Shown piece after piece: positions 1 to 64,000 of a DNA stretch of 64,000 bases. The stretch's first letter is position 1, and the number at the start of each line of letters is the position of its first letter. Location of the stretch: NCBI GenBank assembly GCA_047602405.1, contig JASGHJ010000002.1, forward strand, positions 1,728,001-1,792,000, written 5' to 3'. A program made the translations under genes and the position numbers. The notes under the pieces were generated by a model that saw only the letters and a list, made by a program, of their open reading frames with translations, had not been told where the DNA came from and made no database searches. This DNA comes from Anaeromyxobacteraceae bacterium (GTDB lineage: Bacteria; Myxococcota; Myxococcia; Myxococcales; Anaeromyxobacteraceae).

Positions 1-407
1 ACCCGCCGGTGGCCGTAGCGCGGGTGCGCGAGGCGGTTCGCGAGCTCCCCGTCGTCGGTGAAGAGCACCGCGCCCTCGGCGTCCCAGTCGAGCCGGCCCA
101 CCGGGAAGACCCGCTCCCGGACGCCGCGCAGGTAGTCGTAGGCCGTCGGACGGCCCTCCGGATCGGAGGCGGTCGTGACGCAGCCCGAGGGCTTGTAGAG
201 GAGGTAGTAGGCCCGCGCCTCGCTGCGGGACACGAGCCGCCCGTCCACCTCGACGAGATCCGCGCCCGGCTCGACCTTCGTGCCGAGCGCGGTGACGGTC
301 TTGCCGTTCACCTTCACGCGGCCGGCGGTGATGAGCTCCTCGGCGTGGCGCCGCGAGGCGACGCCGGCGCCGGCGAGGTACTTCTGCAGCCGCTCGGGCG
401 CGCTCAC
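1..407 (-). CDS. rluB: 23S rRNA pseudouridine synthase, RluB-like (3' end outside window)
   Basis: Manual translation MSAPERLQKYLAGAGVASRRHAEELI...YKPSGCVTT...VGRLD shows the S4 domain and catalytic GRLD; GTG overlaps the scpB stop. Confidence 0.85.
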   Translation of the reverse strand, partial: MSAPERLQKYLAGAGVASRRHAEELITAGRVKVNGKTVTALGTKVEPGADLVEVDGRLVSRSEARAYYLLYKPSGCVTTASDPEGRPTAYDYLRGVRERVFPVGRLDWDAEGAVLFTDDGELANRLAHPRYGHRR

Positions 408-1432
408 GGCGTCCCTCCGCCGGTGGGCTCGCCGGAGCCGGAGGCCGCGGGCGCGGCCGGGGCAGGCGCCGCCGCGGGCGCGCCGGGCACCGGCTCGGGC
501 TCCTCGGGCTTCGGCGGCTTCAGCGCCTCCGCCGCCGCCTTCGCGCGCTGGTCGGCCTGCTCCATGATCGCCTCCAGCTCCTCGAGGGCCTTGTCGCCCT
601 CGGCACGGGTCTTCTCGAGCTCGGCCTGGAGCTTCCCGTCGGCGAGGTCGTCGACGATGCCGGAGATGCCGGCCGGCGTCTCGCCCTCCGGCGTCTTCTC
701 CACGATCTCGCGGTGCTCCTCGGAGAGCTCCGCGAACTCGCGCAGGGTCGGGAGCGAGGCGAGGTCCTTCAGCGCGAAGAACTCGAGGAACTCGCGCGTC
801 GTGCCGTACAGGATTGGCCGGCCCGGCTCCTCCTTCTTGCCGAGGATCTTCACGAGCTTCCGCTCGAGGAGCGCCTTGACGACCGCGCCGCAGTCCACGC
901 CGCGGATCTCCTCGATCTCCGGGCGGGTCACCGGCTGGCGGTAGGCGATGATCGCGAGCGTCTCGAGCGCGGCGCGGGTGAGCCGCTGCGGCTTCACCTT
1001 GAGGAAGCGGCGCGCGAACTCCGAGTTGTCCGGCGAGGTGCGCAGCTGCCAGCCCCCGGCGACCTCGTGCAGGACGATGCCGCACACGCCCTCGCGGTAG
1101 TTGCCGGAGAGCTGGTCCATCGCCTTCGTGATGCGGTCCGGCTCGAGGCCGGTGCAGGCGCGGAGCTCCGGGATCGCGAGCGGCTTCTCGGCCAGGAACA
1201 GCAGCGTCTCGATGACCGTGCGGACGCGGGCCTCCGAGAGCCGCTTCGCCGCCGCGGCGAGCTTCTCGAAGGGCTCCTCCTTCTCGTCCGGCACGTCGAT
1301 GTCGGCGGGGTCGACGTCGTCGAGCTCGGGGTCGCCGGCCTTCGCCTCCTCCGCGGCCTGGAGCGCGGCCAGCTCCTCCGGGGCGGGGCCCGGCGCGGCG
1401 GGCGCGTCTGCGCCGCTCTTCTTCTCGCTCAT
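404..1432 (-). CDS. scpB: SMC-Scp complex subunit ScpB
   Basis: AALETLAIIAYRQPVTRPEIEEIRGV and PGRPILYGTT..FL..F motifs; adjacent to scpA. Confidence 0.93.
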   Translation of the reverse strand: MSEKKSGADAPAAPGPAPEELAALQAAEEAKAGDPELDDVDPADIDVPDEKEEPFEKLAAAAKRLSEARVRTVIETLLFLAEKPLAIPELRACTGLEPDRITKAMDQLSGNYREGVCGIVLHEVAGGWQLRTSPDNSEFARRFLKVKPQRLTRAALETLAIIAYRQPVTRPEIEEIRGVDCGAVVKALLERKLVKILGKKEEPGRPILYGTTREFLEFFALKDLASLPTLREFAELSEEHREIVEKTPEGETPAGISGIVDDLADGKLQAELEKTRAEGDKALEELEAIMEQADQRAKAAAEALKPPKPEEPEPVPGAPAAAPAPAAPAASGSGEPTGGGTP

Positions 1433-2328
1433 CGGTAGTCCTCCGGGCCGGTCTGGGGCACGTCGTCGCCCAGGGTGTCGCGCGCCTCGACGAGGATCTC
1501 GGCGCCGGGGCCGGCGTCGTCGAGCGCGGCCTGGTAGATGCGCACCAGCCGGAGCTTCGCCATCTCGAGGATGGCGAGGAAGGTGGAGATGATGGCGGGC
1601 TTGCCGTGGGGCCGGTCCGGCGGCCCCGCGAGCAGCTCCGCGAAGGTGGCCCGGCGGTTCAGCCGGAGCACCTCGGCCACCCGCGCGATGGCGTCGCCGA
1701 TGGCGAGCCGCTCGACGTTGACCTGGTGGAAGGTCTCGGGCTTCGCGTGCTCGAGGGCGCGGGCGAGCGCCTCGATGAGCTTGAACACCGAGACGTCGGC
1801 GAGCCCCTCCGGGCCCTCGACCGAGATCTTCTCGACGCGCGCCCGGCGGGTGAAGACGGTGCGGTCGAGGATGTCGCGCTGGCCGAGCTCCTCGCCGGCG
1901 GACTTGTACTTCTGGTAGACGAGCAGCCGCTTCACGAGTTCGGCGCGCGGGTCCACCCCCGCGTCCTCGGCCGGCGCGTCCTCCGCCACCTCGGTGCGCG
2001 GCAGGAGCAGCCTCGACTTCATGAGGACGAGCTGCGACGCCATGTGCAGGAACTCGCCCGCGAGGTCGATGTCGAGCTCCCGGAGCGCCTCGAGCGTCGC
2101 GAGGTAGCTCTCGGTGATCTTGGCGATTGGGATGTCGAAGAGGTCGACCTCGTGCTCCTTCACGAGGTGCAGGATCAGGTCGAGGGGCCCCTCGAACGGA
2201 GGCTCGCCCGCCTTGAGCGGCGGCAGCGTGACGCGGAACGCCTCGGCGGCCGCGCGCGCGCTCGCCTCCGACGCCGGATCGGCCGGGTCGGGACGGTCGT
2301 CTGCCTCGCTGTCCTTACGCCGGGCCAA
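1429..2328 (-). CDS. scpA: Segregation and condensation protein A
   Basis: FEGPLDLILHL, EFL.MAS.L..MKSRLLLP, FLAILEM motifs. Confidence 0.93.
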   Translation of the reverse strand: MARRKDSEADDRPDPADPASEASARAAAEAFRVTLPPLKAGEPPFEGPLDLILHLVKEHEVDLFDIPIAKITESYLATLEALRELDIDLAGEFLHMASQLVLMKSRLLLPRTEVAEDAPAEDAGVDPRAELVKRLLVYQKYKSAGEELGQRDILDRTVFTRRARVEKISVEGPEGLADVSVFKLIEALARALEHAKPETFHQVNVERLAIGDAIARVAEVLRLNRRATFAELLAGPPDRPHGKPAIISTFLAILEMAKLRLVRIYQAALDDAGPGAEILVEARDTLGDDVPQTGPEDYR

Positions 2329-2340
2329 TGGCCGGGGGCC

Positions 2341-3350
2341 TCACGCGAGCTTGAGCTTCATGGCGGTGCGGACCTCGTCCATCGTCCGCGCCGCGACCTC
2401 GCGAGCCTTCCGGGTGCCGAGCTGGACGAGGTCATCCACGTCCTTCGGCTTCTGGAGCAGCGCCTCCCGGCGGGCCCGCATCTCGTCCTGCTGCGGCGAC
2501 AGCCTCTCGAGCAGCTTCTTCTTGCAGTCGACGCACCCGATCCCGGCGGTGCGGCAGTTCTGGTCCACCCACGAGACCGTCTCGGGCTCGCTCGTGACCT
2601 TGTGCAGGTAGAAGACGCCGCACACGTCCGGGTTGCCCGGATCCTTGCGCAGCTTGCGGGCCGGGTCGGTGACCATGCCCATGACCTTCTTCTGCGTGTC
2701 GGCCCCGGGCTCGCCGAGGTCGATGGTGTTGCCGTAGCTTCTTCGACATCTTCCGGCCGTCGGTCCCGAGGATTCTTGGGCGCGGCGGTGAGGAGCGGCG
2801 CCGGCTCGGGGAAGACGTTGCCGTACTGGGTGTTGAAGCGCCGCACGATCTCGCGCGACAGCTCGAGGTGCGGGACCTGGTCCACGCCCACCGGCACCTG
2901 GTTCGCCTTGTAGAGGATGATGTCGGCGGTCTGCAGCACCGGGTAGCCGAGGAAGCCGTAGAGCGCGAGGTCGCGGTCGGTGATGTTCTCGCGCAGCTCC
3001 TTGTACGAGGGCGACCGCTCGAGCCAGCCCACCGGCGTGATCATGCCGAGGAGCAGGAAGAGCTCGGCGTGCTCCTTCACCTCGCTCTGCACGAAGAGCG
3101 TCGCCTTCGCGGGGTCGATCCCGGCGGCGATGAAGTCCACGAACATCTCCCGCTCGGCCGCCTTGATGACCTCGGTCTGGTGGAAGTTCGTGGTGAGCGC
3201 GTGCCAGTCGGCGCTGAAGAAGAAGCAGGTCGCCTCGTCCTGGAGGCGGACCCAGTTCGCGAGCGCGCCGTGGAGGTGGCCGACGTGGAGCCGCCCGGTG
3301 GGGCGCATGCCGCTGAGGACGACGGGACGGTTGGCGGGCATCTCGTTCAC
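2341..3350 (-). CDS. trpS: Tryptophan--tRNA ligase (two +1 insertions near 2740 and 2773, probably sequencing errors)
   Basis: SGMRPTGRLHVGH (HIGH), YPVLQTADI, VPVGVDQ; GRKMSKSYGN is restored after removing two extra bases. Confidence 0.92.
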
Positions 3351-3984
3351 GCGATGAGGTAGATGAGCTTCTCGAGCTGACGGTACACGGCGGAGATTGG
3401 CCCCGCCACCAGGCGCCCGCCCCAGAGGAAGACCGCGATGAGCAGGACCGGCGCGTAGAGCTCGATGCGCCGCCAGCCCTCGGCGAGCGTGCGGGGCATG
3501 AGCCACGCGACCACCCGGCTCCCGTCGAGCGGCGGCACGGGCAAGAGGTTGAAGATCGCGAGGGCCACGTTGAGCACGACGAGCTCGCGCAGGAGCGGGA
3601 AGACCGGCCCCTCGACGAGCGCGGGCGCCCAGCGGATGAGGAGCCCGATGGCGATTGTCGACGCGAGCGCCAGCACGAGGTTCGACAGCGGGCCCGCGCC
3701 GGCGGTCAGCGCCATCCCCCCGGACATCGACACGTCCCGCCGGAAGCGGGCGGGGTTCACCGGCACCGGCTTCGCCCACCCGAACGGCACGCCGAGGAGG
3801 GGCAGGATGATGGTGCCGAGGAGGTCGATGTGCGCGATGGGGTTGAGCGTGAGCCGCCCTGCAGGGAGGCCGTGTCGTCGCCGAGCTTCCAGGCGCTCCA
3901 CGCGTGGGCCCACTCGTGGACCGTGAGGGAGATGATGAAGAGGGGGAGGACGGCGATGCGTCCGAGAAGTTCGTCGGGAGACAC
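3347..3984 (-). CDS. Site-2 protease (M50) family protein, frameshift at a G run near 3860
   Basis: HEWAH, GRLTLNP..HID, AGPLSN, FNLLPVPPLDG motifs across two frames. Confidence 0.88.
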
Positions 3985-4076
3985 GGGGATATCGGGACCT
4001 CGGCGCGACCGAGAACAGGGGCGTGTAACACCCCCCTGCCCCCACCGTCAACGCGCACGGCAGGCGGGATAACCCC

Positions 4077-4982
4077 TCATGCCCTCGGGTGGAACCTGGC
4101 GTGGAGCCGCTGCGCGTGGGACCGGTCGACGTGGGTGTAGATCTGGGTGGTGGACACGTCCGCGTGGCCCAGCATGGCCTGCACCGCGCGCAGGTCCGCC
4201 CCGCCCTCGAGGAGGTGCGTCGCGAACGAGTGGCGGAGCTTGTGGGGGGAGATGCGCCGCCGGATCCCGGCGGCCCGCGCGTAGCGGTCGAGGAGCTTCG
4301 CGAAGCCGTGGCGGGTCATGCGCTTCCCGCGCGGCGTGACGAACAGGTCCCGGACCCGCTTGCCCTTCAGCATCCGGTCGCGGGCGGGGCCGAGCCAGGC
4401 CTTCACCGCGTCGGCGGCCGGCGCGCCGAGCGGCACGAGCCGTTCCTTGTTCCCCTTGCCGCGCGCGACGAGCACCCGCGACTCGAGGTCCACGTCGTTC
4501 ACGCCGAGCGACACGAGCTCCGAGACGCGCAGGCCGGTCGCGTAGAGGAGCTCCAGCATCGCGCGGTCGCGCACGCCGGCCGGCTTCCTGAGATCGGGCT
4601 GGCGCAGGATGTCGGCGATCTCGTCCCGCGCCGCCGGCTTCGGAAGCGCCCGCCCCGGCCGCGGGGAGGTGAGCTCGTCGCAGGGGTCGACCTCGACGAG
4701 CCGCTCGGAGAGGAGCAGCGCGTGCAGCCCGCGGATGGCGGAGAGCGCCCGGGCCTGCGACCGCGGCGAGAGCCCGCGGGCGACGAGCCCGGCGAGGTGG
4801 TCGCGGATCTCGGTGCGCCCGACCGCCCTCCAGTCACGGACGCCGAGCTGCTCGAGGTGATCGAGGTAGCGGCGCAGGTCGCGGCCGTAGCCCTCGACCG
4901 AGTTCGGGGAGAGGCCCTTCTCCACCCGGGCGTGGGCGAGGAAGAGATTGAGGGCGGCCTCGAGCCCGCTCAACGTCGTCAC
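4077..4982 (-). CDS. xerD: Site-specific tyrosine recombinase XerD
   Basis: RDRAMLELLYATGLRVSEL, HKLRHSFATHLL, LGHADVSTTQIYTH; housekeeping context. Confidence 0.9.
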   Translation of the reverse strand: MTTLSGLEAALNLFLAHARVEKGLSPNSVEGYGRDLRRYLDHLEQLGVRDWRAVGRTEIRDHLAGLVARGLSPRSQARALSAIRGLHALLLSERLVEVDPCDELTSPRPGRALPKPAARDEIADILRQPDLRKPAGVRDRAMLELLYATGLRVSELVSLGVNDVDLESRVLVARGKGNKERLVPLGAPAADAVKAWLGPARDRMLKGKRVRDLFVTPRGKRMTRHGFAKLLDRYARAAGIRRRISPHKLRHSFATHLLEGGADLRAVQAMLGHADVSTTQIYTHVDRSHAQRLHARFHPRA

Positions 4983-5602
4983 CCCACGAGGTCGGAGACG
5001 TCGCCCTTCCCCTGCCGGATCACGATCGGCTCCGGGCCGGAGAGGTCGATGACCGAGGACGGCTCGTTCGGCTTCACGCCGCTGTCGAGGATGAGGTCGA
5101 GCCCGTGCCCGAGCCGGTCCTTGATGTCGCGCGCGTCGACGAGCACCTCGCCCTCCGGCGTCGCCGCCGAGGTCGAGATGAGCGGGTGGCCGAGCTTCTT
5201 CACGATCTCGAGCGCCACCGGGCTGTCCGGGATGCGGATGCCGACCGTCTTCTGCCGGCGCAGCACGAGGTCCGGCACGAGCCGGGTCGCGGGGAGGATG
5301 AACGTGTAGGGGCCCGGCACCTTGCGCCGCAGCACGCGGTACGCGGCGTTGTCGACGATGGCGTAGCGCGAGATCTCGGCGAGATCCTGGCAGACGAACG
5401 AGAGCTCGTGCGTGCGCGGCAGGCCCTTGAGGAGGTAGATGCGCTCGATCGCCCGCTTGTCGAACAGGTCGCAGCCGATGCCGTAGTACGTGTCGGTCGG
5501 GTACGCGAGCAGGCCCCCGGACGCCAGCGCGGACACCGCGCGCTCGACCACCCTCGGCTGCGGGTGCTGCGGGTCGATCTCGACGATGGGCGCGGCGGCC
5601 AT
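4979..5602 (-). CDS. Sua5/YciO/YrdC family protein (YciO-like)
   Basis: YPTDTYYG, PGPYTFIL, TVGIRIPD, STSA, PSSVIDL. Confidence 0.88.
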   Translation of the reverse strand: MAAAPIVEIDPQHPQPRVVERAVSALASGGLLAYPTDTYYGIGCDLFDKRAIERIYLLKGLPRTHELSFVCQDLAEISRYAIVDNAAYRVLRRKVPGPYTFILPATRLVPDLVLRRQKTVGIRIPDSPVALEIVKKLGHPLISTSAATPEGEVLVDARDIKDRLGHGLDLILDSGVKPNEPSSVIDLSGPEPIVIRQGKGDVSDLVG

Positions 5603-5668
5603 GGGACTGACTATCTAGCAGCTTTCCCGGGCCCCCAAAAGAAACGCTGGGCGTCGCCGGGAAGCGGC

Positions 5669-6285
5669 CTAGCCGGTCGCCCGGGGCGCGAGGCCGGCGA
5701 GGCCCTCGACCGTGCTCACGAGCACCTTGAAGTCGATGGGCTTTCTGACCCAGGCGTCGAAGCCGGCCTTCTGCAGGCGCGCCTCGGTCTCCGGGCCGCG
5801 CATCGAGGTGCAGGCGACGACCGGGATGCCCTTCGACTCCTCGCGCTCGCGCAGGAGCGCGAGGACCTCGTAGCCATCGAGCCCGGGCATCACGAGGTCG
5901 AGCATGATCACGGCGGGCGTGTTCTTGCCGACGAGGTAGCCGGCGAGGAAGCCCTGGCGCGCGGTCTCGACCGTGAAGCCGTTCGCGCCGAGGAGCTCCT
6001 TCACCACCTCGAGGAACGCCTCGTCGTCGTCCACGACGAGCACGCGCCGGCCGGGCCGAGCCTCCGCGGTCTCCTCGACCGGGTCGCTCGCGAGCTCGGG
6101 GGGATCGGGATCGAGCGCGACGTCAGGAAGCGCCGCAGCTCGTCGACCGCGACGCGCCCGTGCCCGCCGACCGTCTTGTGCGCTCGGATGGCGCCGTCCC
6201 GGATCCAGTTGGTGACGGTCCGCGGGGAGACGCCGCAGGCGGCGGCGACCTCCACGCTCGTCAGGTATCTCGTCGGCTTTTGCAA
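5669..6285 (-). CDS. Response regulator with N-terminal excisionase/MerR-like HTH (frameshift at a homopolymer near 6100)
   Basis: YLTSVEVAAACGVSPRTVTNWI..G...KT.GGH followed by receiver LVVDDD...LDLVMPGLDG...KP. Confidence 0.82.
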
Positions 6286-6434
6286 CGGGCCCCCGCCCGG
6301 CCTACCACCCGGGAGTCGGGGACCGTAGCAGCCGGTCCCCCGGCGGTGCAACCGTCCGTCGTGGCAGGCCCCTGAGTTTCACCCCGGGGTACACCCGGGT
6401 GGGGTCTCGGGGCCTGCCGCTTCGCCGGCGCCCC

Positions 6435-6647
6435 TCAGCGGCGGGTCTTCCCGCGCTCGATCAGCTCGCGGACCCGCTGCCCTCCCTTCCTGCCGATCTC
6501 CTCGTAGAACGCGTGCCCGCGCTCGTCACGCACGGCGATGCCGCCCTTGCGGCCGGCCTCCGACACGGTCATCCCGCGACGGGTCGCGCCCGCGCCGTCC
6601 TCGGGCTCGGCGCGCGTCGCGCCGTCCTTCCCTTCTTCCTCGGCCAT
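6435..6647 (-). CDS. KGG-motif general stress protein
   Basis: MTVSEAGRKGG...FYEEIGRKGG. Confidence 0.85.
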   Translation of the reverse strand: MAEEEGKDGATRAEPEDGAGATRRGMTVSEAGRKGGIAVRDERGHAFYEEIGRKGGQRVRELIERGKTRR

Positions 6648-6689
6648 CTTCCCCTCCCCCTGTCACCGCGCCCCCGCGCGGATGCCCGC

Positions 6690-7079
6690 CTAGCGCTCGT
6701 CCGGCGTGGTGGGCGCCTCGCCCTCGCTGGCGCCGGCCTTCCCCTTCTCGATGAGCTCGCGGACCTTGTGACCGCCCTTGCGCCCGATCTCCTCGTAGAA
6801 GGGCGTCCCGCGCTCGGCCTTGATGGTCTCGCCGCCCTTCTTGCCGATCTCCTCGTAGAAGCGCGGGCCACGCTCGGCCTTCACCGTGTCCCCGCCCTTC
6901 TTGCCGATCTCCTCGTAGAACTTGCGGCCCCGCTCGGCCTTCACGGTCTCGCCGCCCTTCTTGCCGATCTCCTCGTAGAACTTCCGGCCGCGGGTCTCGC
7001 GCACGCGGACGCCGCCCTTCCGCCCCGCCTCGGAGACGGTCATCGCTCCCTTGCTGCCGCCCTTCTTCTCATCCGCCAT
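6690..7079 (-). CDS. KGG-repeat general stress protein
   Basis: Tandem 20-aa repeats FYEEIGKKGG-ETVKAERG. Confidence 0.88.
   Translation of the reverse strand: MADEKKGGSKGAMTVSEAGRKGGVRVRETRGRKFYEEIGKKGGETVKAERGRKFYEEIGKKGGDTVKAERGPRFYEEIGKKGGETIKAERGTPFYEEIGRKGGHKVRELIEKGKAGASEGEAPTTPDER
6775..7020. repeat. 60-bp coding tandem repeat (about 4 units) in the KGG protein
   Basis: CCGATCTCCTCGTAGAA recurs at an exact 60-bp period (about 6784, 6844, 6904, 6964). Confidence 0.9.
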
Positions 7080-8010
7080 GTGTGACCCCCGTGCTGACAA
7101 TGTGGGCGCTCGCCCCCCGGCGCCGCAGCGCCCGGGCGAGCACGTGGTCGGCGATGGGCTCCGCCATGTCGAGCCCGGTCGCGCCGAGGATCCCGCGCCA
7201 GCTGGGATTCCCGTTCACCTCGATCACCCAGGCGCCCACGCGCCCGAGCACGAGATCGACGCCTGCGTAGTCGAGGCCCACCGCGAGCGCGGCGGCCTCC
7301 GCGGTGGACGCGAGCACCGGCGAGAGCTCCACCGCCTCGGCCTCCCCGCCCCCGGCGACGTTCGTGCGCCACTCGCCGGGAGGCGCCACCCGCGCGATCG
7401 CCGCGCGGGCCCGTCCCCCGACCACGAACACCCGGGCGTCGCGGCCCGGGTGCTCGACCCAGGCCTGAAGGTAGATCCCGCCGTCCCGGGCGGCGCGCTC
7501 GCGCACCGCCGCGCGGCCGGCCGCGTCGTCGTGCACGCGCACCACGCCGTCGCCGAGGGAGCCCGCCACCGGCTTCATGACCGCGTCGCCGAGCCCGGCG
7601 AGCACGCGCAGGGCGTCCTCCTCGCGCTGGGCCACCGCCGAGGGCGGCGTGGGGACGCCGGCCCGGGCGAGGAGTCGCGAGGTCCGGAACTTGTCCTGGG
7701 CGGAGAGCAGCGCGTCGAGCCGGTTCACCACGAGCGCGCCCTCGTCCTCGAGCGCGCGGTAGAGCTCGAACTGGAGGTCGGCGTCGCCGACCCGGCCGAG
7801 CCCCCGGACGAGCACGAAGGCGTCGAGCGACCGGGCGGGCTCGTCACCGGCCCAGAGCTCGGTGCGCTCGCCGCGCACGCGGGCCGAGAAGGACTCCGGC
7901 GCGAGGGTCACCACGCGAGCGCTCCCGGAGAGGACGGCCACCAGCCGGTCGCTGTGCCAGTCCACCTCCGGCCAGGCCGTGACCACCCCGATCCTGACCT
8001 CACGGTTCAT
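7069..8010 (-). CDS. RimK-family ATP-grasp ligase
   Basis: DKF.T..LL..AGVPTP, KP..GS.G.GV, EWRTNVA.GG, GVDL...VIEVN..P. Confidence 0.87.
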   Translation of the reverse strand: MNREVRIGVVTAWPEVDWHSDRLVAVLSGSARVVTLAPESFSARVRGERTELWAGDEPARSLDAFVLVRGLGRVGDADLQFELYRALEDEGALVVNRLDALLSAQDKFRTSRLLARAGVPTPPSAVAQREEDALRVLAGLGDAVMKPVAGSLGDGVVRVHDDAAGRAAVRERAARDGGIYLQAWVEHPGRDARVFVVGGRARAAIARVAPPGEWRTNVAGGGEAEAVELSPVLASTAEAAALAVGLDYAGVDLVLGRVGAWVIEVNGNPSWRGILGATGLDMAEPIADHVLARALRRRGASAHIVSTGVTHGG

Positions 8011-8219
8011 GCGCGCCCTTCCCGGAGACACCGCGCGGGCCCTTCACCCCGCGGGAAGGCGAGCACCTCCCCTTCCGCTCGACCTGCCGGGGGAAAGGGT
8101 GGACACGCCCCCCTGGCCGGACAAGGGCGCGCACTCCCGAGCGTTTCGGTGGAGGTCTCCCGGGCACGCGCCCGGGCGGGGCGACCCCCCGGGGACGCCC
8201 GCCGGTTCCTGCGCAGGGC

Positions 8220-11003
8220 TCAGGCGTCGGCGCGCGAGAGCGCGGCCCGGACCGACTCGACGACCTTCGCGCCGAGCTCGCCCTCGAGCCGCCGGCCGTC
8301 GGCCGTGCGGACGTAGAAGGCGTCGCTCGCCCGATGTCCCTCGGTGGAGATGCGCGCGAGGTCCACCGAGAGCCCGAGCTCGAAGAAGGTCCGGGAGAGC
8401 GTGTGCAGGAGCCCCACGCGGTCGGTCGTGAAGACGTCCACAACGCTGTGCGTGCGCGAGCTGTCGTTGTCGACGACCACCTTCGTCGCGAGGCGCGGGA
8501 GCGGCTTCTGCGGCAGCGCCGAGGCCTTGAGCCGCCGCGCCATCAGCGCGTCGAGCGGCTCCTCCCCGGAGAGCACCCGGACGAGGTCGCGCCGGCACGC
8601 CCGCCAGCGGAGCGCCTCCACGGCGGTCTCCTCCGGCCCGCGCAGCTCGAAGACGTCGAGCGCCCGCCCGGCGAGCACGCCGTGGGCGGGATCCTCGGGC
8701 GTCGAGAAGACCTCGGCGTGGTGGATGTCGATGCGGTGGGCGGCGAGCACCCCCGCGATTGTGGCGAGGAGGCCGGGACGGTCGGCCGCGACGAGCGTCA
8801 TCTCCGACTGGTTGCGCTCCGGGCGGTGCCGGATGGCGGTCACGACGGCGCGGCCCCTCCCGAGGTGGAGGAGGCGCTGGTGCGCGGGCGCCTGGGCGGG
8901 CGGCTCGGTGACGAAGTAGCGCGCGGGCATCGCCGCGAGGAACGCGGTCCGATCCGCGGACGAGCCGTGGCCGCGGAGCTCCAGGGCGGCCGAGACCGCC
9001 GCCCGCCCGGCCGCCTCGGCGGTGCCGGGCTCGGGGCGCCGCTCGCCGAGCGCGAGCGCGTCGCGGGTCTTCTGGAAGAGCTCGCGCAGGAGCCTGGCCT
9101 TCCACTCGGTCCACGTGCGCGGGCCGACGGTCGCCATGTCCGCGTAGGTCAAGGCGTAGAGCTTCTCGAGGCGGTCGATGGTGCCCACCTCGTCCGCGAA
9201 CGCGTGGATGAGGTCGGGGTCGGAGAGGTCGCGCCGCTGGGCGATGGCCGACATGCGCAGGTGCTTCGCGACGAGCCACTCCACGTCGGCGGCGTCGGCC
9301 GGGTCGATGCCCATGCGCACGCAGGCGGCCGCCGCGATCTCGGCGCCGCGGACGGAGTGGTCCTTGCCGGAGCCCTTCCCGATGTCGTGGAACAGGGTGC
9401 CGAGGAAGAGCGCGAGCGGCCGGGCCATCCGGCGCGTGACCTCGCCCACGAGCTCCTCGTCGACGTCGGCGCACCGGAGCGCGAGCAGCCGGCGCACCGC
9501 GAACAGCGAGTGAACGTCCACGGTGTACACGTGGTAGACGTCGAACTGCCGCCGCGCCGTGACGGCCGCGAACTCCGGCACCAGCCTGGGGAGCACCCCG
9601 AGCTCGTGCATGACGGTCAGGAAGCGGCCGCGCGTGCCCTGCCGGATGAGCCCGGAGAGGAGCTCCTGGTTGAGCTCCGGGTCCGCGGCGGCCTCCGGCG
9701 GGAGCTCGTCCGCCGCCTGCGCGGCGAGGTCGCGGGCGTACGGGTAGAGATCGAGCCCCTCGAAGTCGGCGGTGGTGAAGAGCCGGACGAGCGCCGCCGG
9801 CGAGCGCCAGAGCACCTCGCGGTCGACGACCGTGATCCGGTTCCGGAAGACCTTGAACTCGCCGCCCACGATGAGCCGGTCGGCCGTGCGGGTGGGCTGG
9901 CCGCGGAGCACCGGGACCGGCCGCTCGGCGCCGATGATGGCGGCGGGCGGCGGCACCATGCGCCAGCCCTGCTGGGTGACGGGCTCGAGGCAGCGATCGA
10001 TGACGGCGTCGCACGCGACGAGCACGGTCTTCGCGGCGAGGTAGTAGTGGCGCGCGAAGGCCTCCACCGCCGGCGTCCCCTCCTGATCGCGGTACCCGAG
10101 GGCCTCGGCGACCGAGGGCTGCACGTCGAAGGTGAGCTGGTCCCACTTCCGGCCGGCCTGGTAGTGGAGCTCGTTGCGCACCCGCCAGAGGAAGTCGCGG
10201 GCCCGGCGCATCTCCTCGATCTCGGTCGCCGGGAGGAGCGCGCGGGAGAGGAGCTCGCCGAGGCCGCCGACCTTGAAGCGGACGCGGGCGCACCAGAGCG
10301 CCGACTGCAGGTCGCGCAGCCCGCCCTCCGACTCCTTGACGTTCGGCTCCAGCATGTAGAGGGAGTCGCCGAACCGCTCGCGGCGCTGCCGCATCTCGGC
10401 GAGCTTGTCGGAGAGGAAGCCCTCGACCTTCGCCTCGGAGAGGCCGTGCAGCTGCTCGCGCTCGAGCTCGCGGAAGAGGTCCCGGTCCCCCGCCAGGAAG
10501 CGCAGGTCGAGGAGCGCGGTGCGCGCGGTGTGGTCCTCCCGGGCGATCTGGTCGCAGGCCTGGAGGTTGCGGACCGCCCAGCCCACGTCGAGCTTCAGGT
10601 CCCAGAGCGCGTAGAGGAGCCGCTCGCCGCACTCCTTCACGAAGGCGTCGGGCTCCCTGAGGCCGTGGAGCAGCATGAGGTCGACGTCGCTGTGCGGGGC
10701 CTGCTCGCGCCGCCCGTACCCGCCGAGCGCGACGAGCGCCACCGGCGACGGGCGGTGCTGCCGGCCGGCCGTCTCGACCGCGCGCTCCCAGAGGAGCGTC
10801 ACGATCCGGTCCAGGGCGGCGGCCTGGAGCCGCACCACCGTGTGGCCGCTCCCGCCCTCGCGGTGCACCTGCTCGACGTACCTCCGCTGGGCCAGGAAGT
10901 CGGCCTTCACGTCGCCGGTCAGGGCGGGCAGGCCGGGCAGCTTCTCGTCGAGGAGGAACGGGGCGGTCTTCGGGAGGCTCGGCTGCAGCGAGGCTGGACG
11001 CAC
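8220..11003 (-). CDS. glnD: [Protein-PII] uridylyltransferase
   Basis: ALGGYGR.E.APHSDVD, EPNVKESEGGLRD, YHVYTVDVH, HDIGKG, two C-terminal ACT domains. Confidence 0.95.
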   Translation of the reverse strand: MRPASLQPSLPKTAPFLLDEKLPGLPALTGDVKADFLAQRRYVEQVHREGGSGHTVVRLQAAALDRIVTLLWERAVETAGRQHRPSPVALVALGGYGRREQAPHSDVDLMLLHGLREPDAFVKECGERLLYALWDLKLDVGWAVRNLQACDQIAREDHTARTALLDLRFLAGDRDLFRELEREQLHGLSEAKVEGFLSDKLAEMRQRRERFGDSLYMLEPNVKESEGGLRDLQSALWCARVRFKVGGLGELLSRALLPATEIEEMRRARDFLWRVRNELHYQAGRKWDQLTFDVQPSVAEALGYRDQEGTPAVEAFARHYYLAAKTVLVACDAVIDRCLEPVTQQGWRMVPPPAAIIGAERPVPVLRGQPTRTADRLIVGGEFKVFRNRITVVDREVLWRSPAALVRLFTTADFEGLDLYPYARDLAAQAADELPPEAAADPELNQELLSGLIRQGTRGRFLTVMHELGVLPRLVPEFAAVTARRQFDVYHVYTVDVHSLFAVRRLLALRCADVDEELVGEVTRRMARPLALFLGTLFHDIGKGSGKDHSVRGAEIAAAACVRMGIDPADAADVEWLVAKHLRMSAIAQRRDLSDPDLIHAFADEVGTIDRLEKLYALTYADMATVGPRTWTEWKARLLRELFQKTRDALALGERRPEPGTAEAAGRAAVSAALELRGHGSSADRTAFLAAMPARYFVTEPPAQAPAHQRLLHLGRGRAVVTAIRHRPERNQSEMTLVAADRPGLLATIAGVLAAHRIDIHHAEVFSTPEDPAHGVLAGRALDVFELRGPEETAVEALRWRACRRDLVRVLSGEEPLDALMARRLKASALPQKPLPRLATKVVVDNDSSRTHSVVDVFTTDRVGLLHTLSRTFFELGLSVDLARISTEGHRASDAFYVRTADGRRLEGELGAKVVESVRAALSRADA

Positions 11004-11054
11004 GAGGAGGAGTCTAGCTGCCCTCGGGCCGCGTTGCAGCCTGGCTTCGGCCGC

Positions 11055-12896
11055 TCAGCGCGCGGCGGCGACGCGCGCGGCGCTGCGGGAGAACGCGGTC
11101 ACCGCCCGGGCGATGCCGGACGCCACCTCGTCCTGGTAGCGGGCCGAGGCGAGGCGCCGCTCCTCCTCGCGGTTCGAGATGAACCCGGTCTCCACGAGCA
11201 CCGCCGGCATGCGGGCGCCGAGGAGCACGTAGAAGAGCGCGCTCTTCACGCCGAGGTCGCGCACGTCGCCCACCCGGGCCCTGACCCCGGCGGTGACCTC
11301 CTGCTGGACGAGCGTCGCGAGGCGGCGGGAGCTCAGGGCGGAGGCCTTCGCGTCGAGGTCGGTGAGGATCCGGGCGGCCTGCTCGTCGCCCTCCCCGAGG
11401 TCGAGGCCGTTCTCGCGCTCGGCGAGGCGGGCGGCGTAACGGTCCGCCGCCACGTTCAGGAAGTAGGTCTCCACGCCGTCGCGGTTGCGGCGCGGGTGCG
11501 CGTTCGCGTGGACCGACACGAAGATGTCCCCGCCCGCGGTGTTGGCGAGCGCCGTGCGCTCCTCGAGCGCGAGGGTGCGGTCCTCGTCGCGGGTGAGCAC
11601 CACCTCGAAGCCGGCGCCCCGGAGCTTCGCCGCGAGCTTCTTCGCGATCGCGAGCGTCACGTCCTTCTCGCGCACCCTCCCCGGCCCGATGGCGCCGGGA
11701 TCGCGGCCGCCGTGCCCGGCGTCGACGACGATGCGGCGGACCTCGCCTGGCCCCTGCGGCGGACGGGCGGCGGGCGCCTCGGGCGGAGGCGGCGGGAGCG
11801 GCAGCGGGGGCTCGCGCGCGGGCGCCTCGGCGACCGGCACGTCCGCCGGGGCGGGGCGAGGCTCCGGCGAGCCCACGTCGACGATGAGCCGCGGCGGATC
11901 CTGGAGGGTGAAGAGGTGGAGGCCCTCGGTGCCGGGCAGGTCGAGCACCACGCGCACCGTGTCGGCGGCGTTCTGCGCGGCGCGCACGCGGTCCACCTGC
12001 CTGCCCTCGACCTCGGCGCCCTTCGAGAGCGACGGGTCGAGCTCGGCCGGGCGAAAGTCGAGGGCGAGCCGGCGCGGCTGGCCCGGCGAGGCGGGCAGCT
12101 CGAGCTTCTGCCAGCCCACCCAGTGAGAGAGGTAGATGGCGACGCGGGTGTAGTCGCGGGACGACCAGCTCTTCACCTCGGTGACGCGCGCGGGCTCCCT
12201 CGACTCCGCCCCGCCCTGCAGGGCGGGGCCACGCTCGGGATGGTCGGCCGCGGTGGCCTGGAGATCGGCCAGCGCGGCCGCGAGCGCGGGGTCGGTCGGG
12301 GTCTCGGCCTCGGCGCGGTCGGACTCCGGCTCGTCGGCGTCGTCGGGCTCCTCGACGGGCGCCGCGGGCTTCGCGTGGGCGGGGGCCTTCGGCGCCGCCT
12401 TCACCGCGGGCTTCGAGGCGACGGCCGGCGCGCGGCGCGGAGGCTCGGGCTTCTCGTCGTCGCCCGCCTCGCGGCGGATGGCGGCGGCCAGCGCCGGCGC
12501 CTTCGCGGAGCCCTTCTTCGCGGCCTTCGCGGCGAGCGAGAGCGCGGCGTCGCGGTCGGCGTCGTTCGCGGACCAGCGGAAGAGCGCGTAGCGCGCGCGG
12601 GCGGCCTCGAGCAGGGCCTCGGCCGCGTCGCGGCCGCCGTTCGCGCGCGCGGAGCGCTCGAGGTTGGTGATCGCGCGGTCCCAGTGGTGGCGGAAGCGGC
12701 GCTTCGAGCGGTCGCGCTGGAGCGCGGTCATCGCGGCCTTCGCCTCCGCGAGCGTCGGCGGGCGAGACGAGGACGGGCGCACCGCCTTCTTGCCCGGCCG
12801 CGCCGCGGCAGGCGCACCGCGCGTGACGCGAGGCGCCGCGCTCACCACTTCGGGCGAGAGCAGGACCAGCGCGAGGATCGCCGGCGCGGCACGCAT
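11055..12896 (-). CDS. amiC: N-acetylmuramoyl-L-alanine amidase (AMIN + Amidase_3)
   Basis: Signal peptide; IVVDAGHGGRDPGA, EKDVTL, FVSVHANA, PAVLVETGFISN. Confidence 0.88.
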   Translation of the reverse strand: MRAAPAILALVLLSPEVVSAAPRVTRGAPAAARPGKKAVRPSSSRPPTLAEAKAAMTALQRDRSKRRFRHHWDRAITNLERSARANGGRDAAEALLEAARARYALFRWSANDADRDAALSLAAKAAKKGSAKAPALAAAIRREAGDDEKPEPPRRAPAVASKPAVKAAPKAPAHAKPAAPVEEPDDADEPESDRAEAETPTDPALAAALADLQATAADHPERGPALQGGAESREPARVTEVKSWSSRDYTRVAIYLSHWVGWQKLELPASPGQPRRLALDFRPAELDPSLSKGAEVEGRQVDRVRAAQNAADTVRVVLDLPGTEGLHLFTLQDPPRLIVDVGSPEPRPAPADVPVAEAPAREPPLPLPPPPPEAPAARPPQGPGEVRRIVVDAGHGGRDPGAIGPGRVREKDVTLAIAKKLAAKLRGAGFEVVLTRDEDRTLALEERTALANTAGGDIFVSVHANAHPRRNRDGVETYFLNVAADRYAARLAERENGLDLGEGDEQAARILTDLDAKASALSSRRLATLVQQEVTAGVRARVGDVRDLGVKSALFYVLLGARMPAVLVETGFISNREEERRLASARYQDEVASGIARAVTAFSRSAARVAAAR

Positions 12897-13143
12897 GCGA
12901 AATCGACCGTGCCCTGCCGGTGCCGAGGCGTCCACTTTTCAGCGGAGGCGCCCCCGGGCGAACGCACCGTGCGCGAGTGCGTCATGGCGTCGCACCAAAC
13001 GAGCTTTTCGAGACCGTTTCGCAACAAGAACCCAGCTAACTCACTGGGCAAATTCGATGTACCCGGTTGAATATCGAGTATGCTCCCGCGTCTTACGAAA
13101 CACAGGGCGGATGGTCCGCCCCCTCGCACGCAGGAGCACGCAA

Positions 13144-13417
13144 GTGACCAAGTACATCGTCGGTCTGATCGCCGCCTTCGCCTTCTCCGTCGCTTACGCG
13201 GAGGCCCCGGCCTCCGTGAAGCTCACCGCCAAGAACGGCGACGTCACCTTCGAGCACGCCAAGCACAAGGCGCTCGACTGCACGAAGTGCCACGCCGACG
13301 CCAAGGGCGGCAAGATTCGAGCTCAACAAGGACAAGGCGCACGGCCTCTGCCTCGAGTGCCACAAGGGCGGCGGCAAGGGCCCCACGAAGTGCAACGACT
13401 GCCACAAGAAGGCGTAA
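13144..13417 (+). CDS. Triheme cytochrome c7 (PpcA family), one-base insertion near 13316
   Basis: Signal peptide, NGDVTFEHAKH, CTKCH; after correction KIELNKDKAHGLCLECH...GPTKCNDCHKK. Confidence 0.88.
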
Positions 13418-13444
13418 CTTCCTTCGAGTAGGCTGAAGTGTGCG

Positions 13445-13470
13445 AGGGGGCCGGGCGACCGGCCCCTTTG

Positions 13471-13476
<6 letters not shown>
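13445..13476. terminator. Intrinsic terminator hairpin between convergent c7 cytochrome and mutS
   Basis: GGGGCCGG-GCGA-CCGGCCCC followed by TTTG. Confidence 0.65.
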
Positions 13477-16129
<2,653 letters not shown>

Positions 16130-16170
16130 GGGAGCCGATGCTTGTATCACGTGCTAGAGTCCCGGCGCTC

Positions 16171-17857
16171 ATGCTCGAGCGCGCGTTCCAGGACCTCAAC
16201 CGACTCCGTCAGATCACCGCGACCGTGGCGAAGCACGGCTTCGGCGCGTACCTGGAGCGCTCGCGGCTGAAGGACATGCTCGGCAAGGACGGCGTCCCGC
16301 CCGCCGAGGGCGGCCCGCTGCCCGAGCCGGACCGCCGCACCGCCGCGCGGTTCCGGACCCTGCTCACCGACCTCGGCCCGACCTTCATCAAGTTCGGCCA
16401 GATCCTCTCCACCCGCCCGGACCTCCTCCCCGCCCACTGGATTCGAGGAGCTCGAGGGGCTGCAGGACGACTGCCCGCCCTCCCCGTTTCCTCAGATCCG
16501 CGCCGTCATCGAGGAGGGGCTCGGGCACCCGCTCGCGGAGCTCTTCGCGTGGGTCGAGGAGGAGCCGCTCGCGAGCGCGTCCATCGCCCAGGTCCACCGC
16601 GCCCGGACGCACGCCGGCGAGGACGTGGTGGTGAAGGTGCAGCACCCGCGGATCCAGGAGAACATCGACAGCGACCTCGCGCTGCTGCACTACCTCGCGA
16701 AGGTGCTCGAGGCGGTCGTCGAGGAGGTCGGCGTCTACACGCCCTCCGACGTCATCGCCGAGTTCGACCGCACCGTGCACGAGGAGCTCGACTTCTCGAA
16801 CGAGGCGCGGAACGCGCGGGCGATGCGCGACGCCTCGGTCGGGCGCGACTTCCTCGTCATCCCGAAGGTGCTCGGCGACCTCACCTGCCCGACGGTGCTC
16901 ACGCTCGAGCGCGTCGAGGGCCGCCACCTCTCCGACGTCGCGAACGCGCCCGACGGCCTCGACCTCGAGGCCATCGCCCGCAACCTCATCGAGGCCGCCT
17001 TCCGGCAGCTCTTCGAGGACGGCCTCTTCCACGGCGACCCCCACCCCGGGAACATCCTCGTCCTCCCCGGCAACCGGATCGCGCTCCTCGACTTCGGCCT
17101 GGTGGGCCGCCTCTCGCGCCAGCAGCAGGAGGCGCTCGTCACGCTCATCGTCGCGGTCGCGCTGCGGGACCCGGAGAGCGTCGCGCGGATGCTGAACCGC
17201 ATCGGCATGCCCGACACGCACGGGCCGATCGGCGAGTTCAAGGAGGAGATCCGCGGGCTGCTCGACCGGTACCTCGGCCTGAAGCTCGACGAGATCAGGA
17301 GCGCCACCCTCGCGCGGGACCTCCTCGACCTCGCGGTGCGCCACAAGATCAAGGTGCCGAAGGAGTACGCGGTGCTCGGCAAGGCCGCGATGACGATCGA
17401 GGGAATCGTCCGGCGGATTTACCCGAAGCTCGACATCCTCGAGGTCGGGATGCCGTACGCGAAGGAGCTGCTGCTGGCGCGGTTCAACCCGTCCGACACG
17501 AGCGGCCTCCTCATGAAGTCGCTCCTGAAGTTCCAGGGGCTCGCCGAGGACGTCCCCGGGCAGCTCAGCCAGATCCTGCTCGACCTCGAGAGCGGCAAGT
17601 TCCGCGTGCACGTGCAGCCCGAGGCCATCGACCGGCTCGGCGCGCACCTCAGGAGCGTCGGGATCACGCTGTTCCTGGGCCTCCTCGCCGCGTCGCTCGC
17701 GGGCGCCGGGATCGTCGCGATGGCGCTGCACGCGCCGGGCGTCGTCGGACCGGCGGCGGTGGCGGGCGCGGCGATCCTCTCGGGCGTCGCGACCCTGCAT
17801 CACCTCGCGCCGACGAAGCTGCCGAAGATCTCGGTGCGGAAGTTCCTGGGGAAGTAG
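16171..17857 (+). CDS. ABC1/AarF/UbiB family atypical kinase (insertion near 16442)
   Basis: LGPTFIKFGQILSTRPD, PLASASIAQVH, VVVKVQ, FHGDPHPGN, LLDFG. Confidence 0.9.
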
Positions 17858-17864
17858 CGGCGCG

Positions 17865-18474
17865 TCAGCGTGCCTCGAAGGCGAACGCCTCGTCGCGGGT
17901 GACGCGGGTGTACCGGGTGACGTGAACCCGGTTGAAGAGGCAGGAGGTCCTTCGAGCTCGGCCAGGCCCGCCACACGATGACGTCCCGGCGCGCATGAAA
18001 CGGGAAGACAATGTCGTAGGTGCCGGGCGCAGGCGGCTGGTCGTACCAGTTCGGCGCGGCCTGCCAGGAGCCTCCCACGGTCCCGTCGAGATCCCGTAGG
18101 AGCACGGCAAACGAGCGCGACGGGCCCGTCCCGAAGGCGAGCCTCCAGGTCTCATCGATTCGGAGGATCTCGTCGCCTTCCGGCGCCTCGTGCGAGATGT
18201 AGTAGCCGGAGACGGGCTCCAGGAGCCTTCCGACGACGACCATTGGGAGCACGACCCCGGCGAGCGCCCCGACCATCGCGAAGGGAACGGCTTGCAGTAC
18301 CCCGAACCGCGAGCCTCGGAGCGCGAGCGAGGGCGCGACGATCGCCACGAGCAGCGCGAGGATCCACTGCCCGTCGTCCGGCACGAGCGGCATGAACCGC
18401 AGCACGAGCGGCATGAGGCACGCGCCGGCGAAGATCGTCCACCAGAGCGGTTTCAGCGAGAAGCGGCGGAGCAC
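17865..18474 (-). CDS. Hypothetical membrane protein (probable frameshift near 17950)
   Basis: Three hydrophobic segments; the long frame overruns the neighbouring gene, while the alternative frame ends cleanly at 17865. Confidence 0.4.
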
Positions 18475-18674
18475 GACGCGATTCTACTTCCAGCGAACGG
18501 CAAGAGTGAGTCTCAAAGGCTCCCGCTGGAGGGAGTTGGCGCACTTGCGGGGGCTTCCTCGACCCAGGCACCCGGACGGATTCGTCGCCACGAACGAACC
18601 TGCCCGAGCACCCGCGGCGCGGATCCGGTCACTTATCCAGGTGCACGGTCAGCGCTCGGCCCTATGCTCTCCCG

Positions 18675-19475
18675 GTGACACCCGCTCCTCCTCGCTACTC
18701 GGAGCTCCCGCCGCCCCCCGCGCTCGCGCGCTGGGTGGCGAGCGTCTGGGAGCTTCGCGGCGTGGCCGCAGCAGGCGGCGAGCGGCACCGCGTCCTCCCG
18801 GACGGCTGCATCGACCTCATGTTCACGCCGGACCGGCCCTCGGCGACCCAGCTCGTGGGGCCCATGTCCACGGCGGTCGAGGTGCCACTCGAGGGCGAGG
18901 TCGACGTGCTCGGGCTGCGCCTCCGGCCCGGCGGGCACGTGCTGCTCGGCGCGCTCGACGCGCGGGCGCTCGTGGACCTCATGGTCGAGCCGGCGGCTCA
19001 GGGCACCCTCCTCCGCGACCGCGCGCTCGCGCTCGCGCGCGGGATCGAGACGCGGCCCTCGCTCGCAGAGCGTGCGTCCCGGATCTGGGCCGCGCTCTTG
19101 CCGCTTGCCTCCACGGCGCCGCCGCCCGACCCGCTCCTCGAGCACGCGCTCCGGCGCTGGAGCCGGGAGCCTGCGACCGTCCGCGAGCTCGTGCGCGACT
19201 CCGGCTACACCGAGCGCACGCTCGAGCGCCGTTTCCTCGCGGCCGCGGGGTTCCGCCCGGCCGAGCTCCGCCGCCTCGCCCGCTTCCGCGCCGTCCTCCG
19301 CCGGCACGCGGCCGGTGATACGCGCTGGGCTGCGCTCGCCGCCGCGGCCGGCTACGCGGACCAGGCGCACCTCACCCGCGAGTTCCGCAGCTTCGCCGGG
19401 GTGTCACCCTCCGCCTGGGCCGCCGAGCAGGCCGGTGTCGGGATCGTTCAAGACGGGCGGGTCGCGGCGCTCTAG
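18675..19475 (+). CDS. AraC-family transcriptional regulator
   Basis: VLPDGCIDL N-domain; RTLERRF...G..P, GYADQAHLTREFR.FAG.SP. Confidence 0.9.
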   Translation: MTPAPPRYSELPPPPALARWVASVWELRGVAAAGGERHRVLPDGCIDLMFTPDRPSATQLVGPMSTAVEVPLEGEVDVLGLRLRPGGHVLLGALDARALVDLMVEPAAQGTLLRDRALALARGIETRPSLAERASRIWAALLPLASTAPPPDPLLEHALRRWSREPATVRELVRDSGYTERTLERRFLAAAGFRPAELRRLARFRAVLRRHAAGDTRWAALAAAAGYADQAHLTREFRSFAGVSPSAWAAEQAGVGIVQDGRVAAL

Positions 19476-19505
19476 GCTGCCTCCCACCACACACCGGAGG
19501 CCACC

Positions 19506-19910
19506 ATGTCCGTCACGCTCAAGAAGTCGACCCCCGTCCTCGTCGTCGAGCGCATCGAGCCCGCGCTCGCGTTCTGGAAGAAGCTCGGCGTCGAGAAGGT
19601 CGTCGACGTGTCCGAGGGCGATCACATGGGCTTCGCGATCCTCGCGGGCCAGGGCATCGAGGTCATGTACCAGACGTCCGAGAGCGTGAACTCGGACCTC
19701 GTCGCGTCGTCCGCGACGCGCGGCGCCTTCAAGCAGGCACCGCAGCAGGGCTACCTGTTCCTCGAGGTCGCGAGCATCCAGGAGGTCGCAAAGGCCCTCG
19801 CGGACGAGAAGCTCATCCTGCCGCTCAGGAAGACGTCGTACGGCGCGACCGAGCTCGGGTACCTCGACCGCGCGGGCAACGTGATCGTGCTCGCGGAGAT
19901 GGCGGGGTAG
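19506..19910 (+). CDS. VOC/glyoxalase-fold protein
   Basis: TPVLVVERIEPALAFW...SYGATE..YLD.AGNV; RBS GGAGG upstream. Confidence 0.78.
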   Translation: MSVTLKKSTPVLVVERIEPALAFWKKLGVEKVVDVSEGDHMGFAILAGQGIEVMYQTSESVNSDLVASSATRGAFKQAPQQGYLFLEVASIQEVAKALADEKLILPLRKTSYGATELGYLDRAGNVIVLAEMAG

Positions 19911-19916
19911 CGCGGG

Positions 19917-20843
19917 TCAGGGCGAGCCGCGCGCAGACGTCTGCGCGGGTTCCCCCGCGCACGCGAGCGCCGCGACGGTCCCGAGCCAGCCGAGGTCGAT
20001 CGCCGCGGTGACGACCGTCGCGAGCACGCCCATCATCAGGCTCGGGCCGGCGAGCACGAGCGGGTTCGCGTGCGGCGCGAAGCCGGTCGCGATGCCGGAG
20101 AAGCCCTGCACGGTCGAGGGCGCGATGACGCCGGCGAGGCCGAACCCGAGCACGGCCAGGATGAAGGTTCCAGGCCGGGCCAGGAACCGCCGCGTGGCGC
20201 CGGCGAAGGCCTGGCCGGGCGCCTCGCCGCGGAGCGCGGCGCGGGCCACGCCGGCGTCGCTCCAGCCGGAGAGCGCGAGCGGGACCGCGACGGCGAGGAC
20301 GAGGGCCACCGCGGTCGCGAAGGCGAGCAGCGCGGCGCCGCCCGCCCCGGCGGCGTGGCCGGAGATGCGGAGCGCGGCGATGACGAGCACGGCCGCGAAG
20401 CCGGTGCCGGTGAGGTCCGCCACGAAGCCGAGGGCGGCGGCGGGGAGCACCCGGGCGAAGCCGAACGCGGCGCCGGTCGCGAAGCGCGGCCCGGGCGTGC
20501 CGGCCATCTCCCCGGCGAGCTGCGGAAAGGCGCCCGCGAGGAAGGCGACGCGGAGCGCGCCGCGGGCGGCGAGGGAGGTCAGCCAGAGGCCGCCCACGAG
20601 GAGGACGAAGCGCGCCGAGGTGAGCATCGCGAGCGCGCCGCCGATCGGGGCGCCGGGAACGAACGGGCGCGCCCGCAGCGCGTGGAGTGCGGCCTCGGCC
20701 ACGAGCGCGGAGCCGACCGCGACGACCGGCCAGGCGAGCGCGCGGGAGAGGAGCGCCACGCCGAGGCCTCCCGCGATGAGCGCAGGGGAGCGGGACACTG
20801 CCCGGAACGACATGCCCATCGCGCGGAAGAGGGTCGGAGGCAC
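19917..20843 (-). CDS. Hypothetical polytopic membrane protein
   Basis: Several Ala/Leu/Gly-rich hydrophobic segments; start uncertain. Confidence 0.6.
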   Translation of the reverse strand: MPPTLFRAMGMSFRAVSRSPALIAGGLGVALLSRALAWPVVAVGSALVAEAALHALRARPFVPGAPIGGALAMLTSARFVLLVGGLWLTSLAARGALRVAFLAGAFPQLAGEMAGTPGPRFATGAAFGFARVLPAAALGFVADLTGTGFAAVLVIAALRISGHAAGAGGAALLAFATAVALVLAVAVPLALSGWSDAGVARAALRGEAPGQAFAGATRRFLARPGTFILAVLGFGLAGVIAPSTVQGFSGIATGFAPHANPLVLAGPSLMMGVLATVVTAAIDLGWLGTVAALACAGEPAQTSARGSP

Positions 20844-20934
20844 GGCCGGACCGTAGCGGCCCACCACCCGGCCGGCAAGCACTCTCCCCGTGAACACGTC
20901 CCGGTGAGGGGCCCTGCGGGCGCCCGCTTGCCTT

Positions 20935-20966
20935 CTGAACGCCCCCACAGTATACCCCTGTTCAGG
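20935..20966. promoter_or_regulatory. Putative LexA operator upstream of lexA
   Basis: Inverted CTGAAC (20935) and GTTCAG (20960); GTTCAG is the core of the Myxococcus xanthus-type SOS box. Confidence 0.6.
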
Positions 20967-20977
20967 AGACCGCGCCC

Positions 20978-21672
20978 ATGAACGCCCTTACCGATCGGCA
21001 GCTCGAGGTGCTGCGCTTCATTGCCCAGCAGATCGAGGAATGCGGCTACCCCCCACCATCCGCGAGATCGGTGAGGCCCTGGACATCCGTTCGACGAACG
21101 GCGTGAACGACCACCTGAAGGCGCTCGAGCGGAAGGGCTTCCTCTCGCGCGACCCGGTGAAGTCCCGCGCGCTCATCCCCACCCCGCAGGCCCGGGAGAT
21201 CCTCGGCGCCGACGCCCGCCGCCACTCGAACGTCGTCCCGTTCGTTAAGCCGGGGTCGAAGGCCGCGGCGCAGAGCCGGCTCGTCGAGATCCCGATCGTC
21301 GGCCGCGTCGCCGCGGGCCAGCCGATCCTCGCCCAGGAGCGCATCGAGGACACGGTCCAGGTCGACAGCTTTCTCCTGGGCACCAACAAGAAGGTGTACG
21401 GCCTGCGCGTGCAGGGCGACTCGATGATCGGCGACGGCATCCTGCCGGGCGACTACGTCTTCGTGAAGAAGCAGCTCCACGCGACCGACGGCGAGATCGT
21501 GGTGGCCATGATCGACGAGGAGGCCACCGTGAAGCGGGTCTTCTTCGAGGGTGACCGCGTGCGGTTCCAGCCGTCCAACCCGCGCATGGCGCCCATCTAC
21601 GTGCGGGAGTCCGACTTCCGCTCGACGATGATCCTCGGGGTCGTCGTGGGCGTGTACCGCAAGCTCCAGTAG
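20978..21672 (+). CDS. lexA: SOS repressor LexA (single C lost in a homopolymer near 21050)
   Basis: [15 protein letters not shown]...[17 protein letters not shown] cleavage site, GDSMI, ATVKR. Confidence 0.94.
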
Positions 21673-21787
21673 CGCGCGCCCGCGCTCGCCGCGGAACCCA
21701 GGGCGGGCTTCCCGCCAGGGTCGGCTTACCTCCCCCCACCCACGGCCCTATCTTGCGCCGGGACCGGGATCCGGGGGGATCAACGCG

Positions 21788-22018
21788 ATGACGAAGCCGA
21801 ACGGCCGCCTCGAGGCGGCCCGACTCGCCTACCGCGAGGCGCTTGAAGCCGCGCGCGCGAAGCCTTCACAGGAGGCGTGGGCACGCCTGCTGGCGGCCGG
21901 GAGGGAGCTCTCGGTGGCCGAGCAGCCGCCGCCGCGCTCGAGGCGCCGCCGCCAGCCCGAGCGGCCAGCCGAGCCTGTCGAGGTCGAGCCGGAGGCTGAG
22001 CTGGATCCGGCGGAGTAG
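21788..22018 (+). CDS. Hypothetical protein
   Basis: 76-aa ORF with RBS-like GGGGGA, filling the intergenic gap. Confidence 0.5.
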   Translation: MTKPNGRLEAARLAYREALEAARAKPSQEAWARLLAAGRELSVAEQPPPRSRRRRQPERPAEPVEVEPEAELDPAE

Positions 22019-22068
22019 CGTCCCTCGTCCTTCGGGCCGCTGCGCGGCCCTACGCTCCGGACGAACGG
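22019..22068 (+). repeat. Palindromic repeat family, copy A
   Basis: CGTCCCTCG...GGGCCGC-TGC-GCGGCCC-TACGCTCCGGACGAACGG. Confidence 0.75.
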
Positions 22069-22079
22069 ACGGGACACCG

Positions 22080-23396
22080 TCAGCCGCGCGTCTTCGCCTG
22101 CCGGACGTAGCGGTCGAGGTCCTCGCGGTCGATCAGCGAGAGGATCTCGATCTCGTTCTGGCGATCGCCGGTGCGGCGGTAGAGGAGCCGCACGTCGGTC
22201 GCGACCCGCACGCGGTAGTACCCGGGCAGCCCCTCGAGCGCGAGGGCCCGGAGGCTCGGGTGGCGGTGGTCCTGCGCGAGCAGGTAGGCCTGCTTGAACG
22301 CGGCGCGCTGGATGCGACGGTCCCAGCCCTGCAGCGAGTCGTAGAACTCGCGCGAGAAGATCGGCAGGAGGAACGTCGCGGGGACCTCCTCGACCTCGTC
22401 CCCGGCGGCCTCGACGGGCGCGGCCGGCGCGGCGTGCTCGGACTCTGCCCGGCCCCGCGCCTCGGCGGCCGCGAGGCGGCCCTCGAGCTCGCGCTCCCGC
22501 TCGGCCGCGCGCGCGAGCAGGGCCTCCGCGCGCTCGGCGCGGACCTCCTGCTCCTTCGCGGCGGCGCGGGCGCGCGCGGCCTCGGCGGAGGCGTCGGTCG
22601 CCCTCGCGGCGGCGAGCGCGGCCTCGGCCTCGCCGCGGGCCCTCGCGGCGGCGACGGCCGCCTCGCGGGCGCGGGCGGCCTCCTCGACCGCCTGGGCCTC
22701 GCGGGCGCGGGCCTCCTTCAGCCACTCGTTCAGCTTCTCTCGCTGCTCCTCGCCCTTCTTGCGCTGCGACTCGACGCGGGCCTTCCACTCCTCGACCTGC
22801 TTCTCGAGCGCGACGACCTTGCCGGAGAGGTCCGGGCCCCGGGGGCCCGCCGGCTCCGCGGGGGCGGCGGCCTTCGCGCCCTCCGGCAGCGGCCCGTAGT
22901 GCTCCTTCACGAGCGCGTCGAGCAACGGCGCGGCGCGCTCACGGACCGCCGGGTCCGGATCCGCGAGCAGGCGCCAGAGCGCGAGCGTGAGCCCGTGGTC
23001 GGAGTCTCCCGTGACGAGGAGGTCCTCCGCGGCGGCGGGGTGGAGCGGCACGTCCACGAGCGGCGGCGCGCCGAACGCCTTCTGGAGGAGCTCGATCACG
23101 CGCCGGCGCGCCGGTGGCGCGGCGCGGATCTCGTCGGCGAGCACGTCGCACCGCTCGACGTCCCCGAGGGCGTCCGGGCGGAAGCCGGGCACGGTCAGGC
23201 CCAGCTCCTTCACGAGCGCGCGCGACTCGTCCGGCGTGAGGGCGACGAAGATGAAGACGGAGAGCTGGTCGCGGGTGAGCGCCTCGAGCGGCGCGTCGCC
23301 CTTCGGGTCGGGCAGCGCGCGCGGCGGCGCCGCCGCGGGAGCCTTCTTCCGGGGCGCGCGGGGCTTCTTCGGGGGCGTGGCGGGCTTCTTCGCCAC
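22080..23396 (-). CDS. Coiled-coil protein with C-terminal RelE/ParE-like domain
   Basis: Long E/A/R helical stretch; C-terminus FSREFYDSL...HPSL....G..GYYRVRV..DVRLLY...IEILSL. Confidence 0.65.
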   Translation of the reverse strand: MAKKPATPPKKPRAPRKKAPAAAPPRALPDPKGDAPLEALTRDQLSVFIFVALTPDESRALVKELGLTVPGFRPDALGDVERCDVLADEIRAAPPARRRVIELLQKAFGAPPLVDVPLHPAAAEDLLVTGDSDHGLTLALWRLLADPDPAVRERAAPLLDALVKEHYGPLPEGAKAAAPAEPAGPRGPDLSGKVVALEKQVEEWKARVESQRKKGEEQREKLNEWLKEARAREAQAVEEAARAREAAVAAARARGEAEAALAAARATDASAEAARARAAAKEQEVRAERAEALLARAAERERELEGRLAAAEARGRAESEHAAPAAPVEAAGDEVEEVPATFLLPIFSREFYDSLQGWDRRIQRAAFKQAYLLAQDHRHPSLRALALEGLPGYYRVRVATDVRLLYRRTGDRQNEIEILSLIDREDLDRYVRQAKTRG

Positions 23397-23398
23397 CG

Positions 23399-24327
23399 TC
23401 AGCGCTTCGGCTTCGCGCCGGGCTCCGGCTCGACCGTGCGGATCTCGCCCTGGAACGCGGTGCCGGGCGGCAGCTTCCACGTCTCCGGGATCGGCAGCGT
23501 GAGCTCGAAGGGCGACGGGTGACCGACGCCGGTCGCGCCACGCACCTCGGCGAGGAGCTCGATCTTCACGGTCGCGGCCTCGCGCGGGAGGAGCTCATCG
23601 ACCAGGTGCCGAACAGCGCGCCGGGCGGGAAGTCCTCCACGAAGCGCTCCGGGTCGACGAGCTTCTGGTACGGCTCGCCGCCGCCGGACATCTCGCCGAA
23701 CGGCTTGCCCTTCTCGTCGAAGAGCTTGAACGCGAGCGAGCGGAGCGCCACCGGCACCTGCGTGCGGGTGACCGCGCCCTCGCGCTTCTCCTCGCGCTCC
23801 TGGTACCGCGGCGCGCCCCAGAGGGCGAAGTCGATGCGCAGCCCCGGCCCCCCCTGCGGAGACGGGCCCGCGTCGACCGCGACGAGGTCGAGCCGGAGCG
23901 AGCCCGCGGTCGCCGACGCCACCGGCGCGTAGGTGCCCTTCTCGAGGAGGGCCCAGCGCCCCTGCGCGTACCTGAGGAAGTCCTCGAACTGCGCCTTCTC
24001 GTCCGGCTTGAACGGCGCCCTGCGCTCCGCCTCGGCGGCCTCGACGGGCGAGGCGCGCGGCGGCTCGTCCGGGTGGCGGTTCTTCACGCCCTGCAGCCGG
24101 TCGACGTACCAGCGCGACAGCGCGAGCACCTCGTCGCGCCACTCGGCGCCGCGGTCGGGCGGCAGCATGCGCAGCGCGCCCGCACGCTCGGAGAACTCCC
24201 GCTTCAGCCGCGAGCGCTCGAGCCGCGCCTCGTAGGCGTCGGCCGCCGAGCGCTGGCGCCCGAGCAGCACGATCACCACGACGAGCGCGAGCCCCACCGG
24301 CAGCGCCACCGCGAGCAGCCTCTTCAT
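23399..24327 (-). CDS. Hypothetical membrane-anchored protein (frameshift near 23600)
   Basis: N-terminal TM segment; continues in a second frame as ELLPREAATVKIELL... Confidence 0.65.
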
Positions 24328-24331
24328 GGGA

Positions 24332-25180
24332 TCACTCCGCTCCGGAGACCAGCGCCTCGACGCTGCGGACGCCCGTCCGGTCGATCTCGTAGACGTACGC
24401 CCGGGCCCGCCGCACCGGCTCGTCCGCCACGCGCGAGACCGAACCCGCGCAGAGGACCGGCGTCGTGGCGCCCTGCCCCTTCGCGCTCGGGAGGTCCACC
24501 CGGAACGCGGTGTGGCGGTGGCCGTGCAGCACCGCCGCCACGGGGAGCTCCGCCACGAGGCGGACGATTCGGTCGGCGTCGGCGAGCGGCATCCGCGCGA
24601 CGCGCGCGTCGGACTCCACCCGGTCGGGCGGCAGCACGACGTGGTGGTGGAAGGCGAGGACGACGGCCTTGCCGGCCTTCGCGTGCTCGCGCACGAGCTC
24701 GCGGGCGGACTTCACCTGCTCGGAGCCGAGCTTGCCTGCGGTGTCGTACGGCTCGGGGCCCCAGCGGGCGCTGTCGAGCGCGACGAGCACGACCTCGTCG
24801 CCGAGCGGCACGACGTGCGGGTACGTGGGCTGCGCCTTGCGCATGCCCTTGCCGTCGGCCCCGATTGCGCGGAGGAACCGCCCCGTCTCGACCGACTCCT
24901 CGGTCCAGACGTCGTGGTTGCCCGGCACGACGGTGAGCTTCCTCGCCTCGGCGAAGTGCTTGAGGAGCTCGCCGGCGCGCTCGAACTCGCGCGGCTCGGC
25001 GGAGAAGGTCAGGTCGCCGGTGACGACGAGGTGGTCGACGCCGACCTCGCGGAGGGCGTCGATGAGCCCCTTCGCGAGCTTCGCGGAGTGGCGGTCGCAG
25101 TCGCGCGCGGTGAACCCGTTGCGCGGGTAGCGGCTGCGGTCGGCGATGTGCAGGTCGCTGATGTGGCCGAGGCGGACGAT
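24332..25180 (-). CDS. Calcineurin-like metallophosphoesterase (no canonical start codon visible)
   Basis: RLGHISDLH, TGDLT, PGNHD, FHHH, LHGHRH all in one frame. Confidence 0.88.
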   Translation of the reverse strand: MVRLGHISDLHIADRSRYPRNGFTARDCDRHSAKLAKGLIDALREVGVDHLVVTGDLTFSAEPREFERAGELLKHFAEARKLTVVPGNHDVWTEESVETGRFLRAIGADGKGMRKAQPTYPHVVPLGDEVVLVALDSARWGPEPYDTAGKLGSEQVKSARELVREHAKAGKAVVLAFHHHVVLPPDRVESDARVARMPLADADRIVRLVAELPVAAVLHGHRHTAFRVDLPSAKGQGATTPVLCAGSVSRVADEPVRRARAYVYEIDRTGVRSVEALVSGAE

Positions 25181-25206
25181 GGGCGCGTTCTCCGGAGGGC
25201 GAGCGG

Positions 25207-25236
25207 ATGCTAGCGGGGGCGTCGTCCGGGTGTCAA
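25207..25236 (-). promoter_or_regulatory. Sigma70-type promoter
   Basis: TTGACA-18 nt-TAGCAT upstream of the metallophosphoesterase. Confidence 0.6.
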
Positions 25237-26018
25237 ACGCTCGTCGCGAGCGGGAAGCTCACCCGGAGCGTGCGGCCGTGGGCGCCGGCGGGCTCGAGCT
25301 CCAGGCGCGCGCCCCACGGAGCGAGCGCGGTCTCGAGCAGCGCCCGTGCGCCGCCGTCGCCGCCGCCGGTCTCCGAGGCGAGCTCGAGCGCGGCCACGTC
25401 GCCCCGGCGCGCGACGCTCACGCGGAGCGATCCCGCGACCGGCGCGGCCCGCGCCAGCGCGAGGAGCGCCTCGCGGATCGCGGCGCGGGCCCGCGCGGCG
25501 TCGATCCGCACGGCCGCCGGCTCGAGCGCGCGCCGGTACCGGGCCGCCGCGCGCGGCGGCAGCGAGGCGAGCGCCTCGCCCACCAGCCGCGCGAGGTCCG
25601 CGCGCCCTCCCCCGTCCGCGCAGGCCTCCGCGCCGGCGACGACGGCCACGCGCCGGCGCAGCTCGTCGAGCGCGTCCTCGAGCGCCGCGAGGTCCCGCTG
25701 CGCGCCGGTGCCCGCGAGCCGGAGGTACGCCGCGGCGGTCGCGGCCCGACCGAGCGGGTCGGCGAAGGCGTCCACGAGCGCGTCGGGCTTGCACGGTGCG
25801 ACCCGCACCGCTGGTCGGGCCTGGGCGGGCGCGAGCGCCTCGCCGCCCGCCGGCGCGCGGCGCTCCGGCCCGAGCCGCAGGAGCGCGGTGGCGAAGCGAT
25901 CCACGCCGGGGCCCGGGCGCCGCCGCGAGCGCCACCCGGACGCCAGGACCCCCGCGAGGCGCCTCGCGAGCGATGAGAGGGCCTGGCCGGCCGAGTGCGC
26001 GACGGCCAACCCGAGCAC
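25233..26018 (-). CDS. Hypothetical protein with a degenerate histidine-kinase-like C-terminus
   Basis: GARLELEPAGAHGRTLRVSFP resembles the end of a HATPase domain; no H box His; start uncertain. Confidence 0.4.
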   Translation of the reverse strand: MLGLAVAHSAGQALSSLARRLAGVLASGWRSRRRPGPGVDRFATALLRLGPERRAPAGGEALAPAQARPAVRVAPCKPDALVDAFADPLGRAATAAAYLRLAGTGAQRDLAALEDALDELRRRVAVVAGAEACADGGGRADLARLVGEALASLPPRAAARYRRALEPAAVRIDAARARAAIREALLALARAAPVAGSLRVSVARRGDVAALELASETGGGDGGARALLETALAPWGARLELEPAGAHGRTLRVSFPLATSV

Positions 26019-26479
26019 CGTCGAAACGTGCCCACCGGCTTGCCATACGTGGAAGAGGGGTTAAGTGGGTGACATGGGGAAGAAGGCTTGGAGCCCGGCC
26101 GATGGCCCGGGTGTGGCCCCGGAGCAGCTCCCGGGTGGTCATGGTCACCTCCGCGGTGACGGCACCGTCGACGGCGACCGGCCGCTGTGGGCCCCGTCCG
26201 AGGGGCCCGCGCGCACCGAACCGGGCGGCCCGGGCGGAGAGCCCGACGGACGTGGCCCCGACGAAGGCGCGCCACCTCAGGCCACCACCTCCACGAACGA
26301 GAAGTGATGCACGTCACGCACCGCGGCTGACGCCGCGGGTGGTCACGCCGTCCGCGCCGCCAGGACAGGGTGCGTGGCGGTGAGTCGCAGCGACCCGGGC
26401 TGCACACGCAGCGAATTTACGTTGTCGGCGGGTGCACCGGCGGGTATTCGAGAAGAGAAAGAAGGACAAGGAGATCGAG

Positions 26480-28957
<2,478 letters not shown>

Positions 28958-28959
28958 GG

Positions 28960-29105
28960 CGTCCCTCGTCTCCGCCGCCGCTGCGCGGCGGCTACGCTCG
29001 GGACGTACGGAGCGGGCGTACGGAGCGGAGCTGTACGGACCGGAGCTGTACGGAGCGGGCGTACGCAGCGGCGTGCGGAGCTGTACGGAGCGACTTCGGA
29101 GCGGC
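28960..29105 (+). repeat. Palindromic repeat family, copy B, followed by a short tandem GTACGGAGCGG-type array
   Basis: CGTCCCTCG...GCCGCCGC-TGC-GCGGCGGC-TACGCTCGGG, then about 7 imperfect GTACGGAGCG units. Confidence 0.75.
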
Positions 29106-29130
29106 GAGAACGGTCAGGATGGACTCGCGA

Positions 29131-29162
29131 GGCCCCCGGGAGACCGGGGGCTTCGTTTTTTC
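29131..29162 (+). terminator. Intrinsic terminator after lon
   Basis: GCCCCCGG-GAGA-CCGGGGGC followed by TTCGTTTTTT. Confidence 0.85.
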
Positions 29163-29187
29163 CCGGTTCCGGTGTTCCATGGGAGCG

Positions 29188-30258
29188 ATGCCCCGCCTCG
29201 CCCTCCTCACCGGTTCCCACGGCGCCGTCCTCGAGGCCGTCCAGCTCGAGCTCGAGCGCGCGGGCTGGCGCGTGCACCACGTGCCGGGCGGCGCCGACGG
29301 GCGGCTGCACCAGGAGGTCGACACCCGCGACGCCGAGGCGGTCGTGCACCTCGGGCTGCGCAGCCCCCGCGAGCTCGACGAGCCGCTCCGCGCGGCCGCC
29401 GAGGCCGGCGCCGCGTCCGCGTCCGGAGATCTCGCGCGCCGCGCGGGCGTCCGGCGCCTCGTGCACGTCTCGACCGCCGCCGTGTACGGGGCGCCCCGCA
29501 ACCTGCCGTGCCGCGAGGGCGAGCAGAAGCTCCCCCGCACCGCCCTCGAGCGCATCCGCTGGCGCGCGGAGCAGGCGAGCTGGGCGGAGTTCCGCCAGGG
29601 CGCGCCGCTCACCGTGCTGCGCCCGAGCATCCTGTACGGCCCCACGCTCCGCGGCGGCCCCGCCCGCGCGCTCTCCTTCGTCACCCTCTTCAACGATCGC
29701 CGCCGGCGCATCCCCATCGTGAGGCGCGGGCCGGTCGCCCACCTCCTGCACCTCGAGGACCTCGCCCGCGCGGTGCGCCACGTGCTCGAGCACCCGCGCG
29801 ACGACGAGGTGGTCGGCCGGGCCTTCAACGTCGCCGACGACGCCCCGCTCCCGCTCGGCGAGCACCTCGCCGCCGCGCTCGAGGCCCTCGGTTACCTGCC
29901 GGGGCGCATCCTGCCGACCCTGCCCAGGCTCTGGGCGGTCGGGCTCTGGCTCATCCGAAACGTCCCGGACCGGGCGCTGCTCGACCGGCTGAACGGACGG
30001 CTCTCGCACCACTGGCGGCGGCTCTCGGGCCGGGCGGGCGTCGCCCCGGTCCTCCTGCCGAAGGTCGACCGCGAGGCGCTGCACTGGATGAGCGCCGACC
30101 ACTACTACGACACGAGCCGCCTCTCCTCGCTCGGCTGGAGGCCCCGCTACCCGGTCACGGTCGAAGCCTTCCCGGAGACCATCCGCGCGCTCGTGCAGGC
30201 CGGCATCCTGCCCGGCCCCTCGGGTGGGACCCCGGCGCCGACGGCCCTGCAGGGCTGA
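29188..30258 (+). CDS. NAD-dependent epimerase/dehydratase (atypical SDR)
   Basis: RRLVHVSTAAVYG, LTVLRP..LYGP, LH.EDLARA, AFNVAD; the Rossmann and YxxxK motifs are degenerate. Confidence 0.8.
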   Translation: MPRLALLTGSHGAVLEAVQLELERAGWRVHHVPGGADGRLHQEVDTRDAEAVVHLGLRSPRELDEPLRAAAEAGAASASGDLARRAGVRRLVHVSTAAVYGAPRNLPCREGEQKLPRTALERIRWRAEQASWAEFRQGAPLTVLRPSILYGPTLRGGPARALSFVTLFNDRRRRIPIVRRGPVAHLLHLEDLARAVRHVLEHPRDDEVVGRAFNVADDAPLPLGEHLAAALEALGYLPGRILPTLPRLWAVGLWLIRNVPDRALLDRLNGRLSHHWRRLSGRAGVAPVLLPKVDREALHWMSADHYYDTSRLSSLGWRPRYPVTVEAFPETIRALVQAGILPGPSGGTPAPTALQG

Positions 30259-30410
30259 CCCGAGCGGCCGGGCAACGGGCGTGACATTCCTCCCTCGACA
30301 CCGCGCCTTGCGGTGCCACGCTCCCGCTCCCGCAACTTTCGCCACCGGGACATGCGTGACATAGTGCGCCCGGTGATCAGGGCACCGGTGTCACGGTTCG
30401 CGAGGCCGGC

Positions 30411-32161
<1,751 letters not shown>

Positions 32162-32165
<4 letters not shown>

Positions 32166-33017
32166 TCGCCCACGTCGCCCTGGTCCTCGCCCTCGCGCTC
32201 GGCGCGCCCGCCGAGCTGAAGCGCGCGCGCGACCGCCTCGAGTTCGGCGCCTGGGCGGACGCCGCGGGCGCCATCCGGCAGCTCGTCGCCCGGGTCCCCC
32301 AGCTCTCCGATCCGGACGCGATCGAGGCCTACCGGATCCTCGGCATCGCCGAGTTCAACCTCGGCGACCAGGGCCAGGCCCGCACCGCCTTCGTGAACCT
32401 GCTCGCCCGGGACCCCGACTACGCCCTCGACGCGTTCCTCGTGCCGCCCGCCATCGTCGAGTTCTTCGATTCGGGTGAAGCGCGAGAGCGAACCCTCGCT
32501 CGGGCCCATCCGGGAGCGAAAGCGCGCCGTCCGCGAGCAGGAGCGGCTCGCCGAGGAGGCGCGCCGCAAGCTCCTCGCCGACGAGCAGCTCCGGGCCGGG
32601 CCGCCCACGAAGATCATCCGCGTGCAGGAGCGGCTCTACCTCTTCAACTGGATGCCGCTCGGCGCCGGGCAGTTCCAGAACGGCCAGCGGGCGAAGGGCA
32701 CCGCGCTCGCCGCCGGGCAGGTCGTCACCGGGCTCGTGAACCTCACCGCGATCCTGCTCCACAACCAGATCGCCGGCGACGCGAGCCGCGCCTGCGTCTC
32801 CGGCCGGCCCGGGTGCTCGCAGCCGCCCTACTCCGACTCCGACCGGCGCCTGCTGAGGCAGATCGACTGGGTGAAGTACGGCTCGGCGGCCGCGTTCTGG
32901 GGGCTCTACGGCTGGGGGGTCTGGGACGCGCACCGGAACTACCTGCCCGTGGTGGAGACGGGAGATCGCGCCCACGAAGGGCGGCGGCGCGGCGATCAGG
33001 CTGGAGTGGAGCTTCTA

Positions 33018-33018
<1 letters not shown>
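32162..33018 (+). CDS. Exported TPR-like protein (insertions near 32470 and 32961)
   Basis: Signal peptide, TPR-like helices, [10 protein letters not shown]; corrected end ...[18 protein letters not shown]. Confidence 0.7.
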
Positions 33019-34837
<1,819 letters not shown>

Positions 34838-34841
<4 letters not shown>

Positions 34842-35458
34842 AGAGAGCCGCCCCGCTCGCGCTCCTGACCCTCGGCCTCGCGGCCTGCCCGCTGCCGCAG
34901 CCGCTCCCGGACTACAGCGTCGGCCAGACGGTCACGCCGCCGCGCATCGTCGTCGACGACACGGTCCACAAGGTCACGCCCTACGAGGCCGTGGTGGAGG
35001 TCCCCGCCGGCTGCACCGGGAAGAAGCCGACCTACGACCTGCAGGTGTACCTGCGCGACTCGAACACCACCGAGACCATCGTCGGGCGCTGGTTCGTGAA
35101 CTACACCGGGGTCGCGCTCAGCCCGAGCGTGGTCATCCAGCAGGCGGACGACATCCCGGCCCCGCCCACGAACGCGACCGAGCCGGACCTCCGCCAGTCG
35201 AACGTCTTCGTGTTCTCGCCCTACGACCGGGCGCCCTACGGCGCGACCGGCGCCGGGGACTCCCGCTCGGTGGGCGCGCTCAACGTGGTCGAGTACGTCG
35301 TCTCGAACGGCTTCGACACCAACAACGGCAACGCCGACGTCGACCGGCCGAACCGCCGTCCCGCCGAGGCGACGAAGACCACGCCCGCCTTCGAGGTGCA
35401 GGTCTACCGGTGGGTGTTCCTGACCGTGACGCCGAGCGCGACGACGGCCTGCCCCTGA
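34838..35458 (+). CDS. Putative lipoprotein
   Basis: [17 protein letters not shown] lipobox; GTGA overlap with the activator stop. Confidence 0.75.
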
Positions 35459-35462
35459 GCCC

Positions 35463-35993
35463 TCAGCGCCGCTCGGCGGACCGCAGGAGCGCCATGCGGG
35501 CCTCGCGGAGCGCGTCGGTCGCGTGCCGGGAGAGCTCGTAGCCCTCCTGCGCGAACCGGTTCACCTGGGCCCGGTACGCCCGGTGGACGGCCAGCACCGC
35601 GTCGCGCGCCTGGGCGAGCTCCTCCCGGCCGCCGAAGCCCTGCGGATCCGGGTCCGAGGCGTCGAGCCGGCAGCGGTCGGCGAGATCCTCGACGCGCTGC
35701 TCCCACTCCCTCGACCAGACGTCCCAGCGTCCCACCGCGTCGGCCTCGCCGATCTCGTCGGCCAGCCGCCAGGCCCGCTCGTTCTGCTCGCGGTGGAGCG
35801 CCTCGAGCTCGTTCACGCAGACCCGGAGGGCGGCGCGGGTGGGCAGCGCACCGACTGCGGCGGGCCGATGGGGCCCGCGCAGGTTCTTCACCACCGAAGC
35901 GATCGTGAGCCCGACCGAGACCGCGATGACGAGGAAGTACAGGACCCACAGGGCCATGCGGTACGGCCGGTAGCGGGGATCGCGGGGGGCCAC
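35463..35993 (-). CDS. Hypothetical membrane-anchored helical protein
   Basis: N-terminal TM segment; codon usage typical of the window. Confidence 0.65.
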   Translation of the reverse strand: MAPRDPRYRPYRMALWVLYFLVIAVSVGLTIASVVKNLRGPHRPAAVGALPTRAALRVCVNELEALHREQNERAWRLADEIGEADAVGRWDVWSREWEQRVEDLADRCRLDASDPDPQGFGGREELAQARDAVLAVHRAYRAQVNRFAQEGYELSRHATDALREARMALLRSAERR

Positions 35994-36049
35994 GGGGCGC
36001 TGACTTTAGCCCGAAACCGGCCGGAAGGCCGGTGGATCCGCCCTCGGCC

Positions 36050-36235
36050 TCAGCGCGCCTGCGAGGCCAGCACCTCGAGGAACGTGCAGCGCCGGCCGCT
36101 CGCGATCGCGAGGAGGCAGCGCGCGTAGAACCCCGGACCCCAGAGGCGGACGATCGTCACCGTATGGCGGAGCACGTCGCGGGTGGTGATCGTTCCCTGC
36201 ACGACCACCGGGAGTGCATATCCGGTGCCGCTCAC
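36050..36235 (-). CDS. Small hypothetical protein
   Basis: 61-aa ORF with an RBS-like AAGGGA upstream. Confidence 0.55.
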   Translation of the reverse strand: MSGTGYALPVVVQGTITTRDVLRHTVTIVRLWGPGFYARCLLAIASGRRCTFLEVLASQAR

Positions 36236-36648
36236 GAACCGCCCGTCCCTTCGCAGGAGGACGCCGGGCCGACCCCCGCCACCCTGCAGAAAGGATAGCC
36301 TCCCGCCCCTTGGGCGGCCTGCGTTTCAGACCTGAAACGCGACCTTGCAGGCCTGAAAGCCGGGCCTCCCACCTCGGCACCACCTTCCTTCCAACCCCCT
36401 GTCGGGACGGGCACTTCCGGAACCCAGGGTCCAGGGCACGACCGTTGCGATGCAGCGCGGCAGGAGGCGCGACCGGCGCCGGCGCACCCCCCCGCGCCGC
36501 GCACCGGTCCCGCGCCTCCGGCAGTGGGAGGGGCTCTCGGCGTCGCACGCATCCCAGCCACGCTCACCGAGGCGGCGTCGAGAGTCTCCCTTTTCGTGTC
36601 CCGCGGGCCCGCTCCCCCGGCCACCCACCTGACGTTCCTCGTCAGCCG

Positions 36649-38491
36649 TCAGCGGCGCCCGACCCGGCGCTCGAGGTCGGCGAGCGGCAGCTCGAACACG
36701 ACCGGGCGCCCGTGCGGGCAGCGGGCCTTGAAGTCGATCCCGTCGAGCGCGTCGAGCAGCGCGCGCGCCTCCTCCGGGGAGACGTCCTGGTTCGCCCGGA
36801 CCGCCGCGTGGCAGGCCATCGTGGCGAGGAGGTCGTGGAAGGCATCGTCGACGGCCGAGCCCCGGTCGAGGTGCTCGAGCTGGCCGGCGAGATCGACGAG
36901 GAGCCGCTCGAGGTCGACGCCGCCCAGCGCGGCGGGGGCGCCCTTGACCGCGAAGCTCTCGCCGCCGAACGGCTCGACCTCGAGGCCGATCCGGGCGAGG
37001 TCCGGCAGGGCCGCCTCGAGCGCCCGGGCCGTGGCGGGCGGCACGGTCACCACCCGCGGGATGAGGAGCGGTTGCACCGGGAGCGCCCGCGCCGCCCACG
37101 CCACGCGCAGGCGCTGGAAGAGCAGGCGCTCGTGGCTCGCGTGCTGATCGATGACCACGAGCGAGCCGCCCGGTGCCTCGCACACGAGGTAGGTGCGGGC
37201 GTGCTGCCCCACGTACCGCAGCGAGGCGAAGTAGCCCTCCGGGCGCGACCCGCCGTCGTCCGAGGCGACCGGGAAGGCGAAGCGCGTGTTGTCGCCGGGC
37301 GCGTCCCCGTGGCGCGCGCGGGCCCAGGCGAGGACGCCGGCGACCTCCTCGCCGGAGGCGGCCCCGGTGCCGGTGACCGGCTCCGCCGCGAGCGGCAGGC
37401 CCGCGGGACCGCCCACCGGCCCTCCCGCGACGGCGTCCGCGGGCGCCGAGGGGTACCCCGACGAGGCCGCCCCGCCGGGCGCGCCCACCCGGCCGAGCCA
37501 CGGCGCGGTGCGGAGCACGCCGGCCACCGCGTGGAAGAGCGCGTCCTGGACCTCGCGCGCCTCGGCGAACCGCACCTCGAGCTTCTGCGGGTGCACGTTC
37601 ACGTCGACCCGGTCGAGCGGCAGCTCCACGAAGAGCACGCCCGCGGGGTGGCGCCCCGGCGGCAGCGTGCCCGCGAACGCGCGCAGCACGGCGTGGGCCG
37701 CGTTGCGGTCCCGCACGTAGCGGCCGTTCACGAACAGGTAGAGCGAACGGGAGGTCGCCTCGGAGTGGTCCGGGCCGCAGATGGCGCCGTGGACCCGGAC
37801 GTGGCCCCGCCGGTGGTCGACCGCGTGGAGGTGGCGAGCGGCCTCGCGGCCGAGCGCGAGCGCCACCCGGTCGGTGATCGGCTCTCCGGCGCGCGCGGAG
37901 ACGACGGAGCGGCCCCCGGAGCGGAGCGTGAAGCCCACGTCGGCGCGCGCGAGCGCGAGGCGCACGATGGCCTCGGTGACGTGCCCGGCCTCGGTGGGAC
38001 CGGCCCGCATGAACTTCCGGCGGGCGGGCGTGTTGAAGAACAGATCCCGCACCTCGATGGTGGTGCCGCGCGGCCGCCCGGTGCCCTCGGTCGCGACGAG
38101 CTCCCCGCCCTCGACCTCGAGGCGGGTCCCGGCCCCGTCCTCGGCGGGCGCCGTGTCGAGGCGGAAGCGCGAGACCGACGCGATGGCCGGGATGGCCTCC
38201 CCGCGGAAGCCCATCGTCGCGATCGCCGCGAGCCCCTCGGCGTCGGCGAGCTTCGAGGTCGCGTGCCGCTCGAGCGCCAGGCGCGCGTCGTCGGCGTCCA
38301 TGCCGCAGCCGTCGTCGGCCACCCGCACGAGGGCGAGCCCGCCCTCCTCGACGTCCACGGCGATCTGCCTCGCCCCGGCGTCGAGCGCGTTCTCGACGAG
38401 CTCCTTCACGACCGACGCGGGGCGCTCGACCACCTCGCCCGCGGCGATTCTGGTTCACGAGCCCCGGGGGCAGGAGACGGACGCGGGCCAT
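36649..38491 (-). CDS. mutL: DNA mismatch repair protein MutL (insertion near 38448)
   Basis: [50 protein letters not shown]. Confidence 0.96.
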
Positions 38492-38598
38492 GGGAGGAGC
38501 GTCCTACCATGCCGGTACGACTGCGCTCTTCGGCCGCGAGGGGGTGGCCAACGTGAACGTTTGACCCCGGGGCGGTGCCGCGTCTATGACGGGCACCG

Positions 38599-39760
38599 AT
38601 GCCAAAGGGAAAGCGCGACGCCCGGCGGGCCCGTCCCGCCCGGAAGAAGCCGGCCGCGAAGGCCGGGCGCGCGCTCCTCGGCAACGACCCGTTCCAGCGG
38701 GGCGCCGCGCCACGAGACCCGCTCGTCGGCGCGCGCCCCGAGCCGGAGCCCACGCCGCCTCCCCCCCGCCAGGCCGGGGCGGCCGCTCCGCCTGCGGCCG
38801 GCCTCGCCGACGTGGAGCGCAAGGTCGCCCACGCCCTCGACGGCATGGAGAAGCGCCTCGAGGATCTCGCCGGGCGCGCCGGATTGCCGGAGGCCGGGCG
38901 GGACCTGCGCGAGGCCGCCGACCGGCTCCTGCCGCGCATCGGCGACGCCCTCGCGAGCCTCGTCGATCTCGCCCGGCTGCTCGAGCCGCCGGCCCGGCTC
39001 GACCGCCACGGGATGGACCCCGACTTCGCCCAGCGGGCGGAGCCGCTCCTCGAGCTCCTCTACCGGGTCTTCTGGCGGACCGCGGTCCGCGGGGCGGAGC
39101 GGATCCCCTCGACCGGGCCGGTCATCGTGGTCGCGAACCACGGCGGCGCCGTGGCCTGGGACGCGCTCGTGCTCCGCCGGGCGCTCTTCCTGGATCACCC
39201 CGCCCGCCGCGACCTCCGGCCGCTGCTCGACGACCGCGAGGCCGACGCGGCGCCGTTCGGGCCGCTCGCGATCCGGCTCGGCGCCGTGCGGGCCGCGCCC
39301 GAGCCCGCCGAGCGCATCCTGAAGGCCGGCGGCGTGCTGGGGGTCTTCCCCGAGGGCAGCGCCGTCCAGCGCCGCCCCTGGCGCGACCGCTACCGGATTC
39401 CAGCACTTCGGCCGCGGCGGCTTCGCGAAGCTCGCGCTCCGCACCGGCGCCACGATCGTGCCGTGCGCGATCGTGGGCAGCGAGGAGGCCTCGCCGCCCA
39501 TGGCGCGGTCGGGCTGGCTGGCCGAGAAGCTCGGCGTGCCGGTCCTCTCGCTGACGCCCGCCCTGCCCATCGGGCCCGCGGGGCTCGTGCCCCTGCCCTC
39601 GCGCTGGACGCTGGACTTCGGCGAGCCGGTCGCCGTGGCGGGCGGCCCGGAGGCGGCCGAGGACGCGGGGCGCGTCGCGGCGATCACCGACGCGGTGCGG
39701 ACGACCCTGCAGGCGATGCTCGACGAGGCCGTGAAGGCCCGCGGCAGCGTCTTCCTCTGA
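38599..39760 (+). CDS. PlsC-like lysophospholipid acyltransferase (insertion near 39398)
   Basis: VANHGG...D, VFPEG, FGRGGF..LA, IVPCAIVGSEE. Confidence 0.82.
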
Positions 39761-39797
39761 GCCGCGGCCGCGGGCAGCACGCCCACGCCCGCGCCGC

Positions 39798-41180
39798 TCA
39801 GCGCAGCACGAACGCCGGGTCGGTCTTCGCCGCCGCGACGAGCTCGTCGCGGTAGGCCTCGTAGCCGGGGCGCCCGAGGAGGCCCTGCGCGTACTTCTTG
39901 CCGGCCTCCACGCCGGGCTGGTCGAAGGCGTTCACGCCGTAGAGCCCGCCCGCGTAGGCGGTCGCGAGCTCGAGGAGCATGAGGAGCTCGCCGAGGGCGC
40001 GCGCGTCGAGGCGCGGCACCGAGATCCCGATGGTGGGCCGGCCGGCCTTGCGGATCGCGGCGTCGGTCGCGCGGCGCTCGGCCTCGATGAGCTCGCCCAT
40101 CGTGTGGCCGCCGAGGTACGCGACCTCGGCGTGCTTCGCGTAGACCTCCGGCACCGAGAGGGCGAGGTCCGCGCGCGGCTTCTCGACCTGCACGATCATC
40201 ATCACCTTGTCGTGCGGCCCCTCCATCATGAGCTGCATCGACGAGTGCTGGTCGGTCGCGCCCACGGCCCGGAACGGCGTCGGGCCGACCTTCGGGTTCT
40301 TGCCGAGCGACTCCGCCCAGAGCTGCACGAACCAGTCGCCGAGCTCGCGCAGGCCGTCGGCGTACGGCATGAGCACGTGCACGTGGCGGCCGCGCTTCAC
40401 GTCGAGCAGGTGCAGCGCGGTGGCGAGCAGGAGCGCCGGATTCGCGGTGAGCTCGCCGGTGCGGCAGCGGGCCTCCATCGCGGCGGCGCCGTCGAGGAGC
40501 GACTGCACGTCCACGCCCGCCGCGGCGGCCGGCAGGAGGCCGACCGAGGTGAGCGCCGAGAACCGGCCGCCCACGCTCGGCGGCACCGGGAGCGCGCGGA
40601 GCGCCTCGTCCTTCGCGATCTGGCGCAGGATGCCCTTCGCCGGGTCGGTGACGAGCACGCAGCGATCTCGGTAGCCCGCCTCGCCGAACCTCGCGAGGCA
40701 GCGCTCGCGCAGCACGAGGTGCTGGCTCATGGTCTCGGCGGTGCCGCCGGACTTCGTGACGACGGCCCAGGCGGTGTCGGCGAGGTCGACCGTGCCGAGC
40801 AGCGCCTCGAAGGTCGCCGGGTCGGAGTTGTCGGGGAAGAAGACCCGCATGCCGCCCCGCCGCTCGCGCGGGAGGAGGTCGTGGAACGGGTGGCAGAGCG
40901 CCTTCAGGATCGCCTTCCCGCCGAGCGAGCTGCCCCCGATCCCGAGGAGCAGCAGGTTCTCGTACCTCGCGGAGAGCTCGCCCGCGAGCGCCAGCGAGGC
41001 CTGCGCGGCGGCGCGGTCGGCCGGCAGATCGGCGAAGCCCACCTCGCCGGACCTGCGGCGCGCCTCGAAGGCCTCGAAGGCGGCGGTCGCCAGCGGGGCG
41101 GCGGCGGCCAGCTCGGCGCGGCCGAGGCCACCGGCGGCGGGGTCCAGGCTGCCGTTGAGGTCGAGGGCGAGGCGATCCAT
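39798..41180 (-). CDS. pgi: Glucose-6-phosphate isomerase
   Basis: GIGGSSLG, KSGGTAET, VGGRFS, QLWAESLGK, DQHS, FDQPGVEAGK. Confidence 0.95.
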   Translation of the reverse strand: MDRLALDLNGSLDPAAGGLGRAELAAAAPLATAAFEAFEARRRSGEVGFADLPADRAAAQASLALAGELSARYENLLLLGIGGSSLGGKAILKALCHPFHDLLPRERRGGMRVFFPDNSDPATFEALLGTVDLADTAWAVVTKSGGTAETMSQHLVLRERCLARFGEAGYRDRCVLVTDPAKGILRQIAKDEALRALPVPPSVGGRFSALTSVGLLPAAAAGVDVQSLLDGAAAMEARCRTGELTANPALLLATALHLLDVKRGRHVHVLMPYADGLRELGDWFVQLWAESLGKNPKVGPTPFRAVGATDQHSSMQLMMEGPHDKVMMIVQVEKPRADLALSVPEVYAKHAEVAYLGGHTMGELIEAERRATDAAIRKAGRPTIGISVPRLDARALGELLMLLELATAYAGGLYGVNAFDQPGVEAGKKYAQGLLGRPGYEAYRDELVAAAKTDPAFVLR

Positions 41181-41277
41181 GCGAGCTCCCGTGAGGCCTG
41201 CCGGAGCGGTGCCCCGGCCTGGTTGAGGGCCCGCACTCTACTGCAAGGCAGGCCCCGGAGCCGCGAGAACAGCCGGG

Positions 41278-42144
41278 TCACCCCGCGGCATCGGCCGCGG
41301 GCTGCACCTCGGGTGCGCGGCCCCCGTCGAGGTGCGCGAACTTCACCTTGAGGGGCGGCGTCCGGAGATCCCACACGAGCCCGAGCGCGGCGAGCCCGCG
41401 CAGGACGTAGTACGACGGGTCCCACTCCCACCAGAAGAACCCCTGGTTCGCGGTGCCCGGGTAGAAGTGGTGGTTGTTGTGCCAGCCCTCGCCCATGGTC
41501 ACGAGGGCGAGCACGAAGCTGTTCCGCGAGCCGTCGCTCGTCTCGTAGCGCCGCGACCCGATGACGTGCGCGAGCGAGTTGATGACGAAGGTCCCGTGCC
41601 AGAGGGCGGTCGTCGAGAGGAAGAAGCCCCACAGGACCCACGCCCAGCCGCCCGCGAGGAACAGGCCCACCGCGAGCGTCGCGGGCGGCACCCACCAGTT
41701 CCGCTCGATCCACAGGAGCTCGGGGTACTTCGTGAGGTCCTTCACCCGGTCGTGGTTCGTGCCCTCGTAGCCCCGGTCGACGATCCAGCCGACGTGCGAC
41801 CACAGGAACCCGCCCACGAGCGGCGAGTGGATGTCGTCCTCGGTGTCCGAGTAGCGGTGGTGGTCCCGGTGGTGCGCCGCCCACCAGAGCGCGCCCTTCT
41901 GCGAGGCGGTGGCACCCAGCCAGGCGAGCGCGAACTGGAACGCCCGCGAGGTCCGGTAGGCCCGGTGCGCGAAGTAGCGATGGTAGCCGGCGGTGATGCC
42001 GAACATCCGCACGTAGTAGGCGCCGACCGCGAGGGCCACGAGGCCCCAGGTCGGCGCGACCAGGAACGGCGTCGCGAACCCGACGAGGTGGACCGCGATG
42101 AACGGGATGATGCCGGGCCAGTTGATCCCCTGCGCTCTCTTCAT
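41278..42144 (-). CDS. Acyl-CoA (delta-9-type) fatty acid desaturase
   Basis: His boxes HRYFAH, HRDHH and GEGWHNNHH. Confidence 0.92.
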   Translation of the reverse strand: MKRAQGINWPGIIPFIAVHLVGFATPFLVAPTWGLVALAVGAYYVRMFGITAGYHRYFAHRAYRTSRAFQFALAWLGATASQKGALWWAAHHRDHHRYSDTEDDIHSPLVGGFLWSHVGWIVDRGYEGTNHDRVKDLTKYPELLWIERNWWVPPATLAVGLFLAGGWAWVLWGFFLSTTALWHGTFVINSLAHVIGSRRYETSDGSRNSFVLALVTMGEGWHNNHHFYPGTANQGFFWWEWDPSYYVLRGLAALGLVWDLRTPPLKVKFAHLDGGRAPEVQPAADAAG

Positions 42145-42324
42145 GGTCGGGCAGGTTGGTTGATCGAGGTCATGGGCGTGTCACGAGCGGATCGGCCCTC
42201 GCCCCCGGTCCGCGAAACGCTGCCGCTCCGCGGACCTGCGCGCGCGACGCGCGGTTCGGGGTGCGTCCCGGCACCACCGGGTGCACCCTTCGAGGAGGCA
42301 CCGAGGTCGGCCGGGAGGTCCTAG

Positions 42325-42729
42325 ATGCAGGTCGAGACGGCGGCGGCGACGGGCGAAGGGGACGCGAGGAGGCAGGCGCTCATCCGGCTGATGGCGGAGA
42401 CCCTCCCGCTCGCCGGCTACGCGGGGGTCCAGGCGGATCTACCGGGCTGGGAGGCGCCGGAGCTGGTCCGGGGGGCGGTGAAGGACCACCGGCCGAGCCT
42501 CTTCTGCGAGGCTCCCAAGCCGGTCTTCCTGGACGTGCTCGCCGCGGGCGCGCTCGCCATCGAGGAGATCGCGAGCCGCTGGCAGCTCTTCGCGTCGGCG
42601 GCCGAGCTCACCGAGGGCGAGTTCCACGTGGTCATCCCCCGCTGGATCGCCGGGCGCGACGGCCGCGCCGTGGCGCGCCAGATCGCCAATCTCGTCGGGG
42701 TGCGCCTGCATTACGTCTGGGCGGTCTGA
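42325..42729 (+). CDS. Hypothetical protein
   Basis: 134-aa ORF with RBS GGAGG. Confidence 0.65.
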   Translation: MQVETAAATGEGDARRQALIRLMAETLPLAGYAGVQADLPGWEAPELVRGAVKDHRPSLFCEAPKPVFLDVLAAGALAIEEIASRWQLFASAAELTEGEFHVVIPRWIAGRDGRAVARQIANLVGVRLHYVWAV

Positions 42730-42925
42730 GTCCGTCCAATCCCGAGCGTAGCGGCGCCCGCAGGCGCCGCGGAGTCGAGGGACTGGGCGGTCTGACTCCG
42801 TCCAATCCCGAGCGTAGCGGCGCCGCAGGCGCCGCGGAGTCGAGGGACCAATCCCGAGCGTAGCGTCCTTCGACTTCGGTCCGCGGGACGCTGCGCGTCC
42901 GCGGACCTACGCTCAGGATGAGCGG
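42718..42925. repeat. Cluster of palindromic repeats: two tandem ~66-bp units, one partial unit and one inverted copy
   Basis: CCCGAGCGTAGCGGCGCC..GGCGCCGCGGAGTCGAGGGAC twice, then CCTTCGAC..hairpin..CTACGCTCAGGATGAGCGG. Confidence 0.85.
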
Positions 42926-42941
42926 ACCGGTCGAGCTGGCG

Positions 42942-43829
42942 TCACCCGCCCCGGCGGCCGCCGCGCCGGCCGCCCTCGCCCTCGTCCTCCTCGGGCGGCT
43001 TCGCCGGCTTGCCGTCCTTGTCCTCGGCGGGCAGCGGCGGGAGCGGCCCCGCCTTCGTCATCGACGTGAGGTAGGCCTGCAGCGGCGCCACGAAGTCCTG
43101 CTCGAGATCGCCCGGCAGGCGCCCCGGGTGCTTCGCGAGCTTCGCCGATAGCGCCGTGCCGTCGTGCGCCTCCGCCCAGGCGGTCAGCTCCGGTCCGCGC
43201 GTCCCGCCCGCCCCGCGCATCGCGTGGCAGCTGACGCACCGCTCCACGAAGAGGCCGCCGCCGCGGCGCGCCTCCGCAGGCTGCCCGCCGGGGAGCGAGA
43301 GCGCGCGTCCGTAGACGCGTGGCCAGCGCACGACCTCGATCGCGACCGGCTTCTCCGCCCACCAGGCGCGGTGGCGCGGGTCGCGAAGCAGGCCGGGCTG
43401 CTCGCCGTTGGGCCACGCGAGGCGCGGCTCGTCGAGCGCGGCGCCGTCGGCGCGCGTCGCGAGGGCGGGCCGGTACTGGACGAACTTGCCGAGGTTGATC
43501 GGCACGGCCTCGCCGGCGGCGGTCCGCACGACCACCGTGTCCACGCCGGGCCGCACCTCGGCCACGTTCTTCACGATGACCGAGAGGTCGGCGCCCTCCC
43601 ACTCGGCGGCGCGGCCGGTGACGGGATCGGTCCCCTTCACCGCGACCTTCGGCAGCGCGGCGACGTCGTCCGCGCCGAGGGCCCGCGGGCTGCCCTTGAA
43701 GTCTCCGCGGACCTCCAGCACGACCTTGCCCCGGGGCTGCGCCGGGAGCTTCAGCGCGGCGCCGCCGCAGGCCGCGAGCAGGAGGAGGGCCGCCGCCACC
43801 GGGGTGCGCCAGGCTTTTCTCGCCGTCAT
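42942..43829 (-). CDS. Lipoprotein with monoheme cytochrome c domain
   Basis: LLLLAAC lipobox; G..LFVERCVSCH...GPEL. Confidence 0.8.
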   Translation of the reverse strand: MTARKAWRTPVAAALLLLAACGGAALKLPAQPRGKVVLEVRGDFKGSPRALGADDVAALPKVAVKGTDPVTGRAAEWEGADLSVIVKNVAEVRPGVDTVVVRTAAGEAVPINLGKFVQYRPALATRADGAALDEPRLAWPNGEQPGLLRDPRHRAWWAEKPVAIEVVRWPRVYGRALSLPGGQPAEARRGGGLFVERCVSCHAMRGAGGTRGPELTAWAEAHDGTALSAKLAKHPGRLPGDLEQDFVAPLQAYLTSMTKAGPLPPLPAEDKDGKPAKPPEEDEGEGGRRGGRRGG

Positions 43830-43871
43830 GGGTACGATATCTTGCTGCTCCTCCACCCTGGAATCCACACA

Positions 43872-44087
43872 ATGCCGCGCGCCTTCAACGGGTCCATCGA
43901 GTACCGGGTTCGGGCCGACCGCGACCTCGGCGACAGCTGGGCGGTGTCCGTCGTGCCTCCCGAAGGGGCCGATCCGGGCCTGCCTCCGCACGTCGTGAAG
44001 CTGCAGGGCAACGACCGCGACGCGGTGATCCGCGGCGCGCTCGAGATCCTGCGCAAGGCGGGCCGCATCGAACGCTGGGAGCCGTAG
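43872..44087 (+). CDS. Small hypothetical protein
   Basis: 71-aa ORF MPRAFNGSIEYRV... directly upstream of the TPR gene. Confidence 0.55.
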   Translation: MPRAFNGSIEYRVRADRDLGDSWAVSVVPPEGADPGLPPHVVKLQGNDRDAVIRGALEILRKAGRIERWEP

Positions 44088-44098
44088 CCAGGGCCCCC

Positions 44099-47000
44099 AT
44101 GGCGGACGACGACCCCGCCGCTGCCCAGGAACGGGCCCCCGCCGACGGGAGCCCCGAGGCCACCCCCGTCGCGGCGCGCGACGCCGCGGCGGAGGTCGCC
44201 GAGCTCGTGCGCGAGGCGGCTGCGGCCGGGGGCGCCGCCGCCGCGCCCCTGCACCACGCCGCGGCCCGGCTCCTCGAGGACCGCCTCGGCGATCTCGCCG
44301 GCGCCGCCGAGCAGTGGCGCCGGGCCGCCGCCGCCGACCCCGGCTTCCTCCCTGCGCGCACCGCCCAGCGCCGCCTCGCGCTCGAGCAGGGCGACGACGC
44401 GCTCGCCGCCGAGGCGCTCGCGGTCGAGGCCGCGGCCGCCCGCACCCCGGCGGATCGCCAGGCGCTGCTCCTCATGCGCGGCCGGCTCCTCGCCGCGCTC
44501 GGGCGCGCCGACGAGGGGCGCCCGCTGCTCGCCGAGGCCATCTCGATCGACCCGATGCGGTTCGCGGCCGCCGAGGAGATCGCCGCCCAGGCCGCCGCCA
44601 CCGGCGACCGCGCCGCCCTCGCCGACGCCTACGCCCGCTGCGCGGCGAGCGCGGCCGACCCCATCCTCTCGGCGCATTACCTCTCCGCGTGCTCGGCCCT
44701 CCTCGAGGAGGCCCTCGGGCGCCTCGACCGCGCCGGCGCGCTCGCGCTCGAGGCGTTCCACCTCCTGCCCTCCGACCGGCTGCTCAGGGCCGGCGCGCGC
44801 CGCCACGCCGAGCGCCTCGCGCAGACCGCGGCGCTCTCCCCGATCCTGCGCGCCGAGGCCGAGGCCCTCTCCGGCGCCGCCTCCGCCGAGACCTGGCACG
44901 CCCTCGCGCTCGCCGAGGAGCGGCTCCGCCGCCTCCCGGAGGCCGCCATCGCCCTCGAGCGGGGCCTCCTCGCGGCGCCGGGCGATCTGAAGCTCCTCGC
45001 CGGGCTCGCCCGGGTCCTCGAGAAGGACGGCCGCTGGAACGAGGCGTCCGCGGCGCTCGTGGACGTCGCCGCGGCCCACGCCGGCCTCGACGGGCCCCAG
45101 CACCGCGCCGAGGCGGTGGGCGCCCTCCTCCGGCGCGCCGAGATCGAGGAGCTCGAGCTCGACCGGCCCGACCAGGCCGTCGAGGCCTGCCAGGCGGTGC
45201 TCGCGCTCGACCCGGGCCATCGCGCCGCGCTCTCCGCGCTGGGCCGGCTCTGCGCCCGGATGGGCGACGCCGAGGGGCTCGCGAAGGCGTTCGAGGGCGA
45301 GGCGGCCGCCGCCCGCGACGACCGGGAGCGGGCGCAGCGGCTCTTCCGCGCGGGCGAGGTGCACGAGGAGCGGCTCGGGAGGCCCGAGGTCGCCGCCGAG
45401 CGGTACCGCGAGGCGCTGGCCCTGGACCCGGGCCTCACCGTGGCGCGCGAGGCGCTCGAGCGGCTCCTCGAGAAGCTCGGGCGCTACGGCGAGCTCCTCG
45501 CGCACGTCGAGGACGACCTCGCCGCCCCGTTCGCCCCCGACCGCGGGAAGGCCTGGGGGCTCGCGCGGCTCGTGCGCCGCGCCGAGCTCGTCGAGTCGCA
45601 CGGGGACGACGCCGCCCGCACCCGCGCGGCGTGGGAGGCCGTCCTCGAGCACACGCCCGGCCACCTCCCGGCCGTGCGCGCCCTCGGGCGCCTGCACGCC
45701 CGCGCCGGCCGCTGGGAGCAGCTCGCGGCCATGTTCCGCCAGGAGGCGCGGGACGCGGACGGCCCCGCGGGCGCGGAGCTCCTCCTGCGCGCGGGCGAGT
45801 TCCTCGAGCGGCGCCTCGACCGGCCCGAGGAGGCCGCGGTCGCCTACCGCGAGGCCCTCGAGAAGGATCCCGGGCTCGCCCCCGCCGAGCGCGCGCTCGA
45901 GCGGCTCTTCCGGGAGCGCAGCGAGAACGAGGCCCTCGTCGCGCTCCTGCGCGAGCGGGCGCTCCGGTCGCCCCCCGAGGTCGCGGCCGCGGTCTTCGAC
46001 GAGAATCGGCCGCGTCCACGAGGAGAAGACCTGGGACCGGCCCCGCGCGGTGGCCGCCTACGAGGAGGCCCTGCGGTTCGTGCCCGGCCACCCGCCCTCG
46101 GTCCGGGCCCTCGACCGGCTCTACGCGGAGACCGGGCGCACCGAGGAGCTCGAGCGCCTGCGGAACGAGGCGCTCACCGACGAGGACGCGCCCGCGCGCG
46201 GCGAGCGGCTGCTGAGGCTCGCGCGCCTGCGCGCCGACCGGGTGGGCGACCTGAGGGGCGCGCTCGGCCTCGTGGACGCGCTCGACGAGGTGCTCCCCGG
46301 CGATCCGTCGGTGCTCCTCCTGCGCCTGCGGCTCGCGCCCGAGGCCGCCGAGCGCGCCCGCGCCCGCGGCGCGCTCGCGGGCGCCGCGGCGAGCGCGGAG
46401 GTCGCCGCCGCGCTCCAGGCGGCCGCGGTCCCCGACCTGCGCGACGGGGCCCGGCGCCGGGCGCTCGAGGTCGCGGGGCGGAATGCACCGGCGAGCGCGC
46501 TCCTCGCCCCGCACGCCGCGCGGGCGCTCGAGGCGGCGGGCGACCACGCCGCGCGGGCGGTCTTCTGCGAGCGCCTCGCCGGCGACGCCGTGGACCCGGC
46601 CGCCCGCAGCAATCTCTGGCTCCGCGCCGGCGAGGCGCGCGACGCCGCCGGCCAGCCCGAGCGCGCGTTCGCGGACCTCCGGGCGGCGGTGGAGGCCGTG
46701 CCCTCGAACCTCCCCGCCCTGCGCGCCCTGCGCGCCCACCTCGTCCGCAGCGCCGACTGGCCCGCCGTGCGCGGTTCGCTCCACGCCGAGGCCGCCGCCC
46801 TGCGGGACCCCGGCCTCGCGGCCGCGGCCTGGCTCGAGGCCGGCGCGCTCGCGGAGCACCGCCTGGGCGTGCGGACCGCGGCCGCGGACGACTACCGCCA
46901 CGCGCTCGAGCGCCGCCCGGAGGATCCGGTGGCGAAGGCCCGGCTCGAGGCGATCGAGGCCGGCCTCTCGGCCGAGGCCCTCGCGGAGGCGCACGCCGCG

Positions 47001-48836
47001 AAGGCGCGCGAGGCCTCCGACCAGGCCGCCAAGGTCGAGGCGTGGCTGGCCGCCGCCCGGCTGGGCGCCGCCGGACCGGAGGAGCGCGAGCGGGCGCTGG
47101 CGGCCGTCGGGGAGGTCCTCGCCCTCGAGCCCGCCCACCCCGAGGCCCACGAGCTGAAGGCGCGCCTCCTCGCCGAGGCCGATCGGCCGGCCGACGCCTT
47201 CGCGGAGGTCGAGGTGGCCGCCGCCGCGCAGGCCGACCCGGCGCGCCGCGCCGCGCTGCACCTGCGCGCGGCCGAGCTCGCCACGAGGGCCGGGCTCGAG
47301 CCTGCCCGCGCCCTGCCCCACCTCGAGGCCGCGGCGGAGCTCGCGCCGGACGACGCCGTCGCCCTGGAGCGCGCCGCGCGGGCGCACCTCCAGGCCGGCG
47401 CCGAGGAGGAGGCCCTGGGCTACCTGCGGCGGCTCGCCGAGGTCCCCACCGGCGACCGGCTCCTGCAGGCCGAGCGCCTCGCGCACCTCGCCGAGGTGGA
47501 GGAGCGGCGGGGCCGCCCCGACGCGGCGCTCGAGGCGCTGCGGCGGGCCCTCGACCTCGACCCCGGCAACACCGGCGCGTTCCGGCGGCTCGCCCGCTTC
47601 GAGGCCGAGCGCGGCGACCCGGCCGCCGTGGCCGAGGCGCTCGCCGAGGCCGCCCGCCGCGCCCCCGCGCCCGGCATCGCGGCCGAGGCCCACCTCGAGG
47701 CGGCCCGCCTCCTCGCCGGGCCGCTCCAGGCCGGCCCGCGCGCCGTCGAGCAGCTCCGCGCCGTGCTCGCCGTCGACCCCGGCCGCGACGAGGCGCGGGC
47801 GCTCCTCGCGGAGCAGCTGCAGGAGCTCAGCCCGGGCGCCGCGGTCGAGGAGCACCAGGCGCTGCTCGCGCGCGACCCGTTCCGCGTCGAGAGCTGGCAG
47901 GCGCTCTGCCGCCTCTTCGAGCGCATGCGCGCCCACGACCGCGCCTACGTCTGCGCGACGGTGCTGCGCTTCCTGGGTGCGCCCTCCCCCGGCCCCGCGG
48001 CCGCGCAGCTCCTTGAGGAGGGCGACCGGCAGGCCCTGCGCCCGCCACCGGCCCTCTCGCCCGACGACTGGGACCTGCTGCGGGATCCGCGCGAGCCCGA
48101 CACGCTCGCCGCGCTCCTCGCGGTGGCCGGGGACGCGCTCGCGGAGGTCCTCGCGCCGAGCCCCGCCGAGCGGGGCCCGGCCGCCCGCGACGACCACCCG
48201 TTCCGCCCGGTGCTCGAGGAGCTCTGCGCCGCGCTCGACGCGCCCGCGCACGCGCTCTACCCTGCCTCGCGCTGCGTCGTCCGCGTCGAGCCGGGCGCGC
48301 CGCACGCCGTGCTCGTCGGCGACGGGCTGGGCCGCGGCGTGCCGCTCCGCGAGCAGCGGTTCCTGCTCGGGCGCGCCGCCGCGCGCCTGCGGGGCCGCAC
48401 CGGCCTCCTCGACGCCCTCCCCGGCCCGGTCCTCCTCGAGGGCCTCGCCGCGGTGGTGGCGCTCGTCGTCCCCGGCTGGAAGGGGGCCGCCGCGCCGCCC
48501 CCGGAGCTGCAGCGGCGGGTCGCGAAGGCGCTGCGCGGCAAGGCCAGGAAGGCCATCGAGGCGCCGGCGCGGGCGCTCGCCGCCGAGCGGGGCGAGCACG
48601 ACCTGGCGGCGTTCCGGGTCGCGGCCGCCGCGACCGCCAACCGCGCCGGGCTCGTCCTCTGCGGCGACGTCCCGACCGCGCTGACGCTCCTCTTGCGCGA
48701 CCCGGGCGCCCCGGTCGACCGGGAGGGCCTGGTGGACGAGGCGCGCCGGAGCGACGAGGCGCGCGCGCTCCTCGCGTTCGCCGCGGGGGAGAAGCACTTC
48801 CTCCTCCGCCAGCGGCTGCGGGTCGCGGTGGCCTGA
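44099..48836 (+). CDS. Giant TPR-repeat protein, about 1580 aa (insertion near 46005)
   Basis: Many A...Y..AL..DP...A...L.RL repeats across two frames. Confidence 0.82.
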
Positions 48837-48880
48837 CCCTCGTCGGCGCGCAGCGCGGCGGCTACGCTCGGGTGGAGCGG
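48836..48880 (+). repeat. Palindromic repeat family, degenerate copy overlapping the aminopeptidase stop
   Basis: CCCTCG...GCGC-A-GCGC...GGCTACGCTCGGGTGGAGCGG. Confidence 0.55.
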
Positions 48881-50664
48881 CCCTGCTCCGGGTACTTCTG
48901 GATCACGCCCTCCGCCACCCGGCGCGTGAGCGCGTGGTAGGTCGGCGCCACCTTCTCGAAGAGCTCGCGGGCGACCCCCCGGCCCGCCTCGGACTTCCCG
49001 AGCGCCTGGTAGAGCGGGCGGACGTACTTCATCCGGCCCACCCGCGACAGCACCTCGCGGATGCGAGGGAACACGCCCGGGTAGCCCGCGGCCGCCGCGA
49101 GGCAGAGCCACGCGACGAGGATCTCGTGGTTGCCGCGGTCGGTGAGCCGGAGGTTCGCGTCGAGCCAGGCGCACTCCTCGTGCGTGAGGTCCTGCGGCAG
49201 CTTCTGCAGGTAGACGAGGAGCTCCGTCGGGTGCCAGCCCGCCACCTCGGCCGGGACCGGACGCTGCCCGGCCTTCCAGCCGGCGGCGAGCGCGGTGAGG
49301 GCCTCGAGCCGCGGCGAGACGAAGCGCGGCGCGTCGGCCGGCGTGCCGGGGGCGTCGAGCCAGGCGCCGGCGTTCACCTTCGCGAGCGCCCCGGGCAGCT
49401 CCTGCTCGACGAAGGCGCAGAAGGCCTCCGTCGTGATGCTCTGGAACCGGAACTGCTTCAGGTAGGCGCGGATGAAGCCGTCGAAGCGGGCCTCGCCCAC
49501 CGCGCGCTCGATCGCGACGAGGAACCGCGCGCCCTTCTCGTAGGGGATGCTCGAGAAGGCGTCGTCCGGATCGATGCCCGCGAGGTGGGTGCGGAGCTTC
49601 GTGAGGTCCGGCTGGTCGTGGAAGCGCGCGAGGGACTCGTCGAGATCCCGCTGGCCCACCGCCCAGGCGATGGAGGCCGCCTCCTCGCCGCGGATCGCCC
49701 GGAGGATCCGGCGCTCGGCGAAGACGGTCCAGCCCTCGTTCAGCCAGAAGTGCTCGGCGGTCGCGTTCGTGACGAGGTTGCCGGTCCAGCTGTGGGCGAG
49801 CTCGTGGGCCACCACGTCGACGAGGCTGCGGTCGCCCGCGAGCAGGGTCGGCGTGAGGAACGTCATGCGGGGGTTCTCCATGCCGCCGTACGGGAACGAC
49901 GGCGGGAGCACCAGCATGTCGTAGCGGTCCCAGTCGTACGGGCCGAAGAGCGCCTCCGCCTTCTGGATGAACGTCTCGGTGTCGGCGAACTCCCAGGCGG
50001 CCTTCTCGACGGTGGCCGGCTCCGCCCAGACCCGGGCGCGGGGCGAAAGGTCGCGCCCCTCGAGCTCGCCGACCGCGAGCGCGAGCAGGTAGCTCGGGAT
50101 CGCCTGCGGCATCCGGAAGCGGAAGGTGCGCCAGCCGGGCCCGTGCACGCCCTCACCCGCCGGCCCCGCGCTCATGACCGCCGTGAGCGCCGCGGGGACG
50201 GTGATCTCGGCGTCGTAGGTGACGCGGGCGACCGCGCAGTCCTGGCAGGGCACGAGCGTGCGGGCGTGGATCGCCTGGCACTGGCTGAAGAGGAACGGGT
50301 GGGTCTTCCCCTCGGTCTGCTCCGGGGAGAGCCACTGGAGCCCGAGCGCGTCGGGGCTCGTCTCGTAGCGCACCACCACGCCGAGCGTGCCCGGCGGCAG
50401 CGTGAGCCGGAGCCGCCGGCCGAGGATCGGCTCCTCGGCGCCGAGCTCGTGCGGGATCGGCGTGGTGCCGTCGAGCCCGGTGACCGCCCGGACGGAGAGC
50501 CCCTTCGTGTCGAGGTCGAGGACCCCGCCGGCGGGCGCCGTGAAGCGGAGCTCGGCCGTGCCGGAGAGGACCCGGTGCGCGAAGTCGACCCGCAGCTTCA
50601 GGTTCCAGTGGCGGCTGCGGGGCTGGGCGTCGTCGAAGTACGAGTGCGGGTCGATGCGGGCCAT
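48862..50664 (-). CDS. M1 aminopeptidase, leukotriene A4 hydrolase-like
   Basis: GGMENP, HELAH-x18-E (WLNEG), PYEKG, GRMKYVRPLY. Confidence 0.94.
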   Translation of the reverse strand: MARIDPHSYFDDAQPRSRHWNLKLRVDFAHRVLSGTAELRFTAPAGGVLDLDTKGLSVRAVTGLDGTTPIPHELGAEEPILGRRLRLTLPPGTLGVVVRYETSPDALGLQWLSPEQTEGKTHPFLFSQCQAIHARTLVPCQDCAVARVTYDAEITVPAALTAVMSAGPAGEGVHGPGWRTFRFRMPQAIPSYLLALAVGELEGRDLSPRARVWAEPATVEKAAWEFADTETFIQKAEALFGPYDWDRYDMLVLPPSFPYGGMENPRMTFLTPTLLAGDRSLVDVVAHELAHSWTGNLVTNATAEHFWLNEGWTVFAERRILRAIRGEEAASIAWAVGQRDLDESLARFHDQPDLTKLRTHLAGIDPDDAFSSIPYEKGARFLVAIERAVGEARFDGFIRAYLKQFRFQSITTEAFCAFVEQELPGALAKVNAGAWLDAPGTPADAPRFVSPRLEALTALAAGWKAGQRPVPAEVAGWHPTELLVYLQKLPQDLTHEECAWLDANLRLTDRGNHEILVAWLCLAAAAGYPGVFPRIREVLSRVGRMKYVRPLYQALGKSEAGRGVARELFEKVAPTYHALTRRVAEGVIQKYPEQGRSTRA

Positions 50665-50748
50665 CGAGGCTCCCTTTCCGGTCCTGGAGTGCGCGGCATC
50701 TTGCCGTCAGACCGGGCGGAAGGGAAGGTCCGCGCGCCGCCGCCCCGG

Positions 50749-51489
50749 CTACTCCTCGCGCAGGAGCGCCCCCTCGGGCAGCGCGGCCCGGAGCGCCGCC
50801 ATCACCGCGCGCACCCGCGCCGGATCCTCGCCCTCGACGGTGAGCTTCACCCGGTACTCGGCGTCGTCCTCGAAGCGCGGGTAGCTGCCGATGTCCACGT
50901 CGGGGTGCTCGTCGGCGATGCGGGCCATCGCGTCGGCGATGGGGTCCTCCCCGATCGAGAGGAAGAGCTGCCCGAGGTGGAGCGGCACGCCGCCGAGGAG
51001 GTGCGCCACCTTCTCGAACTGCCAGCGGAAGAAGCGCGGCACGCCGGCGAGCATGAAGACGTTCTCGAGCCGCATCGTCGAGAAGTCGGCGTCGCCCTCG
51101 AGCACGGTGCCGACCGGCACGTCGGCCATCCGGAGCGAGGCCTCGTGCGGCTCCCGCCCGTACCGGCGCAGGTGGTGCCCGCGGATGACCTCGACGATGC
51201 GCGCGCTGCGCTCGAGCGGGCGGCCGAAGGCGAGCCCCACCGCCCGGATGGTCACGTCGTCGTGCGTCGGGCCGATGCCGCCCGAGGTGAAGACCCACGT
51301 CGACCGGCGCGCCTCGCGCGCCACGGCCTCGACGACGTCGTCCACCCGGTCCGCCACCGTGGCGATCGCGCGGAGCCGCACCCCGAGCTCGCGCAGCCGG
51401 CGGGCCGCCCAGGGGCCGTTCTCGTCCACGGTCTTCGCCGAGAGGACCTCGTTCCCGACGACGACGAGCGCGGCGGTCGGCGCGGCCAC
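50749..51489 (-). CDS. CinA/MoeA-like molybdopterin-binding domain protein
   Basis: GNEVLS.K..D.N, SGGIGPTHDDVT, LAGVP, IGSYP. Confidence 0.88.
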   Translation of the reverse strand: MAAPTAALVVVGNEVLSAKTVDENGPWAARRLRELGVRLRAIATVADRVDDVVEAVAREARRSTWVFTSGGIGPTHDDVTIRAVGLAFGRPLERSARIVEVIRGHHLRRYGREPHEASLRMADVPVGTVLEGDADFSTMRLENVFMLAGVPRFFRWQFEKVAHLLGGVPLHLGQLFLSIGEDPIADAMARIADEHPDVDIGSYPRFEDDAEYRVKLTVEGEDPARVRAVMAALRAALPEGALLREE

Positions 51490-51491
51490 GG

Positions 51492-52127
51492 TCAGCTCCT
51501 GCGGTCGAGCTCGAGCACCGCGCGGTGGACGGCGCGGGCGACCTCCTCGACCGGCCGCTCGCCGTCGAGGACCACCACGTGCTGGCCGGACGCCTGGATG
51601 CGCTCGAGCGCTCGCGCGTAGCTCTTCGCGACCTTCCGCTGGAAGGCCGAGACCTCGTACAGCTCCGGCGCGTCGGACGCGGCCTTGCGGCGCGCGAAGG
51701 CGACGGCGGGGCGCACCTCGAGGAAGATCGTGACGTCCGGCAGCGCGGCGCGCGCGTTCACGACCTCCACCCAGCCCATGTCGTCCGTCGTGACGCCCTG
51801 GTAGGCGAGCGACGAGAGCGTGAACCGGTCGGAGACGACGTCCACGCCCTTCAGGACCCGCGGCGCGATCTCGGCGCTCACGTGGTCGAGGCGGTCCGCC
51901 GCGAACAGGAGCGCCATCGCCGCCGGATCGACGCCGCCGCCGGGGCCCGCCACGCGGTGGGTGAGCACCTGGCGCACGAGCGCGCCGACCGGCCCGCCGG
52001 ACGGCTCGGCCGTGACGTGGACCCGCCGGCCGTCGGCGCGGAGCCGCTCGCCGAGCAGGCGCGACTGCGTGGTGGTCCCCGCCCCGTCCAGCCCCTCGAG
52101 GACGACGAAGCGGCCCCGGCGCCTCAC
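51492..52127 (-). CDS. tmk: Thymidylate kinase
   Basis: FVVLEGLDGAGTTTQ, EP, LLFAADR, SDRF..SSLAYQ. Confidence 0.92.
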   Translation of the reverse strand: MRRRGRFVVLEGLDGAGTTTQSRLLGERLRADGRRVHVTAEPSGGPVGALVRQVLTHRVAGPGGGVDPAAMALLFAADRLDHVSAEIAPRVLKGVDVVSDRFTLSSLAYQGVTTDDMGWVEVVNARAALPDVTIFLEVRPAVAFARRKAASDAPELYEVSAFQRKVAKSYARALERIQASGQHVVVLDGERPVEEVARAVHRAVLELDRRS

Positions 52128-52504
52128 GCGTCGTACCCCAGCGCGGCCCGGACCTCCCGGAAGCGGGCGAAGAGCGCGTCCTCCTCCTCGAGGAGGCGCT
52201 TCGCCCGGCGGTAGTACCGGATCGCGTAGAGGAGCACGCCGATGGTGACGAGGGCGGCGAGCCAGATGTGGAGCGGCGGGCCGACCTGCTTCTCGGGCCT
52301 CACCTCGCCGGGCTTCCAGATGCCCCAGCGATCCCAGGACAGCTTGCCGGTGAGGCCGACGCCGAGCAGCCCCACGAAGAGCGCGACCGAGCCGCGCCGC
52401 ACCTCGAGGATCGAGGTGCGGGCCTCCAGGCGCGCGGCGAGCGCGGCGTGCTCCGCCTCGAGGGCGGCCCGGTCGGCGGCGGGGGCTGTTGCGGTCTCTG
52501 CCAT
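52124..52504 (-). CDS. Small two-TM membrane protein
   Basis: MAETATAP... with two hydrophobic helices; stop overlaps the tmk start. Confidence 0.7.
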   Translation of the reverse strand: MAETATAPAADRAALEAEHAALAARLEARTSILEVRRGSVALFVGLLGVGLTGKLSWDRWGIWKPGEVRPEKQVGPPLHIWLAALVTIGVLLYAIRYYRRAKRLLEEEDALFARFREVRAALGYDA

Positions 52505-52515
52505 GGCCGGGCGTT

Positions 52516-53874
52516 CTACGACCTTCCGAAGCGGGCGGCAATCGCGTCCTCCACCGCCCCCAGGGTGGCGCCCACGCGGACGCCCGGGTTCCGGTGCCGG
52601 GAGCCGATCCCGGGCAGCGTGCCGTCGTGGTAGCCGACCTTGAAGTCGGCGAACTTGAGCCCGTGGGCGGTCGAGAGCACCACCACCCGCTCGTCCGGCC
52701 GGACGACGCCCCGGGAGGCGAGCTTCTCGAGCGCGGCGAGCGCGACGGCGGTGTGCGGGCAGGTGAAGAGCCCCGCCCGATCGGCCCGGGCGGCGGCGTC
52801 GGCGAGCTCCTGCTCGCTCGCCTGCTCCACCACCCCGTCGAGCGCCTCGAGGGCCCGCAGCGCCCGGCGGGCCGAGACCGGCGCGCCGATCTGGATGGCC
52901 GAGGCGAGCGTGGACCGCGCCGGCACGGCCTTCACCTCGAGCTCGGACACCCGGCGCGCGCCCCGGCCCTCGTACGCGAGGAAGAGCGGGTTCGCCGCCT
53001 GGGCCTGCGCCACGAGGAGCCGCGGCAGCCGCGCCACGAGCCCGAGGTCGCGGAGCATGAGGAAGCCCTTCGCCACCGCGCTCGCGTTGCCGAGGTTGCC
53101 GCCCGGGATCACCACCCAGTCCGGGCTCTCCCAGCCGAGCTGCTGCGCGACCTCGAGCGAGGCGGTCTTCTGCCCCTCGATGCGCAGGGAGTTCATCGAG
53201 TTCGCGAGGTAGACGTCGCCGGAGGCGGCGAGCTCCTTCACGACGTTCATGCAGCCGTCGAAGTCGGTGTCGAGCTCGAGGACGAGCGCGCCGTTCGCGA
53301 TGGGCTGCACGAGCTGGGCGGTCGAGATCTTCCCGCGCGGGAGCAGCACCACGCAGGGGATGTCGGCGGCGGCGCAGTAGGAGGCGAGCGCCGCCGAGGT
53401 GTCGCCGGTCGAGGCGCAGGCCACGGCGCGGAGGCGGGTGCCCTGCGCGCGCATCCCCTTCACGGCCGACACGAGCACCGTCATGCCGAGGTCCTTGAAG
53501 GACCCGGTGTGGGAGACGCCGCACTCCTTCACGAGCACCTTCGAGAGGCCGAGCTCCCGGGCGTAGCGATCGACGGAGAGGAGCGGCGTCGCGCCCTCGG
53601 CCATCGAGACGACGTGCGCCTCGTCGAGGCCGGGGTGCACCCACTCCTTCTTGCCCCACACGCCCGAGGCGAGGACGCCCGGGCCGGCCCGGTAGCGGGC
53701 CTCGAAGAGCGCCTTCCACTCCGCCGCGGACCGGCCGCGGAGCGCCTCCAGGTCGTGCGCCACCTCGAGGAGCCCGTCGCAGCGCGGGCAGCGGTAGACG
53801 ACCTCGTCGAGCCCGGCCCTGAAGTCGCAGCCCTCGGCGCAGCGGAACCAGGCCGTGTACGGGGCCGCGCTCAT
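52516..53874 (-). CDS. thrC: Threonine synthase
   Basis: HTGSFKDLGM, CASTGDTSAAL, NSMNSLRIEGQKT, PGGNLGN. Confidence 0.94.
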   Translation of the reverse strand: MSAAPYTAWFRCAEGCDFRAGLDEVVYRCPRCDGLLEVAHDLEALRGRSAAEWKALFEARYRAGPGVLASGVWGKKEWVHPGLDEAHVVSMAEGATPLLSVDRYARELGLSKVLVKECGVSHTGSFKDLGMTVLVSAVKGMRAQGTRLRAVACASTGDTSAALASYCAAADIPCVVLLPRGKISTAQLVQPIANGALVLELDTDFDGCMNVVKELAASGDVYLANSMNSLRIEGQKTASLEVAQQLGWESPDWVVIPGGNLGNASAVAKGFLMLRDLGLVARLPRLLVAQAQAANPLFLAYEGRGARRVSELEVKAVPARSTLASAIQIGAPVSARRALRALEALDGVVEQASEQELADAAARADRAGLFTCPHTAVALAALEKLASRGVVRPDERVVVLSTAHGLKFADFKVGYHDGTLPGIGSRHRNPGVRVGATLGAVEDAIAARFGRS

Positions 53875-55074
53875 CCGCGCCCCGGCCCCTTCTTCAGGAA
53901 CGCCGCGATGCGCTCGGCGGCGAGCACGATCCGCGGCTCGTCCACGAGCAGCGCGAGCCGCACGTGCCCGTCGCCGGCCTGGCCGAAGCCGATCCCCGGG
54001 GCCACGCAGACGCCGGCCTCGTCGATGAGCCGCTTCGCGAACTCGAGCGAGCCGAGGTGCCGGAACGCGTCCGGGATCGGCGCCCACGCGAACATCGAGG
54101 CCGCCGGCGGCGGCACCGCCCACCCGGCCGCGCCGAAGTGCCGGACGAGCGCGTCCCGGCGGCGGCGGTACTTCTCGCGGATCGCGGCGACGTCGTCGTC
54201 GCACTCGTCGAGCGCGGTCACCGCCGCCAGCTGGATCGCGCCGAAGAGCCCGTAGTCGAGGTCAGCTCTTCACCCGGGCGGCCGCGGCGACGAGCGCCGG
54301 CGCGCCGGCGGCGAAGCCGACCCGCCAGCCGGGCATGTTGTAGCTCTTCGAGAGCGACATGAACTCGAGGGTCCGCTCGCGCGCGCCCGGGATGGCCAGC
54401 ATCGCCGGCGCCCGGCCCTCGAACACGAGGTCCGAGTAGGCGAGGTCGGAGACGATGAAGAGGTCCCGCGCCTCGGCGAAGCGGACGATCTTCTCGAAGA
54501 GCTCCGGGGTGGCGACCGCGGCGGTGGGGTTGCCGGGGAAGTTCACGACGAGGCCGCGCGGGCGCCGCTCGGACTTCTCGGTCGCCTCGACGAGCGACTC
54601 GAAGAAGTCGACGCCGGCGCCGACCTTCACCGGGATGGTCTCCGCGTCGCCGATGACGGCGGCGTAGGCGTGGATCGGGTACGTCGGCGACGGCGCCAGG
54701 ATGGCCTCGCCCTCGCCGAGCAGCGCGATGATGGCGTGCCCGATGCCCTCCTTCGAGCCGATGGTGGCGAGGACCTCGCGGTCCGGATCGAGCTCGACGC
54801 CGTACCGCCGCCTCCACCAGCGGGCGGCGGCCTGGCGCAGCTCCGGCAGGCCGCGGGGGTTGAGGTAGCGGTGGAGCCGGGGCTCCGCGGCGGCGGTCCG
54901 GAGCCGCTCGACCACGCGGGCGGGCGTCGCGCCGTCGGGGTTGCCCATCGAGAAGTCCACGACGTCGACGCCGCGCGCGATGGCCTCGTCGCGCAGCTTG
55001 TCGGTGATCGTGAAGACGTAGAGGGGCAGCCGCTTGACGCGCGCGAACACCTCGGGCTCGTTGAAGGTCTTCAT
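53871..55074 (-). CDS. Class I/II PLP aminotransferase, AlaC-like (insertion near 54263)
   Basis: MGNPD, GSKEG, P.NPT, DLAY, SLSKSYNMPGWRVG; SYLDYG restored after correction. Confidence 0.9.
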
Positions 55075-55148
55075 GAGGGTCGAGCAGGATGCCGCCACCG
55101 GCCCTGCTTTTCAAGCTTCGCGCACTCCTCCCGGGCCATGCCAGGAGG

Positions 55149-55688
55149 TCACACCGCCCGGGCGCCGCAGGCCGGGCAGACCGGGCCGCGGATCGGGTTG
55201 CCGCAACCGCAGAGGCGGGCCGCGTCGGGATCGATCGCGCCCGGCGCGGGCGCCGAAGCCGCGACCGGAAGTCGCATGCCGCAGTGGGCGCAGAGGCGCT
55301 CGCCCGGGTGCGCCGGATTCCGGCAGTAGCGGCACGTGATCGCGACGGGGAACGGGGTCGGGGCGTCGCCCGGGATCGCCTCGGAGGTCGGCTCGAGGTC
55401 CGGCACGCCGTCCCCGGGCACGTCCGGGATCGGCGCCGCGAGCGTGGGCTCGAGGTCCGGCACCCGCTCCGCGATCTCGAGCGCCGCCTGGTGATGGGTC
55501 GGCTCGAGCTCCGGGAGGACGCCGACGGTCACGGCGACCGCCTCGAAGCGCGTCGCCTCGAGCCCCTCGGCAGGCGCCACCGGCACCGGCACCGCCACGT
55601 CCGCCGGGAACGGGCGACCGCAGACGTCGCACGCGTCGCCCGCGGGCTGCTGGTTCTCGCAGAGGGGGCAGACGATCATCGGGGCCAC
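55149..55688 (-). CDS. Zinc-ribbon protein with acidic repeated linker
   Basis: Several CxxC pairs at both ends; repeated P(D/E)LEPT. Confidence 0.7.
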   Translation of the reverse strand: MAPMIVCPLCENQQPAGDACDVCGRPFPADVAVPVPVAPAEGLEATRFEAVAVTVGVLPELEPTHHQAALEIAERVPDLEPTLAAPIPDVPGDGVPDLEPTSEAIPGDAPTPFPVAITCRYCRNPAHPGERLCAHCGMRLPVAASAPAPGAIDPDAARLCGCGNPIRGPVCPACGARAV

Positions 55689-55710
55689 TCTACCGCTTCC
55701 GCGCGCGCTG

Positions 55711-56322
55711 CTACAGAAGGGGCACGAACCGGACGGCCAGGAGGTCGGTGGAGGTGAGCGTCCCGTCGGCGGCGCGGTCCACCCGCCGGAGCACCTGCGA
55801 GCCCTCGTCCGGGCCGACGGGGAGGAGCATCCGGCCCCCCGGCGCGAGCTGGGCCTCGAGGGCCGCGGGCACCGCGGTGGCCGCGGCGGTGACGAGGATG
55901 CGGTCGAAGGGCGCCGCCTCCGGCCAGCCGCGTGCGCCGTCGCCCTCGGCGAGCTCGACGTTGGCGAGGTGGAGCTCCTCGAGGAGCAGCGCCCGCGCCC
56001 GCTCCGCGAGCGGCCCGAGCCGTTCCACCGACCAGACGCGCGCGGCGAGGCGCGCGAGCACCGCGGTCTGGTAGCCGGACCCCGTGCCCACCTCGAGCAC
56101 CCGCTCCAGCCCCGTGAGGCCGAGCTGCTCGGTCATGTACGCGACGACGAACGGCTGGGAGATGGTCTGGCCGAGGCCGATGGGGAGCGGCCGGTCGAGG
56201 TCGGCTTCGCCGCGCAGCCGGCCGGGCACGAACCGCTCGCGCGGGACCTCGGCCATGGCCCGGAGGACCGCGGGGTCGCGGATCCCCTTCGCCCCCAGCT
56301 CCCGTGCGAGCGCCTCGCTCAC
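55711..56322 (-). CDS. pcm: Protein-L-isoaspartate O-methyltransferase
   Basis: GQTISQP, VLEVGTGSGYQ, APFDRILVTAA, VRFVPL. Confidence 0.94.
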   Translation of the reverse strand: MSEALARELGAKGIRDPAVLRAMAEVPRERFVPGRLRGEADLDRPLPIGLGQTISQPFVVAYMTEQLGLTGLERVLEVGTGSGYQTAVLARLAARVWSVERLGPLAERARALLLEELHLANVELAEGDGARGWPEAAPFDRILVTAAATAVPAALEAQLAPGGRMLLPVGPDEGSQVLRRVDRAADGTLTSTDLLAVRFVPLL

Positions 56323-56331
56323 GCCGGGATC

Positions 56332-58958
56332 TTACCCGACCTGCGCGAGCGAGAGCCGCTCCTTCCAGCGGGTCTCCACCGCCTCCCGTGCGGCGCGATG
56401 CCCGGGGGCCTCGAGCCGCGGGTCGGCCTCCAGGAGCCCGAACGCGTCCTCGCGCGCCTCCTCCAGGATCGCCTCGTCGCGGTACAGGTCGGCGACGTCG
56501 AGGATGGGCTGGCCGGACTGCCGCGTGCCGAGGAGCTCGCCGTGGCCGCGGATCTGGAGGTCCACCCGGGCGATCTCGAAGCCGTCCTGGGTGCGCTCCA
56601 TGGCCTTCAGGCGCTCGCGCGCCTCCTGCCCCGCCTTCTTCGCCACGAGCAGGCAGAAGCTCTTCGCGGCGCCGCGCCCCACCCGGCCGCGCAGCTGGTG
56701 CAGCTGCGAGAGCCCGAAGCGCTCGGCGTGCTCCACGATCATCACGCTCGCGTTCGGCACGTCGACGCCGACCTCGATGACCGTCGTCGCGACGAGGAGC
56801 CTCGTCTGGCCCGCCCGGAAGCGGTCCATCACCGCCTGCTTCTCGTCGGCCTTCATGCGCCCGTGGAGGAGCCCCACCTCGACGCCCGGGAACGCCCGGC
56901 GGAGTGCCTCGGCGCCGCTGGTCGCGTCGGCGAGGTCGCTCTTCTCCGACTCCTCGACGAGCGGGTAGACGACGTAGACCTGCCGGCCGGCGGCGAGCTC
57001 CTTCCTCGCGACCTCGAGCGCCATCCGCCGCTGGCCGTCCGGGAAGAGCCGCGTCTCGACCGGCGTGCGCCCCGGGGGCAGCTCGTCGATCTTGGACTGG
57101 TCGAGGTCGCCGTAGAACGCGAGCGCGAGCGTGCGGGGGATGGGGGTCGCGGTCATCACGAGGACGTCGGGCCGCTTCCCCTTCGAGATGAGCCGCGCGC
57201 GCTGCAGCACGCCGAAGCGGTGCTGCTCGTCGACGACCACGATGCCGAGCTTCTCGAAGCCGACGACGTCCTCGAGGAGCGCGTGGGTGCCGACCGCGAT
57301 GCGGGCGCGCCCGTCGGCGACCGCGGCCCGGGCCTCCTTCTGGCCCTTGCCGCGGGCGGAGGCCCCGACGAGCGCGATCTGCACGCCGGTGCCCTCGAGC
57401 CAGCGGGCGAGCGTCCGGGCGTGCTGCTCGGCCAGGATCTCGGTGGGCACCATGAGCGCCGCCTGCCAGCCGGACCGAACCGCGAGCATCATCGCGGCGA
57501 AGGCGACCGCGGTCTTGCCGCTGCCGACGTCGCCCTGGAGCAGCCGGTTCATGGGCTCCCGCCGGCCCATGTCCTTCGCGATCTCCCCGAGGACGCGGCG
57601 CTGGGCGCGGGTGAGCTCGAACGGCAGGCGCGCGGTGGCGCGCCCGAGCGCCTCCGGGCCGGCCTCGAAGGCGATCCCGGCCTCCGCGCGGACGCCCTGG
57701 CGGCGCAGCCCGAGCGCGAGCTGCAGGAAGAAGACTCCTCGTAGGCGAGCCGCCGGAAACCCGGCGTCGCCCGGGCGGCGGCGGCGAGGGGGTCCGTGCC
57801 GGGCGACGGGAAGTGGGCCTCCTTCACGGCGAGCCCGCGGCCCGGCAGGCCGCGCTTCGCGCGGAGCTCGGGCGGGAGGTCGTCCACGAGCGCGGGCGCG
57901 AACTCGTCGACGAGCCGCTTCATCATCCGCCGCAGCGCGGGGTGCTGGTAGTCGGCGGGCCCGGGGTAGATGGGCACGATGCGGCCGAAGCTCGCCGAGT
58001 CGCCGGCCTGGACCTTCTCGATCTCCGGCTGGGACATCTGCTTCCTGCCGCCGAAGCCCTCGGTGACCTTGCCCCACGCGAGGAGCACGTCGCCGGCCGC
58101 GAACTGCTTCAGCCGCCAGGTGGGCGGGTTGAAGAAGACGAGCTTCAGCGCGCCGGAGGCGTCGGTCGCGGTGACCTCGAGGAGCGGGCGCCCGTTCCGC
58201 ATGCGCTGCGTGCGGGAGCCCCGCACGGTGAGGTGGACGATGCCCTCGTCGCCCGGCTTCAGGTCGGCGACCCGGCGCACGTGCGTGCGGTCCTGGTAGG
58301 CGCGCGGCCAGAACTCGAGCGCGTCGGCCACCGTGCGTCGCCCGCGGTCCTCGAGGTTCCCGCGGGTGGCCTGGTGGAACCTCAGCGTGTCGAGCGTGAC
58401 CGAGAGGGCGCGGCGGCGGGCGGCGCGCTCCTTCGGGTCCGCGGGGTCCGGGAGGGGGCTGAAGGGGGCGTCGGGCCTGGCGGGCAGCTCCGGCTCCGGG
58501 GTGGGCTTCGACTCCGGGGCGGGCTTCGACTCCGGCCCGACCCCGCTGCGCGGGTCGGGCCTACGCTCAGCCTGAGCGGTGGAGGAAGGGAACGAGCCGG
58601 GAACGGGCTCCTTCGCCTCGATCCGGCCCGCCCTCGCCACCGCCTGGACCTCCGGTGGGACCGGGATGAGCGCGGCGAGTGCGCCGGCGATCGTGGCGAG
58701 GGAGCGCCTCTGACCGTCGAGGGGCAAGGCCTCGAACCCCTCGGCCTCCGCCGCGAGCCGGCGCAGGGCCGCGGAGTCGGGCGCCCCGGCGGCGCGCGCG
58801 CGGACGACCGCGTCGCCGAGCAGCTTCCCGAAGCCCTTCAGGCGCGCCAGCCCGGCGAAGTTGTCCTTCACCGCGAAGCGCAGCGGGCGGACCACGCCCT
58901 CGAGCACCGCGGCGGCGGCCGCCGCGGGCGAGGCGCTGGGCGGGGTGGGTGGCGGCAT
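56332..58958 (-). CDS. recG: ATP-dependent DNA helicase RecG (one base missing near 57733; ATG contributed by the intron 3' end)
   Basis: Wedge domain, RLLQGDVGSGKT, DEQHRFG, TATPIPR, QLRGRVGR. Confidence 0.94.
58521..58580 (+). repeat. Palindromic repeat family copy inside the recG coding sequence
   Basis: GCTTCGACTCC-GGCCCGACCCCGC-TGC-GCGGGTCGGGCC-TACGCTCAGCCTGAGCGG. Confidence 0.78.
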
Positions 58959-60888
58959 TGGTCGATCCTGGCGCAGTACCGGCCGTTAGGCCAGCCTGGT
59001 TCCAGGGCCTCCTTTCAAACCGTGCGTGCGGGTTTCCCGCACACGGCTTAACGATGGTCTTCGCGCGGCAGCTTGCGCGGGGTAGCGGACGCGGCCCATG
59101 CAGCGGTGCAGGCCAAGCTCGAAGAGACGTTCGAAGGGCCAAGCCTCGTACTGATAGCGAGTCCGCTGACCACCGCGCCGATGGAGCCAGCGCGTGATCC
59201 GTTCGTGCACGTACCAGTCGACGCGGTTGAACTCCCGATCCGCTGTTCCGGTCCGGAAGTAGTTGGCCCAGCCCCGGATGACGGGGTTCACGGACGCGAT
59301 GACCTCCTTCACGTCCTTCGCCCCGCTCCTGCGCACGTCCGTCAGCTCGTGGACGCGCTCGCGGACGCGGGTCATCGCCTTCGGTGAGGGCCAGCGGTGC
59401 ATGTAGTGCCGGTCGGGGCGCCGCTGGATGCTGCGCCGCTTCCGGTTCACGCACCCGAGGAAGGTGAAGCCTTCCTTTCCTCGCCTCAGATCGACGATCC
59501 GCGTCTTCTCCGGGTGCAGCGTCAGGCCGAGGCGCGCCATGATGAGCTCGACGCGCCGCCTCGCCTCGTTCACCTTCGACTCCGTCCCACACATCACGAC
59601 GAAGTCGTCGGCGTACCGCACCAGGACGCCGAGGTGCTTGCACCTCTGCGCCCAGATCCGGTCGAGCTCGTGCAGGTAGACGTTGGCGAGCAGCGGCGAG
59701 ATCACTCCACCCTGTGGCGTTCCCGCCACGGGGTTTCTCACCGTGCCCTCCTCCATCACCCCGGCCTCCAGCCACTTCCGCAGGAGCTTCAGCACCCTGC
59801 GGTCCGAGATCCGCTCCGCCACCATCGCCATCAGCTTCTGCTGGTCGATGCTGTCGAAGTACGCCTTGATGTCGGCGTCGAGCACGAAGTTGTGACCCTG
59901 GTTGCCAGCCTCGCGGATGGCCTCCAGCGCCTGCGTCGCGCTCCGCTTCGGCCGGAACCCGTAGCTCGACGACAGGAAGTCGGCCTCGAAGATCGGCTCG
60001 AGCACCAACTTCGCAGCCATCTGCGCCACGCGATCCCGCACCGTCGGGATCCCGAGCGGCCGCTGCTTTCCGTCTGCCTTCGGGATGTACCGCCGCCTCA
60101 CCGGGAGGGGGCGGTATTCGCCTGCCAGGAGATCGGCCTGGATCCCTTCGAGGAACGCCTCGACTCCGCTCTCCTCGATGGCCCGGATGGACTCGCCGTC
60201 CACCCCTGCCGCGCCTCCGTTGCTGCGCACCCGCTTCCACGCTTCCCGCAGGACGTCACCCCTGCAGATCCGGTCGTACAATGCGTGAAAGCGCCGCGTG
60301 CTGCTCCGCTTGGCGGCCACGTAAAGCCGGCGCTGGAGTTCTCGCACTTTGTCGATGGGGGTGTTGGGCCTCACGGCCATGCCCTCGCGCTTACCCCCAG
60401 TGCCGACGCGACCAAAGCAGGGCCCCTTCCCTCCGCGCGGTTATCCCGCGCCTCACCGGTACTACGGGCCCCTCGGACTCCCTTCCGGCTCCTCGCGCTT
60501 TCGACTCCCGTCTTATGCGCTCGGTCTCTGCCCGACGCGGGCTGCCGGCGAGGGTCTCTCGTGTTCCACACCGATCCTTCGCGACGTGCCGCCGCCCCTA
60601 CCCCGGGGAGCCCCAGCGTCCGTTCCGGACCAAGGACGCTGTGCATCGCCTTCGCCGTGGCATGACCGGCTCGGCGCTCCCGAACACCTTTCGGCTGAGG
60701 ATTTGTCGAGGCTGAAGCGTTCACCTTGTTGCGGCCCGCCGCTTCGCTTCCTCCGTACGTGAGGCTTTCGACGCACCGCTCGGCATGCCCGGTCTCCCGG
60801 ACAAGCTGGTGCCTGCTTCCGGGCTCTCCGGCGATTACCCGGACCGGACTCTCACCGGCTGGATTCGGTGCAGCTTCCACGACGCACC
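58957..60888 (-). mobile_element. Group II intron, about 1.93 kb (boundaries ambiguous by 1 nt)
   Basis: 5' (G)GTGCG, domain V AAGCCGTGTGCGGGAAACCCGCACGCACGGTTT (59017-59049), domain VI ending CCAAT, internal RT ORF. Confidence 0.93.
58986..60380 (-). CDS. ltrA: Group II intron reverse transcriptase/maturase without endonuclease domain
   Basis: [43 protein letters not shown] domain RGWANYF. Confidence 0.95.
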
Positions 60889-60907
60889 ACGCCGGGATCC
60901 TACCGGC

Positions 60908-61410
60908 TCACTCCGACTCTGCGACCTCGTCCTCGACGAACGCGATGGACTTGATCGCGTACTCCCGCTGCCCGCCGGGGGTGCGCACGGTCACCGCGTC
61001 GCCCTCCTCGCGGCCGATGAGCGCCCGTGCGATCGGGCTCGTGACCGAGATGCGGCCGAGCTTCAGGTCGGCCTCGATCTCCCCCACGATGCGGTAGGTG
61101 ACCTCGTCGCCCGAGTCGGTGTCCTCGAGCTCGACCGTGGCGCCGAACACGACGCGGTCGCCGGCGACCTTCGTCACGTCGATGACCTCGGCCGAGGCGA
61201 TCGAGTGCTCGACCTGGAGGATGCGGCCCTCGACGTGGGACTGCTTCTCCTTCGCCGCGTGGTACTCGGCGTTCTCGGAGAGGTCCCCGTGGGAGCGCGC
61301 CTCGGCGATCTCCTTCACGATTCTTGGGGCGCTCCACGGCCTTGAGCCGCTTGAGCTCTTCCTTCAGGCGGGAGAGCCCGCTTCTTCGTCATCGGGACGC
61401 GATCGGACAT
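60908..61410 (-). CDS. greA: Transcription elongation factor GreA (insertions near 61321 and 61383)
   Basis: MSDRVPMT..., [31 protein letters not shown]. Confidence 0.93.
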
Positions 61411-61448
61411 CGGTTACCGGCCTTGTGATTGGTGAGGCGCTGAAAGTG

Positions 61449-61481
61449 AGCGGCCGGTCCGGGGAACCCGGAACGGCCGCT
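61449..61481 (-). terminator. Probable terminator hairpin after carB
   Basis: AGCGGCCG...CCGG-loop-CCGG...CGGCCGCT, followed by CACTTT on the minus strand. Confidence 0.5.
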
Positions 61482-61516
61482 GCTGTCGCCTTCAGTAAAG
61501 CGTACGGGACGCCCTG

Positions 61517-64000
<2,484 letters not shown>

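Follow-up and report, generated by a model that had tools for sequence, protein, structure and literature searches.

A mobile group II intron inserted directly behind the recG start codon and carrying an ATG at its own 3' end

By the usual view, bacterial group II introns either keep away from housekeeping genes or require accurate splicing. Introns of subgroup IIC (class C) lie just behind terminators or attC hairpins and have no EBS2, and the yeast mitochondrial introns aI1 and aI2 carry open reading frames (ORFs) in frame with the upstream exon. A clade of IIB1/CL1 introns is found at initiation or termination codons, as exemplified by Avi.groEL and EcKTE56.groEL (Michel et al. 2007, as cited by Gomes et al. 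2025, PMC12584367); the latter paper describes this clade from proteobacteria, with a 300-700-nt 5'-subterminal insertion and a reverse transcriptase (RT) that includes an endonuclease domain.

Here, we describe an ORF-bearing, mobile group II intron in a 64,000-nt stretch of an Anaeromyxobacteraceae genome (hereafter, the window). The intron, 1932 nt long and encoded on the minus strand (60887-58956), is inserted precisely after the GTG start codon of recG, with codon 2 adjoining its other end, and its last three bases are ATG. We consider it likely that this endonuclease-less element retrohomed via EBS1 to a position behind a GTG located 6 nt after a -10-like box, and that its terminal ATG could provide a spare start codon. 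The features of the locus, in the order of the minus strand, are the following.

60908..61410, minus strand: greA, the upstream gene (Pfam GreA_GreB and GreA_GreB_N), with its stop codon TGA at 60910-60908
60897..60902, minus strand: TAGGAT hexamer of the 5' exon, which contains the native AGGA and probably forms the -10 box for leaderless transcription of recG; G010, the closest relative, has the same hexamer in its empty site
60888..60893, minus strand: IBS1, GGCGTG, ending in the native recG GTG (60890-60888) and complementary to EBS1 with one G-U pair
58956..60887, minus strand: group II intron, from GTGCG to CCAATG, delineated from Rfam, the empty site in G010 and eight genome copies
60724..60861, minus strand: conserved core of domain I (Rfam group-II-D1D4-4, 85.9 bits)
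60697..60702, minus strand: AUCCUC, a tentative EBS2 candidate that could pair with (G)AGGAU in the target hexamer
60659..60664, minus strand: EBS1, CAUGCC, in a hairpin loop, covarying with the 5' exon across the family
58986..60380, minus strand: ORF of the intron-encoded protein, 464 aa, with RT and maturase and without an endonuclease domain
59017..59049, minus strand: domain V (Rfam RF00029; RNAalifold pairs at columns 5-39)
58960..59012, minus strand: domain VI, with a basal helix of 59012-59002 and 58971-58960 and a candidate branch A bulged at 58962
58965..58970, minus strand: CAGGAT hexamer (-12 to -7 relative to the terminal ATG), which is part of the 3' strand in the basal helix of domain VI and contains AGGA (58969-58966)
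58956..58958, minus strand: ATG that closes the intron and continues in frame into recG codon 2 (CCG, 58955-58953)
56332..58955, minus strand: recG from codon 2 on (Pfam RecG_wedge, DEAD, Helicase_C and RecG_dom3_C, in two frames)

Downstream of the greA stop codon, the minus strand reads GCCGG, the TAGGAT hexamer, six nucleotides and the GTG ending at 60888, after which GTGCG opens the intron at 60887. The native AGGA (60901-60898) precedes this GTG by seven nucleotides (TCCCGGC, 60897-60891), and the AGGA of the intron 3' end precedes the terminal ATG by seven as well (TCGACCA, 58965-58959), with CCG CCA next; the coordinates thus confirm the equal spacing noted in the original prediction, and RNAalifold places the second AGGA within domain VI, as had been proposed. 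Deletion of 58957-60888 yields AGGA-N7-GTG CCG CCA, and deletion of 58956-60887 is equally valid because a G flanks both ends. In G010, the empty greA-recG site is identical, letter for letter, to the window minus 1932 nt (gagTGAgccggTAGGATcccggc before and GTGCCGCC after the insertion point), in full agreement with the predicted in-frame insertion at the recG start codon, and empty sites matched the filled site minus the element in all four cases examined in this relative (recG, an mgsA-like gene, a galT-like gene and a fourth gene). The start of recG is also where it had been expected in intron-less relatives, with a GTG at the same position in 14 of the 14 genus members inspected. In this assembly, greA reads in three frames (by tblastn, amino acids 1-9, 16-29 and 28-166 of the G010 GreA each fall in another frame), and comparison with the G010 RecG reveals a one-base frameshift in recG near 57735.

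If the 5' end is GUGCG, the intron ends in UG and departs from the AY that is usual at the 3' end of group II introns. Given the empty sites, the sole alternative to this boundary is to move both ends by one base, and the shifted version, G/GTGCG...CCAAT/G, is compatible with the sequence as well. The genome carries eight near-identical copies of the intron, of which seven encode an intact 464-aa RT, with pairwise differences at only a few of 10 variable alignment columns; the recG copy contains one extra A (60865) compared to the six other full copies, each of 1931 nt. All eight copies are found directly downstream of a start codon, (A/G)TG, that is preceded by (T/G)AGG(A/C)T-N6-8, and in all eight the terminal ATG shares the frame of the host ORF, a frame that excision at GTGCG...AAT would shift. 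Because the eight copies share this pattern, the start-codon junction is not due to chance, and the multiple copies along with the empty sites identify the element as mobile.

The ribozyme was recognized by the Rfam model RF02003 (85.9 bits against a gathering score of 49; E 7.4e-19), with domain V falling slightly under its threshold (RF00029, 39.8 bits against 40) and its helix recovered by RNAalifold in 34 of 34 sequences. In the same alignment, the domain VI basal helix consists of 12 pairs, with the A in column 102 unpaired, and compensatory changes were detected in 9 of the 26 predicted pairs of domains V and VI, 7 of these 9 being in the basal helix. The unpaired A58962 is followed by two base pairs and a 4-nt tail, matching the bulged A that group II introns carry 7-8 nt before their end. 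In sister lineages, CU[A]CC-UCAC or CU[A]CC-UAAU takes the place of the CU[A]CC-AAUG of the clade of the window; this comparison of the domain VI tails therefore locates the 3' splice site behind the G, at a distance of 7 nt from the branch A. A 3' extension of the B.c.I4 type, which would have put the splice site of this intron ~21 nt beyond a bulged A, was considered and rejected because comparative folding positions the branch A only 7 nt from the intron end. The intron ORF starts 507 nt from intron base 1 and matches RVT_1 (1.9e-37) and GIIM (2.4e-16), with no other domain found in the Pfam search; it runs through domain V to a TAA (58988-58986) within domain VI, 27 nt before the terminal ATG, such that the final ~58 aa of the RT are encoded by domains V and VI. 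In the lineage of the window, no open frame extends from the host start into the RT, with stops after 12 codons and an ATG of its own for the RT, and in six sister copies in the genome the RT is in another frame than the host start codon.

The intron belongs to a lineage that is widespread and apparently undescribed, with relatives under the labels Acidobacteriota, Planctomycetota, Myxococcota and Actinomycetota, among others, and 87 related loci were surveyed. The 5' end could be strictly placed in 44 loci, and in 43 of these, which are not independent events because the family members are related, the intron directly follows a start codon (39 ATG and 4 GTG; the remaining one follows GAC). 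A TANNNT box lies 5-9 nt upstream of the start in 38 of the 40 loci with at least 20 nt of flank; among these boxes are TAAAAT, TACAAT, TATAAT and TAGAAT, with a spacing of 6-7 nt. The frame from the host start codon is open through domains I-III into the RT in 29 of the 44 members. At the 3' end, 37 intron ends were placed by a detector that required RTG, so the count of 37 of 37 ends with a terminal ATG or GTG is circular; independent support for the terminal start codon comes from the in-frame host ORFs and from two more ends read by eye. Of the two features proposed for conservation in homologous introns, the start-codon insertion is conserved, along with the terminal ATG, whereas the AGGA at the 3' end as such is not, an SD-like core being present in 18 of 37 ends.

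Retrohoming guided by pairing between EBS1 and the six bases that close the 5' exon most likely brought the intron to recG. Across the family, EBS1 contains CAC with all three GTG targets outside this genome, and its fourth base tracks exon position -4, as in CAUUUC with GGAAUG. The partner of the candidate EBS2, AGG(A/C)T, is present at eight of eight target sites in the genome; when this pairing was tested family-wide, there was no discrimination. The target type is a start codon that follows a TANNNT box at 6-8 nt, and the whole lineage lands on such sites.

The native AGGA was originally read as a ribosome-binding site, an assignment that we now disfavor: it is probably part of a leaderless-type -10 box because the boxes of the family conform to TANNNT. 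In 13 of the 14 intron-less genus members, with flanks inspected by eye, TAGCCT-like TANNNT boxes precede the recG GTG by 6-9 nt. Genome-wide, TANNNT occurs at -12 of the longest-ORF starts at 13.2 per 1000, compared to ~1 at neighbouring offsets and 0.34 at internal ATG or GTG, and TANNNT-N6-RTG is found at 338 sites against 77 for N5. Judging from these sequence patterns, TANNNT before host starts is probably a -10 element and the host genes are probably leaderless. In other members of the genus, mgsA and galT have GGAGG-type ribosome-binding sites rather than TAGGMT boxes; part of the role of TAGGMT in this genome could hence be that of a weak Shine-Dalgarno (SD) sequence. A simple sigma-70 scan found no promoter, a result that is expected at 74% GC and lends the leaderless reading no support. 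If recG is leaderless, its own transcript would include a 5' exon of only 3 nt, which may be too short for both splicing steps, and splicing may need read-through from greA; the RNA sequences found for related introns are metatranscriptome contigs only, and the exon junction is not spanned by any of them.

Splicing at GUG/GUGCG...CCAAUG/CCG would restore GUG-CCG, and unspliced RNA would still present AUG-CCG in the recG frame because the last three bases of the intron are ATG, in line with the GTG to ATG swap proposed earlier. An intron that sits behind a start codon and ends in one would thus leave recG with a usable start, spliced or not. On unspliced RNA, initiation could be aided by both the AGGA 7 nt before the terminal ATG and the RT stop codon, and CAGGAT-N6-ATG could alternatively serve as a replacement leaderless promoter. 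Hexamers that are purine-rich or -10-like recur at the foot of domain VI, though not in all members, and may have a role in host gene expression.

The first of these options, in its full form, makes the domain VI AGGA a built-in SD sequence that mimics the native AGGA-N7-GTG and allows recG to start at the terminal AUG of unspliced RNA. The identical 7-nt spacing at both intron ends fits this reading, as does the occurrence of AGGA, GGAG or GAGG at -12 to -7 in the 18 SD-like ends, among them GGAGGT and TGAGGT, which are not -10-like. The RT stop codon, 27 nt upstream here and 9-27 nt upstream in 10 of 34 family members, adds to it, since a terminating ribosome would already have unfolded domain VI and could reinitiate there by translational coupling; in the other 24 members, however, the stop lies 100-122 nt upstream. 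Furthermore, the native motif is TAGGAT and the family motif is TANNNT of any composition, in many cases without a purine run, 19 of the 37 ends, including the nearest sub-lineage (CCACCC), have no SD-like core, and the hexamer is base-paired in a covarying helix. We therefore rate a built-in SD as rather unlikely.

The same hexamers can be read as a portable leaderless promoter, with the hexamer at -12 to -7, a 6-nt spacer and a transcript that begins at the terminal ATG, no splicing being needed. This geometry matches the target sites of the lineage, and the spacer length is invariant across the 37 ends (CTACCA in 36, CGACCA in the window). The combination A-11/T-7 is found in 23 ends, eight of which have the full TANNNT (TAGGAT in seven and TAGGCT in one), the TAGGAT versions retain the helix through G-U pairs, and the ends CATAAT, CAACGT and AAGAAT are -10-like rather than SD-like. 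Conversely, 14 ends lack A-11/T-7, the copy in the window has C at -12 where many relatives have TAGGAT, the domain VI helix and branch site alone can explain the conservation, and the sequences share ancestry and represent few independent events. Overall, such a promoter appears unlikely, even more so than the SD.

It is also conceivable, although somewhat doubtful, that the terminal AUG and the hexamer reflect nothing but the ribozyme geometry of the 3' splice site and branch site, with the host expressed only after splicing and the likeness to expression signals a by-product. Group II introns normally depend on splicing, CU[A]CCAAUG, which includes the branch A, is almost invariant, and the hexamer is part of a helix with compensatory changes. 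Against this, the terminal codon shares its frame with the host ORF in every case, and its only first-base variation is A to G, with the start codon kept, in 3 of 37 ends (the detector admitted only A or G), and the sister lineages, with the same helix and ends of UCAC or UAAU, indicate that AUG is not required for the fold. About as doubtful is a combined scheme of signal swapping, whereby the intron would use the promoter and the first codon of a leaderless host for its own expression and give back a portable substitute, namely the -10-like or SD-like hexamer of domain VI at a fixed 6-nt distance from the terminal AUG, itself 27 nt after the RT stop codon in this lineage, so that the host is expressed without splicing.

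Our preferred reading, a mobile intron behind a start codon with a spare start at its own end, would amount to a different survival strategy, that of a lineage aiming at the first codon of promoter-adjacent genes; it would tie a retroelement to leaderless gene expression, with many members keeping the host-start frame into their own enzyme. If signal swapping is true, it would allow settlement in housekeeping genes at almost no cost. The lineage would be a natural system for studying splicing of a 3-nt 5' exon, DNA-level recognition of leaderless starts and intron-borne host expression signals; for annotation, automated gene prediction will place the starts of such genes wrongly and overlook the intron.

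Compared to subgroup IIC introns, the element similarly lacks an endonuclease domain, has targets that share a gene-expression signal and not one particular gene and, at some sites, has a short IBS1 pairing (3-4 bp). Assignment to IIC was nevertheless rejected: EBS1-IBS1 extends up to 6-7 bp, domain V is 33 nt long, and insertion is inside the start of an ORF, not behind a gene, with no terminator found upstream of the insertion site in a terminator scan. The frame that runs from the host start into the RT in many family members recalls aI1 and aI2, in contrast to the early stops in the lineage of the window and the bacterial, presumably leaderless, host setting. As for the IIB1/CL1 start/stop-codon clade, the lineage that includes the Azotobacter vinelandii groEL intron, named in the original prediction, does exist (PMC12584367), but the intron in the window lacks two of its defining features, as this clade is characterized there: only 507 nt precede the ORF, with an insert of 0-48 nt at the respective spot in relatives, and the RT has no C-terminal endonuclease domain. 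The relatives span the phyla listed above, beyond the proteobacterial range given for that clade. As to ribozyme structure and RT phylogeny, searches against PDB and plasmid sequences did not discriminate among the named classes. What the two have in common, by the same description, is a site at or beside a start or stop codon and an insertion that alters the codon and keeps its function, from UAA to UAG there and from GTG to ATG, in unspliced RNA, here.

The group II intron between greA and recG sits directly behind the native recG start codon, and its parts are as follows.

60910-60908, minus strand: greA stop codon TGA, followed by GCCGG
60902-60897, minus strand: TAGGAT, followed by CCCGGC
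60890-60888, minus strand: native recG start codon GTG; the intron begins with GTGCG at 60887
60861-60724, minus strand: group II domain I core (Rfam RF02003, 85.9 bits against a gathering threshold of 49)
60380-58986, minus strand: RT ORF, 464 aa (RVT_1, 1.9e-37; maturase GIIM, 2.4e-16)
~59049-59017, minus strand: domain V (Rfam RF00029, 39.8 bits, slightly below the gathering threshold of 40)
58958-58956, minus strand: terminal ATG of the intron 3' end GCGCCAGGATCGACCAATG, followed by CCG CCA of recG

The coordinates and spacings that the original prediction gave for both intron ends were all correct when the minus strand was read again. No domain beyond RVT_1 and GIIM was found in the RT ORF, and a PDB search, plasmid tblastn and a term search of Toro 2013 (PMC3552965) yielded no RT class assignment. 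The ORF opened by the terminal ATG contains the RecG wedge domain, and the helicase domains lie farther on, in a different frame.

Eight copies of the intron lie in the genome (6.16 Mb, 2 contigs, 74% GC): seven are full copies, and the eighth has lost 240 nt internally. Six full copies measure 1931 nt, and the recG copy has one additional A, at 60865. Only 10 alignment columns vary among the copies and the 464-aa RT is kept in all seven full ones, so the spread is recent. All eight copies are preceded by (T/G)AGG(A/C)T, 6–8 nt and C(A/G)TG. The deleted copy (L008/L009; host genome, C1:1300382-1302092) is 1691 nt long with both ends intact and is located at a galT-like gene, whose ATG it directly follows. 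The additional A (CCGAATCC in the recG copy versus CCGATCC in its six sister copies and in relatives) alters the reading frame of the RT relative to the host start codon. Further irregularities flank this copy: compared with GreA of the closest same-genus relative (G010), greA (61410-61327, minus strand) is divided among three reading frames in the first ~30 codons, and recG, assembled in two frames, changes frame at ~57735 (minus strand), where GAGGAGTCTTC stands against GAGGAGCTCTTC in G010, that is, one base has been lost. Over its N-terminal 348 aa, RecG is 85% identical to the G010 protein; of the two parts in different frames, the N-terminal one matches it at 84% and the C-terminal one at 99%. 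The frame changes in both genes and the extra intron base most likely stem from one-base assembly errors, and the pattern suggests such errors rather than two truly broken housekeeping genes; recG therefore need not be a pseudogene.

The intron boundaries were delimited by comparison with G010, whose intron-less greA-recG junction, ...gagTGAgccggTAGGATcccggc|GTGCCGCCTCCC, equals the window minus 1932 nt. The missing piece is either 60887-58956 or 60888-58957, two equivalent positions because G flanks both ends. At the mgsA-like gene, the galT-like gene and a small gene, G010 reads ...ATG|CCG... with nothing in between, so that all four empty sites examined, recG included, are consistent with the filled site minus the element. 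The true host ORF is in frame with the terminal ATG in 8/8 copies; cutting at the textbook ends GTGCG...AAT throws all eight host ORFs out of frame. The EBS1 pairing described below puts the 5' boundary immediately after the start codon and makes GUGCG the first bases of the intron; its 3' end must then be AAUG. The folding of the 3' side agrees: RNAalifold analysis of 34 family members predicted 12 pairs for the basal helix of domain VI, with compensatory changes in 9 of the 26 predicted pairs of domains V and VI, seven of them in this helix, and an unpaired adenosine at 58962, after which come CC and four tail bases. In sister lineages that share this helix, the ends read CU[A]CC-UCAC or -UAAU, which places the splice site four bases past CC, that is, after the G of AAUG. 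The predicted distance from the branch A to the 3' splice site is 7 nt, the usual arrangement in group II introns. A 3' extension past an inner bulged A (58977) was ruled out by comparative folding.

The target site was characterized across 87 related loci, of which 7 belong to the same family and 80 come from public genomes labeled Acidobacteriota, Planctomycetota, Myxococcota, Actinomycetota, Betaproteobacteria and others; the 5' end could be placed strictly in 44. The codon preceding the intron is ATG in 39, GTG in four and GAC in one, so that start-codon insertion, whose conservation in homologous introns the original prediction proposed as a check, is kept in 43/44. Upstream, TANNNT occurs at a spacer of 5–9 nt in 38 of the 40 loci with enough flank (6 nt in 25 loci and 7 nt in nine), including TAAAAT, TACAAT, TATAAT and TAGAAT, none with a Shine-Dalgarno (SD) core. 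Before intron-less recG, 13 of 14 genus relatives show, by eye, TAGCCT, TAGCGT, TAACCT or TAAGCT 6–9 nt ahead of GTG amid variable bases. In the host genome, TANNNT peaks at -12 of the longest-ORF starts (13.2 per 1000, versus ~1 per 1000 at neighbouring positions and 0.34 per 1000 upstream of internal ATG/GTG), and TANNNT-N6-RTG occurs at 338 sites versus 77 with N5; these counts are motif statistics, not transcript ends. The combined family and genome evidence points to a -10 box directly before the start codon, as in leaderless genes, and disfavours the original reading of AGGA-N7-GTG as the native ribosome-binding site. A purely leaderless view is opposed by the genes mgsA and galT (L145-L152), which in the more distant members of the genus have a GGAGG-type ribosome-binding site instead; the host and G010 have TAGGMT-N6-ATG there, and, judged by these motifs, the start architecture of mgsA and galT appears to have changed within the genus. 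A sigma-70 and terminator scan gave no match. Two loci stand apart: in one relative (L030, genome G011) an extra stretch, TAGGATcgcccccATGccgtgccggg..., absent from the sister genome G006, lies between greA and the usual recG GTG, and the 5' exon of L064 ends in TAGACTGGTACCAATG, similar to the family's own 3' tail TAGGATCTACCAATG, which may be what an earlier copy left behind or may hint that a target is regenerated by the tail.

The start codon itself is probably part of the recognized sequence. The domain I hairpin loop CAUGCC (EBS1, 60664-60659) is complementary to GGC(A/G)UG at the 5' exon end, and the loop covaries with the exon family-wide: it carries CAC in all three GTG targets outside the host genome (L035, L099, L100), and its fourth base is U in members whose exon has A or G rather than C at position -4 (e.g., CAUUUC with GGAAUG), with 6–7 pairs. 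Pairing of the terminal triplet with EBS1 was also considered, and G010 (EBS1 CACG, terminal GTG) fits; it was ruled out by L081 and L096, which combine EBS1 CAUG with terminal GTG. A candidate EBS2, AUCCUC (60702-60697), lies opposite (G)AGGAU of the hexamer and would account for AGG(A/C)T at all eight host sites; we keep it tentative because an unconstrained family-wide search for EBS2-IBS2 pairing with the -10 box did not discriminate cognate (mean 5.5) from non-cognate (5.3) combinations. In three relatives (G058, G097, G099), A(U/G)CCUG, from a different domain I segment, was seen by eye opposite TAGGAT, TAGGCT and TAGGTT. NAGGMT-N5-7-C-RTG has 400 matches in the host genome, eight of them occupied, and its first base is T in 7/8 occupied versus 35/392 empty sites. 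Pairing gives T no advantage, so the bias must stem either from copies surviving only where a gene truly starts or from a promoter link. The 5' exon hairpin GCCGG-TAGGATC-CCGGC, considered as an IIC-like signal, was by eye not consistent at the other seven sites.

The original prediction further held that domain VI rebuilds the AGGA motif ahead of the terminal ATG. This second AGGA belongs to CAGGAT (58970-58965) on the 3' side of the helix at the base of domain VI, where CCAGG pairs with CCUGG (59006-59002), immediately before the branch A. Among the 37 3' ends that could be placed in the family, positions -12 to -7 relative to the terminal start read TAGGAT (7), AAGGAT (5), CCCTGA (4), CAGGAT (3), CAACGT (3), GGAGGT (2) and others once each; A-11 with T-7 occurs in 23 and an SD-like core in 18, and the spacer is always 6 nt, CTACCA in 36/37 and CGACCA in the window. 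In the nearest sub-lineage (G084, G058, G097, G068), ACCCNN paired with GGGUGG occupies the hexamer position. The motif thus recurs in the family but is neither universal nor free of helix constraint. It may act as an SD for unspliced RNA, may replace the -10 box and so drive a new leaderless transcript, or may be purely structural. Some use of it in the window lineage is favoured by the RT ORF, which continues past domain V to a stop codon 27 nt upstream of the terminal ATG, so that a terminating ribosome would have opened the domain VI helix; this distance is 9–27 nt in 10 of 34 members and 100–122 nt in the remaining 24.

Because the 3'-end detector demanded RTG, counting terminal start codons is circular; support of an independent kind is given by the host ORFs being in frame, by two ends identified by eye (CACCAATG and CACCTATG) and by sister lineages without the ATG, which, as far as seen, sit elsewhere. 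These lineages (L105, L108, L116, L118, L126, L134-L137; L133, L138; L072; RT 49–68% identical) end in ...ACTCTAC/G, ...CCTCAC or ...CCTAAT, the last in the closest, L072 (68%), and lack the terminal ATG, which makes the spare start codon a derived trait of one clade.

In 29 of the 44 family members, the frame from the host start codon is open through domains I-III into the RT. Five near-full-length relatives from the same family (L036-L040) have no stop in the first 200 codons of frame 0 and 3–8 stops in each other frame. In the window lineage, the host-start frame closes after 12 codons, and the RT starts at an ATG of its own. A tie between loss of this fusion and the 3' motif was considered and rejected (motif in 5/7 without the fusion and 14/21 with it).

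No sequencing run of the host organism was found, and a small share of four metatranscriptome runs (X1-X4) matched. Their contigs derive from related introns only, mostly 90–95% alike, with zero cover at 60887-60967 and zero joins across the intron. One 1927-nt X3 contig (depth 86) aligns to 58956-60864 at ~91% identity with 14 loose letters and nothing beyond the intron; its ends coincide with the repeat boundary and are uninformative on RNA ends. We infer splicing, transcript starts and translation at the recG intron from its sequence.

The literature searched, including passages of PMC4424553, PMC3753933 and PMC7306698, with Michel et al. 2007 outside its scope, yielded no account of introns that target leaderless start codons. 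The recG intron target is unlike that of subgroup IIC, given the empty sigma-70 and terminator scan. Gomes et al. 2025 (PMC12584367) describe, citing Michel et al., a IIB1 clade of start/stop-codon introns, and the recG intron has the same start-codon habit. By that description, the clade has a large 5' insertion and an endonuclease domain, both of which are absent from the recG intron. In L037-L040, an insertion of ~48 nt (intron bases ~12-60) directly follows GTGCGTCGTGA at the base of domain I, the same spot as the large insertion of the IIB1 clade.
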